Source: Patescibacteria group bacterium (GTDB taxonomy: Bacteria; Patescibacteriota; Minisyncoccia; Phycocordibacterales; Phycocordibacteraceae). From it: a stretch of DNA of 64,000 nucleotides. Each line of letters starts with the position of its first letter. Within the stretch, counting starts at the first letter, position 1. Both the position numbers and the translations under genes were made by a program. The DNA is taken from positions 62,674 through 126,673 of the forward strand of contig JAHJYC010000004.1 of assembly GCA_018826905.1 (NCBI GenBank), given 5' to 3'. Positions 1 through 64,000 of the stretch are shown here, piece by piece. The notes below the pieces were generated by a model. That model had not been told where the DNA came from, ran no database searches, and saw nothing but the letters and a program-made list of their open reading frames with translations.

Positions 1-9573: not shown

Positions 9574-9623
9574 GCCGTCTCCTTTCTCTAACTAGAGAAC
9601 CATTTAGGAGACGGCTTTTTTAT
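9574..9623 (+). terminator. Rho-independent terminator (GCCGTCTCC...GGAGACGGC plus TTTTTT)
   Basis: Long inverted repeat followed by T-run after the 9338-9568 gene. Confidence 0.7.
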
Positions 9624-9647
9624 TGCTAGCTGGGACGACGTGGGCCC
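9622..9647 (+). repeat. island repeat copy (shortened: TTGCTAGCTGGGACGACGTGGGCCC)
   Basis: Abuts the stop codon of the 9647-10294 gene. Confidence 0.55.
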
Positions 9648-10294
9648 TACTTCTTTCTGCCAACAAATCGCACGAGGTTTGAATTTCCAACGGCACGATC
9701 CTTGAAGGTCTCGCCGGACTCATCGAGAATCTCTGTCTCAAAGTCTTCTGTAAATCTTTTTAGGGAGTCTGCACTGAAATAGCGCTTCTTAATACCGTTC
9801 ACAACAAAGTAATCATCCTCTATGCGCTCACCATTTCCATACTCTGAATCATGTACCGAGTTAAGAAGGAGGGTTAGCACGCCGTTTCGCTTCAGTACAC
9901 GAGCAAACTCTTTCATGATCTGCTGTGTGGTCTCTGAAGAGAAGTAGTGTGCAGCAAGATGGCAATGCACAACATCAAATTCAGCATCCGGGAATGGTAG
10001 GGACTCCGCAAGATCAGCCTGGATAAAGGTCACACGATCCTTTAGTTCTGCAGAAGTCTTTTCAATGGCTCTCGCGATACCTTCTGAGGCAAAATCTATT
10101 CCTATAACTTCGTAGCCCTTACTAGCGAAAAATCGGGAGTCTTGTCCTTGTCCGCAGCCGGCATCAAGTACCTTTCCCTCACTCGGAAAGTATTCCAACA
10201 CTGACTCTGCAAACATGGTCGGCTTGTGGATCCACTCTGCATCAGAGTACTTCTCGTGCGCTCCTTCCCAATACTGTCTTGGTTCTCTTTCCAT
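9647..10294 (-). CDS. class I SAM-dependent methyltransferase
   Basis: VLDAGCGQGQD motif I; acidic motif II (VIGIDFA). Confidence 0.8.
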   Translation of the reverse strand: MEREPRQYWEGAHEKYSDAEWIHKPTMFAESVLEYFPSEGKVLDAGCGQGQDSRFFASKGYEVIGIDFASEGIARAIEKTSAELKDRVTFIQADLAESLPFPDAEFDVVHCHLAAHYFSSETTQQIMKEFARVLKRNGVLTLLLNSVHDSEYGNGERIEDDYFVVNGIKKRYFSADSLKRFTEDFETEILDESGETFKDRAVGNSNLVRFVGRKK

Positions 10295-10311
10295 ATAGGG
10301 ATATTACACTA

Positions 10312-10338
10312 GCCGGGGGTCTTGGACGGTGTTGGAAC
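10312..10338 (+). repeat. island repeat copy b
   Basis: GCCGGGGGTCTTGGACGGTGTTGGAAC. Confidence 0.75.
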
Positions 10339-10340
10339 TT

Positions 10341-10757
10341 TTATCCAGTTGAATCCGTTATGCGAACCATCCGGTCAATGAACCAGAACTTAAGGGTCAT
10401 AGCGAGGAGCCCAGCAAATATCATAATCAGAATCTCTTGCTGCCAACTGAAGTATAAGAAAGCTGCAAACGTTGGAACATTGAGAATATTGAGCAGGGTC
10501 GGTAGATCTTTCTTAAGCTTCTTCCCGTCTTTGTAGTAGAGTTGCTCACCAAGCACACCTTTGCTCATCCAGTTATCTACACTTATGGGCTTTGGAAATA
10601 GCATCGGATTGACGATGAGCCAAATGATGGTTGCTCCAAGAATCCAGAAACTATGAAAATAGAGTCCAACCGCAAGCGCAGGCATAGACAGCGCGCGCGT
10701 CCATCCACTCCACGGATTCGCGTGCCGTTCCCATGTACGCTCTGAAAGAATCGCCAT
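10341..10757 (-). CDS. integral membrane hypothetical protein
   Basis: Multiple TM helices; no known motif. Confidence 0.5.
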   Translation of the reverse strand: MAILSERTWERHANPWSGWTRALSMPALAVGLYFHSFWILGATIIWLIVNPMLFPKPISVDNWMSKGVLGEQLYYKDGKKLKKDLPTLLNILNVPTFAAFLYFSWQQEILIMIFAGLLAMTLKFWFIDRMVRITDSTG

Positions 10758-10790
10758 AGATCTTATTTTAACAGGCAGAGGCCATAAAAT

Positions 10791-10817
10791 TGCCGGAAGG
10801 TGGGGCGATGTTGGGGC
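10791..10817 (+). repeat. island repeat copy i (degenerate)
   Basis: TGCCGGAAGGTGGGGCGATGTTGGGGC. Confidence 0.65.
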
Positions 10818-10824
10818 AAATTAA

Positions 10825-11517
10825 CTAAATCTTAGTACCTCCAATAACTATAAAGATTGGATCTCTTAACTCTTCTAACTTAGCTCCCATGTACTTGATT
10901 AAGCTCACATGAAGTCCTGCATCCTGAAGCGCGGATCGTATTTCTTCAAGCGAATGCTGATACATTATGTTTTTTGAAAGAGAGTTTACAGGTATGTTTA
11001 CTTTCCCAACTAATTTTTTGCCTTCCTTTTGAGGATTTTCATAAAACGACTCCCATGTTTCGTATGCGCTGGGATTTGCTGAAACAATAAGAAACTTTCC
11101 TTGTGGCTTTAATATGCGACTCATCTCTTCAGAAGATCTTTTAAGATTCTCTAGATGAAAAAGTACGTTTATTGAAAAGACTGCTTCAGCAGATTCATCA
11201 TCTAGTGGTACATCGTATGCGTCACCAACTATAAATAGTCGGTTTGGGGCAGAATATTTCTCTTTCGCTCTTTCAACAAGAATTTGTGACGGTTCTATTC
11301 CAATATACTTTGCATTTGACTCAAGCTTTTCTGCGCATATTCCTTGTCCTGCTCCTATCTCAACGACGGTATTTGATACTTGCAAAGAGGACGCCCAGAT
11401 CTTTAAGTACGGGTAGACTTCCCTGTCCCTAGTTCTCCCCTTTTCATTTTCTACGCTACTTATCCACTCATTAGCAACTTGAGCGTTGGTAAAGGGATTT
11501 TCTTCTTGGTGCTGCAT
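10825..11517 (-). CDS. class I SAM-dependent methyltransferase
   Basis: VVEIGAGQGICAEKL motif I; paralogous fold to the 9647 gene. Confidence 0.75.
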   Translation of the reverse strand: MQHQEENPFTNAQVANEWISSVENEKGRTRDREVYPYLKIWASSLQVSNTVVEIGAGQGICAEKLESNAKYIGIEPSQILVERAKEKYSAPNRLFIVGDAYDVPLDDESAEAVFSINVLFHLENLKRSSEEMSRILKPQGKFLIVSANPSAYETWESFYENPQKEGKKLVGKVNIPVNSLSKNIMYQHSLEEIRSALQDAGLHVSLIKYMGAKLEELRDPIFIVIGGTKI

Positions 11518-11544
11518 ATTTGCTGAATCTTAGCACTACTATTG

Positions 11545-11571
11545 GCTGGCGGTCTGGGACGATCTTGGAAA
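11545..11571 (+). repeat. island repeat copy c
   Basis: GGCTGGCGGTCTGGGACGATCTTGGAAA. Confidence 0.75.
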
Positions 11572-11579
11572 TTACTTAA

Positions 11580-12125
11580 CTACGCTAGTTTATATTCCCA
11601 ACCCGGTTTCCAAGATTTAGTTTTGCGCCAGTCATTCGCGAGAGCTTCGTCCCAAGTCATTCCCTTGATGATGACGTCTAGTGCAAGCTGAGGTGCCTTA
11701 TGGCCCACTAGTGCTACATGTTTGTCATCGTAATTGTCTTTAAGAAATTCAAGAAAATCAGCGACACGGTTCTTAACATCCTCATAACTCTCGCCACCAG
11801 GAAATTGCTTGAAATGCATTTCATTCTCTTGCAGTGGTTCTACTATTTCAGATGCTTCTCCGTTCAGCTCTCCATAGTTGCATTCACGAAGACGTGCATC
11901 AGGAATAATTTCGTACATGCCGCCCCATGCAAGTTCTGCAGACACTCGGGCGCGTTGTAAGTCAGAACAAAATACTACGTCAAAATGCATATCCTTGGTT
12001 TGCTCTTTAAGAGCTTTTGCTTGCTGAATGCCTAACTCTGAGAGAGTAGCATCAGACCAGCCTGAAGAAATCTCATTCTGATTGTCTACGGTTGTTCCGT
12101 GGACAAAGTAAGTGATCTTGATCAT
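11580..12125 (-). CDS. histidine phosphatase family protein (phosphoglycerate-mutase-like)
   Basis: N-terminal catalytic HG motif (FVHGTT) and family fold. Confidence 0.65.
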   Translation of the reverse strand: MIKITYFVHGTTVDNQNEISSGWSDATLSELGIQQAKALKEQTKDMHFDVVFCSDLQRARVSAELAWGGMYEIIPDARLRECNYGELNGEASEIVEPLQENEMHFKQFPGGESYEDVKNRVADFLEFLKDNYDDKHVALVGHKAPQLALDVIIKGMTWDEALANDWRKTKSWKPGWEYKLA

Positions 12126-12149
12126 AGAGAAAATCTAGCATGAATTTTA

Positions 12150-12180
12150 CGTGCAGGGAGTACGAAACTATGTTGGAAGC
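12150..12180 (+). repeat. island repeat copy d (degenerate)
   Basis: CGTGCAGGGAGTACGAAACTATGTTGGAAGC; overlaps the stop of the 12180 gene. Confidence 0.65.
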
Positions 12181-12608
12181 TATTTCCGTAGAACTTCTTG
12201 AATCCTTAGCGCAACCTCATCAAACCTGTCTTTGTCGTCTAGTCGCTCCCGGATCTCAGGAAGAGTAAGCCAATGTCCTCCTTTACCCTCTCGAACATCG
12301 AATTCTTTGCGATCAGTTTGATATAGGTACATATAGCGGATGATTTTCTTCCCGTCCCAATCAGTTTCGGATATGCCTAAATATTGAAGATCATTTTCAC
12401 TGATTTCAATAGTGAGCTCTTCGCAACTTTCACGGATTACTGTTTCAACAGGAGTCTCATCCTTCTCCATTCCGCCTCCAAAATATCCCCAATCTGGTTT
12501 CTTATGACCGCGCCTATCTTGAATATAAATTTTCCCTTCTGGGTTAAGGGGAAGAATCAGAGCTTTGTGAGCATCGAATGGACCTCCTATCTCCTTACCT
12601 ATATGCAT
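12180..12608 (-). CDS. NUDIX hydrolase
   Basis: Nudix box GGGMEKDETPVETVIRESCEELTIE. Confidence 0.8.
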   Translation of the reverse strand: MHIGKEIGGPFDAHKALILPLNPEGKIYIQDRRGHKKPDWGYFGGGMEKDETPVETVIRESCEELTIEISENDLQYLGISETDWDGKKIIRYMYLYQTDRKEFDVREGKGGHWLTLPEIRERLDDKDRFDEVALRIQEVLRK

Positions 12609-12630
12609 GAAGGAATTGTATCAAACATTG

Positions 12631-12657
12631 TTGGCAGCCTGAGACAATGATGGAACC
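12631..12657 (+). repeat. island repeat copy e (degenerate)
   Basis: TTGGCAGCCTGAGACAATGATGGAACC. Confidence 0.65.
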
Positions 12658-12676
12658 TATCTAAGAGAAAACTTTG

Positions 12677-12705
12677 TTTGACAAATTGCTTGTTTCAGGT
12701 TTAAT
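12677..12705 (+). promoter_or_regulatory. sigma70 promoter TTGACA-N17-TTAATA for the zinc-ribbon gene
   Basis: Perfect -35 hexamer with 17-nt spacer upstream of the GGAGG SD. Confidence 0.5.
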
Positions 12706-12758
12706 ATGTTGTACTTCCTTAAGCAACGGAGGGTTGGGAGGAACAGTGCCGAAGATTT

Positions 12759-12973
12759 ATCTGCTCATTCTGGGAATCTGTGCTGTCGGGTTTGCCGTCT
12801 GGTATGTGAAAGGACGGCACCACCACCAGTGCGACGAATGTGGACATCAGTGGAAACATGGTCCCATCTTCGCTGGCAACAAAGGGGCCCATACGTGCAA
12901 GCGTTGCGGCGAAGTGCAATGGTGGGGCTCCTACCTCTCTATCCTCGGACGCTTGGGCTTGCGAGAGAGGTAG
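12759..12973 (+). CDS. small membrane-anchored zinc-ribbon protein
   Basis: GGAGG SD then GTG; one TM helix followed by CDEC...CKRC motif; hairpin terminator. Start chosen over the track's TTG at 12674. Confidence 0.45.
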
Positions 12974-12998
12974 TCATACCTGCCTTACAGATTTAACT

Positions 12999-13032
12999 CC
13001 GCATGCGAAGCTTTCGCATGCGGTTTTCTTTT
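12999..13032 (+). terminator. Rho-independent terminator (11-bp perfect stem CCGCATGCGAA/TTCGCATGCGG plus T-run)
   Basis: Perfect inverted repeat followed by TTTTCTTTT. Confidence 0.75.
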
Positions 13033-13038
13033 ATACTG

Positions 13039-13069
13039 ATTGCTGGCCGTATGAGACGATGCTGGAACT
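13039..13069 (+). repeat. island repeat copy h
   Basis: TTGCTGGCCGTATGAGACGATGCTGGAACT; abuts the stop of the 13071 gene. Confidence 0.7.
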
Positions 13070-13070
13070 A

Positions 13071-13583
13071 TTACGAATTCATATATTCTTCAAGGAAAGT
13101 TATCTCGCGCTTCAGGATAAAATTCCCCTCGTACTTCTTTGGCTCATCCGTCTTCATTTTCGCTAACACTTCTCCCGGAGTAATCCATAGAGTAGTCTGT
13201 CCTTCCTCAATTTCACCTTCCTCTAGCTTTGGTGTTCCGATAGCACCGACTACTTGAGCTACGAAGCAGAAAGAGATATGTAACAGACTCAACTTGTTTC
13301 TGTATTCAATACACATGCCGAGCGGGTTTAGGATCTTAGAATCACACCCTACTTCTTCAAGAATCTCTCGCTTCAAGGCTTCTTCCAAAGACTCACCTGG
13401 ATCTACTCCTCCTCCCGGAAGCTTGTGGTAAGTATAGTTTTGAAGATACTGAGTTGCCATTCTTCCCTCGGAGTCTAGAAGAATCGCACGTGCACTTTTG
13501 CGCAGCGTGTAGGCACTATTCAATTGTTCGAATTGGTCACTTAGACCTAATGACCCATCACTGATTTCGGTAAGAAGTCTCAT
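13071..13583 (-). CDS. NUDIX hydrolase
   Basis: Nudix box GGGVDPGESLEEALKREILEEVGC. Confidence 0.8.
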   Translation of the reverse strand: MRLLTEISDGSLGLSDQFEQLNSAYTLRKSARAILLDSEGRMATQYLQNYTYHKLPGGGVDPGESLEEALKREILEEVGCDSKILNPLGMCIEYRNKLSLLHISFCFVAQVVGAIGTPKLEEGEIEEGQTTLWITPGEVLAKMKTDEPKKYEGNFILKREITFLEEYMNS

Positions 13584-13604
13584 ATCTCAATATGGTATCA
13601 AACA

Positions 13605-13634
13605 TTGCTGGGAGTGTGGGACGATGTTGGAACC
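13605..13634 (+). repeat. island repeat copy f (near-consensus)
   Basis: TTGCTGGGAGTGTGGGACGATGTTGGAACC. Confidence 0.85.
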
Positions 13635-13680
13635 CTTATAGCGGCGTGCTAGTGTGCGCTCAGGGAAGGAGGAGTTCCTC

Positions 13681-13989
13681 ATGATACTTGTTGAAGACGC
13701 TACCGGAAGAAGGTCGCTGCGGTACGGCCCGTATGAGCGCGTCTTGAAGACGGCAGGCTACCATGCTCTGGCTGTATTCATTGTCATTGCTGGCTTCCTT
13801 GTAACCTTCGCCATGATGGCCTCAGCGCCAGCACTGAAGTCCGCTGCAGGCTTAATTGCTTTTGCCATCCTCGCCGCAGCGTCCAGACCCTATATCTTGG
13901 CTTGCGAGGTCTGGAGGTACAACGAGGCTGAAGATGATGTCGCCCTGTTCCGGAAAACCGGCAACGCTATGCCGCTCTTCCTCAAATAG
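13681..13989 (+). CDS. small integral membrane protein
   Basis: GGAAGGAGGAG SD then ATG (MILVED...); two TM helices. Confidence 0.5.
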   Translation: MILVEDATGRRSLRYGPYERVLKTAGYHALAVFIVIAGFLVTFAMMASAPALKSAAGLIAFAILAAASRPYILACEVWRYNEAEDDVALFRKTGNAMPLFLK

Positions 13990-14053
13990 ACGCGAAGAGC
14001 GGACGAGCACCACGACCCGACACGAAAGTGCTGGGTCTTTTTCTTTGGGTTAT

Positions 14054-14081
14054 TTGCTGGTTCTCTAGACGATGCTGGAAC
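14054..14081 (+). repeat. island repeat copy j
   Basis: TTGCTGGTTCTCTAGACGATGCTGGAAC; in tandem with copy k with no gene between. Confidence 0.7.
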
Positions 14082-14105
14082 GCTTACAACCATCTCTTAT
14101 CCTGT

Positions 14106-14135
14106 TAGCTGGCAGTCTGGGACGATGTTGGAACC
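14106..14135 (+). repeat. island repeat copy k (near-consensus)
   Basis: TAGCTGGCAGTCTGGGACGATGTTGGAACC; abuts the stop of the 14139 gene. Confidence 0.85.
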
Positions 14136-14138
14136 TTC

Positions 14139-14468
14139 CTAGAAAAGCAAACCCAAAAGTTCGTAGAAGGTCAGTCCGAGCACTGCACTAACGCCCATGA
14201 GCATTAAGAGCAATAACATTCCTATAATTGGAAGTAGACGGAATGCGAATCCGAACCAAAAGTCTATTGGTTCATGTTTTCTGCTTACATACTTCGGCAT
14301 TCCCGTTGAGTACCAAAAGGATCTAGTCAAAGATTGAAAGAATGGAAAACGAGCAGCTCCCATTATTCTTCCTTCTCTTATATGACCGTATATAAGAGCT
14401 CCAGAAAGTAGTAGAGGTACTGCGACAATTATTACTATAAGAAGTATAGATTGCAGAGGAATATCCAT
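14139..14468 (-). CDS. small integral membrane hypothetical protein
   Basis: Three TM helices; leaderless (TAGATT 6 nt upstream of ATG). Confidence 0.5.
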   Translation of the reverse strand: MDIPLQSILLIVIIVAVPLLLSGALIYGHIREGRIMGAARFPFFQSLTRSFWYSTGMPKYVSRKHEPIDFWFGFAFRLLPIIGMLLLLMLMGVSAVLGLTFYELLGLLF

Positions 14469-14491
14469 ATCATGAATCTAGCACAGAAGTG

Positions 14492-14521
14492 TTGCTGGGT
14501 ATCTGGGACGATGTTGGAACC
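14492..14521 (+). repeat. island repeat copy g (consensus)
   Basis: TTGCTGGGTATCTGGGACGATGTTGGAACC; overlaps the stop of the 14521 gene. Confidence 0.85.
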
Positions 14522-14855
14522 TACGTCTTAGAACTATCTAGCGATAAGTCTTCTGAATCCAAGTTTGCTCTGGCTTCTGCTTGGGTTAGATAGTCCAGAA
14601 TTTCTAACTGAGATGCCTTTCCGGCTATTTCTCCTCCTTCTTTTCTATCAACAAAGCGACCGGTATCTGTTACAAATCCATCTTCTATTGGTTCTTTCGA
14701 CTCAAGCCAGTCTGGATGATCCTTCTCCATTTCAGCAACAGCATCCACATGCCCCACACCGGTGTACCTCTGGCCACGAAAAATAATAGCTGAGGCTACA
14801 ACTTTCTCTGGAGGTCTATTTCCAGACTCGGTAGTTAGTTTTTCCATTCTGGAAA
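14521..14855 (-). CDS. hypothetical protein (start moved to MEK... because the track's N-terminus is encoded by the repeat)
   Basis: TATACT -10 box 7 nt upstream of the internal ATG; the upstream part of the track ORF is the translated repeat copy. Confidence 0.45.
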
Positions 14856-14876
14856 GTATACCTGATTGGTTTGGCT

Positions 14877-14905
14877 GGGGGTGGGACGATGTTGGAGCCA
14901 CTATG
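14877..14905 (+). repeat. island repeat copy g'
   Basis: TTGGCTGGGGGTGGGACGATGTTGGAGCC. Confidence 0.8.
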
Positions 14906-14967
14906 CCTTGCGATTTAAGTAACTATATTGCATAGTGTTCCTGACATTGAACCTTTGGGAGTGTGCT

Positions 14968-15186
14968 ATGGAGTACCGTCCTCTTACGGAAGAAGAGATC
15001 GGCCGGAGCGAAAACGATTTTCTCATCGATGCCTTTCTGCTGGCAAAACGCCATTTCGACGTCCTCGGCGTATCGAGGGCGGATGCAGAGGATGCTGAGC
15101 GACAGTCGTTACTGATTCGCAAGGAGATACTGAAGCGTATGGCGGCCAGCCGCCGAGAGTGGGAAGGCGCCTTTGATACCGGGTGA
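14968..15186 (+). CDS. small hypothetical protein
   Basis: GGGAG SD-like then ATG (MEYRPLTEEE...). Confidence 0.4.
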   Translation: MEYRPLTEEEIGRSENDFLIDAFLLAKRHFDVLGVSRADAEDAERQSLLIRKEILKRMAASRREWEGAFDTG

Positions 15187-15291
15187 GTATTAAGGGGATC
15201 CCGAAAACGCTAGAGTGAACCCTGAGCTGACAACTAATACTAAGAGCGAACATTGCTTGGCGCGGATTAAGACATCCGCGCTTTTATTTGC

Positions 15292-15360
15292 TGGGAGACT
15301 AGGGATCGAACCTAGATTCACGGCTTCAAAGGCCGCTGTCCTACCATTAGACGATCTCCC
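15292..15360 (-). tRNA. tRNA-Gln (anticodon UUG)
   Basis: Minus-strand cloverleaf, T-loop GGTTCGATCC, anticodon loop CUUUGAA; CCA not encoded. Confidence 0.7.
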
Positions 15361-15366
15361 AATTCC

Positions 15367-16401
15367 CTAATCCTGCCTGGAAATGGCGAGCACTGCAAGT
15401 TCTAGCGGCAGTGCTGGAACTGGGGAAAACCGGATACGTGCTGCCGCGTCAAGAAATACAGCAAGTGTGCTGTGCGTAAGAAAAGAATCTTTAGCGTCTG
15501 AAATAGCTTTTGCCTCTTTATACGCGTCTTCACCTAGTTCACTTTGTATCTCTTTTTGTAGATCTGGAGCGTGTCGTATGAGAAGAATCTGGCGTGTATA
15601 TTCAAGCACGAGCATGAGGTACAACTGCATATCTATGTTCCCTTCTTCAGCTGTATGGATTGTTAAGAGAGCCTTCCCTGTATCCCCAAACGAGAGCGCC
15701 TCTACAAGACCATGCACAAGCGCATGGCGCGGAGCGCCTGTTGCTTGTTCCGTTTGCTCGCGAGAAAGCGTCTTTCCGTCTCCCACAGAAAGTGCCTTTT
15801 CTAGAACAGAAAGTGCATCACGGTATGATCCGTCTCCAAGGAGGGCTATAAGCTCAGCAGCAGCGGGCTCAATAGTAACTCCTTCCTTCTTAGAAACATC
15901 CTGCACAAGCTTAGCAAGGCCCTGACGAGTAGGCTTCTTAAATACAAACACCTGGCAACGGGAACGAACAGTCTCTGGCACTTTATCAAGCTCAGTGGTA
16001 GCAAGGACAATAATGACGTGTTGCGGAGGCTCTTCAAGCGTCTTCAAAAGTGCATTCCACGCACCCTTAGAAAGCATGTGTGCCTCGTCCAAAATGTACA
16101 TCTTGTACTCTGAAGCAAACGGCAATGTGTAGATGCTGTCATTCAGATTACGCATCTCATCAACTCCATTATTGGAAGCAGCATCAAGCTCATACACATC
16201 TCGCTCATGAATCTTAAGTTCAGAGGCAAAGATACGTGCAATTGAGGTCTTTCCAAGACCACGAGAGCCTGCAAACAAATAGGCGTGCCCTATCTTTTTG
16301 TTCTCAAGCTGAGACTGAAGCGGTGTAACTACTTCCTCTTGTCCCACAATCTCTTTAAAGGTGTGTGGGCGGTACGCTCTGTATAGCGACTGGTGTCTCA
16401 T
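15367..16401 (-). CDS. dnaX: DNA polymerase III subunit gamma/tau (short form)
   Basis: AAA+ clamp-loader motifs (YRPHTFKEIVGQE, LFAGSRGLGKTS, SRC-like box); start at internal Met MRHQSLY. Confidence 0.85.
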   Translation of the reverse strand: MRHQSLYRAYRPHTFKEIVGQEEVVTPLQSQLENKKIGHAYLFAGSRGLGKTSIARIFASELKIHERDVYELDAASNNGVDEMRNLNDSIYTLPFASEYKMYILDEAHMLSKGAWNALLKTLEEPPQHVIIVLATTELDKVPETVRSRCQVFVFKKPTRQGLAKLVQDVSKKEGVTIEPAAAELIALLGDGSYRDALSVLEKALSVGDGKTLSREQTEQATGAPRHALVHGLVEALSFGDTGKALLTIHTAEEGNIDMQLYLMLVLEYTRQILLIRHAPDLQKEIQSELGEDAYKEAKAISDAKDSFLTHSTLAVFLDAAARIRFSPVPALPLELAVLAISRQD

Positions 16402-16408
16402 ACGAGGA

Positions 16409-17380
16409 TTATACCAGCTTGTGCCTCTGCAGAACTGCCTCAAGCTCCTCTCTGCTTCCTGTCTGCATAAGTTCAGACCGCAGCTCAGAGGCTCCCGGCC
16501 AACCCTGAACAAATGCTTTAAAATGCTTTTTAAGAATATGAAAATGCTTGGCCGGGGAAAGCTCTGAAAAATATTCAGCAAGTGTACGAAGCGCCTGTAT
16601 ACGCTCTTCTGGAGTTATGTCTGAGAGCTCTCTTCCTGTGAAGAGCCAAGGGTTTCCGAAAACTGCTCTTCCAAGCATTACACCGTCACACCCTGTCTCA
16701 TCAACTTTTTGCTTTGCCTCAGCAAGGGTTTTTATATCTCCATTTCCAAGAACTAACGTATTCGGGCTGTATGTGTCGCGAAGCGCTACCACTCGCTCCA
16801 TCAATTCCCAGTGCGCTGGTACGTTAGACATTTCTTTGCGCGTTCGCAGGTGCACGGTGAGTGCTTCTGGAGCCTCTGAAAGAAGTTCAGGGATCCACTC
16901 ATCTAACGTCTCTTGGTTATACCCAATACGAGTTTTAACAGACACCGGAAGTCCTGATTCTCGTGCTGCTCTCACAATTGCTTTTGCATTCTCAGGGTTC
17001 TTTATCATCGCTGCTCCACAACCCTGCTTTTCAATTGAACGGTCAGGACAACCCATGTTTATGTCTACTCCATCAAACCCGAGTTCAGCACACAGCGTTG
17101 CTGCGTACGACATCATTTCAGGCTTAGACGAAAACAGCTGCGCCACGATTGGGCGTTCATACTCCCCAAATTGCAGATCCCGCATGAGAGGATTCTCAGC
17201 GTCTGTCATTCCTGCCTTTTCTCGTGTGTGATAAAGCCCGTCTGCAGAGACAAACTCTGTCCACATAACAGAAGGGGTGGCATGCTCCGCTATAAGCCTG
17301 CGGTACGCAGGATCAGTCACATCAGCCATTGGAGCGAGCACAAACAATGGCTTCTCAAGCTTTTGCCAAAATGATTCCAT
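16409..17380 (-). CDS. dus: tRNA-dihydrouridine synthase
   Basis: LAPMADVTD N-terminal motif and TIM-barrel Dus family sequence. Confidence 0.85.
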   Translation of the reverse strand: MESFWQKLEKPLFVLAPMADVTDPAYRRLIAEHATPSVMWTEFVSADGLYHTREKAGMTDAENPLMRDLQFGEYERPIVAQLFSSKPEMMSYAATLCAELGFDGVDINMGCPDRSIEKQGCGAAMIKNPENAKAIVRAARESGLPVSVKTRIGYNQETLDEWIPELLSEAPEALTVHLRTRKEMSNVPAHWELMERVVALRDTYSPNTLVLGNGDIKTLAEAKQKVDETGCDGVMLGRAVFGNPWLFTGRELSDITPEERIQALRTLAEYFSELSPAKHFHILKKHFKAFVQGWPGASELRSELMQTGSREELEAVLQRHKLV

Positions 17381-17491
17381 GTGGCCATCCTACAGGCAGG
17401 GGTACCAATTAGACAACATATGATTAGTCACGTAGAGTGCTGACGGATGTCCTGCCACACTTTCGTGGCGACAAAAGGGGGAGGGTGTCCG

Positions 17492-17908
17492 ATGAAGATC
17501 ACTGTTCGCCTCATTTTGAGGACACAGCGCGGAATCATCGCGCAGAAACATGACGGCCTGTGGGGGTTCATTTCCATTACCGGACAAGGTGTCTCGGAGG
17601 AGGACTGGAAACGAATTGCCATTGAGGGCCTTGAAAAGCTCACGGGCATTTCGTCTTCGCCGGGCCACTATGTTGAGATGACTGCCTTGAAAAGCAAGAA
17701 GATCAACAAGAGGAATCGGCCTAAGCGATATACTGTCCTGTCTAAGGTCGGTCTCTCTGATGCCACAATCATCGGGGAGTTGAGCCCGCCTCTTTCACAG
17801 GCAGACAAACTCTCTGAGTTCTGGTTTGAAGACATGCCAGGAATTGATTTCAACACAAACGATATGCTCACGCTTATTGAGCAAGACATCTACAGGCACG
17901 CGGCGTAA
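17492..17908 (+). CDS. hypothetical protein with degenerate Nudix-like box
   Basis: GQGVSEEDWKRIAIEGLEKLTGI partially matches GX5EX7REUXEEXGU. Confidence 0.35.
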   Translation: MKITVRLILRTQRGIIAQKHDGLWGFISITGQGVSEEDWKRIAIEGLEKLTGISSSPGHYVEMTALKSKKINKRNRPKRYTVLSKVGLSDATIIGELSPPLSQADKLSEFWFEDMPGIDFNTNDMLTLIEQDIYRHAA

Positions 17909-17921
17909 CACCCGCGTGTTT

Positions 17922-18821
17922 TTATTCAGATACCTCAGGTACCTGTCTCCTCTTAAAATATCCCTTACCGGCAAACCGTAGATCTACATACTCAACACTT
18001 CCATCATTAAGATTGAGTTGTGAGAAAATACTTGCAGCTGTTATAACTGCTTCCTGCTCTTGGCCGAGCACATACGTAATGCGAGTACCTGCTGTTGTAT
18101 ACAAATCAGCTTCGTCATTCCTAATAGCAAGAGAAGTTACATTTGCCTTTAGCTGTTGCACCGCTTTTACAAACCTGAGCGCATCAGGAATTCTTGACGC
18201 ATACACAACATACGCACGAAGAGGAGTATCTCCCTGAACCCCTTCAAGAGGCGCAAACACCTGCAGTGCTGCAGTTGTAGAAGCGTTCAGCGGTGCAGCT
18301 CTAAACAAAAGTCCTTCAGCATTGGCTTCGTAACAAGGACTCACCATAAGTTCTTTTGACTCCCCACACCACAAAAATGCTTCAGAGCGCGCTACAACAT
18401 TCAATGTGAGCGTCTGTAGTCCGTCAACTGAAATGGAGAGTGCTTCAATATCAGGATATTCCTGTAACACAGCAGCTCGTATATCTTTCTCTGGAATAAA
18501 AAAGAGCGAGTTGCGAGGAACAATGTAGAAGTGACTTCCAAGTAACTGCCCTTTTGCAATTTGAGATACCTCTTCTTTGTGCGCTCCTGTAACCTGCACT
18601 TCCTGCATACGAAATACCGGAAGCCATAACACATAGAAGAAAACCGCAATCAAAAGCACTGCAAGCACTGTTGCGACAATGACAAAGAGGTGTCTCTTGT
18701 CACTTCTTTGTTTCTTTAATGGAGTTCTTTTCTCTTTTTCTCGCTTCCCACGCGCTATTGTTACATTGCGTTTACTTACAGGTGCAGCAGACTTTGGACG
18801 TGCTTCCATATCACGCATGGA
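17922..18821 (-). CDS. ftsQ: cell division protein FtsQ/DivIB (POTRA domain)
   Basis: Single TM helix then POTRA-like region (VQVTG...) and C-terminal YVDLRF motif; start uncertain because the track ORF overlaps serS. Confidence 0.6.
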   Translation of the reverse strand, partial: SMRDMEARPKSAAPVSKRNVTIARGKREKEKRTPLKKQRSDKRHLFVIVATVLAVLLIAVFFYVLWLPVFRMQEVQVTGAHKEEVSQIAKGQLLGSHFYIVPRNSLFFIPEKDIRAAVLQEYPDIEALSISVDGLQTLTLNVVARSEAFLWCGESKELMVSPCYEANAEGLLFRAAPLNASTTAALQVFAPLEGVQGDTPLRAYVVYASRIPDALRFVKAVQQLKANVTSLAIRNDEADLYTTAGTRITYVLGQEQEAVITAASIFSQLNLNDGSVEYVDLRFAGKGYFKRRQVPEVSE

Positions 18822-18855
18822 GCGCGTGACTGGCTTAGCTGCTTGCGGTCGCGCT

Positions 18856-20124
18856 CTAGGCGCTATGTCCCAGGATTTCTTTGCCGACATACGGGACAAG
18901 TACTTCTGGAACACGGATAGTTCCATCTTCCTGCTGATAATTCTCTACGAGCACTGCAAGGAAACGAGGCGTTGCAAGTGCTGTGTTATTCAACGAGTGT
19001 GCAAAGCGCATGTTCCCCTCCTGGTCGCGATATCTAATGTTTAGTCTGCGTGTTTGGAAATCATGGAAATACGAAGACGAGTGTGTCTCTCTATACTGAT
19101 TCTCTCCTGGCATCCAGCACTCAATGTCATATTTCTTTACCTGGCCAAGACCCAAGTCTCCTCCACAGTTGATAACAACATGGTACGGAATGTTAAGGAG
19201 CTGAATTGCCTCTTCAGCGTTCTTGGTGAGCTCCTCATGGAGACGCACTGATTCTTCGTGCGAGGCCTCACACAACACTACCTGCTCAAACTTGTAAAAC
19301 TCATGCACACGCACAAGACCCTTTGTGTCTTTTCCGTGCGCTCCTACTTCTCGCCTAAAGCACGGAGAAAATGAGAAGTACTTCAACGGGAGTGCCTCTC
19401 GCTCAAGCACTTCATCCAGGTGGTACGCCATGGTAGCAACCTCTGCAGTGCCTGAGAGATATTCTCCGTCTTGGGTTTTATATAGATCTTCTTCACTTTG
19501 TGGAAGGTACCCGGTTCCCATGAACCCTTCGCGACGAACAAGGGAAGGAACAATCATAGGAGTAAACCCTCCCTTTTGTATAAAGTGGTCTGAAAGGAAC
19601 CTCCAGATAGCAAACGAAAGCAGGGCTCCGTCTCCCTTAAGGAAATAGCCCCGGAAGCCAGACACTTTTGCTCCTCGCTCAAAGTCTGCCATTCCCGCAT
19701 TCACCATAAGTTCCACGTGAGTCTTTGGAGTAAAAGTAAAAGAAGGCTTTTCTCCCCACACCCTTGTTTCCGCATTATCTGCATCTGTCTTTCCCTCAGG
19801 CACGGTTATGTCTGGGAGGTTTGGCACCATGAGCATCAGTTTCTGCCACTCCTCAAATGCAGCTTTATACCTCTCTTCAAGCTCTCCCATCCCTTCCTTA
19901 AGGAATCGCATTGCTTCAAGCAGGCGATCCTTCTCTTCATCTTTCGCAAGTGCAATGGTCTTACTCGCGCGATTCTGTTCTGCGCGCTTATCATCAAGTT
20001 GCTGACGGAGCTGTTTTCGTTCGTCATCAACAACAAGGAGACGATCAATGTCTACGTTGATGTTCTTTTTCTCAGCTCCGGCTTTCACCAGTTCTGCGTT
20101 CTCACGAATGAAATGTATGTCTAA
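18856..20124 (-). CDS. serS: serine--tRNA ligase
   Basis: N-terminal coiled-coil (MLDIHFIRENAELV...) and class II aaRS core motifs. Confidence 0.9.
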   Translation of the reverse strand, partial: LDIHFIRENAELVKAGAEKKNINVDIDRLLVVDDERKQLRQQLDDKRAEQNRASKTIALAKDEEKDRLLEAMRFLKEGMGELEERYKAAFEEWQKLMLMVPNLPDITVPEGKTDADNAETRVWGEKPSFTFTPKTHVELMVNAGMADFERGAKVSGFRGYFLKGDGALLSFAIWRFLSDHFIQKGGFTPMIVPSLVRREGFMGTGYLPQSEEDLYKTQDGEYLSGTAEVATMAYHLDEVLEREALPLKYFSFSPCFRREVGAHGKDTKGLVRVHEFYKFEQVVLCEASHEESVRLHEELTKNAEEAIQLLNIPYHVVINCGGDLGLGQVKKYDIECWMPGENQYRETHSSSYFHDFQTRRLNIRYRDQEGNMRFAHSLNNTALATPRFLAVLVENYQQEDGTIRVPEVLVPYVGKEILGHSA

Positions 20125-20152
20125 CATAGGACTATAATAAGGAAAGCATAGT

Positions 20153-20812
20153 ATGACGAAGGACATGAGACAACTAGCCCCTCGGGACTACCCTAAGAAA
20201 CTTAGGGAAATACCGCATGTTCCTGAACGCTTATGGCTACGTGGCGCTCTCCCTCCAGATGGCCACCTGCTTCTTGCCGTAGTAGGGTCTCGCTCTCTAA
20301 GCCCCTACGGAAAGGAAGTATGCGAGATGCTCCTTAAAGGACTTAGCGGATATCCAATAAGTATTGTCTCCGGTCTAGCGCTTGGTGCTGACGCCTGCGC
20401 ACACCAAGCAGCACTTGCAACCGGACTCCATACCATTGCTATCCCTGGCTCAGGCTTAAATGATTCTGTAATAGCGCCAAGAACAAACTTCCCGCTTGCA
20501 AAAGAGATACTTAGAGCAGGAGGCGCGCTCCTCTCAGAGCAGGAACCCGACCACACCCCCTATCCTTCAGACTTTCCCTCTCGCAACAGGATTATGGTTG
20601 GCATGTCTGACGCTGTGCTTGTTATAGAAGCAGGAGAGAGGTCGGGGACACTTATAACAGCGAGATTAGCTACTGAATACAACAGAGACCTTTTATGTGT
20701 TCCTCATCGTATCGGGGACCCAAATGGAGTAGGAGCGAACCAGTTTATCCGACTTGGTGCTGAACTTGTTACAGAGCCACAACATATTCTTGAAGCCCTT
20801 GGACTTGCTTGA
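20153..20812 (+). CDS. dprA: DNA-processing protein DprA/Smf (Rossmann-fold core only)
   Basis: LAVVGSRSLSPYG...IVSGLALGADACAHQAAL...TIAIPGSGL motif series. Confidence 0.7.
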   Translation: MTKDMRQLAPRDYPKKLREIPHVPERLWLRGALPPDGHLLLAVVGSRSLSPYGKEVCEMLLKGLSGYPISIVSGLALGADACAHQAALATGLHTIAIPGSGLNDSVIAPRTNFPLAKEILRAGGALLSEQEPDHTPYPSDFPSRNRIMVGMSDAVLVIEAGERSGTLITARLATEYNRDLLCVPHRIGDPNGVGANQFIRLGAELVTEPQHILEALGLA

Positions 20813-20875
20813 GTTTTAGGATGCACAAGAGTAAGGTGCTGAGTAAGTACAACGAATTAGGAAGGGAGACAGGCG

Positions 20876-21181
20876 TTGTTGCGCGATCTTTTTTTGAAAT
20901 GGCTGAAGTGGCCATACCTGTTCTGGACGCACCCGGGGTGCTGGCCAGAGATGAAGGACATCTGGCCCGGTGTATACATCGGGCTCGTGGTTGCTGTGGT
21001 GCAAATTGCAGTACCCGCCACTCTGTGGTTCCTGGTTGATCCGCTCAACCAGTTCAGCTGGCACTGGTTCAACGCAGTGCCCTTCATCGTCGCCTGCATT
21101 TTCTTTGTGGCGGCCGGTATCATAACCACCCTCTTCGCTCATTTCCATGAATTGGACGACGAAGAGCACGGCTTCTTCTGA
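20876..21181 (+). CDS. small membrane protein (uncertain; overlaps an antisense ORF)
   Basis: Two hydrophobic helices; same strand as downstream topA. Confidence 0.3.
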   Translation: MLRDLFLKWLKWPYLFWTHPGCWPEMKDIWPGVYIGLVVAVVQIAVPATLWFLVDPLNQFSWHWFNAVPFIVACIFFVAAGIITTLFAHFHELDDEEHGFF

Positions 21182-21275
21182 GGTCAAAAGCTTGCGCATG
21201 TCGCAGGCTTTTTCATTTTCCACGCACTCTCAAAACTTGACCATATATAGGTATGCGCGGTATGTGTTAGCACAC

Positions 21276-23651
21276 ATGGCAAAGAGACTTTTAATTGTTG
21301 AGTCGCCCGCAAAGGCACGCACCATACAGCAGTACCTTGGAAAAGAGTACGAAGTACTTGCTTCTGTAGGACACGTACGTGATCTCCCGAAGTCTAATAA
21401 GGATGCTGTTGATATTGAGGACGGCTTTGTTCCTCGCTACGTTATCTCTCCGGACAAACGTGAGGTTATTGAGAAAATCAAAACTGCAGCTGGAAAAGCT
21501 GAAGAGGTCTTTCTTGCAACTGACCCGGACCGCGAAGGAGAGGCTATTGCCTGGCATGTAAAGGAAGCCGTGGGACTTAAGAAACCGCACCGTGTGGTAT
21601 TTCACGAAATAACCAAAGCTGCTGTTGAGGAAGCACTCAGACACCCACGCGCAATTGATGAGAATCTTCGCCAAGCACAAGAAGCACGCCGTGTACTAGA
21701 CCGTCTCGTTGGATATGATCTTTCTGGCCTTATTTGGAAAAAGGTTCGCTACGGATTGTCTGCAGGGCGCGTGCAGTCTCCTGCCCTCCGTATTCTTGCA
21801 GAGCGCGAGCGTGAGATTAAAGCATTCATTCCAGAGACCTACTACACCCTAGACGCACAGTTTAAAGCAACCGGAGGTGAGTTCCCTGCAAAGTGCACAG
21901 AGGAACCGACTGATCCTAAAGAGGCAGCCAGAATTGTAGAGGAGGGGCGAAGTGCCTCATGGACTGTTGCTGAAGTAAAAGAACGCGCAGAGGAGCGTAA
22001 TCCCCGTCCCCCGTTCACCACCTCAACACTGCAACAGGCAGCATCAACTCGGCTTGGCTTCTCTCCATCTCGCACGATGCGTGCAGCGCAGAAACTGTAT
22101 GAGGCAGGACATATTACTTACATGCGTACAGACTCTGTATCTCTTGGAAAAGAGGCTGTAGAAAAACTCGCTCTCGTTGCTGAAAAGGAGTTCGGAAGGG
22201 AGTATGTAGAAGTACGAGCATATAAAACTAAGAGCAAGAATGCGCAAGAAGCGCACGAAGCGGTGCGTCCTACAGACCCGAGCAGAAAGACTGCGGGAGC
22301 AACAGCGGATGAAAATGGTCTGTACGAACTGATACGGAATCGCGCACTTTCTTCTCAAATGAGTGCAGCTAAGATGCTTCGCACCAGTGTTAAAGCAAAA
22401 GCGAATGCTGCTATTCCACTATTCTCCGCAAATGGCTCTCGTCTTATTTTCCCAGGATGGCTCGCGTGCGACACGAAGGCCCGCGGAGAAGATGTTGAAC
22501 TTCCTAAACTAGCAGAGGGAGAATCTCTTACCTTGCTTTCTTTGGGCTCTCTTGAAAAGCAAACAGAACCACCAAACAGGTATACAGAAGCAGGACTCAT
22601 AAAGGAACTGGAAAAGCGTGGTATTGGACGCCCTTCTACGTACGCCAGCACCATGAAGACTATCCAGGACCGTGGGTATGTTGAGAAGAACGGGCGAACC
22701 TTAATGCCAACTGCAACGGGCATGGTGGTATCGGGGTGGCTTGAAGAACACTTTACGCACTACGTGTCTGATTCCTTTACAGCTGAGATGGAGGACGAGT
22801 TAGATGAGATCGCTCGTGGAGAGCGTGGGTACGAGGCAACTCTCACCGAGTTCTATACTCCCTTTTCTAAAGCAGTGCTTTCAAAGGAAGGACTTCCGAA
22901 AGCAACTTCTCTTGGCCCTGTTCCTGAGGAGTTTGTGTGTCCGCTTTGTCAGGCAGAGATGGAATTCAAATTAGGACGGGGAGGTATTTTCATGAGCTGC
23001 ACTAGATACCCTGAATGCGATGGTGCACGCCAGGAAGATGGCACCGAACTTAAGAGTGACGAGCCAATTGGAAACGATCCTAAGACGGGAGCGCCTATAT
23101 TCGTTAAGACTGGACGATACGGTCCTTATGTTGAGATGGAGCTTCCTGAATCTGAAGTCCCTGTTGAACTTACTAAGACCGGCAAACCAAAGAAAAGCCG
23201 TGGACGTCCGAAGAAGGCCTTAAAGCGTGCAAGTATTCCAGCCAGTACGGATCTTTCAGCAGTCTCACTCGCTGACGCACTTCACTATCTTTCTCTTCCC
23301 CGCGAGCTTGGTACACACCCTGGAACCGGGAAGCCTGTTATGGCAAACATTGGACGCTTTGGTCCCTATGTAGGACACGATGGCGAATTCCGTTCACTAA
23401 AAGCCCCTGATGACCCGTACACGGTTACGCTTGATAGAGCAGTTGAAGTACTCGCTGAGCCTAAGCGACCGCCTAAGGGAGTTGATATTGTTCGCGAAGT
23501 TGGCAAGCACCCAAAGACTGGGAAGCAGATTGTTTTGTACAAGTCTAAGGCAGGTCTGTTTCTGAAAAAAGGACTCCGTAGAATTTACCTTCCAGAGAGT
23601 CAGAGTGCTGACGAGCTCACTCCGCTTGAAGCTGCAGACTATCTCAAATAG
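21276..23651 (+). CDS. topA: DNA topoisomerase I
   Basis: TOPRIM start (LLIVESPAKA), catalytic Tyr region, C-terminal zinc ribbon and repeated GRYGPYV/GRFGPYV domains. Confidence 0.92.
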   Translation: MAKRLLIVESPAKARTIQQYLGKEYEVLASVGHVRDLPKSNKDAVDIEDGFVPRYVISPDKREVIEKIKTAAGKAEEVFLATDPDREGEAIAWHVKEAVGLKKPHRVVFHEITKAAVEEALRHPRAIDENLRQAQEARRVLDRLVGYDLSGLIWKKVRYGLSAGRVQSPALRILAEREREIKAFIPETYYTLDAQFKATGGEFPAKCTEEPTDPKEAARIVEEGRSASWTVAEVKERAEERNPRPPFTTSTLQQAASTRLGFSPSRTMRAAQKLYEAGHITYMRTDSVSLGKEAVEKLALVAEKEFGREYVEVRAYKTKSKNAQEAHEAVRPTDPSRKTAGATADENGLYELIRNRALSSQMSAAKMLRTSVKAKANAAIPLFSANGSRLIFPGWLACDTKARGEDVELPKLAEGESLTLLSLGSLEKQTEPPNRYTEAGLIKELEKRGIGRPSTYASTMKTIQDRGYVEKNGRTLMPTATGMVVSGWLEEHFTHYVSDSFTAEMEDELDEIARGERGYEATLTEFYTPFSKAVLSKEGLPKATSLGPVPEEFVCPLCQAEMEFKLGRGGIFMSCTRYPECDGARQEDGTELKSDEPIGNDPKTGAPIFVKTGRYGPYVEMELPESEVPVELTKTGKPKKSRGRPKKALKRASIPASTDLSAVSLADALHYLSLPRELGTHPGTGKPVMANIGRFGPYVGHDGEFRSLKAPDDPYTVTLDRAVEVLAEPKRPPKGVDIVREVGKHPKTGKQIVLYKSKAGLFLKKGLRRIYLPESQSADELTPLEAADYLK

Positions 23652-23696
23652 CACTCTTCCTTTGCACTCTCGCACAGAGGCGGGTATCCTTTCCCT

Positions 23697-25283
23697 ATGA
23701 CCACCGTCAAGGAAATACTTGCACAGGTGCAGACGCCGTCTCCTGAAGACACGGCGCTTATAGAGAAGGCCTACGAATTTGCTAAGAAAGCGCACGAGGG
23801 ACACACCCGGTATTCAGGCGAGCCGTACTTCATACACCCTGCAGCTGTTGCAAAACACCTCGCAGAACTTGGCATGGACTCCCGCACCATAGCGGCAGCA
23901 TTGCTTCATGACGCCATTGAAGACGCTATGGCAACACCTGAAGAGGTGGAGTCTCTGTTTGGCTCTGAGGTCTTGTTTTTAGTTGAGGGCGTTACCAAGC
24001 TCGGAAAGCACAAGTATCAAGGCGGAGAGCGCCATGCAGAGAGTCTGAGACGCCTTCTGGTTGCAACGTCTGCTGATATTCGTGTACTCATTATCAAACT
24101 TGCAGACCGGTACCACAATATGAGTACCCTTGAGCATGTGCCTGAAGCAAAGCGAAAGCGCATTGCACTTGAGACGCTTGAAATCTTTGCTCCAATTGCG
24201 GACCGCCTTGGTATGGGAAGTCTTAAGAAAGAGTTGGAGGATCTTGCCTTCCCCGCAATTGATCCAGACGCCTATCAACACGCAATTGAGGTGCGCAAGC
24301 TTAAGAAGAAAGAGACAGATGTAGGGCTCGCCCGAGTACAGAAGGAACTGCAGCATGCACTTGTTCGTAAAGGAGTTCAAGACTTCTCTACCTCTATTCG
24401 TATGAAAGGACTCTGGAGTCTGCACCAGAAGTTAAAGAGAAAGGGAGATGACATTACCCGTATTCACGATATCGCTGCACTTCGTGTTGTAGTGCCAACG
24501 ATAGATGATTGCTATACCGCCCTTGGAGTTATTCACGCAAACTGGAAGCCACTCCCGGGAGAATTTAAGGATTACATTTCTTTTCCAAAACCAAACGGGT
24601 ACCAATCGTTGCACACTACGGTTGTAACAGGCGAGGCAGGCATTGTTGAGATGCAAGTACGAACTAAGGACATGCACCAACGTGCACAGTTTGGTATTGC
24701 ATCACATATGTCATACAAGGCACTTGCGAAGAGCGCTGGCAAGAATGCTTTCCAAAGAATTTCTTTCCCTTGGATTCGTGATCTGGTCCCTGGCCTCCTA
24801 AACTTAAAGAAAGCACCGACACATGCTCCCAAGGGTGCAACTAATTCTCCAGACGTTCCGCAGTGGCTTACAGAACTTAAAGAAGCCCATATTGAAGTAG
24901 GGGCTGACGAGTTTGTGGAAGGACTGAAAAGCGACTTCTTCTCTCATCGCATCTTTGTATTTACTCCTATCGGAGATGTTATTGACCTCCCTACACAATC
25001 AACGCCTGTTGATTTTGCCTACGCCATACACTCTGATTTAGGAAATCACATGCAGGGTGCGAAAGTTAACGGAAAGCTAGTTTCTTTTGATTCGCAGCTT
25101 GGCAACGGAGATATCATTGAGATTCTTAAGTCTAAGTCAGCACATCCAACAACTAGATGGATTGAGTACGCTCGTACTTCAATGGCACGACGACATATTA
25201 GAAACGCCCTGGAGGCGCGAGAGAAATCTATGAGAACACAGGACGCAAAGGCAAAGAAGAAAGCTAAGAAATCTAAACAGTAA
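23697..25283 (+). CDS. rel: bifunctional (p)ppGpp synthetase/hydrolase, short Rel/SpoT homolog (HD + synthetase + TGS; no ACT)
   Basis: HD motif (LLHDAIEDA), synthetase domain, TGS-like C-terminus. Confidence 0.85.
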   Translation: MTTVKEILAQVQTPSPEDTALIEKAYEFAKKAHEGHTRYSGEPYFIHPAAVAKHLAELGMDSRTIAAALLHDAIEDAMATPEEVESLFGSEVLFLVEGVTKLGKHKYQGGERHAESLRRLLVATSADIRVLIIKLADRYHNMSTLEHVPEAKRKRIALETLEIFAPIADRLGMGSLKKELEDLAFPAIDPDAYQHAIEVRKLKKKETDVGLARVQKELQHALVRKGVQDFSTSIRMKGLWSLHQKLKRKGDDITRIHDIAALRVVVPTIDDCYTALGVIHANWKPLPGEFKDYISFPKPNGYQSLHTTVVTGEAGIVEMQVRTKDMHQRAQFGIASHMSYKALAKSAGKNAFQRISFPWIRDLVPGLLNLKKAPTHAPKGATNSPDVPQWLTELKEAHIEVGADEFVEGLKSDFFSHRIFVFTPIGDVIDLPTQSTPVDFAYAIHSDLGNHMQGAKVNGKLVSFDSQLGNGDIIEILKSKSAHPTTRWIEYARTSMARRHIRNALEAREKSMRTQDAKAKKKAKKSKQ

Positions 25284-26283
25284 AGTTGCTGATTGAGTAC
25301 AAGTTCTCTTCTGGCTCTTCCTTCTTCTCCTCTTCCTTAGGAAGCGCATCTAATTGAGTGGTATTTGGATGCACTGGAATCTCTTCAGGGGGCTGTATAA
25401 ATGCGTGCTCCTGGCCCTCTTCGCGAAGTGCAAGCATTGCTGTTATGTGCGAAAGATCTTCTGGGGAGAAGAATTCAATGAGGAGACGTCCTCCTTGAGG
25501 ACGATTTTCAATTAATACTCTTGTCCCAAGGGTTTCCGTTAGGGACTTTTCCAGAGCCATAATCTCCGGTGTCTTGTCATGCTTACGAATCTTGTCTTGT
25601 GCTAGTCTGCGAGCCATTTGCTCAACCATTCGTACTGAAGTCTTTTTGAGTACAATTTCCTTAAACAAAGTGTCTCGTTCATCAGGTCGATCATTCAGCA
25701 TGAGGAGCGCACGTGCATGCCCTTCAGAGAGCTCCTTATTCACTACTGCTTGCTGAATCGCTTCAGGAAGTTGCAGAAGGCGAATGGAGTTAGAGACGTA
25801 TTCACGACTACGTCCAATCTTTGCTCCTATTTCAACCATTGAGATAGCGAAGGTGTCTGCGAGTTGTGCGAGTGCTTTTGCGCGATCTATAGCATTTAAG
25901 TCTTCTCGTTGCAGGTTCTCAATAATCGCAAGTTCCAACTTCATCTTGTCTGACTGCTCGCCAGCACGAATCACAACAGGAATCTCTTTTAATCCAATGA
26001 GCTTAGACGCACGCAAACGACGTTCTCCTGCAATTAGTTCATAGGTTGCCTGGATACCTCCACCTTCCTTCTCTACTTCACTACGCGTCACCACAAGTGG
26101 CTGTAGCACGCCATACTGGCGAATAGATTCAGCAAGTGCTCTCAGACGACTCTCATCAAACTCAAGACGAGGCTGGTACGGGTTTGGTTGAATACGATCA
26201 ACAGCGACCCAGAAGATTGAGTCGTACTTTGTTGGCTCAGCAAACTTAGCTGGCTCTTTGCCTTCGTTTCCAAACGCGCTCAT
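25273..26283 (-). CDS. parB: ParB/Spo0J partition protein
   Basis: ParB box GERRLRAS and IENLQREDLN motif. Confidence 0.88.
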   Translation of the reverse strand: MSAFGNEGKEPAKFAEPTKYDSIFWVAVDRIQPNPYQPRLEFDESRLRALAESIRQYGVLQPLVVTRSEVEKEGGGIQATYELIAGERRLRASKLIGLKEIPVVIRAGEQSDKMKLELAIIENLQREDLNAIDRAKALAQLADTFAISMVEIGAKIGRSREYVSNSIRLLQLPEAIQQAVVNKELSEGHARALLMLNDRPDERDTLFKEIVLKKTSVRMVEQMARRLAQDKIRKHDKTPEIMALEKSLTETLGTRVLIENRPQGGRLLIEFFSPEDLSHITAMLALREEGQEHAFIQPPEEIPVHPNTTQLDALPKEEEKKEEPEENLYSISNFTV

Positions 26284-26341
26284 TACAGGCTATTGTAGCA
26301 TCGCTCCCCTCCTTTACGGACATACTGCCTGTGCAGTAGGA

Positions 26342-26425
26342 TGGAGTACATTGCCGGAGTGGCGGAATGGTATACGCGGTGGATTCAAAACCCGCTCCCG
26401 TAAGGGTTGAGAGTTCGAGTCTCTC
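26342..26425 (+). tRNA. tRNA-Leu (anticodon CAA), type II long variable arm
   Basis: Acceptor GCCGGAG/CTCCGGC, anticodon loop UUCAAAA, variable stem CCC/GGG, T-loop GAGAGTTCGAGTCTCTC. Confidence 0.7.
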
Positions 26426-26496
26426 CTCCGGCACCGTAGATGTTCTAGAAAACGACACGAGGACACTAGTCTCACCCTAGTGATAAAATACCCATC

Positions 26497-27291
26497 ATGG
26501 AAAATACGGTCCAGCGAATTGAACTTAGGAATAGAAAAGGTCAGAAAATTGTTGGTCTCCTTGAATTCCCCATAGGTACTCCTACTGGAACGACCATAGT
26601 TCAACATGGGTACGGTGGCTTCAAAGAGCAAGACCACGTAGTAACAATGGCAAAGGCTTTTCTGAATAATGGCTTTGTGACATTCAATTTTGACGCGACA
26701 AATACCTTTGGTGAAAGTGATGGCGAATACGAGAAAGCTACCCTAGGTCTTCATTATGAAGACTTTGAAGATGTCGCAAACTGGGCACAGGAACAGGACT
26801 GGTTTGTAGCACCACTAGCCGTGGCCGGTCATTCCATGGGCGGGTATTCTGCAGCACGCTACGCAGAAGAGTACCCAGACAAGATAGCTTTCTGTGCACC
26901 AATCGCTCCTGTCGTATCAGGTACGCTTTCTTGGGAAGCTCATGAAGAGTTTGAGCCTGAAGAGTTTAGGAAGTGGGAAGAGACTGGGATGCTTGTAAAG
27001 ACTAGTTCTACTAACCCAAACAACATACGTCGCAGTCCGTGGACACACATGAAAGAGCGGCTGGATCATGACTTACTGCGAAAAGCTGACAGACTTGTGA
27101 TGCCTGTCTTTCTGTATGTTGGAACAAAAGATACCTCTATCCCGCCCAAACATGTGCAGAAGTTTTTTGATGCGATACCCGAAGGGAAAAAGACACTGGT
27201 TATTTCTGAAGGCGCTCCTCATACTTATCGAACAGAGGGTGAACTACGTGACTTATACAATGACCTAGATCAATGGATTAAGTCTTTTTAA
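26497..27291 (+). CDS. alpha/beta hydrolase
   Basis: GHSMGG nucleophile elbow. Confidence 0.75.
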   Translation: MENTVQRIELRNRKGQKIVGLLEFPIGTPTGTTIVQHGYGGFKEQDHVVTMAKAFLNNGFVTFNFDATNTFGESDGEYEKATLGLHYEDFEDVANWAQEQDWFVAPLAVAGHSMGGYSAARYAEEYPDKIAFCAPIAPVVSGTLSWEAHEEFEPEEFRKWEETGMLVKTSSTNPNNIRRSPWTHMKERLDHDLLRKADRLVMPVFLYVGTKDTSIPPKHVQKFFDAIPEGKKTLVISEGAPHTYRTEGELRDLYNDLDQWIKSF

Positions 27292-27309
27292 GTTGGCATA
27301 AGACTATTC

Positions 27310-27346
27310 AAAAACACCCGCAGAGTCCTGCGGGTGTTTTGTGTTT
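27310..27346. terminator. bidirectional Rho-independent terminator (ACACCCGCAG...CTGCGGGTGT)
   Basis: Convergent genes; hairpin flanked by A-run and T-run. Confidence 0.7.
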
Positions 27347-28008
27347 TATATCTTTCCAACGAGGTCCATACCCGGCTCAAGAGTATCGTCTCCTGGCTCC
27401 CAAGACGCAGGACACACCTGCCCATGATTGCTCTCAACAAACTGAGCTGCCTGGAGCTTGCGGTAGGTCTCCTTTGCAGCTCGTCCAATACTGTTGTCAT
27501 TAATCTCCATAGAACGAAGCGTTCCAGAAGGATCAATGATAAACGTACCCCGAAGCGCGAGCCCCTCATCAGGTACAAACGGAAGGTCTCCCCCCTCAAC
27601 AAGGACACCAAACGCATCAGCAATCTTGCCTGAAGGGTCAGCTCCCATAGGAAATTGAATCTTCTTAATTGCAGGAGACGTATCGTGCCACGCTTTATGT
27701 ACAAAGACCGTATCAGTTGAGAATGAAACAACTTCTGCATTTATCTTCTGAAGATTCGGATGGAGTGCTGCCATCTCTTCAAGTTCTGTAGGACATACAA
27801 AGGTAAAGTCCGCAGGATAAAACACCACTACAAGCCACTTCCCTCTGAAGTCTGAGAACTTCATTGTTTGCGTATCTTCTCTGTAATACGCCTCAAACTC
27901 ATAATCAGGGACCACCTCCCCTACGCGCACACTAGAGTGATACTCCCTAAATGGGTCATGAAAATCTCCACAGTATTCGCAATAATTGCTCTTTTGTTCT
28001 TTAGCCAT
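27346..28008 (-). CDS. 2-Cys peroxiredoxin (AhpC/Prx1 family) with short Cys-containing N-terminal extension
   Basis: FTFVCPTE peroxidatic Cys motif; resolving Cys region present. Confidence 0.85.
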   Translation of the reverse strand: MAKEQKSNYCEYCGDFHDPFREYHSSVRVGEVVPDYEFEAYYREDTQTMKFSDFRGKWLVVVFYPADFTFVCPTELEEMAALHPNLQKINAEVVSFSTDTVFVHKAWHDTSPAIKKIQFPMGADPSGKIADAFGVLVEGGDLPFVPDEGLALRGTFIIDPSGTLRSMEINDNSIGRAAKETYRKLQAAQFVESNHGQVCPASWEPGDDTLEPGMDLVGKI

Positions 28009-28057
28009 ACTTATCTTTTCGTTACGTTTTGATAATGATACCATTCGTTTACACATC

Positions 28058-28888
28058 GTGACCACTGACCCTCTTCCGCTAATTGGCGTTGTTGGCCCTA
28101 CAGCCTCTGGAAAGACCGCTCGTGCTATTGCTCTAGCTAAGGAGCACAACGGTGAGGTTATCTCCGTTGATTCAAGACAGGTGTACAGAATGCTTGATAT
28201 AGGAACTGAAAAGATATCGGTTTCTGAAATGCAGGGGATTCCCCATCATCTTATTGATATCTGTGATCCCCATGAGGTTTATAGTGCGGGTGACTTTGTG
28301 CGAGATGCAGAAAGATTAATTGAAGACATTCGTGCTCGCGGAAAGCGTCCCATTCTCGCAGGAGGGACGCACTTTTATTTTGACGCGCTTTTGTATGGAC
28401 TTCCTGAAGGAACACCAAGGAATGAGAAGTTACGGGAAGAACTTGAACAGCGTTCTCTCTCAGATCTAGTGGAAGAAGTCACACGACTTGATCCACGTCG
28501 TGCTGAAAGACTAGACCCGCAAAACAAAAGAAGGATTATTCGTGCGCTAGAAATCATTCATGACAGAGGCTCTGTTCCTCCACGTGAACGAGGAGAACCT
28601 GCGTACGATATTGAATGGGAGGTTTGCAACCCTGAACGAGACGTCCTTCGTGAGCGAATAGCAACAAGGCTTGTCTTGGCATTTGAACGAGGACTCATTG
28701 AAGAAGTTCGTGTGGTGCGTGCATATGTGGGAGACGAGCGCCTGAATGAGCTTGGCCTTGAGTACAAGATTGTTGGAGAATTCCTAAGAGAGGAGAGAAG
28801 CGAATCTTCTCTCCTCCCCATTCTCTCTTCAAAACTTTGGCATTATGCCCGCCACCAAAAGAGTTGGCTCCGTACGCTTGTTATCTGA
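28058..28888 (+). CDS. miaA: tRNA dimethylallyltransferase
   Basis: GPTASGKT P-loop, SVDSRQVYR, DxxQ region; start placed at GTG just upstream of the P-loop. Confidence 0.85.
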   Translation: MTTDPLPLIGVVGPTASGKTARAIALAKEHNGEVISVDSRQVYRMLDIGTEKISVSEMQGIPHHLIDICDPHEVYSAGDFVRDAERLIEDIRARGKRPILAGGTHFYFDALLYGLPEGTPRNEKLREELEQRSLSDLVEEVTRLDPRRAERLDPQNKRRIIRALEIIHDRGSVPPRERGEPAYDIEWEVCNPERDVLRERIATRLVLAFERGLIEEVRVVRAYVGDERLNELGLEYKIVGEFLREERSESSLLPILSSKLWHYARHQKSWLRTLVI

Positions 28889-29783
28889 GAGGACTACACA
28901 CTCCATTGCGTACCTCAATATCCCAGTGATCTGACTCGCGAGTGTAGGAATTGCCACACTTATCAATGTATATCGGGTCTCCGTTACTTCTGCTACCACC
29001 CGATCTAAGTCCTTGAAGAAAAGTGTTTACTTCATTACTTAGCGAGATATCAATCTTGTATCCGTTTGTGTGCCCAGAAGAATGCCCTGTCTCAGTCCCA
29101 CCGGTTACCTGCACCGTACAGTTACAGTTTTCCTTAACAGCCACAGCTTGGCGAACGGTTGCTTCATGCATTCCGTCTAGCGATGTACACCTTGGGTTTG
29201 ATTTATCTGAACAGTTTCCTGACGAAGAAACACCAATACCAGCAGCTTGCAGTATTGCTGCGGCTTGCGCGTGCGTCATACTCCCAGGTGTTCCTCCCCC
29301 TCCTCCGCCGCCTCCTCCTCCAGTCACCGGTCTTATAGTGTCAGCGAGAGGTTGTGTGTCTCTCTTTTGAATACAGTCATCACCTGTGCCTGTAAGAATA
29401 GTGTTCCAAGGCCCAAACTGTCCTCCGTACAGGGTCTTCATAACGAAGTCCACGATAAGCCACGCAGAAAGCACAATCATGATGCCTATAGCAGCATTTA
29501 TGAGCATCTTATTTGCAGTACTTCTGCTCTCTGGATTTGCTGAAGAGAATATATACAAAGCACCTCCCCACGCGATGATAATCGTCGCAACAATAATAGA
29601 GAGGGAAATCATGATGTTCATGACGTTCTGGATGAGTTGCATCACTCCCCCAAACCCGCACGGACACGCCTTACACATCTCAGGAACAATTGGGCCAAAG
29701 AAAGAGGCTTGCGCAGCAAAAGCAGTAACAGGGGTGACTGCTATAAAAACAAAGAAGACGAGAGAGATAAATAAATATTTCAT
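28881..29783 (-). CDS. VirB2/TrbC-like pilin module fused to a Cys-rich C-terminal domain with poly-Gly linker
   Basis: Signal peptide; LQLIQNVMN motif; two TM helices separated by a short polar loop; GGGGGGGGGG linker; 300 aa. Confidence 0.5.
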   Translation of the reverse strand: MKYLFISLVFFVFIAVTPVTAFAAQASFFGPIVPEMCKACPCGFGGVMQLIQNVMNIMISLSIIVATIIIAWGGALYIFSSANPESRSTANKMLINAAIGIMIVLSAWLIVDFVMKTLYGGQFGPWNTILTGTGDDCIQKRDTQPLADTIRPVTGGGGGGGGGGTPGSMTHAQAAAILQAAGIGVSSSGNCSDKSNPRCTSLDGMHEATVRQAVAVKENCNCTVQVTGGTETGHSSGHTNGYKIDISLSNEVNTFLQGLRSGGSRSNGDPIYIDKCGNSYTRESDHWDIEVRNGVCSPLR

Positions 29784-29786
29784 GTG

Positions 29787-30359
29787 TTACGGAAGTCTAA
29801 CTGATTGAGGGCATGCACTAAATCCAACAGTACCATCTGCAAAACGATCATTTATCCAGTACGGGACGCCTACATAGGCATTCAAGAGACACAAACTTTC
29901 TCTAGACACTCCGAGACGCTCTATAAGAAAGGTCTCTGCTGCAAGCCGAGATTCGTTTAGAGGCTCCTTTAGAAGGACAACAGTAAAGAACTGTTTCTGT
30001 GAATCGTAAGAAATTGAAAACCGGTCAGAGCTTGCTCCCTGCGGGCAAGTGCCGTCAGCAAGACAGTAGCCCAGGTCTCCCGCAAGAACATAATTGCCAG
30101 GATTCACTGGATCGCTCACCGTCTCTCCGTTATGAATAAAGTCATTCACCTGTAGTTCTCCTTCTCCTGTAGAAAGGGTCGTACTCTCAGTTGTGGTGAA
30201 GCTTGAAGGAAAGAGTCCTTCTGTTGGAAGGAGCTGTGTATCGTTAGGATTCTCAGTACTTGAAGTACCTGTTATGGCGATGAACGCGACAACGAGAACA
30301 ATAAGGACAGCAAGTCCAAGGAGTACGGAGGCAAGAATGAGTACTGTGCGATTTTTCAT
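29787..30359 (-). CDS. membrane-anchored hypothetical protein (Thr/Ser-rich)
   Basis: N-terminal TM helix; no recognised domain. Confidence 0.45.
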   Translation of the reverse strand: MKNRTVLILASVLLGLAVLIVLVVAFIAITGTSSTENPNDTQLLPTEGLFPSSFTTTESTTLSTGEGELQVNDFIHNGETVSDPVNPGNYVLAGDLGYCLADGTCPQGASSDRFSISYDSQKQFFTVVLLKEPLNESRLAAETFLIERLGVSRESLCLLNAYVGVPYWINDRFADGTVGFSACPQSVRLP

Positions 30360-30368
30360 ATAGTCATA

Positions 30369-31418
30369 TTACCCTCCAGAGAAGCGTGCGACACATGCTT
30401 TCTGTGCAGTACTGCGCGGATCAGCTGTCCAATCACTAAAACTTGGACGTTCCTTTAAGAGACACGCCGCAGCAGAAACATTACACGTTAAGTTGGCTGC
30501 AGCAGCACGACAGACACGAGCAAGCTCTTCCATTCCTGCCTTTACTCTCCCGCCACTAAACGCAGTTGAGCAGTTAAGGTTTCCGGTTCCTGTCCACCCG
30601 GCGCTTTTTGCTGCCTGTGTGCACACAGGGATATTAAGGTTATGACACTTGTCGTTATACCCCATAACTATCTGGAACATACCGTGTGCTGTTGTTGGTC
30701 TTCCATCAACTGTACGTGCACCCGAAATGTTTGTGCCGCAAGAGCTTTCTGGCTTTGCAATACAGGAGAGTGTGTTTGCTTGTGCTTGTGTAATACGATA
30801 CCCGCCTGCAGCAGCTGCACTCAAAATTGTTGAGGGCGCGCAGTTCCCATACCCAACACTCGCAGGGCCTCCAGCGTATCCCCCAGAACCCCCTGGAACT
30901 TGCGTGATGCCTGTAGCAAGGCCCGGAGGTGCTTCGTCAGGCGCAGTGATGCAGAAATCTCCTCCTACAAGGATGGTGTTCCATGGACCAAACCCTGCAG
31001 TATCTCCGTCATACAGAGTCTTCATAACGAAGTCCACGATAATCCAGCCAGAGAGCATAATCAGGAATCCTACAACTGCATTCGTAAGCATCTTCTTTGC
31101 TTGCGAATGATTCTCAGGGTTTGTTGAGGTAAGTATCCAGAGCACACCTGAGAACATGATAACGAGTACGAAAATAACAATACCCAAAGACACAGCTCCA
31201 TTCATGACGTTCTGAATAAGCTGGAGTGTGCCTGCAAAACCTAGAGGAGCTCCTGGAGAGCAGCTCTCGTCTAACTCTGAAGGATCAGGAACTAAGTGCC
31301 AGTCGGGGTCTAGAAGAGGCAGATTTGCGGCTTCTGCTGCTACAGGGAGCGATCCCATAAAAAGCACGAAGAGAAGGAGCAGGGCAAGGTGCCTATTCAT
31401 AGAATCATTGTATAGCAA
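30369..31418 (-). CDS. VirB2/TrbC-like pilin module fused to a lytic-transglycosylase (SLT)-like C-terminal domain
   Basis: N-terminus paralogous to the 28881 gene (LQLIQNVMN, GFGPWNTIL); C-terminal KPESS...GA...GMFQI resembles the ES...GA.GLMQ SLT motif. Confidence 0.5.
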   Translation of the reverse strand: MLYNDSMNRHLALLLLFVLFMGSLPVAAEAANLPLLDPDWHLVPDPSELDESCSPGAPLGFAGTLQLIQNVMNGAVSLGIVIFVLVIMFSGVLWILTSTNPENHSQAKKMLTNAVVGFLIMLSGWIIVDFVMKTLYDGDTAGFGPWNTILVGGDFCITAPDEAPPGLATGITQVPGGSGGYAGGPASVGYGNCAPSTILSAAAAGGYRITQAQANTLSCIAKPESSCGTNISGARTVDGRPTTAHGMFQIVMGYNDKCHNLNIPVCTQAAKSAGWTGTGNLNCSTAFSGGRVKAGMEELARVCRAAAANLTCNVSAAACLLKERPSFSDWTADPRSTAQKACVARFSGG

Positions 31419-31478
31419 CGCTCACGTCCTCTGCTTCTTTTCCCACACCCCAGAGTCTGGTATCGTGTCAACTGAAGG

Positions 31479-31551
31479 GCCTATAGTTTAATGGTAGAAC
31501 GTCGGTCTCCAAAACCGTCGGCCGAGGTTCGATTCCTCGTGGGCCCGCTGA
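31479..31551 (+). tRNA. tRNA-Trp (anticodon CCA)
   Basis: Anticodon loop CUCCAAA, T-loop GGTTCGATTCC; close to the E. coli tRNA-Trp anticodon arm. Confidence 0.7.
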
Positions 31552-31602
31552 CAAATTATCCAAATAGCGTATACTCCTGCCCAGACGAGGAGGAGCTCGC
31601 AA

Positions 31603-31812
31603 ATGCGATACCGATGGAACGCTGCCTGCCAATTCAACAACGTATTCATGCAGGAGCATGGCTCACGCGCAGAGGTTGCAGTAATTGCCGAAAACCAGAC
31701 GAGTGCTGAAAGACTCGCCAAGCTGGAAGTCTGTCACAAGCTCGGCATCTCAACCATGATGCATGGCGGAGTGAAGATCATAAGCATCAACAATATGGGC
31801 CGTGCACGATAG
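31603..31812 (+). CDS. small hypothetical protein
   Basis: GGAGGAG SD 7 nt upstream of ATG; followed by hairpin terminator. Confidence 0.45.
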   Translation: MRYRWNAACQFNNVFMQEHGSRAEVAVIAENQTSAERLAKLEVCHKLGISTMMHGGVKIISINNMGRAR

Positions 31813-31814
31813 AA

Positions 31815-31856
31815 CCCACCAGAGAACACTACTCTCCCTGGTGGGGTTTTTCTTTT
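31815..31856 (+). terminator. Rho-independent terminator (CCCACCAG...CTGGTGGG plus T-run)
   Basis: 8-bp stem followed by TTTTTCTTTT. Confidence 0.65.
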
Positions 31857-31860
31857 AAAC

Positions 31861-31892
31861 GAGATAAAGAAGAAACCGCCCTCTCGGGCGGC
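31861..31892 (-). terminator. Rho-independent terminator for rpmG (CCGCCC-TCTC-GGGCGG plus T-run on minus)
   Basis: Hairpin plus T-run in the minus orientation, right after the rpmG stop. Confidence 0.6.
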
Positions 31893-31898
31893 TTTTCC

Positions 31899-32051
31899 TT
31901 ACTTCTTCACTTCCTTGTAGATTTCGCGTGTGCGAGTGTTTGGATCAAACTTCTTAAGTTCAATCTTTCGCTCTACTTTCTTCTTATTCTTACGAGAGCG
32001 GCGGACGTGTCCTGACGCTGAGCGCAATATGATGAGGCGATCCTGTGACAT
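31899..32051 (-). CDS. rpmG: 50S ribosomal protein L33
   Basis: KIELKKFDPNTRTREIYKEVKK matches L33 C-terminus (KLELRKFDP...IYKEAK); start at internal Met. Confidence 0.8.
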   Translation of the reverse strand: MSQDRLIILRSASGHVRRSRKNKKKVERKIELKKFDPNTRTREIYKEVKK

Positions 32052-32082
32052 AGATAGGAGGACTATAGCAGTAGACCAGAGA

Positions 32083-34755
32083 CTATGCAACGGCCTTAGC
32101 CTTGGCTCGTGTACGCTTTGGGGCCTTAGCCACCTCAAAGACTGGCTCCCCATTCTTAAGCGTTACAGATACGGCTCCCCCTTCCATAATTCCCTTTCCA
32201 ACCATAATAGAAGCAATAGGGGTGAGAATGTGGTCCTGAATAGCGCGTTTCAATGGACGAGCACCGTACTGCGGATTATATCCTTTCTCAGCAAGCCAGG
32301 TCCGCACCTCTGGGGCGATGGTTAGCGTAATACGCTTAGTTGAGAGGCGCTCTACAATCTCAGCTACTTGGTTCTCAATAATTTGTGCAAGAGTGTCCTT
32401 TCCAAGAACATCAAACATAACGATGTCATCAAGTCGGTTCAGGAATTCCGGACGGAAGTGATCCTTCAGTGCTCCCATCACCTTCTCTTTCACCTGTGCG
32501 TATTGCGCAGTATCGTCAGCACCATCAATGTTGAATCCAATGTTCGCCATGCGATCAATGTACTCAGCACCAATGTTAGAGGTAAGGACAATTATGGTGT
32601 TCTTAAAGTTCACCTTGCGTCCCTTTCCGTCAGTTAAGTGTCCTGAATCAAGCACTTGCAAGAGAATATTGAATACTTCAGGATGCGCCTTCTCAATCTC
32701 GTCAAAAAGCACAACAGCATATGGACGATGACGAATGCGCTCCGTGAGCGATCCTGCCTCTTCGTAGCCAACATACCCAGGAGGAGCTCCAATAAGCTTT
32801 GCTATAGAGTGCTTCTCCATAAACTCACTCATATCAACACGCACAAGCGATTCCTTGTCGTTAAACATGAACTCAGCAAGCTTGCGCGAGAGCTCTGTCT
32901 TTCCTACTCCCGTAGGACCAAGGAACAGGAATGAGCCAATAGGGCGGTGCGGATCAGAGATTCCAACACGAGAACGCTTCACTGAATCAGTGATGATCTT
33001 AACGGCAGCGTCCTGTCCGATAACAGCACCCTTTAGGGCCTCTTCCATGCGAGCAAGCTTTGCGGCTTCCTCTTCAAGCATCTTAGACACTGGGATTCCC
33101 GTCCATCGTGCAACCACACCTGCAATCTCTTGTTCTGTTACTTCCTCGTGAAGAATGCGACGAGACTTCTGAAGCGTCTTCAGTCTCTTTGACTTAGCTT
33201 CCAAGTCCTTCTCAAGAACAGGAATACGTCCGTACCGAATCTCTGCAGCAGTTCCTAGGTCTGCCATAGCTTCAGCACTATCGGCCTGCTGACGTAATTT
33301 ATCCAACTCAGACTTAATCTTTCTGATAGCTTCAACTACCTCCTTCTCGTTCTTCCACTTAAGCTCAAGCTCTGAGGTCTTCTCCTTAAGATCTGCCACC
33401 TCAGCATCTATAGCCTTCAGACGATCCTTCACGTCTTTAGCGTGCCCTGTCTCTTCATCTTTCTTAAGAGCCTCTCGCTCAATTTCAAGACGACGAATCT
33501 TTCTATCTGTCTCTTCAAGTTGCGGAGGTTTATTCTCAAGCGCAATGCGAAGCCCTGACGCAGCTTCATCAATAAGGTCCACTGCCTTATCTGGAAGGAA
33601 GCGGTCTGTTATGTAGCGGGATGATAATTCAACCGCTGAAACAACCGCTCCGTCTGTAATACGCACTCCATGGAAGAGTTCGTACCTGTCACGAAGCCCA
33701 CGTAATATAGCTACAGCATCCTCAAAGGAAGGTTCTTCAACAAAGACCGGCTGGAAACGACGAGTGAGTGCTCCATCTTTTTCAATATGTTGCTGATATT
33801 CCTTAATCGTTGTTGCGCCAATCATACGCACCTCTCCACGTGCGAGTGCTGGCTTTAGCATGTTACTCGCATCCATCGCGCCTTCAGCAGCGCCAGCCCC
33901 AACAATTGTGTGAAGCTCATCAACGAAGAGGATGACTTTCCCGTCAGACTTCTCTACCTCCTTCATTACCCCCTTCATGCGCTCCTCAAACTCTCCTCTG
34001 TACTTTGTTCCTGCAATCATAAGACCAAGGTCTAGAGAAAGAAGCTCCTTTCCTTTAAGAGATTCAGGGACATCTCCCGCAGCAATACGGCACGCAAGAC
34101 CCTCTGCAATTGTTGTCTTTCCTGTTCCCGGCTCTCCGATAAGAACTGGATTGTTCTTTGTTCTGCGTGAAAGAATCTGAATAACACGACTAATCTCCTG
34201 GTCGCGTCCGATTACGGGGTCAAGCGCATTGTCAAAAGCGAGCTTCGTTAGGTTGCGAGTGTACTTTGAAAGCGCACGGAACTTCTTTGGTTCGTGTACT
34301 TCTCCATCTTTTGCGTTCTTCAATTCCTTCAACGTTGCCAGTACTACCTCAGCATCAATGCGGAATCGGGCGAGGAGATCTCCAGTGGCTCCAGGATGCT
34401 CCAAAACCGCTACAAAAAGATGTTCCGTTCCAATGAATGAATCATTCATTCGTGCTGCTACTTTTGCAGCTGCTTCTATAGCTTGAGCTAAGTCAGGAGT
34501 GAGATACAAGTTGTATGAAGGAGAAAGTGTTGCAGAAGGCTCTGGCATCTCAAGCGCCTCAAGAAGCGTGTCTGCAAGTAGGATGGTATCCACGTCCAAC
34601 CGATCAAGTACAGAGAACACGAGGCTCTCTTCCTGGTGTATGAGAGCCGTAAGAAGGTGCAAGGGACTCACATGGTTTTGTCCTCGCTCAATAGCAAGCT
34701 CATGTGCTTTCTTGATTGCTTCCTTTGCTTTTGTGGTGAAGTTCTTGAATGGTGG
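32083..34755 (-). CDS. clpB: ATP-dependent chaperone ClpB
   Basis: Two AAA+ modules ([16 protein letters not shown]), long coiled-coil M-domain, Clp N-domain. Confidence 0.92.
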
Positions 34756-34804
34756 CATAGAGAGTGTATACGCTACTAGTAATGACGAATGAATGAGTTT
34801 TCTA

Positions 34805-35557
34805 TTACAGATCTTCTGCGGTGAGAAGGGTGGAAATCTTATCTGCTGGAGCAAAGAGTCCTGGGACACTTGTTGCGATACCAATGACATCTCCTGAGAT
34901 GTTCACCGCCGCAGCACCAGCTGGAACACCCGTTACGTTTGAACGAATTCCGTCTGCATCAATCTTTGAGATTATGCCAGTTATAGCGCTATTGTCGCGC
35001 GTGAGTGCAATAAGCGTCTGGCCTTGCTTCAATTCTGCTGAAGGAATCAAATCTGGAACTGGTCCGCTCGGAAGTACTTGGCTATCAGAGAAACCGTAGA
35101 CCGTAAGTGTTGCTCCTGGTTTTGAGAGTGATGCCTCAACAGTCGTTCCGTCTGGGAATGAAATAGTTGCTTCCTTCGGGAGCCCTACTGCAGTTGCGGT
35201 AACAACTGCACGAGAATTAGACAGGTAGGTCCCCACCGCAAGAACAGGGGTGGTGGTAGCTCCCTTGCGGATATATACCGTGCGCGCAGCATTTGCACTG
35301 ATCGCTGCCGCCATAAGATCTTCGTTCTTGATCACCACCGTAGTTTCCTTCGTTACAATTCCAGGAATTGGTGCTGCTTGTGCTGCCTGCTCCACTGTTC
35401 TCTCTACAATTCTATTTACCGTCTGGGTCACTGTCGGCGGAGCCTGGTCTAGCAAAGAGACCGTCATAACGGCTGTCGCTATAGCCGTTACAAAGTTAAC
35501 CAGAATGGTAAGTAGGAGCAACTGTGTTTTTGAGAGATCCTCTATATTCATATGCAA
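34805..35557 (-). CDS. membrane-anchored trypsin-like (HtrA-fold) protein, probably catalytically inactive (Ser to Ala)
   Basis: [18 protein letters not shown] aligns to HtrA GNSGGALVN..G.LIGIN with Ala at the nucleophile position. Confidence 0.45.
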
Positions 35558-35559
35558 AA

Positions 35560-36720
35560 TTATACCCTGTTCTCCCGTACGAATCTAACCGCAGGGACAA
35601 GTGCCCTGCTGAAGAGCTCCAGCTCATTGTTCTTAGTGCTAGGGCCCCAAGAAATACGAAGTGTGCTCGCTGCCCGTTCCGCATCACCCGTAACTAATTC
35701 AACAACTCTTGAGCCAAGCGCTTCTGTTTCGCACGCGCTCTTTGTAGAAACAGCAAATCCATCTTCGTCTAAAAGTGCAACAAGGTAGTCAGTGTCCACT
35801 CCGGAAAGTGAGATATTAAGAATGTGCATTGCCTGTTCCTTCCCCTCGTTTATAAGCACATCAGGAATAGCGTCTTGAATCCTTTTTAGGAGTAGTGCTC
35901 TTTGAGAGGATGCTGTTTGTGCAAACTCCTTCCAACTGCATCCCTCAAGCGCAGTTGCGAATGCGTGTGCAAGCGCCGGTGATTCTGTACCAGGGCGAAT
36001 CCCTTGCTCCTGGCCTCCGCCGCGAATAAGCGGAGCAAGTGTATTTGGCCTTGGAATTATAAGTACTCCAATACCCCGTACTCCTCCAACCTTCTGCGCA
36101 TCAAGTGAAAGAGAGTCTGCACCAAGACGGGTGAGTTCTATAGATTCCTCAAATGGTGCCTGAGTGGCATCAACATGAAGGTGCGCCTGTATGCCTGCCG
36201 TTTCCAGTGCTCTCTTTAAGTCTCGCACTGCATAGCGCGTTCCTGTCTCCCCGCACACTAACTCTGTTGCAATAAGAACAGTTGCGGGACGTACAAGCTT
36301 CTTTGTCTTCTCAATGTCTATTGCGAAGTCTTTAAGGGGAAGTGGTTCGCACACAACTCCCTTCTCCTTTAGAAATTTAATAGCACCCTGCGTAGAGGAG
36401 TGCGCAGTTTCCAGATACAACACATGCATATCTGAAGGAGAAATGCCTGTACTAAGTTTCTTTTCTAGGTATCCCTGTATAGCAAGCGCGTTGGCTTCAG
36501 TAGCGCCCGCAGTAAAGAGAACAGCATCACTTTTAACTGAAGCAAGACGAGCAATACGGGTGCGCGCGTCATTTAGAAGCTCTCTAGCCTGAAGTCCCTC
36601 AGCATGAGGAGAGGAAGGGTTCCCATACAGACGCACTCCCTCATGAAAAGCGGCGAGGGCATTTTGAGAAATAGGGGCACTCGCTGCCCAATCCAAATAG
36701 GTTCTTCTTTTAGAAAACAT
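35560..36720 (-). CDS. class V aminotransferase, cysteine desulfurase (IscS/NifS)-like
   Basis: N-terminal YLDWAASAP...NPSSPH pattern; PLP-Lys region SLDAQKVGGVRGIGVL. Confidence 0.65.
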   Translation of the reverse strand: MFSKRRTYLDWAASAPISQNALAAFHEGVRLYGNPSSPHAEGLQARELLNDARTRIARLASVKSDAVLFTAGATEANALAIQGYLEKKLSTGISPSDMHVLYLETAHSSTQGAIKFLKEKGVVCEPLPLKDFAIDIEKTKKLVRPATVLIATELVCGETGTRYAVRDLKRALETAGIQAHLHVDATQAPFEESIELTRLGADSLSLDAQKVGGVRGIGVLIIPRPNTLAPLIRGGGQEQGIRPGTESPALAHAFATALEGCSWKEFAQTASSQRALLLKRIQDAIPDVLINEGKEQAMHILNISLSGVDTDYLVALLDEDGFAVSTKSACETEALGSRVVELVTGDAERAASTLRISWGPSTKNNELELFSRALVPAVRFVRENRV

Positions 36721-36780
36721 AGGTACAGCGTGCAGTCTTCATTGCAATTATGCAAGTAAAATGGTCTACTGAGGCCAGTT

Positions 36781-38262
36781 ATGGAGCGAACAACCCGACC
36801 ACCAATCGTGGCCGTTATGGGCCACATCGATCACGGAAAGTCTTCCCTGCTTGATTATATCCGCAAAACCAATGTCACCGCTGACGAGGCAGGGGGTATT
36901 ACCCAACATGTCTCAGCGTATGAGGCGTCTCATGAATACGAGGGAGACGTCCGTCGTATTACTTTCCTTGATACTCCAGGACACGAAGCTTTCCGTGCAC
37001 TTCGTGCTCGTGGTGCACAAGCTGCTGACATCGCAATCCTTGTCATTGCAGCTGAGGAAGGGGTGAAGCCACAAACACTTGAAGCGTTTGAAGCCATTAC
37101 AGAGGCAGGTACTCCCTTTGTTGTTGCCTTCACAAAGATAGATAAGTCCGGTGCTGATGTTGAGAAGGCAAAGGTGTCAGCACTTGAAAACGGTATTTAT
37201 CTTGAAGGACTTGGAGGATCAGTTGCCTACACAGGAGTCTCCTCAAAATCTGGAGACGGTATCCCTGAACTTCTTGACCTGGTGCTTCTAACTGCAGACC
37301 TTGCAGAATTAACTGCAGACACCTCAGGACTAGCTACGGGCTATGTGTTGGAGTCTTCACAAGACCCAAAGCGTGGCATGTCGGCAACACTGATCGTTAA
37401 AGACGGAACTATGGAGACAGGATCCTTCGCTGTTGCAGGAACTGCTATTGCTCCTATTCGTTTTATTGAAGACTTCAGTGGAGCACGTATACAGACTGCT
37501 ACTGCGTCTCAACCAGTTCGTATTTCAGGATGGAGTGGTCTTCCCCCTGCAGGAACTCCGTTTGTAGTTGCAAAGACTAAGAAGGATGCGGAGAAGCTTG
37601 CAGCTGAAGCAGAACAGGCTCCGCTACGCGCACAAGCTGAAGCGACTGAAACCGGGGTGGTAACGCTTCCGCTTGTAGTAAAGACTGATGTAACAGGAAG
37701 CGTACTTGCTATCAAACATGAACTTGCAAAGATCACCCATGAGCGCGTCGTTATCCGGATTATCCAGGAAGGCATTGGTGCGGTGTCCGAGAACGATATG
37801 AAAGTAGCGCAAGCATCAGGCGGGACCGTTATCGCCTTTAACGTAGGGACTGATAGCGCTGCAAGAGACTTTGCAGAACGCACTGGCATTGAGATTGGCA
37901 CTTTCACAATTATCTATGAGCTCAAAGAGCATGTAGAGAGACTCGTTGCTGCTCGTGCTCCTCGCGTAACAGTTGAGGAAATACTTGGAGAAGCAAAAGT
38001 ACTTAAGGCATTTAATACATCAGGTACAAAGCAGGTGCTCGGGGGACGCTGGATCTCTGGCGTACTTTCAGTTGGAGACACGGTCAAGATAGATCGTCGT
38101 GGTATTCATGTTGGGAATGCGAAACTTGTTAATCTGCAGGTTGCGCGAGTTGATGTCTCTGAAATTAAGATGGAGGGAGAGTTTGGTATGCAGGTTGAAG
38201 GAAGGTACGAAGCCGCTGGAGGAGATACCCTTATTGCCTTTAAGATGACTGAGACAAAATAA
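36781..38262 (+). CDS. infB: translation initiation factor IF-2 (short form)
   Basis: G-domain [25 protein letters not shown]; followed by rbfA. Confidence 0.88.
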
Positions 38263-38263
38263 T

Positions 38264-38587
38264 ATGGCTGCACGAGACGAACGAGCGGTATCAATACTTC
38301 TAGAGAGCGCAGGGCGGTATATTTCTCGTGAAGCAGGACGCGACACCCTTATCACCCCTACACGAGCGGATTTCTCAAAGGATCGCAAGAATGCAACCAT
38401 TTATGTATCAGTATTCCCTGATGCTGAAGAGGGGCACGCCATTAACTTCCTCATGCGACACAAGGACTTGTTCCGTAATGAGCTCAAAAAGACAACGAGA
38501 TTCTCTCGTCTTCCCTTCATTCGTTTTGAAATAGACCAAGGAGAAAAGAGCCGTAGACACCTAGACGATATCTCCGAGGGTGTGTAG
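38264..38587 (+). CDS. rbfA: ribosome-binding factor A
   Basis: Conserved infB-rbfA linkage; RbfA size and KH-like motif region. Confidence 0.7.
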   Translation: MAARDERAVSILLESAGRYISREAGRDTLITPTRADFSKDRKNATIYVSVFPDAEEGHAINFLMRHKDLFRNELKKTTRFSRLPFIRFEIDQGEKSRRHLDDISEGV

Positions 38588-38621
38588 CCTCAGAGCTCGC
38601 TCCACGGTAGTATTCAACGTA

Positions 38622-38693
38622 GGCCTGATGGTGAAGTGGTAACACGGCGGTCTGCAAAACCGCTATGCGTGGGTTCGATTCCCACTCAGGCCT
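38622..38693 (+). tRNA. tRNA-Cys (anticodon GCA)
   Basis: Anticodon stem GCGGU/ACCGC, loop CUGCAAA; acceptor GGCCTGA/TCAGGCC. Confidence 0.7.
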
Positions 38694-38709
38694 CCTGTGC
38701 GATACCGTT

Positions 38710-38795
38710 GCCGGGGTGATGGAATGGTAGACAGCGGGGACTTAAAATCCCCTGGCAGAAATGCCGTGCGGGTTCGAGTCCCGCCCCCGGTACCA
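38710..38795 (+). tRNA. tRNA-Leu (anticodon UAA), type II, CCA encoded
   Basis: Anticodon stem GGGGA/TCCCC, loop CUUAAAA; long variable arm; T-loop GCGGGTTCGAGTCCCGC. Confidence 0.7.
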
Positions 38796-39949
38796 TGGAC
38801 ATTCAGCGACACCTGAAGCGGGCGCTACGACGAGTATATGCGCGAAGACATGCGCAGGTACCGCTCATAACAATTAGCATCTCCAAGGACCGTTTGCTGC
38901 ATAATCTAAGAACATATAGGAAAGAGTACCCAGAGCTTGCTATCGCTCCCATGCTAAAGAGCAATGCGTACGGACACGGACTCTGCGTAGTTGGCAGACT
39001 TCTTGATTCAGAGGATATATCTTTCTTTGCCGTTGATTCCCTGTACGAGGCGAGAAAGCTCCGTGAAGGAGGGGTACGCTCTCCTATTGTTGTTATGGGA
39101 TATGTTCGCCCTGAAGATATAGTGCGCAACAAACTGCGCCACGTCTCCTTTGCTATTACAGATCTAGAACAACTCAGAACTGTTTCAAGAACAGCGAAAA
39201 AACCAACAGTGCTTCATATAAAGTTTGATACTGGGATGCACAGAAATGGAATTCTGGAGCAGGACATTGAAGAGTGTATTGAGTTGCTTCAGGCCAATAC
39301 CTCGCTTCAGGTAGACGGCGTATGCTCGCATCTTGCCGACGCAGATAACATAGACGCGGGATTTTCTATCGCTCAGCTTGGAGTATGGGAGCGATGTGTT
39401 AGCCGTATGCATTCTGCATACCCTTCTCTAGAGTACACACATATTTCAGCAACAAAGGGAGCACGGTTTGCCACAGGCGCTCCAATGAACACCGTGCGTA
39501 TTGGTATGGGGCTGTTTGGCTACGATACGTCTCCGAAAAGCACACTTCCCCTGCTTCCTGTACTTTCTATGCAAACGCTCGTTACTTCCTTGCGTACAAT
39601 TCAAAAGGGCGAGTCTGTAGGGTACGGCGCAACCTTTGTGGCAGACAGCAAAAGGGTTGTTGCCACCATCCCCGTTGGATATGCAGAAGGACTAGACAGA
39701 GAACTTTCTAATAGAGGGCAGGTGTCAGTCACTGATACCTTGTGTCCACTTGCAGGACGCGTGTCTATGAATATGGCCTCGGTTGATGTAACAGATTGCA
39801 AGAACGTTGCTCGTGGAGACCGTGTTACTGTCATAAGTAGCAACAGAGAGGACCCCAATTCAATACAGGGAATGGCAAAGACAATAGGCACAACTCCCTA
39901 TGTCCTCTTTGCGCATTTACCTGAGCACATCATGCGCGTTGTTGCCTAG
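38795..39949 (+). CDS. alr: alanine racemase
   Basis: PLP-binding motif MLKSNAYGHG; start overlaps the last base of the upstream tRNA. Confidence 0.85.
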   Translation: MDIQRHLKRALRRVYARRHAQVPLITISISKDRLLHNLRTYRKEYPELAIAPMLKSNAYGHGLCVVGRLLDSEDISFFAVDSLYEARKLREGGVRSPIVVMGYVRPEDIVRNKLRHVSFAITDLEQLRTVSRTAKKPTVLHIKFDTGMHRNGILEQDIEECIELLQANTSLQVDGVCSHLADADNIDAGFSIAQLGVWERCVSRMHSAYPSLEYTHISATKGARFATGAPMNTVRIGMGLFGYDTSPKSTLPLLPVLSMQTLVTSLRTIQKGESVGYGATFVADSKRVVATIPVGYAEGLDRELSNRGQVSVTDTLCPLAGRVSMNMASVDVTDCKNVARGDRVTVISSNREDPNSIQGMAKTIGTTPYVLFAHLPEHIMRVVA

Positions 39950-39980
39950 TTGAATTCCAGACACTTCTCTTATAGTATTG

Positions 39981-40053
39981 GCATATTCCACCTATAGCTC
40001 AGTTGGTAGAGCAACTGCCTCTTAAGCAGTGGGTCCCAGGTTCGAGCCCTGGT
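39981..40053 (+). tRNA. tRNA-Lys (anticodon CUU)
   Basis: Anticodon stem ACTGC/GCAGT, loop CUCUUAA; D-arm GCTC/GAGC; T-loop CCAGGTTCGAGCCCTGG. Confidence 0.7.
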
Positions 40054-40088
40054 GGGTGGACACGGATACCTTACAAGACAGCTTGTAA

Positions 40089-40179
40089 GGTTCCATACGC
40101 TGGGATGGCGAAATTGGTAGACGCGCCTGCCTTAGGAGCAGGTTCCTTCGGGAGTGGAGGTTCAAGTCCTCTTCCCAGC
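40089..40179 (+). tRNA. tRNA-Leu (anticodon UAG), type II
   Basis: Acceptor GCTGGGA/TCCCAGC, anticodon stem CCTGC/GCAGG, loop CUUAGGA, long variable arm. Confidence 0.7.
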
Positions 40180-40247
40180 ACAATTGACTTTATCTGAATA
40201 AGTTATAGAATATCCTCACGTTCTTTTAACTGTGAGGGAGCTTCGCT

Positions 40248-40706
40248 ATGAGCGGAGGAGACGACAAGAAGAAGAAAAAGTTTCCGTGGTTTACGGCCAT
40301 GCTGGCCTTCATCGCCGGAGGCATTCTCGTTTGGGCATACATTGGGTTTAAAGTCGTGGAGGCCCAGAACATCCCGGGCAAATACTCCACGCGCCGCCCT
40401 GGAGTCACGGCGTCTACGTTTACGACAGACACCGTCTCGTGCCCCACGTTCAGCCGAGAGCGCCGTACGTGCGCTTTCGGTACGGCGGGAACCTTCGGCA
40501 TCGGCTCAGACGAAGCCGGGCTCCACTTCTGCTACAGCCTGCCGTATGGGTCCAGACAGACCTACACGCGCTATCGCTACGCAGACGGAGAATGGGTCCG
40601 TTGGGGACGCTATGAAGAGCCGGGTGTGATCCACGCCCAGCGCTTTGTCGCGAACAACGAAAAAGCCAGCGTGGAATACTGGCTCTCTGAAATTCCCTGC
40701 CCCTGA
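40248..40706 (+). CDS. membrane-anchored hypothetical protein (GC-rich, ~60%)
   Basis: GAGGGAG SD; N-terminal Lys-run then TM helix; followed by GC hairpin terminator. Confidence 0.5.
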   Translation: MSGGDDKKKKKFPWFTAMLAFIAGGILVWAYIGFKVVEAQNIPGKYSTRRPGVTASTFTTDTVSCPTFSRERRTCAFGTAGTFGIGSDEAGLHFCYSLPYGSRQTYTRYRYADGEWVRWGRYEEPGVIHAQRFVANNEKASVEYWLSEIPCP

Positions 40707-40714
40707 GAAACATC

Positions 40715-40750
40715 GCCCCGCGCTGCTTTGGCCGCGCGGGGCTTTTCTAT
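40715..40750. terminator. Rho-independent terminator (GCCCCGCGC...GCGCGGGGC plus T-run), shared by convergent genes
   Basis: Strong GC hairpin followed by CTTTTCTAT. Confidence 0.65.
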
Positions 40751-41016
40751 CCACCAACTGTTGCCTTGAGCAAAGAGACAATAGCGTTTGCGCCGAATAT
40801 AATAACAAGGCCAATGATTCCCCACATCATGTGCTGTTGACCGGTACGGCGCTTTTCTTCGTCATCAGACGAAGCGATAAACAACACCACTCCCCATACA
40901 AAAAGTACGAAAGCACCGAGCGCGAGCAATGTAATAATAGGAGTAAGGATTGCGTCCTGCACTTTTGTAATAAAGTCTTGGAATGGGCTCATACACCAAT
41001 AATAACAGAGCCCCAC
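40747..41016 (-). CDS. VirB2/TrbC-like small pilin family protein (paralog 5)
   Basis: Hydrophobic helix, charged loop DDEEKRRTG, MMWGIIG, second TM. Confidence 0.5.
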   Translation of the reverse strand: MGLCYYWCMSPFQDFITKVQDAILTPIITLLALGAFVLFVWGVVLFIASSDDEEKRRTGQQHMMWGIIGLVIIFGANAIVSLLKATVGG

Positions 41017-41056
41017 TCGTACGAGTGGGGCTCTGTAGTGGAGAACGCGTTACAAA

Positions 41057-41416
41057 CTACTGAGAAGCAGGAAGTGTTGGTGCGTAATCAGGAACGTTGT
41101 TGTTGAGCTGAACAGATCCGCGAAGGATGTTCACAAGTCCCCATACAGACACCATGATGAAGAATCCGATGATTCCCCAAAGCATAAGTGACTTTCCAGT
41201 CTCACGCTTCTCTTCGTCATGACCACCCAAGATGAAGTATTGGAATACTCCCCAGATGAATACGATGAACGCGATAGCAAATACAACCGGAACGAGTACG
41301 GAGTTAATAAGATTAACAACGCTTGAACCAAGCGTGCCAACGTTTGAAGCGTTCACCTGCGCAAATGCAAATAGCGGCAGAGCGAAAGCGGCACCAATGT
41401 AACTAAGTTTCTTCAT
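41057..41416 (-). CDS. VirB2/TrbC-like small pilin family protein (paralog 4)
   Basis: Signal peptide; VVNLINSVLVPVVFAIAFIVFIWGVFQYF..GGHDEEKRETGKSLMLWGIIGF motif series. Confidence 0.55.
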   Translation of the reverse strand: MKKLSYIGAAFALPLFAFAQVNASNVGTLGSSVVNLINSVLVPVVFAIAFIVFIWGVFQYFILGGHDEEKRETGKSLMLWGIIGFFIMVSVWGLVNILRGSVQLNNNVPDYAPTLPASQ

Positions 41417-41514
41417 AAGTAGGGATTACGGGTAACGCAGTACGTATCCCTTAAGGATAGACTGGAATGGCTGTGCGTCAATAGAGAGCAGACAGCTATG
41501 TGGAAAACATGAAG

Positions 41515-41907
41515 CTAAGAGGGCGGATTAAATGTAGGAAGCTTTGGTACATTTTGTCCTCCAAACCCGAAGGATGCGACAAGAAGATTTACCAACCCCC
41601 AAAGTGAGAGCATCACTACAAAGGCTATAATGCCCCACATAACGAGCTTCTTTCCCTCTTCACGCTTCTCTTCACTCGCTCCTCCGAGTACAAAGTACTG
41701 GAATACTCCCCAGATGAATACGATGAAGGCAATGGCGAAAACGAGAGGAACAATGTACGTATTAATAAGACCCACAATACTCTTCATGTATTCTCCAAGG
41801 TTTGCTCCACCCAGGGCTCCATTTGAAGAAGCCCCCTGAGCAAGCACCGGTAAATACATGAGCTGTGAAGCAATTGCGAAAGCAAAGGCAGTGATAAATA
41901 GTTTCAT
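41515..41907 (-). CDS. VirB2/TrbC-like small pilin family protein (paralog 3)
   Basis: Near-identical core to paralog 4 (IVPLVFAIAFIVFIWGVFQYF...EEKREEGKKLVMWGIIAF). Confidence 0.55.
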   Translation of the reverse strand: MKLFITAFAFAIASQLMYLPVLAQGASSNGALGGANLGEYMKSIVGLINTYIVPLVFAIAFIVFIWGVFQYFVLGGASEEKREEGKKLVMWGIIAFVVMLSLWGLVNLLVASFGFGGQNVPKLPTFNPPS

Positions 41908-41946
41908 ACTGTTATGGTAGCAGACTAAATAAGAAGCAATTCTGTG

Positions 41947-42261
41947 TTATACACCAGTGCCTGGAATTGCAGTGAGGAAGAGCTTAACAATCCCCCAGAC
42001 TGAAAACAGCACCACAAATCCAATAACACCCCAGAGCATGAACTGTTTTCCCTTCTGGCGATGTTCCTCTCCACCAAAGAAGAAGAACCGCACCATTCCA
42101 ATTAAGAAGAAGATAAACGCAAATGCATACAGAAGCGGGATAACTGAATCATTTACGAGCGTCACAATTGAGGCGGTGAGTTCTTTAAAAGAAGCGCCGA
42201 ACGCAACGTGAGGCGTTAGTGCAAGAAGACCAACAAAGGCAATCGCTCTTTTAAACATCAT
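41947..42261 (-). CDS. VirB2/TrbC-like small pilin family protein (paralog 2)
   Basis: Signal peptide, TM, GGEEHRQKGKQFMLWGVIGF, TM. Confidence 0.5.
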   Translation of the reverse strand: MMFKRAIAFVGLLALTPHVAFGASFKELTASIVTLVNDSVIPLLYAFAFIFFLIGMVRFFFFGGEEHRQKGKQFMLWGVIGFVVLFSVWGIVKLFLTAIPGTGV

Positions 42262-42686
42262 AGAGCGCTTACCGTTCCTTCAATTACAAGTCCTATTGCT
42301 TTAGCACCAAGAAGCACAAGTCCTCCGATAACTGTCCACATAAGGGCGCTACGAGCGCTTCTGATTTTCTCTTCGTTTCCTTGTGCTGCTACGAATTGAA
42401 ACCCAACATACACAAGCGCCAAAATGAGGACAATTGTTCCCAACTGAACAACGGCATCAAGAATTGCATTTAAGAACTGAGGAAGCGTACAAATATTGTT
42501 GAGAGGATTTTTTAGTCCAGTGCCTGCCGCACCACATCCTGAAGCCCCACCAGAGCCTGTAGGTCCTCCTGAAGTACCTCCTGATCCCGTAGACCCTCCT
42601 GACCCTTGTGCAGCAACCATGAGAGGCAGCATAAACACCACTACGGAGGCTGCAGCACCTTTGTACATCTTGAATAAAGTGGTCAT
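42258..42686 (-). CDS. VirB2/TrbC-like small pilin family protein (paralog 1) with Gly/Ser-rich linker
   Basis: Signal peptide, GSGGSTGSGG low-complexity stretch, NNICTLPQFLNAI (compare VirB2 NNICTFILGP), two TM helices around NEEKIRSARSALMW. Confidence 0.55.
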   Translation of the reverse strand: MTTLFKMYKGAAASVVVFMLPLMVAAQGSGGSTGSGGTSGGPTGSGGASGCGAAGTGLKNPLNNICTLPQFLNAILDAVVQLGTIVLILALVYVGFQFVAAQGNEEKIRSARSALMWTVIGGLVLLGAKAIGLVIEGTVSAL

Positions 42687-42690
42687 AGAA

Positions 42691-43995
42691 TTATTTTAGT
42701 GCTGCTGTAAGTGACTGGTCAGCGGTATACAGAGCGTCCCGCACTGCCTCCCGTCCACTAATAACGTTCCCTACCATCGTACCAAAGATGCGATCTAGCG
42801 TTGTTGGTTCTGGGGAGAGCCAGCCACGCGCAATGAGTGCTTCTGGGAAATACACCGGTTCATATAAATCTCCAGAGCGAGGCGCAAGCAGCCCACGCTG
42901 TGCTGGAGCCACACCAAGTGCATGTGCAATCATAGGAAGCGATTCTTTCGCCGTAAGTCCCATAGCGGCACGGAAGGCTCCTGAGCTGTTCCTAGAAGAC
43001 TTTGGAATCGCAAACGCATACACCTTTCCGTAGGTCATACGTGTCGCAAGTGTTGCAGGAGTTGGTGTTGGTGCCATATCAAAGTCCAGGTTTGGATTTG
43101 CCTCAGCCAAAAGCTCGCGCTCTGAAGCGTACCCTAGGTAAAGACCAAGGTCTCCTGCAATAAATGCTTCACGACTCTTTGGGAGCGAACGGTTCCAGGA
43201 ATACACTGTCTTCCCTGGGTTTGCGAACTCTGTATAGAAGTTAAGAGCGCTTTCAGCTGGAGAACTACCGAAGGTCTGTGTTGTGGTCCGAGAAAGGTTT
43301 GATCGCATTCCTGTTGGAGTTTGTTCGCTAATTGAATATCCGGACTGAAGGAATAAAAGAGAAACAATGCCTCTTGCATGATCAACATTCTCATACGTAC
43401 CGAGCGCTATGAGGCTACGGGAAATAGTCTGTGCATCTGTAAGACGGTTTATAGCAGCAGCAAGCCCAGTAACCGCTTCCCAGGTTGAGGGGGGTCGTGC
43501 AGCTCCTGCTCCTGCAAGCACTGGCCGGTTGTAATAGAGCATCATAGGATCAACAACAAACGGTACCCCGTATGTTCCTCCTTCAGTAAGAAAGAGCTCT
43601 GAAATAGGGAGATAGGAATCCCGGAATGTTCTCTCTGAGATTGAAGAAGAAGGGATCACAGAAATCTTATTCTTTGTTGCAAGCAAGTCTTCTTGTGAAA
43701 TAAGAATAAGATCTGGTCCTTGTCCCGATGCTATTGCCTCTGCAAGATCTGAGTTAAAGGTTTCTTGAGGTCGTGATACATACGATACTCCCCCAAACTC
43801 TGGATTGGTCTGTTTGAGTGTATTAATACTGAGCGTCATTGCCTCAGAGGGAAGCGTGCCCCAGATAGTAACCGTGCCGAGCGGTTTTACCCCACTAGAA
43901 AATCCTTGGAAGTTTGCAAAGAGAAAAAGCCCGAGCAATGCTATGAGACCAAATATGGCCATAACGACAACCTGAAATGGTTTAAGATTCGCCAT
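42691..43995 (-). CDS. extracellular solute-binding protein (ABC transporter SBP family 1-like), membrane-anchored
   Basis: N-terminal TM helix, then periplasmic binding-protein-like sequence (GTVTIWGTLP..., LILISQEDL). Confidence 0.5.
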   Translation of the reverse strand: MANLKPFQVVVMAIFGLIALLGLFLFANFQGFSSGVKPLGTVTIWGTLPSEAMTLSINTLKQTNPEFGGVSYVSRPQETFNSDLAEAIASGQGPDLILISQEDLLATKNKISVIPSSSISERTFRDSYLPISELFLTEGGTYGVPFVVDPMMLYYNRPVLAGAGAARPPSTWEAVTGLAAAINRLTDAQTISRSLIALGTYENVDHARGIVSLLFLQSGYSISEQTPTGMRSNLSRTTTQTFGSSPAESALNFYTEFANPGKTVYSWNRSLPKSREAFIAGDLGLYLGYASERELLAEANPNLDFDMAPTPTPATLATRMTYGKVYAFAIPKSSRNSSGAFRAAMGLTAKESLPMIAHALGVAPAQRGLLAPRSGDLYEPVYFPEALIARGWLSPEPTTLDRIFGTMVGNVISGREAVRDALYTADQSLTAALK

Positions 43996-43996
43996 A

Positions 43997-44527
43997 TTAT
44001 GGTGCGGTAAATACTATGGAGTAATGATGTGGTCCTGCTCTAAAGTCTTTCACTTTATGAAAGCCTCCGGTAATAAAGAGCTCCTCAGCTACGTGCTCTG
44101 AAACAACCCTATGTGGAAGAGGTCCCATGCCTCCATACGCTCCTGCCCAATCTATAACAAGAAGTCTTCCTCCTGAGGTAAGAATTCTTTTTATCTCTGC
44201 AATAGCTCCCTCTCTGTGATCCAATTGAAAGAGTGTATTTGAAAGAATAACGGCATCCAGAGATGCATCCCTGAGCTTTGTGCCTCCGAGCTTCTCAAAG
44301 TTTCCCCAAACGGTTTCTACATTTCGCAGTCCCCGCTCCTGTGCAGCATCGCGCACATGCTTCAAAATATCCTCCTGTATATCAACGGCATATACTTTGC
44401 CACTTGCTCCAACGATATTTGCTGCAGCGAGAGCATAGTGCCCAGAACCAACTCCAAGGTCTCCAACCTTCATTCCTTCTCGCAAACCGAGTTGCAAGAC
44501 ATTGTTGCGAGGATCACTAAAATTCAT
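43997..44527 (-). CDS. class I SAM-dependent methyltransferase
   Basis: VGDLGVGSGHYALAAA motif I; VDIQED motif II. Confidence 0.75.
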   Translation of the reverse strand: MNFSDPRNNVLQLGLREGMKVGDLGVGSGHYALAAANIVGASGKVYAVDIQEDILKHVRDAAQERGLRNVETVWGNFEKLGGTKLRDASLDAVILSNTLFQLDHREGAIAEIKRILTSGGRLLVIDWAGAYGGMGPLPHRVVSEHVAEELFITGGFHKVKDFRAGPHHYSIVFTAP

Positions 44528-44630
44528 GCTTCAAGTATAGCAAGGAAGATGAAGGAGAGGTGCGTAATTAACAAAGAGAAAAGGCGCGCCCACGGATGTG
44601 GACACGCCTCCTTATTTTTTCTGGCAAGCG

Positions 44631-44792
44631 CTAGAAGCTCTTGCCGAGATACGCGAGACCGGCAGGCGAATCGCGCCAGTCCTTGGTGCGAAGCACCTCG
44701 GGGGCGGTTTTCTCGCCGGTGACGGGATCCTCATGGCGCTTGTGGCCGTGAGCGTGGGTCGGCTGTTGAGTTTTCTCAGCCATATCAACCAT
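44631..44792 (-). CDS. small His-rich hypothetical protein (53 aa) in GC-rich patch; not in the ORF track
   Basis: AGAGGAAG SD-like upstream of ATG; product MVDMAEKTQQPTHAHGHKRHEDPVTGEK...; overlaps an alternative +strand ORF. Confidence 0.3.
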   Translation of the reverse strand: MVDMAEKTQQPTHAHGHKRHEDPVTGEKTAPEVLRTKDWRDSPAGLAYLGKSF

Positions 44793-44871
44793 AGAAGAAC
44801 TTCCTCTTTCTGTGACGCGTACTTCCGTTTCTGCGTCTACACTATAATACTACGAAAGCCACAAAGGTCAA

Positions 44872-45183
44872 CTAGCTGAGTTCTGCAATAGAGATACGTC
44901 CACGCATGTCTCGTGAGACCTTGAGCTCTTTTCCAGAGAAGTTGATGGGTACATTTGTATATACACGCTCTGCAAGAGTCTCCTCAGAATCAGCTTTCCC
45001 TGCGTTCAAGCTGTTAAATGCACGAATGCGGTCCTGTCGTTCATCCTCAGAGATTGCCGGGTCTCCAATACTATTAAAAGTAGCCATCTCTTCGTCCGTA
45101 AGGGTACGGTGTATTGCTGCTACGAGCTCTCGCACCTCTGCCTGCTGTGCTGACTCCTGTCTTGGCGCAAATGATCCTTCCAT
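44872..45183 (-). CDS. hypothetical protein downstream of gyrA
   Basis: 103-aa acidic ORF co-directional with gyrA. Confidence 0.45.
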   Translation of the reverse strand: MEGSFAPRQESAQQAEVRELVAAIHRTLTDEEMATFNSIGDPAISEDERQDRIRAFNSLNAGKADSEETLAERVYTNVPINFSGKELKVSRDMRGRISIAELS

Positions 45184-45192
45184 ATATCTAAA

Positions 45193-47658
45193 TTATAGCG
45201 CAACCATTGAGGCAATTGAGTCCCCTTCGCGCATTTTCATAATACGTACTCCCTGAGTTGCTCGTGAAAGAGATGGAATTTCTCCTGCAGAACAGCGGAT
45301 AACCTGTCCCTTCTTTGAGATAACTACAATCTCCTGTTCCTTCTCTTCGTCTCCAGAAAGGACCTTTGCTCCGATAATCTCTCCTGTCTTTGGAGTTACA
45401 TCAGCGGTCTTAATACCAGATCCACCACGTCCCTGAATCTTGTATTCAGAGAGGGAAGTCTTCTTTCCATATCCCTTGTTCATGATAACGAGGAGGGACG
45501 CATTTGAATCCGTTCCTGACACTACCTCAGCAGATACAATACGGTCTCCCTTCTTCACCGTCATACCACGCACACCAGCTGCGGTGCGACCCATGGCACG
45601 CACATCAGTTTCATCAAAGCGGATGCTCTGCCCCTTTGAGGTAACAATAGAGATGCTATCTCCATCTCCTGCAAGGTGCGCTGACACAAGCTTATCGCTT
45701 CCCTTAAGAGCAATAGCAATAATGCCTGAACGACGTACATCAGCGAAGTTCTTTGCAGCCACTTTCTTTACCACTCCCTCAACTGTTACAAAGAAAACTG
45801 AGAGCGCTTCTCGCTCAGCACCCTTAGGAACTGGCAATACACTCGTTACCTTCTCATCAGCAGCAAGCTGGATGAAGTTCATGATGCTCTTTCCCTTTGT
45901 CGCTCGTCTTCCTTCAGGAAGCTCATACATCTTCATTTGATACGCCTTTCCATGATCAGTGAAGAACAGGAGGTCTGAGTGTGTAGAACAGGCAAGGAAG
46001 TGCGTCACCACATCCTCCTCCTTTGTAGACATATCAATTACCCCCACTCCTCCACGCTTCTGAATCTTGTACTCATCTGGGTTCGTACGCTTTACGTATC
46101 CTCCGGCAGTAAGCACGAGCACGGACTCCTCATCCGGAACAAGATCCTGTACTGAAATATTCTTTACCCCTCCCTTAACGATCTTCGTGCGACGATCGTC
46201 TCCGTACTTCTCACTAATAGTGACGAGCTCCTCACGAACAACTGCAAAGATATTCTTCTCTGATGAAAGAATCTTCTTGAGTGTAGTTATGAGCTTTTGG
46301 ATCTCAGCAAGCTCTTCCTCAATCTTCTTGCGCTCAAGACCAGAGAGCTTCTGAAGACGCATCTCAAGAATTGCAGTTGCTTGGATTATAGTGAAGCCAA
46401 ACTTTTTCTGAAGGTTAGCGGATGCAGTTGGTGTATCTGCTGACTTACGAATAGTCGCAATAACTTCATCAATGTGATCAAGTGCCTTTGAGAGACCCAT
46501 CAAAATGTGCTCACGTTCCTGCGCTTTGCGGAGCTCGTACTCGGTACGACGCTTCACTACTTCTCTTCTATGCGCTATGAACTCGGTAAGCATTCCCTTC
46601 AATGAAAGGGTCTGAGGTACTCCATCCACGAGTGCGAGCATGTTGTAGTGGAACGTAGACTCAAGCTCTGTGTGCTTATAAAGATTATTGAGCACTGCCT
46701 GTGGGTGCGCTGTTCCTTTAAGTTCAACAACAACACGCAAGTCTGCAGCAGATTCATCACGGAGGTCTTTTACTCCCTCAAGCTTTTTGTCTCGCACGAG
46801 GTCTGCAATTCGTGTAATAAGGTCTGCCTTATTTACGCGGAACGGAATTGAAGTAATAACAATGGAGGTTCCCTTCTTTTCCTCAACAATGTCAGCTTCT
46901 CCACGCACCACCACTCCTCCACGTCCAGTGGTGTAGGCATGACGAATATCTGTCTGATTAAATGCAATGGCGCCAAGAGGGAAGTCAGGTCCTTTTACGT
47001 GCTCCAAAAGATCGTCAACGGTTGCTGTTGGATTGTCTATAAGATGCGTTGTGGCCGCTATAACCTCTCGCAGGTTGTGAGGAGGAATGTTGGTTGCCAT
47101 ACCAACAGCAATACCGAGTGTTCCGTTTAGGAGAAGGTTTGGAACTGCGGCAGGAAGCACCGTTGGTTCTTGCTTTGTTGCATCAAAGTTTGGTGCCCAC
47201 TCAACAGTCTCCTTTTCAAGATCCTTCAGCATCTCCTCAGCAAGGCGAGACATTTTTGCTTCTGTATAACGGTATGCAGCAGGCGGGTCACCATCAATAG
47301 AACCGAAGTTTCCCTGCCCTTGCACGAGCATGTAGCGCGTTGCAAAGTCCTGTGCGAGTTTTACCATCGCGTCGTATACAGAGGTATCTCCGTGCGGGTG
47401 ATACGAACCGAGCACCTCTCCCACTACCGTCGCTGATTTACGAAACTTTGCTGTTGGCGTAAGACCTGTCTGACGCATCGCGTACAGGATGCGACGATGC
47501 ACCGGCTTTAGTCCGTCACGCACATCAGGAAGTGCACGAGACGTGATAACCGTCATTGCGTAGTCAATATAGGACTGACGCATTTCCCCAACGATTGATT
47601 GGTCAATGATGTTAACGCGTGGGACAGGTGTCTCCTCTGGTACTGCTTTCTTTGCCAT
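45193..47658 (-). CDS. gyrA: DNA gyrase subunit A
   Basis: Catalytic Tyr region (AAMRYTE-like AYRYTEAKM), GyrA box, C-terminal beta-pinwheel repeats. Confidence 0.93.
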
Positions 47659-47660
47659 GA

Positions 47661-48017
47661 CTAAAAGGGAATAACGGTCTTACTCGTGTTGTTCTCAATC
47701 TTTGTTTCAAAACTGGTGGTGGTGCGGGTGTCTACAACGGTAATGGCTGGCTCTCCTGTTCCGTTTGTCACCGCGCCTACTGCACCCATAAGTTCAGAGA
47801 ACGCTGACTTAGATTGTGCAAACGTTTCCTTTACTTGTAGAGTCTCCTCTTTGCCTGGTGTGTCGCTCAGCGCGAGTGTTCCTGAAGTCGCGAGTGTTGC
47901 GATCCATGCAAACGCAACAAGTGCTGTAACACCTACAGATGAAAAGAGGGCAACCTGGTGTCGCACATGGTTTGGTTGTGCGCGGAGTGTTTCTAGGTGT
48001 TTTTCAAAAGAAGCCAT
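47661..48017 (-). CDS. membrane-anchored hypothetical protein
   Basis: One TM helix; no recognised domain. Confidence 0.45.
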
Positions 48018-48019
48018 AC

Positions 48020-48664
48020 CTATGGAGTAATAACAATAATAGCACCGTCCTTAGCTGCTGCATCCTTCTTTTTAAGAGTAAGCTTCTCCACCTTCTCTGC
48101 ATCTTTGCTTCCCTCCTCGCTAAGGAATGTATCAAGTGCTTTCGGCTCTCCCATACCGCTCCAGTGCATAGGCACTATGATGCGGGGCTGCAACGAGATT
48201 GCGAGCTTTGCTGCTTCAGCAGGAGAGAGCACACCGTCTCCACCGACAGGAACAAACAATACATCAATCTCATCAATAGCTTCGCGTGCTTCGTGTGAAA
48301 GCACAGTGTCTGAAAGTGCTCCTAAGTGAACGAGCGTCATCCCTTCAAGACCAACTGCGTAAACGGTGTTCACAGCGTCTAGTGTTCCTTTCGGAAGTCC
48401 GTACTGACTCTTTGTTAGAAATCCTTGAATGGTGACCCCTGACTGTTCGTATTCTCCTGGTCCGTTTATTTCAAATGGGACCTTTCCTCCAAACGCAACT
48501 TCAGCGAGACCGTTCATATCAGGATGATTGCGGCTAGAGAGCGCAAGATCTGCACCAAAACGCACTGCAGGGAGTGAGCCTCCCTTTGCGATTGGATCAA
48601 AGACAACTGTGAGGTCTCCAAGCGTTACTTTGAAGCATTGTCCGCCGTGGTGAGTGATGACCAT
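48020..48664 (-). CDS. MBL-fold metal-dependent hydrolase
   Basis: MVITHHGGQCF N-terminus and beta-lactamase-fold His/Asp pattern. Confidence 0.6.
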   Translation of the reverse strand: MVITHHGGQCFKVTLGDLTVVFDPIAKGGSLPAVRFGADLALSSRNHPDMNGLAEVAFGGKVPFEINGPGEYEQSGVTIQGFLTKSQYGLPKGTLDAVNTVYAVGLEGMTLVHLGALSDTVLSHEAREAIDEIDVLFVPVGGDGVLSPAEAAKLAISLQPRIIVPMHWSGMGEPKALDTFLSEEGSKDAEKVEKLTLKKKDAAAKDGAIIVITP

Positions 48665-49012
48665 GTTCTCTTCATTATACAGGATAGGGAAGCCTGTGCA
48701 CAGCACAAAAGAGAGATGTCGTCGCTCGGTGATACGATTTATATGACACGGGAGATGTCCTGTGTTGGGAAGAGGTCTTCACGTAGGGACGACTGCCGGT
48801 TCACTCCGGGTTACGGCGCTACTCGCTCAAACAAGAAGACCAGACTTCCCTTTCTCAACCTGTCCTTTTGGGCAGGTTTTCTCTCTATCATAGTTATCCA
48901 CAGTACCCTTGACAGTACATGAAGATCGGGGTATGTTTGCTTGGTCCAGCTCACCGAGGTCTTTGTACCAAGGACGAGAGCTGAGGCTCAATCCAACAGA
49001 AGGACTACGACG

Positions 49013-49171
49013 ATGCGCATCAACACGCACCGCTTGAACCAGAGCCCGACCGGCACCGCTTCGGCCATCTCGATGAATCCGATGGACAACGCCGCGTCGC
49101 CGACCGATCTGGGCCGCCACCGCCACCGTCACGACCTCGGCCACGTCGCCGGCGCCATCGACGGCAGCTGA
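49013..49171 (+). CDS. small His-rich hypothetical protein (52 aa) in GC-rich patch
   Basis: GAAGGA SD-like; product ...DLGRHRHRHDLGHVAG...; perfect 10-bp GC hairpin right after the stop. Confidence 0.3.
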   Translation: MRINTHRLNQSPTGTASAISMNPMDNAASPTDLGRHRHRHDLGHVAGAIDGS

Positions 49172-49180
49172 TCCGGGACA

Positions 49181-49204
49181 GGGGGTGGGCTCCGGCCCAC
49201 CCCC
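49181..49204 (+). terminator. perfect hairpin GGGGGTGGGC-TCCG-GCCCACCCCC (terminator-like, weak T-tract)
   Basis: 10-bp perfect inverted repeat immediately after the small ORF. Confidence 0.4.
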
Positions 49205-49396
49205 AAGCCCGCCTTCTGCTTAAGGAATGTACTTTATTTAAATTCTTCATTGAATTTACACGCCTTGCACCAATTTTGGTTGCAGGGTTTTGTTGTATAT
49301 AACCGAACTTGACAGTTTTAAAAGTTAAACGTACCGTATTTTTGTTCTGGGGACCTGCATTTGCAGGAAGAACCTCAGTTACAAAGGAGAGCAACT

Positions 49397-49630
49397 ATGA
49401 AGACGCGCGATCTGCGTACCGGCGCCAGGAAAGCGTACTGGCGTATCTCGGCGATGTCCGGGATGAGTTGTGGGGAAACCTTCATCAGCGACGACATGGA
49501 CACCGGCGGCGCGGGCGACCACGCCACCGACCCCGATTCCCCGCGCGAAGCCTGCGACGGCGTGAACGGTTCCGCGGCGATCCTGACCGGCGACACCAAC
49601 GACCAGACGGCCCGCTTCGGCGACATCTGA
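49397..49630 (+). CDS. small acidic hypothetical protein (77 aa) in GC-rich patch
   Basis: AAAGGAGAG SD 6 nt upstream of ATG; TTGACA -35 upstream; GC ~62%. Confidence 0.4.
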   Translation: MKTRDLRTGARKAYWRISAMSGMSCGETFISDDMDTGGAGDHATDPDSPREACDGVNGSAAILTGDTNDQTARFGDI

Positions 49631-49900
49631 CGGTCGGTCTTCGGCTTCTTTTGAAAGGAGGTGATCCTACCCTCGGAGTTGTGGGAGACGCGCAGTCCTG
49701 CCCGTCTCCCACCACTTCCCTTCATGTGTATTCCTACTTTTTATGCCCGGCGCTTTGCGTACGGGTTTTGTTGTTTTATACCCGTCCCTGTGCTACAAAT
49801 TCCCTATCGCGAGGGCTCATATAAGCCGCGAGTGGGCTATCCCTAACATACCGAAAGGCAGTTAGTACCCATCGCATAGAGCGCCCCGCCACACTAATAC

Positions 49901-51046
49901 ATGTCAGAAGAGACTCTGACACCGGTTGCAGAACAACGTTCTGCGTCTCCGGTTGTCACTACCGTTACTGTTGAACCCGGCCATCCGATGGAGGGGATGA
50001 TTGATTCTATTCCTACTCCTCCTCGTGAAGGAGACTTGATTGAGGGAACTATTATTGAACTCGTTCGTGGACGTTTGTTCGTAGACCTCCCTCCATTCGG
50101 TACAGGAATTATTTACGGACGTGAGTACCTTAATGCTGCAGACGTGCTCCGCAAGGCAAACCCTGGCGACACTATCTCAGCTAAGGTTGTTGATGCTGCT
50201 GGACTAGACGGCTACATTGAGCTTTCACTTAAGGAGGCTCGTCAGGCTGCTATCTGGAGCGAGGCTGAGCAGGCTATCGCAGGACAGACTGTCTTTACGC
50301 TTCCTGTTGAGGAAGCAAACAAGGGTGGTCTTATCCTTTCCTGGCAGGGTATCCAGGGATTCCTTCCTGCAAGCCAGCTCACTAAGGAGCACTACCCTCG
50401 TGTTCCTGAGGGAGACAAGGACAAGATCTTCTCTGAGCTACAGCGACTCACTGGCACAATGCTAACTGTCCGCATCATCACTGCAGACGCAAAGGAAGGA
50501 AAACTTATCTTCTCTGAGCGCGGAGGAGAGGAGGAGACTGAGAAGGCTTCACTCATTGATAAGTATCAGGTGGGAGATGTTATTGAAGGCGAAGTAACCG
50601 GCGCTGTTGATTTCGGCGTGTTCGTTAAGCTTGAGCAGGGTCTTGAAGGACTCGTACACATCTCTGAGCTTGATTGGGGTCTTGTTGAGGATCCTCGCAC
50701 CCTCTTTAAGGTTGGTGACGCAGTTAAGGTGAAGGTTATTGAAGTGAAAGACGGAAAGGTATCTCTTTCTGTGAAAGCACTTAAAGAGAACCCTTGGAAG
50801 ACTGCACAGGATCGCTACAAGAAGGGCATGGAAGTCTCTGGAGCTATCATCAAGTACAACAAGCACGGTGCACTCGCTTCAATTGAGGAGGGAGTTGCAG
50901 GACTCGTACACATCAGTGAGTTTGAGTCCCCTGCTGGACTGCGTGAGGCACTGGAACTTGGAAAGACCTATCCATTTACCATTACTCTCTTTGAACCAAA
51001 GGATCAGCGCATGACGCTGTCCTACGTAGGACCGAAGAAGAAGTAA
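49901..51046 (+). CDS. rpsA: 30S ribosomal protein S1 (four S1 domains)
   Basis: Repeated S1 OB-fold motifs (GxV.G.V..i.dfGvFV). Confidence 0.9.
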   Translation: MSEETLTPVAEQRSASPVVTTVTVEPGHPMEGMIDSIPTPPREGDLIEGTIIELVRGRLFVDLPPFGTGIIYGREYLNAADVLRKANPGDTISAKVVDAAGLDGYIELSLKEARQAAIWSEAEQAIAGQTVFTLPVEEANKGGLILSWQGIQGFLPASQLTKEHYPRVPEGDKDKIFSELQRLTGTMLTVRIITADAKEGKLIFSERGGEEETEKASLIDKYQVGDVIEGEVTGAVDFGVFVKLEQGLEGLVHISELDWGLVEDPRTLFKVGDAVKVKVIEVKDGKVSLSVKALKENPWKTAQDRYKKGMEVSGAIIKYNKHGALASIEEGVAGLVHISEFESPAGLREALELGKTYPFTITLFEPKDQRMTLSYVGPKKK

Positions 51047-51051
51047 GGCAA

Positions 51052-51086
51052 AGAAAAAAGGCCGTCTCGCAAGAGACGGCCTTTTG
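51052..51086. terminator. bidirectional Rho-independent terminator (GGCCGTCTC...GAGACGGCC)
   Basis: Hairpin flanked by A-run and T-run after rpsA. Confidence 0.7.
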
Positions 51087-51089
51087 CGT

Positions 51090-51473
51090 TCAACGAACCT
51101 GAGTCAGTTCCGTACATGAGCCCGGAATGAGTTCTGCTTGCGCATTGATGCGAAACTGTTGGGGAACATCTGGCGACATAGTGGCGTACCCCTTGATGAG
51201 CATCTGTCGCATTATTTGTTTCAGTGGCGGGCTTTTCCACCACTTCGTGACAACTCGTTTTACAGGTGCCTGGTCAGGCCACAGATGGAGTGGTACGGGA
51301 ATCGGAATAATTTCAATCAGATATTCCGAGTCCCGCAGAGAAGTTCCCTTTACAAAGGGCGCTCTGCTGTACCGGATTAGTAGTCCGGGCTCTTGAAGAT
51401 GATTGAGAAACCCGAATCCGAGTCGCATAAGCTCCGAAATAACAGGTGCCTGCGAGCAAGCTATATCTTTCAT
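51090..51473 (-). CDS. hypothetical protein (GC ~55%)
   Basis: ORF co-directional with and downstream of the 51540 gene; no motif. Confidence 0.4.
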   Translation of the reverse strand: MKDIACSQAPVISELMRLGFGFLNHLQEPGLLIRYSRAPFVKGTSLRDSEYLIEIIPIPVPLHLWPDQAPVKRVVTKWWKSPPLKQIMRQMLIKGYATMSPDVPQQFRINAQAELIPGSCTELTQVR

Positions 51474-51539
51474 GACTAACCCCTTGCTGATCCGAGGGGA
51501 TGGTACCACACGCAAGAAAAAGAAAAGCACCCGGGACGC

Positions 51540-52094
51540 TTATGTCTCGGGTGTTTTTTGTTGAAGTCGGCTATCTCCCCAGGCTCTGAGTGCAGACTGA
51601 TACGCAAGCGAGCCCGCCTCCAGGTAGGTCGCATACTCTTTTGCAACCTGTTCTGCGAACACAGCAAAGAGCTCGTCGCGTTCCTTCAGCTCAGCGAGAT
51701 AGTCGCGCGCATCAAGTGCAGGATACACAACGTACCACGTCTGGTAGGTGACGAGATTGCCATGATGCTCTATGAGCACACGACTCTCTGCAGTCTCCCG
51801 CAGGCGGCGGTCTACTGTGTCCAGGAATCCTTCCGCCGGGTGTCCACGCATGAAGTATTCCACCTGCGCTCCGGGTTCCTGATGGTGCAGGTATGCGCAG
51901 TCCTTCCAGCGGTTGGCGACAAACCACATCGCAAGCGCCATTCGCATTGCCGGACACCCCTCTGAGAGCTTCCACTGACGCTCCAAGAGTGGCTCAACAC
52001 AACCTTCCTCATAGACGGGGATGCAGGCAGCGAGGCCGGCGCGGAAGAATTGGCGATTATTTTCGTCTAAGTCCAGCGGCTCATAGGCAGCCAT
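51540..52094 (-). CDS. hypothetical protein (GC ~55%)
   Basis: 184-aa ORF; no motif. Confidence 0.45.
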   Translation of the reverse strand: MAAYEPLDLDENNRQFFRAGLAACIPVYEEGCVEPLLERQWKLSEGCPAMRMALAMWFVANRWKDCAYLHHQEPGAQVEYFMRGHPAEGFLDTVDRRLRETAESRVLIEHHGNLVTYQTWYVVYPALDARDYLAELKERDELFAVFAEQVAKEYATYLEAGSLAYQSALRAWGDSRLQQKTPET

Positions 52095-52168
52095 GACGTA
52101 TCTCCCTTCTTGTAAGACCGTATGGCCAGGTCCGCACGTACCATACCCCAGAATCAGGAAATAGGAAG

Positions 52169-52759
52169 CTACTTCGTATTTGCAAAAAGCATCGCCTTTT
52201 CAATACCGTCAGTGACAAAAATCTCAGCTGCTTCGCTCGCTTTCTGTAAAGTTTTCTTTAGTACAGCCTCCTCTGCAGGCTTAAACTTTCCTATGACGTG
52301 CTTCACCACCTTCTCCTCTCCAGAAACCTTCTTTAACTTCCCTTTTGCGGTCTCCCCTGAGATACCAATCTTTATTTGAGCGAAGTCTTTTGTCTTTAAT
52401 AACCGCATCACACTCTCCACACCTCTATGTCCTCCTGCTCCACGTCCGTACCCTGTCATTTTTATAGTACCAAGGGGCAAATCTAGATCATCTCGTATAA
52501 GAAGAAGCTTCTTTGCGGCAGGTTTTGAAGACACAAGTGCGAGTGCTGTTTTGCCTGAAAGATTCATAAACACTTCAGGGAGTGCAACAACTACCTTTTT
52601 GTTCATAATACTTCCCTCAGACACGAGTGCTTGTGCACTTTTCTTTAGTTTCCATTCAGTAAAGCTCTGCTGCTCTGAAAAAAGCTCTGCAGCCATACGT
52701 CCTGCATTGTGTCTGGTGTGTGCGTACTCCCCTCCAGGGTTTCCGAGGCCGATAATTAC
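52169..52759 (-). CDS. pth: peptidyl-tRNA hydrolase
   Basis: N-terminal IIGLGNPG and HNAG motifs; start at internal Met MAHVIIGL. Confidence 0.88.
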   Translation of the reverse strand, partial: VIIGLGNPGGEYAHTRHNAGRMAAELFSEQQSFTEWKLKKSAQALVSEGSIMNKKVVVALPEVFMNLSGKTALALVSSKPAAKKLLLIRDDLDLPLGTIKMTGYGRGAGGHRGVESVMRLLKTKDFAQIKIGISGETAKGKLKKVSGEEKVVKHVIGKFKPAEEAVLKKTLQKASEAAEIFVTDGIEKAMLFANTK

Positions 52760-52836
52760 GTGTGCCATGTAGCTTGTAGTGTAGCAGGCTAATTCAGAAA
52801 AGTTGACGTGTAATTTCAGAGGCATACAATGCGCGC

Positions 52837-53388
52837 ATGAAAGTTCTTGGATCGGCGTTCCGTGAAATACTCACCTTCGTCGTTCTTGCGATCATTATTG
52901 TCGTCCCCATCCGCGTCTTTGTTGCGCAACCCTTCATAGTTGAAGGCGAAAGTATGCATCCTACATTTGCAGGGGGTGATTATTTAATTGTAGACCAGCT
53001 TACGTATCGCCTGTCTGAACCAAAGCGCGGAGATGTGGCGATATTTCGCTATCCAAACAATCCTTCAGTTTTTTATATAAAAAGAATTATTGGTCTCCCT
53101 GGAGAAACTGTTCATATTGATAAGGGTGTTACCACAGTGACAAAGACAGACGGCACGACACTCACCCTAGACGAGTCGTATGTTGTCTCAGAGGATGCAA
53201 CCTATAGCCTAGATAGAACGCTCGGCGAGGATCAGTTCTTTGTTATGGGAGACAATCGTCCGAAGAGTTCAGATTCTCGTTCATGGGGAGCACTTCCTCG
53301 CGAAGACCTCATGGGACGTGCATACGTACGCCTCCTTCCTCCAGGAAAATGGGGCATATTACCAGGAGCTGTTACTGAACCTCAATGA
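52837..53388 (+). CDS. lepB: signal peptidase I
   Basis: GESMHPT (Ser box), YIKRIIGLPGE, GDNRPKSSDSR (Lys box region). Confidence 0.88.
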   Translation: MKVLGSAFREILTFVVLAIIIVVPIRVFVAQPFIVEGESMHPTFAGGDYLIVDQLTYRLSEPKRGDVAIFRYPNNPSVFYIKRIIGLPGETVHIDKGVTTVTKTDGTTLTLDESYVVSEDATYSLDRTLGEDQFFVMGDNRPKSSDSRSWGALPREDLMGRAYVRLLPPGKWGILPGAVTEPQ

Positions 53389-54554
53389 GCGCACCCCGTA
53401 CCATTTCCCTTCAGCCGAGCGATATTCTAAAACGCTCTCATGCCATCGGCAGTTATTACGGCTTTACTCCGTTTGCAGCGCTCGCTGCAGCTAATCGCGG
53501 CAATGGGAAAAAGATGGATCTCCCTGACGGCATTACCCTTGAAGGAGTAGACCCACATGCAAAGGATGTTATCTCACTCCTAAAGCAAGTACGCGATGCA
53601 GGACTTACTCCATCAGCGACTCAGCCGCTATTCCTCTGGCACAGCAATGCAACAGCAGGACGTGCTGCACCTAAGAATATTGTAGTGCAGTTCCATGTGC
53701 TTGGTGTTGAGCACGCCATCGGCGACGCAGTTCTTATCCGCGCTGTGCGTGAGCTTATGACGGATCTTACAAAGCAAGAGTCTCGTCTTCGCTTGAACAG
53801 CATGGGTGACAGAGAGACAAGAAGTCGTTTTGCACGAGAACTTACTCAGTTCTTCCGTAAACATGCAGCGGTTCTTCCCCCGAACTGTGTAGACTGTGCG
53901 AAGCGTGGCGAAGTGTTTGAGGCAGCTGAGTTACTTGCCCGCGCAAAGGAAGAAGGAGAGACCATGCCTTCTCCAACTGATCACCTCTCAGAAGCAAGTC
54001 GCAAGCACTTTGAAGCAGTCCTTGAGTATCTTGAGAGTACAGAGACTCCGTACGAACTTGCACCTGATTTACTCTCAAACGGAAACACGTGGTCTGATAC
54101 GTGCTTTGAACTAACATCACAAGACGGGAACCAGACTATGTCTGCGTGGGGGTCCCGATATAACGAACTTGCAAAAACCTTTTTCAAGACTCCCGTACAT
54201 TCAGTTGGAGCAGTTATTCGTATTAACACTGAGGTACGCGATACCATTCCACCTATCAAAGAGAAAGGTGCTCCTAGATTCGTGTTTGTACATATTGGTG
54301 ACGAGGCAAAGCGCGAAAGCATGAAGATGGCAGACGCTTTCAAGAAGGCGCGTATTCCACTTACCCAAGCTATGGGTGTTGCATCACTCTCTGAACAGAT
54401 GCGTCTTGCAGAGACTCTTAATCCTCCCTATCTCCTTATTATGGGGCGCAAGGAAGCAATGGAAGGCAATGTAATACTCCGTGAACGGGCAACTCATACA
54501 GAAACCTTTATTCCTATTAGTTCGCTGATTGATAGATTGCGAGTAGTTGGATAA
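53385..54554 (+). CDS. histidine--tRNA ligase-like protein (class IIa; HisRS/HisZ family), divergent N-terminal catalytic region
   Basis: Motif-2-like GRAAPKNIVVQFHVLGVE, HisRS insertion-domain-like region, C-terminal anticodon-binding-like domain; motif 1 region poorly conserved. Confidence 0.5.
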   Translation: MSAPRTISLQPSDILKRSHAIGSYYGFTPFAALAAANRGNGKKMDLPDGITLEGVDPHAKDVISLLKQVRDAGLTPSATQPLFLWHSNATAGRAAPKNIVVQFHVLGVEHAIGDAVLIRAVRELMTDLTKQESRLRLNSMGDRETRSRFARELTQFFRKHAAVLPPNCVDCAKRGEVFEAAELLARAKEEGETMPSPTDHLSEASRKHFEAVLEYLESTETPYELAPDLLSNGNTWSDTCFELTSQDGNQTMSAWGSRYNELAKTFFKTPVHSVGAVIRINTEVRDTIPPIKEKGAPRFVFVHIGDEAKRESMKMADAFKKARIPLTQAMGVASLSEQMRLAETLNPPYLLIMGRKEAMEGNVILRERATHTETFIPISSLIDRLRVVG

Positions 54555-54590
54555 AGAAAAAGGCCCCTCCAGGTGGGGCCTTTGTTTATT
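54555..54590. terminator. bidirectional Rho-independent terminator (GGCCCCTCCAGGTGGGGCC)
   Basis: Hairpin flanked by A- and T-runs between convergent genes. Confidence 0.7.
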
Positions 54591-55389
54591 GAGAGGCCTG
54601 TGTCGCGAGCTCAGAAAGTACTGCGAGCCCACACAAGAGCGTGATCTGCTGACGAGCACCGTCTAGGTTATGACACCCAAACGGAGTGCGCTCGTCTCGC
54701 TCCAGACCGTAGTCCTGTTCTGGATAGATCGCCACATCGCAGGCGTTCCCGGGGCACTGGAGGAGAAACCTTCCTCCGTTGGTGACGCTTGCGTAGCAAA
54801 GATCGTTCATCAGCTTTGCGTTCAGCGGGTCAAGCCCACCGTACGCCGAGCACAATGCTTTCTCCAGGACGCTCACCAGGTTCTCAGCCTGAGCTTCTGT
54901 ACGCCCGGCAAGCCACCTACGGAACTGCGCATGGACGCTGCCGCCCATACGATGTCCCCATCCGCGATCGCTGACTTCGCAGACCGTGTTCACCACGAGC
55001 AACTGAGACGTGTCCTCAGACACGAATTGGTTGCACTCAGCGAACAGGAAGCAGATGGTAAGCGCGATACTCTCTTCACGCCCCTGCAGAAGTGGAAAAC
55101 GGTAGAGTGTTCTTCCGTCCTTTTCCTCCACCTCTGCACAACTGTTGAAGCCGGCCGTGCTCGGAAGTCCAAACAAGGCAAACTGCTCCTTCCAGCTGTC
55201 TGGTGCTTTCCTGAAGTAGCTCAGCGCGTACCTATCGTTGCGCACAGTGTTCGCAACGAGATGGTGCCACACGCTGTTGGCCAGATCTCTATCAAGGCTG
55301 ATAGTGAGTTCAGCTGGCCGTTTATTCTTTCCCCCTTTCGGAGGCGAGTAGGACAGACGATACGTCCATCCAGCTTTAGCTTTGGGCAT
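54586..55389 (-). CDS. hypothetical protein (GC ~57%)
   Basis: 267-aa ORF, Cys-rich, no motif recognised. Confidence 0.45.
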   Translation of the reverse strand: MPKAKAGWTYRLSYSPPKGGKNKRPAELTISLDRDLANSVWHHLVANTVRNDRYALSYFRKAPDSWKEQFALFGLPSTAGFNSCAEVEEKDGRTLYRFPLLQGREESIALTICFLFAECNQFVSEDTSQLLVVNTVCEVSDRGWGHRMGGSVHAQFRRWLAGRTEAQAENLVSVLEKALCSAYGGLDPLNAKLMNDLCYASVTNGGRFLLQCPGNACDVAIYPEQDYGLERDERTPFGCHNLDGARQQITLLCGLAVLSELATQASQ

Positions 55390-55511
55390 ATTACACCTCC
55401 AAGGTCCTATCCCGCAGACATAGTGCGCTTTTGAGGCACTGGGGTCAACTGATGCGTCTTAAATTTTTGGTATAGTATTTTTGTCACCAACTTGGCTGAA
55501 GGAGCCACAGA

Positions 55512-55808
55512 ATGACAAGTTCCTCTGGGCGTATGGGCCTGCTCCACACTATCAGTGTAGTGCTCGGCGCAGTGATGATCGGCGCAGCGGTTCTGACGGC
55601 GATGCAGTTGCTCGGCGTCTCGGTGCCCATCAACTTGCTCGGGCACGAGCATGGCGCCCTCTATGACTGGGGCTTTTTCGTGCTCAGCCTGAGTCTCGGC
55701 ACCGCGATGCTGCTGCATGCCTTCCAGCCGACCGAGGTCTCGCTTCGGCGTCTATTTGACCTGATGGCGCTCGCCGGCCTCGTGATGATGCTCATCTCAG
55801 GCCGGTAA
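55512..55808 (+). CDS. small integral membrane protein (GC ~60%)
   Basis: GAAGGAG SD; three TM helices; own hairpin terminator. Confidence 0.5.
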   Translation: MTSSSGRMGLLHTISVVLGAVMIGAAVLTAMQLLGVSVPINLLGHEHGALYDWGFFVLSLSLGTAMLLHAFQPTEVSLRRLFDLMALAGLVMMLISGR

Positions 55809-55819
55809 CGTCTACACCA

Positions 55820-55848
55820 CAGCCACATTCCAGTGGCTGTTTCCATTT
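55820..55848 (+). terminator. Rho-independent terminator (CAGCCAC...GTGGCTG plus T-run)
   Basis: Hairpin then TTTCCATTT. Confidence 0.55.
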
Positions 55849-55887
55849 AGAATTGCACCCTTTTAAGGCTTGTGATAGATTTCATAC

Positions 55888-56148
55888 ATGCAAAACGCAG
55901 TACGCGTAGAAGTTAGCCGCGGCAAGAACGAGAGCTCGGCTTCTCTAATTCGCCGTTTCTCCCGTCGTGGCCAGGGCCTCGGCCTCGTTCGAGCACTCCG
56001 CAAGCGCCGTTACTATGTTCGTACTAAGTCTAAGAACGTAGAGCACATGCGCGCTATGGTAGCGGGCGCTCGTCGTGCTGAGTACAACGAGCAGGTTAAG
56101 CTCGGAAAGATTGATCCGGCAGCGCGCCGCGGTCGCGGTCGTAAGTAG
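55888..56148 (+). CDS. rpsU: 30S ribosomal protein S21
   Basis: RRFSRRGQGLGLVRALRKRRYYVRTKSK resembles S21 core (RRFKR...REFYEKP); basic 86-aa protein. Confidence 0.7.
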   Translation: MQNAVRVEVSRGKNESSASLIRRFSRRGQGLGLVRALRKRRYYVRTKSKNVEHMRAMVAGARRAEYNEQVKLGKIDPAARRGRGRK

Positions 56149-56152
56149 CTGA

Positions 56153-56175
56153 AAGCGCCTTCGGGCGCTTTTTGC
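56153..56175 (+). terminator. Rho-independent terminator (AAGCGCC-TTCG-GGCGCTT plus TTTTT)
   Basis: Hairpin plus T-run after rpsU. Confidence 0.7.
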
Positions 56176-56184
56176 ATAGGACAC

Positions 56185-56604
56185 ATGCTAGACACACGAA
56201 ACTTCACCAGATCCCCCCTTCCCTCATTTCCTTTCAAAAAGGCACTTGAGGCTGTGCTTCCCGGGTGGGATATGTCGTTAGTATTTGTTGGAGAGACGCG
56301 CGCACAATCTTTAAATATGCAGTTGCGTGGGAAAGACTACATCCCTAATGTTCTCTCATACGAGAGCGGAGAAAACTCTGGAGAGATTGTTATTTGTCTC
56401 TCAGTTGCAAAGAAACAAGCGCCAGATCACGGTATGTCCTACACGCAATTCGTTGGATATTTGTTTATCCACGGATGTTTTCATTTGAAGGGTGAGCGAC
56501 ACGGGGCTACAATGGAACGTAAGGAACGTTTGCTACTCAAACGCTTTACTAACCTGTCCTCTACCCCTACTCCAAATGTCCCGAAGAATAGCAACCGGAA
56601 TTGA
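56185..56604 (+). CDS. ybeY: rRNA maturation endoribonuclease YbeY
   Basis: HGCFHLKGERH zinc-binding motif (H..H.....H). Confidence 0.85.
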   Translation: MLDTRNFTRSPLPSFPFKKALEAVLPGWDMSLVFVGETRAQSLNMQLRGKDYIPNVLSYESGENSGEIVICLSVAKKQAPDHGMSYTQFVGYLFIHGCFHLKGERHGATMERKERLLLKRFTNLSSTPTPNVPKNSNRN

Positions 56605-57742
56605 TATCGGCACACATCAGACGAAAGTCGTGGTGGTTGAAGAGGTAGTCACGCCGGCAGGACCGGAGCTCCATATCATAGGCACAGGCATCTCAGAGAG
56701 CCGTGGTATGCGCCATGGGTATGTTGTAGACGCAGAGGACGCAGCAGAGAGCGTACGGCTCGCACGCATACAAGCTGAGCAAATAGCACGTGTTCCCATT
56801 CGTAAGGGATTCCTTGCCATTGGAGGTGTGTCCTTGGACGAAGTGCGCTCAAGCGGCCAGTGCATTATTTCTCGTGCTGATCAGGAGATTACTGATCTTG
56901 ATCTTGAAAAGGTTCTTGATACTGCGCGAGAAGCAGCAAAGCCTAATTTCCTAAACAGAACCGTACTCCATGAGATTCCTCTTGAGTACCGCGTAGACGG
57001 CACAAAGATGCTTGGAGAACCTGTAGGCATCAAAGGGACACGTCTTGAGGCTGACTACCTTTTTATTACCTGTCTTACTCAGCATACGGAGATTCTTACT
57101 GCAGCAGCTGAGGCTGCAGACATAGAAGTTATAGACCGCATGGCATCTCCTTTGGCGGGTTCGTATGTAACGCTTACGAAGGACCAGAAAATGAAGGGGT
57201 GTGTTCTGGCGAACATCGGTGCTGAAACAGTCTCTATTGTTGTCTATGATGAGGGACTCCCTATTTCTGTAAAAGTATTTCCTATTGGGTCAACCAACAT
57301 TACTGACGATCTCGCACTTGGCTTCAAGGTTTCTCTAGAAGACGCAGAGCGACTTAAGATGGGACGACTTGGAGGCGCGATGTATCCCCGAAAGAAAGTA
57401 GAGGAAATTGTCACGGCCCGATTCCGTACAATGTTTGAACTCATTGATAAGCACTTAAAGACGATTGGGAGACGCGGATCGCTTCCAGCCGGGATAATCA
57501 TTTCAGGAGGTGCTTCTGGACAAGGGTCTATCAGTGACATTGCAAAGGGCACACTTAACCTTCCGTCCCGTATCGCGGACCTGAAAGTCTCTGCTGATAC
57601 GAAAGTACGTGACGCAACGTGGGCTGTCGCCTACGGACTCGCTCTCTGGGGCCTTACTGGAGACACCGACACCCCAAAGAAGCGTCCTGCAGGAGAATTT
57701 TTGGACACACTTCAAAAGTTTTTCAAACAATTCCTTCCATAG
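56576..57742 (+). CDS. ftsA: cell division protein FtsA
   Basis: Actin-like ATPase N-terminus IATGIDIGTHQTKVVV; precedes ftsZ. Confidence 0.88.
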   Translation: MSRRIATGIDIGTHQTKVVVVEEVVTPAGPELHIIGTGISESRGMRHGYVVDAEDAAESVRLARIQAEQIARVPIRKGFLAIGGVSLDEVRSSGQCIISRADQEITDLDLEKVLDTAREAAKPNFLNRTVLHEIPLEYRVDGTKMLGEPVGIKGTRLEADYLFITCLTQHTEILTAAAEAADIEVIDRMASPLAGSYVTLTKDQKMKGCVLANIGAETVSIVVYDEGLPISVKVFPIGSTNITDDLALGFKVSLEDAERLKMGRLGGAMYPRKKVEEIVTARFRTMFELIDKHLKTIGRRGSLPAGIIISGGASGQGSISDIAKGTLNLPSRIADLKVSADTKVRDATWAVAYGLALWGLTGDTDTPKKRPAGEFLDTLQKFFKQFLP

Positions 57743-57847
57743 CCTGTTTTTTTAGAACACATATATTTTCATTGTCAGCCTTTGCAGAAAGGTCTGAATT
57801 GGTATGATGAGGCAGATTCATTACCAATGGCCAATTAAGAGCAACCT

Positions 57848-64000: not shown

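Follow-up and report, generated by a model that had tools for sequence, protein, structure and literature searches.

A hypervariable array of single-gene cassettes anchored at tRNA-Gln in Patescibacteria, with a conserved boundary motif as its putative attachment site

Integrons, and the sedentary chromosomal ones especially (IntI, attI, attC), hold long arrays of mostly single-gene cassettes; the integrase gene intI adjoins the array, the attC sites conserve a hairpin structure and not a sequence, and the cassettes are generally promoterless and served by a promoter in the platform. In IMEX elements and in the pdif modules of Acinetobacter plasmids, small modules with short recombinase sites are moved by a housekeeping recombinase that is encoded elsewhere. 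A dif-like site measures 28 bp, with two inverted arms (~11 bp) around a 6-8-bp spacer, and pdif sites alternate in orientation. The hyperplastic regions of T4-type phages contain PeSL cassettes, phage-borne combinations of an early promoter and a stem-loop, as short repeats flanking small accessory genes, and PeSLs have been proposed to mediate modular shuffling. The tycheposons of Prochlorococcus are tRNA-targeting elements of several kb that encode their own integrase and often replication genes, with partial tRNA copies between them (bioRxiv 10.1101/2020.12.28.424599).

How accessory genes are acquired in Patescibacteria is an open question, because the genomes are tiny and contain few recognisable mobile elements. 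Here we describe an array of gene cassettes in a Patescibacteria chromosome, the conservation of its boundary motif across the phylum, its anchoring at tRNA-Gln, the turnover of its cassettes, and the relocation of one of them. The array is probably integron-like, with the boundary motif acting as the sequence-specific attachment site of a trans-acting recombinase.

The window, by which we mean the whole 64-kb stretch of DNA analysed, is identical to contig JAHJYZ010000001.1 of Patescibacteria assembly GCA_018826595.1. It carries ten tRNAs and is a piece of bacterial chromosome; a phage origin was rejected given that it encodes DnaX, Dus, SerRS, TopA, RelA/SpoT, ClpB, GyrA, and a short IF2, and no phage DNA match was found in it beyond the tRNAs. 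A search of the window for the core GGGACGATGTTGGAAC, allowing up to three mismatches, returned 12 copies, all on the plus strand between 8986 and 14898, where 0.39 were expected and none of 100 shuffles reached 12. A position-weight scan added a degenerate copy (12149-12184) and a shortened one (9617-9652), bringing the number of same-strand copies of the ~33-nt motif (AAAGGTTCCAACATCGTCCCAGACTGCCAGCAAT in minus-strand reading) to 14, all within 8971-14903 and none elsewhere in the window.

Motif copies bound all genes between 8971 and 15290, those on the plus and on the minus strand alike, and perfect and decayed copies stand side by side in the one array (Table 1). At its head the array adjoins the 3' end of tRNA-Gln (15361 to 15290, minus strand); its other end is an eroded copy (8971-9006) before a conserved gene of 249 aa. 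Nine minus-strand genes begin shortly after a copy, typically by way of an extended -10 box, 6 nt, and ATG, as in the TATAAT-GCTCTT-ATG that follows the copy at 9256-9291. The four plus-strand genes (9335, 12674, 13654, 14935) have start signals of their own, and each ends in a hairpin and T-run facing the next copy.

Table 1. Features of the cassette array in the window, listed from the tRNA-Gln end to the distal flank (coordinates are those of the window).
Feature	Position	Strand	Remarks
tRNA-Gln(UUG)	15290..15361	-	Array head; 3' end ...GGTTCGATCCCTAGTCTCCCAGCAA is motif-like; ARAGORN, Rfam tRNA 63.8 bits, alignment
First cassette, reversed gene, 83 aa	14935..15282	+	Own terminator 15259-15282 abuts tRNA end
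Motif copy R14883, 1-nt deletion	14868..14903	-	Followed by TATACT, 7 nt, ATG of 14521-14850
Cassette gene, 109 aa	14521..14850	-	Pfam T4_Y16D match
Motif copy R14505	14490..14525	-	Followed by TGCTAGATT, 6 nt, ATG
Cassette gene, 109-aa membrane protein	14139..14468	-	Same cassette with both flanking copies at another locus in L019
Motif copy k	14104..14139	-	3' site of 14139-14468; identical to L019 copy through ...GACTGCCA, then diverges
k/j spacer, 24 nt, no cargo	14082..14105	.	
Motif copy j	14051..14086	-	Decayed (GTTCCAGCATCGTCT, 1-nt deletion); two rare substitutions in common with h
Reversed cassette, 111-aa membrane protein gene	13654..14046	+	Own Shine-Dalgarno; terminator 14014-14046; gene 13654-13989
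Motif copy R13618	13603..13638	-	In divergent region
Cassette gene, NUDIX, 170 aa	13071..13583	-	
Motif copy h	13038..13073	-	Directly after plus-strand terminator 12999-13023
Reversed cassette, zinc-ribbon membrane protein, 99 aa	12674..13023	+	Terminator 12999-13023; in common with L005
Motif copy R12641	12626..12661	-	
Cassette gene, NUDIX, 142 aa	12180..12608	-	
Degenerate motif copy	12149..12184	-	Position-weight scan; missed in the original prediction
Cassette gene, histidine phosphatase	11580..12125	-	In common with UBA6241, 92% aa identity
Motif copy R11556, CCAGCCAAT variant	11541..11576	-	
Cassette gene, SAM methyltransferase	10825..11517	-	
Degenerate motif copy R10802	10785..10820	-	
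Cassette gene, DUF6653	10341..10757	-	
Motif copy R10323	10308..10343	-	
Cassette gene, SAM methyltransferase	9647..10294	-	
Shortened motif copy	9617..9652	-	Match 9622-9646 follows hairpin and T-run 9574-9621
Reversed cassette, 77 aa	9335..9621	+	Terminator 9574-9621
Motif copy R9271	9256..9291	-	Followed by TATAAT, 6 nt, ATG
Cassette gene, DUF1653	9001..9243	-	Homologous cassette after a motif copy in L003
Last, eroded motif copy R8986	8971..9006	-	
Conserved distal flank gene, 249 aa, no family match	8161..8910	-	83-88% identical in two relatives with different arrays

The consensus of 167 copies consists of an invariant box, GGTTCCAACATCGTCC, about seven variable bases, and an invariant CCAGC; the site as a whole closes with an invariant CCAGC(A/C)A, and its end occurs in two variants, CCAGCAA and CCAGCCAA. 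Minimum free energies calculated for the consensus and for copy k lie between 0 and -2 kcal/mol on either strand (z-scores of +0.9 to +1.3 relative to shuffles), and neither a hairpin, an attC-like fold, nor a terminator was found in the motif on either strand, the motif being less structured than shuffled sequence. Direct reading of the consensus likewise revealed no dyad or reverse-complement symmetry. Invariant boxes placed around a variable spacer would fit recognition by a protein. An Rfam search over 7500-15600, with E values up to 5, returned only two tRNAs, by which a known RNA family was rejected, and a repeat of the REP, BIME, or MITE type was discarded given that the motif is unstructured and that all its copies in the 64-kb window fall within a single 6-kb stretch.

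When one genome per GTDB species was scanned for the exact pattern, at least 120 stretches with the motif were returned. Among the matches listed, about 108 fall in some 70 Patescibacteria assemblies that span many named lineages, and 12 single matches in other phyla look like chance. A matrix scan of the listed loci yielded at least 372 copies, uniform in orientation within a locus and spaced by a median of 552 nt; several arrays occur together in some genomes. Most copy-to-copy intervals measure 200-1500 nt and are coding, which excludes a CRISPR array with its short uniform spacers. Across 2.9 million viral contigs the motif was matched three times, each time by chance inside GC-rich coding DNA, and a phage-borne attP was rejected on this result.

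The association of the arrays with tRNA-Gln extends beyond the window. Where a listed locus holds both a tRNA and a strong motif copy, the tRNA is tRNA-Gln in 22 of 35 cases, and it lies upstream of the copies and co-oriented with them in about 19 of those. Arrays that follow other tRNAs, namely tRNA-Pro (L010, L073) and tRNA-Met (L016), start with the orphan last ~28 nt of a tRNA-Gln, and an orphan tRNA-Gln 3' fragment is also found beside xer in L127; these fragments begin at the same boundary as the motif. The motif itself resembles the last ~29 nt of tRNA-Gln: when AGGTTCCAACATCGTCCCAGACTGCCAGCAA is aligned with AGGTTC---GATC--CCTAGTCTCCCAGCAA, 24 of the 29 aligned positions match, with a 5-nt insertion. 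Among the ten tRNAs of the window, tRNA-Gln gives the best alignment with the motif, and 3 of 5000 shuffles score as well. The two end variants of the motif mirror tRNA-Gln genes without and with an encoded CCA, respectively, and first cassettes begin right after the tRNA end, as later ones begin right after the motif. Because the motif and the tRNA end are alike, and because the first cassette starts as later ones do, the two may be partner attachment sites. Within genomes, the tRNA end and the motif spacer covary weakly (p ~0.04, uncorrected for relatedness), and it counts against the attachment-site reading that the sites between cassettes are not simple tRNA fragments.

Gene content of the array changes almost completely between relatives. 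Three genomes with both flanks in common, the window, UBA6241 (L052 plus L084), and JAHJZL01 (L005), hold 14, 15, and 6 motif copies, respectively. Relative to the window, tRNA-Gln and dnaX of the other two are 77-79% identical in DNA and the distal 249-aa gene is 83-88% identical in protein; at most one well-conserved cassette is common to any pair of the three genomes. UBA6241 has only the histidine-phosphatase cassette in common with the window (92%), and JAHJZL01 only the zinc-ribbon cassette (46% over part of its length). The 219 cassettes of the listed loci likewise form only 15 cross-locus homologous pairs. The original prediction had proposed that genes are gained and lost at these repeats, and as a general idea this agrees with the turnover seen among the three genomes; the deletion logic through which it was applied to copies j and k did not hold, as set out below.

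One cassette was also found relocated. In JAUPKX01 (L019), cassette 14139-14468, with a full motif copy on each side, lies elsewhere on the chromosome, flanked by the stop codon of a tyrosine recombinase gene (xer) and by a gene of an exonuclease family. The same gap is empty or filled by other genes in close relatives. In L127 another cassette occupies the xer gap beside the orphan tRNA-Gln 3' fragment, together with a motif copy that directly adjoins the stop codon of the recombinase gene. Only a few pairs were similar enough to be compared; in these, homology continues through the motif copy after the cassette and is lost within the final bases of that copy. Similarity between k and its L019 counterpart breaks after ...GACTGCCA, and the copy before the cassette is not the same in the two genomes. 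Because similarity spans the following motif and the preceding one differs, the motif behaves as the downstream end of the unit, and the comparison with L019 assigns k to cassette 14139-14468. A statistical test on the homologous pairs, of which 15 were too few, gave no signal that the variable middle of the motif travels with either the upstream or the downstream cassette.

From these observations we infer site-specific recombination of the following kind. The site closes the downstream end of each unit in a hypervariable, mostly single-gene array built on the 3' end of tRNA-Gln, and cassettes would be inserted and excised by a sequence-specific recombinase whose gene lies elsewhere in the genome, the joint probably falling in the last few bases of the site (between CCA and GCAA). 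A candidate for this enzyme is the very conserved XerA-type tyrosine recombinase, the only one seen, the end of whose gene is itself a point of cassette insertion in two relatives. The L019 recombinase scores 243.6 bits against NF040815 (cut-off 220), which makes it XerA-type, a type very conserved in Patescibacteria, and it stays below the cut-offs for integron integrases (TIGR02249, 126.7 against 265; NF011946, 82.5 against 435). A XerA-type gene abuts motif copies, at its stop codon, in only two of the eight genomes examined (L019 and L127), by which a position next to xer was rejected as a general rule. Apart from xer loci that were fetched deliberately, a Xer-based profile HMM run on the ORFs of ~120 listed loci and the window detected a recombinase gene near an array only in L019, and tblastn with the L019 recombinase found no other homologue, although distant tyrosine recombinases could escape tblastn and HMM alike. 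It is important to note that a motif lacking both dyad symmetry and a hairpin is unusual for the core site of a tyrosine or serine recombinase, which argues for caution, and that neither circular cassettes nor insertion/deletion polymorphism within the population were seen (8 contigs), which counts against a recombinase.

Cassettes might also move with no dedicated recombinase, if the motif were a portable homology anchor used in natural transformation and RecA-type recombination, with tRNA-Gln as the upstream anchor. Patescibacteria are thought to depend on DNA uptake, and such an anchor would agree with arrays that adjoin no integrase, lie beside a tRNA of very high conservation (97-100% identity over 74-76 nt in L006, L025, and L039), and contain only direct copies; the transplanted unit in L019, with a full copy on each side, is also what it would lead one to expect. 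We nevertheless consider it unlikely. A motif of 33 bp is barely long enough for efficient homologous recombination, and two invariant boxes with a free 7-nt spacer are a signature of protein contact rather than of a need for uninterrupted identity. Breaks in homology cluster at the last bases of the motif, and the orphan tRNA-Gln 3' fragments share its boundary, both of which speak for an attachment site and against an anchor.

Downstream of the copies in the listed loci stands either a -10 box followed by 6 nt and ATG or the reverse complement of a terminator. The pattern TAnnnT-N6-ATG occurs within 60 nt downstream of 24% of copies and of 2.7% of controls, and its extended form, TGnTAnnnT-N6-ATG, after 16% of copies compared with 0.65% in controls. 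A -10 box placed 6 nt before the ATG suggests a leaderless mRNA. Each cassette carries its own expression signals, those oriented with the array having an extended -10 box 6 nt before the ATG, and those oriented against it their own promoter, Shine-Dalgarno sequence, and hairpin terminator. Roughly one third of cassette genes in the listed loci are reversed.

The same surroundings bear on the possibility that the motif serves regulation or insulation, for instance as the operator of a conserved repressor or silencer or as a terminator that depends on a protein, and that cassettes turn over by unrelated means. While the enrichment of TAnnnT-N6-ATG is in line with such a site, and strong conservation without structure is expected of a binding site in duplex DNA, the distance from motif to -10 box varies from 1 to 43 nt, about a third of the copies face an opposite-strand terminator and not a promoter, and the orientation of the copies never follows that of the gene. 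The anchoring at tRNA-Gln, the likeness to the tRNA end, the orphan tRNA fragments, and the joint movement of cassette and motif would moreover be left unexplained, and a regulatory role as the whole account is in our view distinctly improbable. The variable distance, together with a constant orientation despite reversed genes, led us to reject a promoter or operator element, and a role as -35 element to the -10 boxes that follow was rejected because the spacing varies too much; by reading only, the consensus fits a sigma-54 or ECF-type promoter on neither strand.

The original prediction had likewise held that the repeat is not itself a promoter, with which the variable distances and the constant orientation agree. 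It had further observed that copy h and the shortened copy at 9622-9647 face the terminators of opposite-strand genes, and terminators were indeed located just before them (12999-13023 and 9574-9621, respectively). Its description of these copies as orphans does not stand, as this is the ordinary arrangement wherever the cassette gene lies on the opposite strand (about one third of cassettes in the phylum). Because plus-strand genes end in terminators that face the next copy, h, the copy at 9622, and j are simply copies preceding a reversed unit.

As predicted, and as a check of the sequence bore out, copies j (14054-14081, TTTGCTGGTTCTCTAGACGATGCTGGAAC) and k (14106-14135, TTAGCTGGCAGTCTGGGACGATGTTGGAACC) are separated by 24 nt (14082-14105) with no ORF inside. 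Copy k is a perfect copy of the motif, scoring 47 of 52 bits with the position-weight matrix. Copy j is the most decayed of the array, with 13 of 16 core matches, several substitutions, and a 1-nt deletion, because of which it scores at noise level with an ungapped full-length matrix. A hairpin and T-run (14014-14046) precedes j. A minus-strand ORF of 67 codons (13890-14093) has its ATG in the j/k spacer and extends across j and the terminator into the antisense of gene 13654-13989; Pfam gave no match for this ORF, and the NCBI record leaves it uncalled.

The pair is invariant in the population, all eight contigs being identical at this position, and relatives of the protein encoded at 13654-13989, sought in JGI metagenomes in order to see j in another context, were not found. 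Among the listed loci of species genomes, only L113 holds a comparable empty tandem pair, the apparent pairs in L010 and L093 consisting of a copy and a weak second match; a pattern scan of metagenomes for empty pairs gave three matches, all unrelated. With low confidence, we interpret j and the 24 nt as an empty unit of 53 bp: what is left of a cassette after deletion of its body, or else a copy made locally and related to h. Copy j would then be an old, decaying site that is missing its cassette body, and the empty unit would have been made locally and not by recombination of site against site. Another candidate, in which the 24-nt spacer represents the end of a NUDIX-like cassette, a paralogue of the cassette that precedes h, was rejected, the flank similarity being no outlier among copy pairs.

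A specific version of this, in which gene conversion or a small duplication within this genome copied j from h and j never bounded a cassette, we regard as quite improbable. Both copies carry GTTCCAGCATCGTCT, a combination absent from the other Patescibacteria copies (n=356), and both sit just before the reversed terminator of an opposite-strand cassette; outside the motif, however, the flanks of h and j are no more similar than those of other copy pairs, and the motif bodies differ in their spacer and by an indel. We give very little credence to the proposal of the original prediction that j and k are the scar of a gene deleted by recombination between its two flanking repeats, for although no cargo lies between them and cassettes are clearly gained and lost at these repeats, homologous or site-specific joining of two flanking direct repeats leaves one hybrid repeat and never two with 24 nt of unique sequence between them, so that j is not the product of such an event, and both of the checks that had been suggested speak against it, no variant with an extra gene between j and k having been found (8 contigs; JGI metagenomes) and j and k being, on alignment, the least similar pair among the good copies, with a deletion in j and two substitutions common only to h.

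Within the incomplete coverage of a full-text literature search, we found no paper containing the motif sequence and no description of cassette arrays in Patescibacteria or CPR; given that coverage, an earlier description is possible. We suggest, as yet tentatively, that Patescibacteria (CPR) have an undescribed, phylum-wide mode of gene capture, in which self-expressed single-gene cassettes collect at the 3' end of tRNA-Gln, and at copies of that 3' end elsewhere, by way of an unstructured ~33-bp site that mimics the tRNA end, through a recombinase encoded off the array and possibly of XerA type, and that this may be a main route of accessory-gene flux. If so, integron-like capture would have arisen with another type of site, one that descends from a tRNA end, is recognised by its sequence, and forms no hairpin. 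The exact 33-nt boundary can be searched for, which would offer a handle for cataloguing the flexible gene pool of Patescibacteria from metagenomes. Such a conserved platform would also provide a recombination system open to testing, with a pair of short sites and few enzymes to consider, and might serve as a natural landing pad for genetic tools in organisms whose genetics has barely started.

Among known systems, integrons and tRNA-anchored islands such as tycheposons come nearest; the array differs from both in the type of its site, in having no adjacent or element-borne integrase, and in the self-sufficient expression of its cassettes. With PeSLs it has in common short conserved intergenic repeats that flank small accessory genes, although the motif is neither promoter nor hairpin, is chromosomal, and is absent from the viral contigs bar the chance matches. 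IMEX elements and pdif modules are similarly small, bounded gene modules, and the sole candidate enzyme in the present case is encoded by a Xer-type gene; unlike theirs, the sites described here lack inverted-arm symmetry and are all direct. Tycheposons also occur in streamlined genomes, where islands grow 3' of particular tRNA genes by successive insertions and tRNA 3' fragments mark old joints (bioRxiv 10.1101/2020.12.28.424599). The units described here, in contrast, measure 0.3-1.1 kb, carry no integrase, and are separated by a motif that merely resembles the tRNA end. The likeness to integrons, and to the sedentary chromosomal ones in particular, includes the long arrays of mostly single-gene units, each ending in a recombination-type repeat and all such repeats pointing in one direction; a minority of reversed genes with their own signals; cassettes that are extremely diverse and mostly of unknown function; near-complete change of content between relatives with common flanks; and a fixed platform site at the head of the array. 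In place of an adjoining intI, hairpin attC sites, and a platform promoter, however, the arrays of Patescibacteria have no adjoining integrase, an unstructured motif whose sequence is conserved across the phylum, a tRNA gene 3' end as head site, and cassettes that carry their own promoters, in several arrays per genome.

A conserved module of about 31 nt, yCTrGACAGAAC.TA.CATAnnTTGCAkAAAGG, lies directly 5' of 29 of the 307 motif copies (~9%), being present in the loci L003, L006, L010, L013, L018, L037, L039, L040, L060, and L082, among others, and in diverged form in the window itself. A Shine-Dalgarno sequence and an ATG, both reversed, come before the module, which reads as an outward promoter plus 5' leader common to unrelated reversed cassette genes, i.e. 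those reading against the array. The core NIVWG-type coding repeat (…AACATCGTCTGGGG…), found in a repetitive protein gene of other phyla, mimics the left half of the motif and is a source of false matches for any motif scan.

Several motif-bounded units of only 170-210 nt contain no ORF, some of them carrying hairpins, and could represent either non-coding cassettes or genes for small RNAs. Just past the distal flank gene of the window array lies a tRNA to which ARAGORN gave a four-base anticodon (atca) and no amino acid. Among the small minus-strand genes past this tRNA, an eroded motif-like sequence (score 15) and a 27-nt stretch (repeat family D10) that resembles the region where cassette 9647-10294 starts were found, which together hint at a decayed older array. 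Coordinates are summarized in the table below.

Coordinates of features in the window and in other loci
Feature	Locus	Position	Strand	Basis
Diverged ~31-nt module	window	13634-13660		
tRNA, anticodon atca	window	7948-8023	-	ARAGORN; Rfam tRNA, 58 bits
Eroded motif-like sequence	window	5404-5439	-	
27-nt stretch	window	5434-5460		
ORF-less unit	L092	255-429		
ORF-less unit	L013	6063-6245		
ORF-less unit	L005	5262-5445		
ORF-less unit	L057	2054-2261		
NIVWG-type coding repeat	L038 (Vicinamibacteria), L138			
xer-exonuclease gap	L019	4195-5142		
xer-exonuclease gap	L123, L124, L126, L127, L129, L130, L140, L142			

A second variable spot was observed in the genus of L019, the relative that carries one of the window's cassettes elsewhere. 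It is the gap between the conserved gene for the XerA-type candidate recombinase and an exonuclease-family gene, which holds 0 to 3 differing small genes and, in only two genomes, motif copies.

In L006 (~6280-6600) and L042 (~7040-7200), a complete tRNA-Gln precedes a conserved linker of ~26 nt (CAGCACATTTCACTC...), after which comes a partial tRNA-Gln copy. In L048 (~2400-2650), a 160-nt insert and an orphan tRNA end of 22 nt take the place of this linker and partial copy. These arrangements resemble the traces that a second, classical type of insertion at tRNA-Gln would leave.

Follow-up and report, generated by a model that had tools for sequence, protein, structure and literature searches.

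A conserved patescibacterial gene cassette in which VirB2-type pilin modules are fused to predicted peptidoglycan hydrolases

Gene organization of the locus

The features identified in the 64-kb window, i.e. the whole stretch of patescibacterial DNA that was analysed, are listed in Table 1. The cassette consists of three open reading frames, encoding proteins of 349, 190 and 300 aa, which are all located on the minus strand. The frames were found where the original prediction had placed them, but for the first gene, which had been given a start at 31418, the ATG at 31400 is the likelier start, since the protein deposited at NCBI as an exact match (MBU1500809.1) has 343 residues and homologues begin at this position. 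At the other end of the cassette, the stop of the 300-aa gene overlaps the 3' end of the convergent miaA gene by 8 bp. The gap holding the tRNA-Trp gene is a variable insertion spot in relatives, with insertions present in loci L001, L015, L030, L031 and L079.

Table 1. Positions of the cassette genes, their domains and other features in the window
Feature	Position	Strand	Remarks
Pilin-LAS peptidase fusion gene	28881..29783	-	300 aa; exact look-up, NCBI MBU2080866.1 'pilin'
LAS zinc-peptidase domain	28884..29291	-	Residues 165-300; predicted Zn ligands His238, Asp245, His286; predicted base Glu283
Poly-Gly linker	29292..29321	-	10 Gly, residues 155-164, between pilin module and peptidase; read from sequence
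Pilin module, 300-aa protein	29349..29732	-	Residues 18-145; PF18895, residues 49-114 (29442-29639)
mid190 gene	29787..30359	-	190-aa single-pass membrane protein; between the two fusions
Pilin-lysozyme-like fusion gene	30369..31418	-	349-aa ORF from TTG 31418; NCBI MBU1500809.1 'pilin'
Lysozyme-like catalytic domain	30372..30851	-	Residues 190-349; 10 Cys; Glu224 codon 30747-30749
Pilin module, 349-aa protein	30927..31346	-	Residues 25-164; PF18895, residues 66-131 (31026-31223)
tRNA-Trp	31477..31548	+	ARAGORN; between cassette and clpB
Four small PF18895 pilin genes	41057..42686	-	119, 130, 104 and 142 aa; PF18895 E 4e-12 to 4e-9

The gene between the two fusions, which we call mid190, encodes a single-pass protein of 190 aa, in agreement with the membrane-anchored, Ser/Thr-rich protein that had been predicted here. 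It is built of an N-terminal transmembrane helix, a Ser/Thr-rich linker and a domain of about 120 aa with four conserved cysteines (C99, C105, C157 and C183; alignment A3). Thirty homologues were collected, 28 of them 185-208 aa long, and all those with a source name belong to Patescibacteria. No match to mid190 was found in Pfam, NCBIfam, PHROG or the PDB.

A VirB2-type pilin module shared by the two large proteins

A common N-terminus had been predicted for the two large proteins, and the N-termini are indeed 50% identical over 141 aa (BLASTP E=3e-42), the shared stretch including LQLIQNVMN, IVDFVMKTLY and FGPWNTIL. Also as predicted, in both proteins two hydrophobic helices come after a signal peptide, as judged from hydropathy and an AF2 model; for the 349-aa protein the model places the helices at residues 61-96 and 101-136, and hydropathy gives hydrophobic segments at residues 67-101 and 109-136. 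The modules scored 38.1 bits (300-aa protein) and 40.2 bits (349-aa protein) against Pfam PF18895 (T4SS_pilin), which has a gathering threshold of 26.6, and PF18895 was detected at E<=0.01 in 40 of the 46 homologues of the 349-aa protein. Weaker matches were obtained with TrbC/VirB2 and NCBIfam pilin-like models (for the 300-aa protein, TrbC with E 1e-4 and the Mbov_0395 pilin-like model with E 3e-8). In Foldseek, an archaeal conjugation pilus (8dfu) and the T-pilus (8exh) showed weak similarity that was not significant.

At the N-termini, conventional signal peptides ending in AFA/AEA precede the two-helix hairpin, and neither protein matched a Pfam or NCBIfam model for a class III signal peptide or N-methylation motif (IPR012902). 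The original description of the module as pilin-like is correct in that it is homologous to pilins, but these are of the VirB2/T4SS type and not type IV.

In the 349-aa protein the helical hairpin is flanked by Cys53 and Cys156, both at least 90% conserved in an alignment of 46 sequences (A1), and the corresponding module of the 300-aa protein contains Cys40 and Cys137, which are invariant in 46 pilin-LAS proteins. All cysteines are in predicted outside segments, and in even numbers. The N-module is the best conserved part of the fusion proteins. Besides the identity between the two paralogues, 56-71% identity was retained in relatives having another C-terminal domain, which argues that the module is more than a passive anchor.

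The four small pilins encoded elsewhere in the window matched the profile of the fused N-module (HMM E 1e-12 to 3e-5). Originally, the fused N-termini were said to match these small pilins. They do belong to the same Pfam family, but the literal motifs LQLIQNVMN and GPWNTIL are absent from the four small proteins and are specific to the fused pilin subfamily. Known PF18895 pilins (VirB2/TrbC-type; e.g. SEML1_0014-0019) likewise have a signal peptide and two hydrophobic helices. They are, however, single-domain proteins of about 100-150 aa usually encoded near virB4, whereas the fusions, of 300 and 349 aa, have C-terminal enzyme domains of 136-160 aa, their own Cys pair and GPWN motif, and no T4SS gene nearby.

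Lysozyme-like and LAS zinc-peptidase domains

From its sequence, the C-terminus of the 349-aa protein is a Cys-rich lysozyme-like domain. The AF2 model of the protein has a mean pLDDT of 82.9, with blocks of the C-terminal domain at 83-98 and mostly above 90, and the order of secondary structure elements in the domain is that of the lysozyme fold. The domain contains the motif CIAKPESSCG...AHGMFQI. All 46 homologues have E224, S225, G246 and Q249; in the alignment with human lysozyme, E35 and G-I-F-Q-I are the counterparts of E224 and G246-x-F-Q249-I. The position of lysozyme Asp52/53 is taken by an invariant Ala244 (Ser in related famB proteins), and hence the second catalytic carboxylate is missing. 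Since there is a single carboxylate, muramidase and lytic transglycosylase are inseparable for this domain.

The only sequence relatives found in the PDB are c-type and i-type lysozymes, and the profile matches there, one unrelated protein excepted, are to GH22 lysozymes, though only with E values of 2e-4 to 1e-2. The domain has in common with GH22 lysozymes and SLT_3 a C-x-A-K-x-E-S helix end, a G-x-F-Q-I strand, Cys richness and secretion; it differs from GH22 in the alanine mentioned above and in its larger size, about 160 aa with 10 Cys. Its first Cys aligns with lysozyme Cys6; for the remaining Cys, any correspondence lies where the alignment is not significant. Pfam Lys did not match the 349-aa protein at E<=1, Pfam SLT (PF01464) did not match the domain, and hhalign showed no relation to the canonical SLT domain of P0243, a related fusion. 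The score for SLT_3 (PF18896), 15.5 bits, is below the gathering threshold of 27 (best member E 1.4e-4). An SLT-type E-S plus G-L-M-Q-like motif with a single catalytic Glu is present, and the original reading of the protein is supported. The fusion is kept in orthologues, as 48 of 52 homologues are about 320-350 aa long and two of the other four, which are shorter, are marked as partial. Pilin homology of the N-terminus and a relation to lysozymes, the two points on which the original prediction was to stand or fall, were both found.

In the 300-aa protein, the predicted arrangement of a poly-Gly linker followed by a Cys-rich domain was confirmed. This domain, which the original prediction had not assigned to a family, is a LAS (Hedgehog/DD-peptidase fold) zinc peptidase in which the H-x6-D and E-x-x-H motifs are intact, the latter as in VanX. 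Taking the metal site as assigned by motif spacing, H238, G241, D245 and H286 do not vary among 46 fusion proteins, in which E283 reaches at least 90% conservation, and the metal and base residues are likewise conserved in 49 free homologues. Both large proteins are therefore predicted to be muralytic. Pfam and NCBIfam gave no match to the domain, including the M15, VanY and Peptidase_M15_x models; profile A2 retrieved no LAS protein from the PDB, and hhalign of the domain against a VanY set was not significant. Since no existing family model matches, the domain forms a separate family within the LAS fold. Compared with LAS proteins of known structure, whose fold is represented by VanX, MepA, VanY/LdcB, the Zn DD-peptidase of Streptomyces albus and the Hedgehog N-domain, it shows no significant sequence match and is set apart by additional conserved Cys and by a T-G-G-T-E-x-G-H motif.

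Free homologues of the LAS domain carry PG_binding_1 or SH3 domains. These small secreted proteins come from Streptomyces, Myxococcales and Ktedonobacteria and, likely through gene transfer, also from animals. Full-length pilin-LAS fusions form at least 110 protein clusters at 50% identity, so that the architecture is not rare and the expectation that such fusions would be unusual has to be dropped, even though their public annotation is 'pilin' and nothing more. No paper on pilin-hydrolase fusions of this kind was found in the literature.

Domain swapping and a possible role in breaching the cell wall

In about 35 Patescibacteria genomes that are GTDB species representatives, clpB and miaA enclose the same conserved order, pilin-glycosidase, mid190, pilin-peptidase, in surroundings of housekeeping genes (IF2, clpB, miaA, parB, relA and topA). 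The third gene always encodes a peptidase-type domain. About 10 loci have LAS here, and the remaining 29 have Shh-like (10), 'HYGG/HLH' type (9), VanY (7), NlpC/P60 (1), CHAP (1) or unclassified (1) domains. A canonical SLT domain occupies the glycosidase slot in one relative, pilin, SLT and LAS are all found in the single chain of P0243, and among sister fusions there are bona fide SLT and VanY domains that score above the Pfam threshold. A DUF4329 variant of the pilin fusion was also seen (P0115). In 32 loci with a glycosidase fusion mid190 lies between the two pilin fusions regardless of their catalytic domains. It does not co-vary with these domains, and no immunity-type gene that does so accompanies the enzymes.

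We favour, with moderate confidence, the view that the cassette encodes modular VirB2-type pilins with peptidoglycan hydrolases, forming a wall-breaching unit at, or carried by, a pilin-based structure of the T4SS type. After signal-peptide cleavage the conserved hairpin would sit in the membrane with both ends outward, stapled on the outside by the Cys pair, and a flexible linker would present a disulfide-rich extracytoplasmic enzyme. The first enzyme would cleave glycan strands as a single-glutamate, lysozyme-like muramidase or lytic transglycosylase, and the second, a LAS-type zinc peptidase, would cut peptidoglycan peptides. Together with the co-inherited mid190 they would constitute a wall-breaching unit of glycosidase and peptidase, as in the two-domain VirB1-like hydrolases of monoderm T4SSs, which would work at, or ride on, a pilin-based T4SS-type structure of Patescibacteria. 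The four small pilins are candidates for the major subunits of this apparatus, and in locus L059 a pilin-LAS fusion heads a homologous array of small pilins. A VirB2-type filament could hardly accommodate a globular domain of 150 aa on each of its subunits, so the fusions would at best be minor or tip subunits. What the analysis establishes is the domain architecture, the folds, the intactness of the catalytic residues, the conservation of fusion and cassette and the exchange of peptidase domains; from these, the outward topology, the peptidoglycan substrate, the connection with a pilus or T4SS and the target are inferred.

Among VirB1-like hydrolases of monoderms, TraG of pIP501 (SLT+CHAP), PrgK of pCF10 and CwlT of ICEBs1 resemble the cassette, at the level of predicted domains in the cassette as a whole, in pairing glycan and peptide cleavage in a form tethered to the outside of the membrane. 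In the cassette, in contrast, the two activities are on separate proteins, the anchor is a pilin module and not a plain transmembrane helix, no T4SS locus adjoins, and the catalytic families are others (an SLT_3/GH22-like domain and a LAS family lacking a Pfam model). A second parallel is provided by Ca. Southlakia epibionticum, whose essential T4SS cluster encodes beside VirB4 a lysozyme-like protein (SEML1_0006), a Hedgehog/DD-peptidase (SEML1_0007) and the PF18895 pilins SEML1_0014-0019 (PMC10633639; PMC12102498). SEML1_0006 and SEML1_0007 are of the same fold classes as the cassette enzymes. As the cluster encodes as separate proteins the three functions combined in the fusions, it supplies a Rosetta-stone argument for a link to a T4SS. 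Against this link, VirB1 homologues are reported to be associated with VirB4 in Paceibacteria (PMC12102498), so a substitute hydrolase may not be needed there. Neither VirB4, VirB6 nor other T4SS machinery was found in the window, nor, in roughly 35 relatives, at a distance of up to about 10 kb from the cassette.

This absence, together with vertical inheritance in a fixed housekeeping neighbourhood, is what would be expected if the proteins were housekeeping autolysins for which the hairpin is a mere anchor, remodelling the cell's own wall during growth or daughter separation with no pilus or T4SS link. We regard this explanation as rather unlikely, but it is the most serious rival. The Rpf-RipA pair of mycobacteria, in which a single-Glu lysozyme/SLT-like glycosidase and an endopeptidase cut the wall cooperatively, offers a precedent; it is secreted or septal, lacks a pilin module and belongs to other families, and no sequence link to it was found. 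The enzymes are predicted to be tethered beside the own wall, the constancy of mid190 is expected if no immunity protein is needed, and domain shuffling is common in ordinary autolysins. However, conservation of the N-module, including outside-facing motifs and the Cys pair, goes beyond what a plain anchor needs, and the same module family builds pilin arrays, one of which is headed by a fusion. The interchange of six peptidase domain types is also hard to square with one constant self substrate, and the distribution of free LAS relatives over Streptomyces, Myxococcales, Ktedonobacteria and animals is a pattern typical of antibacterial enzymes.

It is improbable that the C-terminal domains are catalytically dead and that the fusions are adhesive modular pilins binding wall glycan or peptide. 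The lysozyme-like domain does lack the second carboxylate of c-type lysozymes, and Hedgehog N-domains, which have the LAS fold, act as ligands. Yet goose-type lysozymes and lytic transglycosylases normally work with a single Glu, the catalytic Glu and G-x-F-Q-I are invariant in 46 homologues, the full LAS set (H238, D245, H286 and E283) hardly varies, if at all, among 46 proteins, and sister fusions have bona fide SLT and VanY domains. Modular type IV pilins such as PilB and PilC of Streptococcus sanguinis follow the same design, many alternative modules being linked to the C-terminus of one pilin scaffold, and are described mainly with binding modules (PMC8179133), which would favour binders; they form an unrelated superfamily with a class III signal peptide, one long N-terminal helix and T4P machinery. 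About as improbable is a mobile-element remnant, which would be a lysis module of the holin-endolysin kind or a polymorphic toxin whose immunity partner is mid190: the two-TM hairpin beside muralytic domains superficially resembles holin-endolysin pairs, C-terminal swapping and the DUF4329 variant recall polymorphic toxins, a small gene follows the lysozyme-like gene and a tRNA-Trp integration hot spot adjoins, but no C-domain nor mid190 has a PHROG match, the cassette is fixed in about 35 genomes with insertions beside it, mid190 is unchanged when catalytic domains change, and the N-module matches pilin and not holin models and is preceded by a signal peptide predicted to be cleaved.

For a wall-breaching unit of pilin-borne hydrolases, the target may be the wall of a host or partner cell, to which we give slightly less than an even chance because relatives have exchanged the domain in the peptidase slot and free LAS relatives are secreted by antagonistic bacteria. 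A somewhat less probable target is the own wall, opened locally for the apparatus, and general autolysis takes the remainder of this rough split. In a more far-reaching version, which we consider doubtful, the fusions would be the first enzyme-bearing T4SS pilins, minor or tip subunits of a VirB2-type pilus that bring to the host wall a glycan-cleaving enzyme, muramidase or lytic transglycosylase, together with an exchangeable peptidase whose type would track the peptidoglycan chemistry of the host. If true, this would provide Paceibacteria-type episymbionts with contact-dependent breaching of the host wall, and would explain the function of the enigmatic, essential pilin/T4SS apparatus of Patescibacteria.

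Pilin modules and gene arrangement

The 300-aa and 349-aa proteins share an N-terminal module of 141 residues (50% identity, E=3e-42), which contains the motifs quoted in the original prediction. PF18895, the family of VirB2-type T4SS pilins, matched the two proteins with 38.1 and 40.2 bits, respectively, against a curated threshold of 26.6, and weaker matches of both were obtained to TrbC/VirB2 and to the NCBIfam Mbov_0395 pilin-like conjugal transfer family. The module had been matched to a small pilin family. Four small pilins encoded elsewhere in the window belong to the same PF18895 family, but they lack the literal motifs and matched the N-module profile at family level only (E 1e-12 to 3e-5). 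Because of this, the fused N-modules are, judged by sequence, a subfamily of their own. A free 174-aa member of this subfamily is present in L079, one of the related genomic loci.

In the module a cleavable signal peptide and a stretch containing Cys are followed by two long hydrophobic helices, which a short loop bearing basic residues connects, and by a conserved (F)GPWN...C motif. The positive-inside rule and the topology of VirB2/TraA give a basis for orienting such a hairpin, and by analogy both of its ends are predicted to face outwards, which would place any C-terminal fusion outside the cytoplasm. The Cys that precedes helix 1 (C40) and the one that follows helix 2 (C137) are invariant in 46 pilin-LAS proteins, LAS standing for the zinc peptidases of the Hedgehog/DD-peptidase fold, and the equivalent pair of the lysozyme-like set (C53 and C156) is at least 90% conserved. 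This Cys pair may be joined in a disulfide that staples the two ends of the hairpin.

The two fusion genes and the 190-aa gene between them, together referred to as the cassette, are separated by gaps of only 9 and 3 bp, and for this reason the three ORFs probably constitute one operon. For the 349-aa gene the ATG at 31400 is the probable start, since the NCBI protein, MBU1500809.1, has 343 aa and homologues begin there. A scan for promoters and terminators gave counts no higher than those in shuffled sequence. At the other end, the 300-aa gene overlaps the convergent miaA by 8 bp (28881-28888), 3′ end to 3′ end, which leaves no space for a terminator between them. Both fusion proteins are named simply "pilin" in public records. 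The window as a whole resembles a Patescibacteria chromosome in its small housekeeping genes and in exact matches of its proteins to NCBI MAG entries labelled "Patescibacteria group bacterium".

Features of the window, with position, strand and remarks
Feature	Position	Strand	Remarks
tRNA-??? (ARAGORN)	7948-8023	-	four-base anticodon atca
miaA	27986-28888	+	convergent with the 300-aa gene
300-aa ORF	28881-29783	-	third of three tightly packed ORFs
LAS-like domain of the 300-aa protein	28884-29291	-	
190-aa ORF	29787-30359	-	middle of three tightly packed ORFs
349-aa ORF	30369-31418	-	first of three tightly packed ORFs
clpB-cassette gap	31419-32082		
tRNA-Trp	31477-31548	+	within clpB-cassette gap
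250-aa membrane-anchored protein	34805-35557	-	adjoins clpB
Four small PF18895 pilin genes	41057-42686	-	Pfam match
434-aa membrane-anchored protein	42691-43995	-	without Pfam match; precedes small-pilin genes
SAM methyltransferase	43997-44527	-	precedes small-pilin genes

The call at 7948-8023 may represent a frameshift-suppressor-like tRNA or one whose loop is unusual, or it may be false.

The proteins encoded by the cassette

The poly-Gly run, the Cys-rich tail, the KPESS...GMFQI segment and the membrane-anchored, Ser/Thr-rich middle protein described in the original prediction are all present in the sequence. With residues 150-349 of the 349-aa protein as query we retrieved 52 homologues, nearly all of ∼320-350 aa, and orthologues thus keep the fusion; those with a named source were all labelled Patescibacteria, Paceibacterota or Parcubacteria. 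Residues E224, S225, A244, G246 and Q249, together with nine Cys, are the same in every sequence of a 46-member alignment. Single-sequence searches of the PDB with either large protein produced only noise. A profile of the whole alignment matched human c-type lysozyme (E ∼2e-3), with CIAKPES aligned to CLAKWES, which contains the catalytic Glu35, and AHGMFQI to DYGIFQI. A domain-only profile, in which the lysozyme-like domain was merged with two related pilin-fused families, matched c-type and i-type lysozymes (best E 2.4e-4; of the 60 matches listed, a single one was an unrelated protein), in an alignment that begins at the first Cys, at the position of lysozyme Cys6. Pfam SLT_3 was matched by 8 of the 46 members, all under the gathering score, and hhalign found no relation between the profile and the canonical SLT domain of P0243, a pilin-module protein. 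In the AF2 model the 10-residue blocks of the domain scored 83-98, mostly >90, and the order of helices and strands is compatible with a lysozyme fold; Foldseek of this model against the PDB returned no match below E=4. Together these results place the C-terminal domain, with moderately high though not complete confidence, in the lysozyme-like superfamily, outside GH22 and Pfam SLT. The position of the second lysozyme carboxylate is occupied by an invariant Ala, and the chemistry would therefore be of the single-Glu type that goose-type lysozymes share with lytic transglycosylases; the sequence is compatible with either activity.

The C-terminal domain of the 300-aa protein matched neither Pfam models nor PDB sequences. 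The entries for this domain comprised three Hedgehog N-domains (7.3, 7.1 and 6.3), VanX (6.8), MepA (6.3) and VldE (5.7). The H/G/D spacing of its S-H-x-N-G-Y-K-x-D motif is that of the VanX/VanY signature, and E283-x-x-H286 corresponds, by motif spacing and from what is established for LAS enzymes, to E181/H184 of VanX. Residues H238, G241, D245 and H286 are strictly conserved, and E283 is almost so. The domain is a distinct LAS-fold family, as the failure of Pfam models and PDB sequences to match it indicates, and its predicted active site is intact. The proposal of a muralytic fusion is thus supported for the 349-aa protein and extends, as a prediction, to the 300-aa protein. When residues 165-300 were used as query only free secreted proteins of ∼150 aa were found, from Streptomyces (some with PG_binding_1), Lentzea, Adineta vaga and Folsomia candida, one of them with SH3. 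This suggests that an antibacterial enzyme was transferred into animals, namely the rotifer A. vaga and the springtail F. candida. Ktedonobacteria, Chloroflexi and Myxococcales likewise have the LAS-like domain in the form of a small secreted protein.

The 190-aa protein contains a TM helix, a linker and a ∼120-aa domain with four conserved Cys, and searches of Pfam, NCBIfam, PHROGs and the PDB gave no match for it. Its gene is present in 32 loci with a glycosidase fusion, irrespective of the flanking catalytic domains; in each of the four glycosidase-fusion loci that lack it, a contig end truncates the locus. Since it occurs beside every catalytic type, the protein goes with the pilin modules, which are constant, and not with any one enzyme, and it may be a structural or assembly partner. 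That it remains unchanged beside all these types makes a domain-specific immunity protein or inhibitor unlikely.

Conservation of the cassette and spread of the fusions

The genomic context was surveyed by four homologue look-ups and by scanning GTDB species representatives with an 11-sequence alignment. The order pilin-glycosidase, 190-aa protein, pilin-peptidase is conserved in ∼35 Patescibacteria genomes, preceded by IF2, aminotransferase, 250-aa protein, ClpB and a variable insert, and followed by MiaA, peroxiredoxin, ParB, RelA and TopA. A VirB4-like gene was found within ∼10 kb of the cassette in none of these genomes; the large unlabelled neighbouring ORFs that were scanned encode P-type ATPase, PG_binding_1/fn3 proteins, restriction enzymes and similar. 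A prophage or endolysin origin of the cassette received no PHROG support. The ∼250-aa gene stands beside clpB in nearly every related locus, a likeness of position and length; in the window its product gave a trypsin-like match below threshold (E 0.059). In five relatives (L001, L015, L030, L031 and L079) the clpB-cassette gap is an insertion hot spot beside a tRNA. The L001 insert (1143-7863) encodes a serine recombinase, a Rep protein, an HTH protein and Mrr/HNH nucleases, and those of other genomes large PG_binding_1+fn3 proteins, P-type ATPase or SNF2/ResIII genes.

The slots of the cassette are filled by different domains. The glycosidase is usually of the window's lysozyme-like type, but a related "CN.ES.G...GLWQIN" type is found in L016 and a canonical SLT (30.7 bits, above the Pfam gathering threshold) in L079. 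The peptidase is of the window's LAS type in ∼10 loci, next to 29 other third genes, among which one L001 gene is counted three times owing to duplicate contigs. Ten of these are of a 'TEAYPP..CHxNGTCxD' type, whose profile matches only Sonic hedgehog N-domains (E 0.01), and nine of an 'SSISD..HYGG..AVDF..HLHVS' type with LAS-like motifs and without a match in database searches. Seven are VanY (above the Pfam threshold in a representative), NlpC/P60 and CHAP account for one each (weak Pfam matches in a representative), and the one left unclassified by BLAST is the canonical-SLT fusion of L079. L001 is the closest relative with context; its lysozyme fusion is 71% identical, yet its peptidase domain differs from that of the window. 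In L059 an array of small pilins is headed by a pilin-LAS gene, and ahead of the array lie homologues of the methyltransferase and of the 434-aa protein found in the window, an arrangement that ties the fusions to the small-pilin locus. The window itself has the order methyltransferase, 434-aa protein, four small pilins (41057-44527, minus strand), as in L059 (1-4775).

An exhaustive phmmer search of 1.84 billion cluster representatives (E<=1e-3), with the 300-aa protein as query, gave 7,486 matches. Among the best 150 of these 7,486 representatives the pilin module is present in 149 and the full-length pilin-LAS architecture in 110, and the rest keep the pilin module with different C-termini. 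Among these other C-termini the above-threshold Pfam matches were SLT (62.9 bits), VanY (50.2 bits) and DUF4329 (69.3 bits), and weak ones CHAP, NlpC/P60 and SLT_3. P0243 combines pilin, SLT and LAS in one protein. In P0115 (326 aa) the module carries DUF4329 (69 bits), a domain known from polymorphic toxins, and P0146 and P0249 have a common 'SGRRT..DQ' domain; neither C-terminus is an obvious hydrolase.

Possible role of the pilin-hydrolase fusions

In our preferred reading the proteins are modular VirB2-type pilins with outside-facing cargo, one a peptidoglycan glycosidase and the other a peptidoglycan peptidase, and together with the 190-aa protein they form the wall-cutting unit of the patescibacterial pilin apparatus. 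The analysis itself establishes the domain architecture, the folds, the intact catalytic residues, the conservation of fusion and cassette and the swapping of modules, whereas topology, substrate, association with a pilus and target are inferred. Patescibacteria (CPR), which live attached to other microbes, account for a large part of bacterial diversity. In the one system tested, their T4SS and VirB2-like pilins proved essential, in an enigmatic role (PMC10633639; PMC12857230). A survey of 3,035 Patescibacteria genomes found VirB2-like pilins, often arrayed and often near virB4, in 1,948 assemblies; VirB1 is missing from most VirB2-bearing genomes, where other glycosidases may fill its role, and the survey does not mention pilin fusions (PMC12102498). 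The essential T4SS cluster of Ca. Southlakia epibionticum encodes SEML1_0006, with two lysozyme-like domains and a Cys protease, SEML1_0007, with a Hedgehog/DD-peptidase domain, VirB4 (SEML1_0008) and six PF18895 pilins (PMC10633639 supplement). The three functions are thus separate but clustered in Southlakia, whereas in the window they are physically fused, which provides a Rosetta-stone argument for a functional link. Modules grafted onto pilins are established for type IV pili (PMC8179133), and in the literature searched, reviews and surveys included, we found no description of module-bearing T4SS pilins or VirB2-pilin-hydrolase fusions. The fusions are a variation on VirB2-like pilins, VirB1-like hydrolases and modular pilins, widespread in databases under the label "pilin".

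We somewhat favour hydrolases linked to the pilin apparatus, with a lean towards the host as their target. A host-directed role would agree with the swapping peptidase slot, with the toxin-associated DUF4329 variant, with the epibiotic lifestyle, and with the free relatives of the LAS domain, which are secreted and occur in antagonistic bacteria and animals. Pointing to a self-directed or housekeeping role are the fixed housekeeping neighbourhood, the lack of T4SS genes nearby (∼10 kb, ∼35 genomes) and of an immunity gene co-varying with the catalytic domains, and the tethering of the enzymes directly beside the cell's own wall. That they are plain autolysins, with the pilin-derived hairpin as an anchor, we regard as less likely. 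Only a small remainder falls to C-terminal modules that merely bind and to a mobile lysis or toxin cassette.

Hundreds of database proteins labelled merely "pilin" are probably enzymes. Three domain families lack a current database model: the GH22/SLT_3-like bacterial lysozyme, the LAS peptidase, common to Streptomyces, myxobacteria, rotifers and springtails, and the conserved 190-aa partner, whose fold has no known match. Testable proteins are offered by the two soluble domains, which are small and have predicted catalytic residues, and the swappable peptidase slot could report host specificity. As a "Rosetta-stone" link, the conserved pilin-hydrolase fusion suggests joint action of the pilin apparatus and peptidoglycan cleavage, and it would thereby connect the enigmatic, essential pilin/T4SS system of the CPR to cutting of the cell wall.
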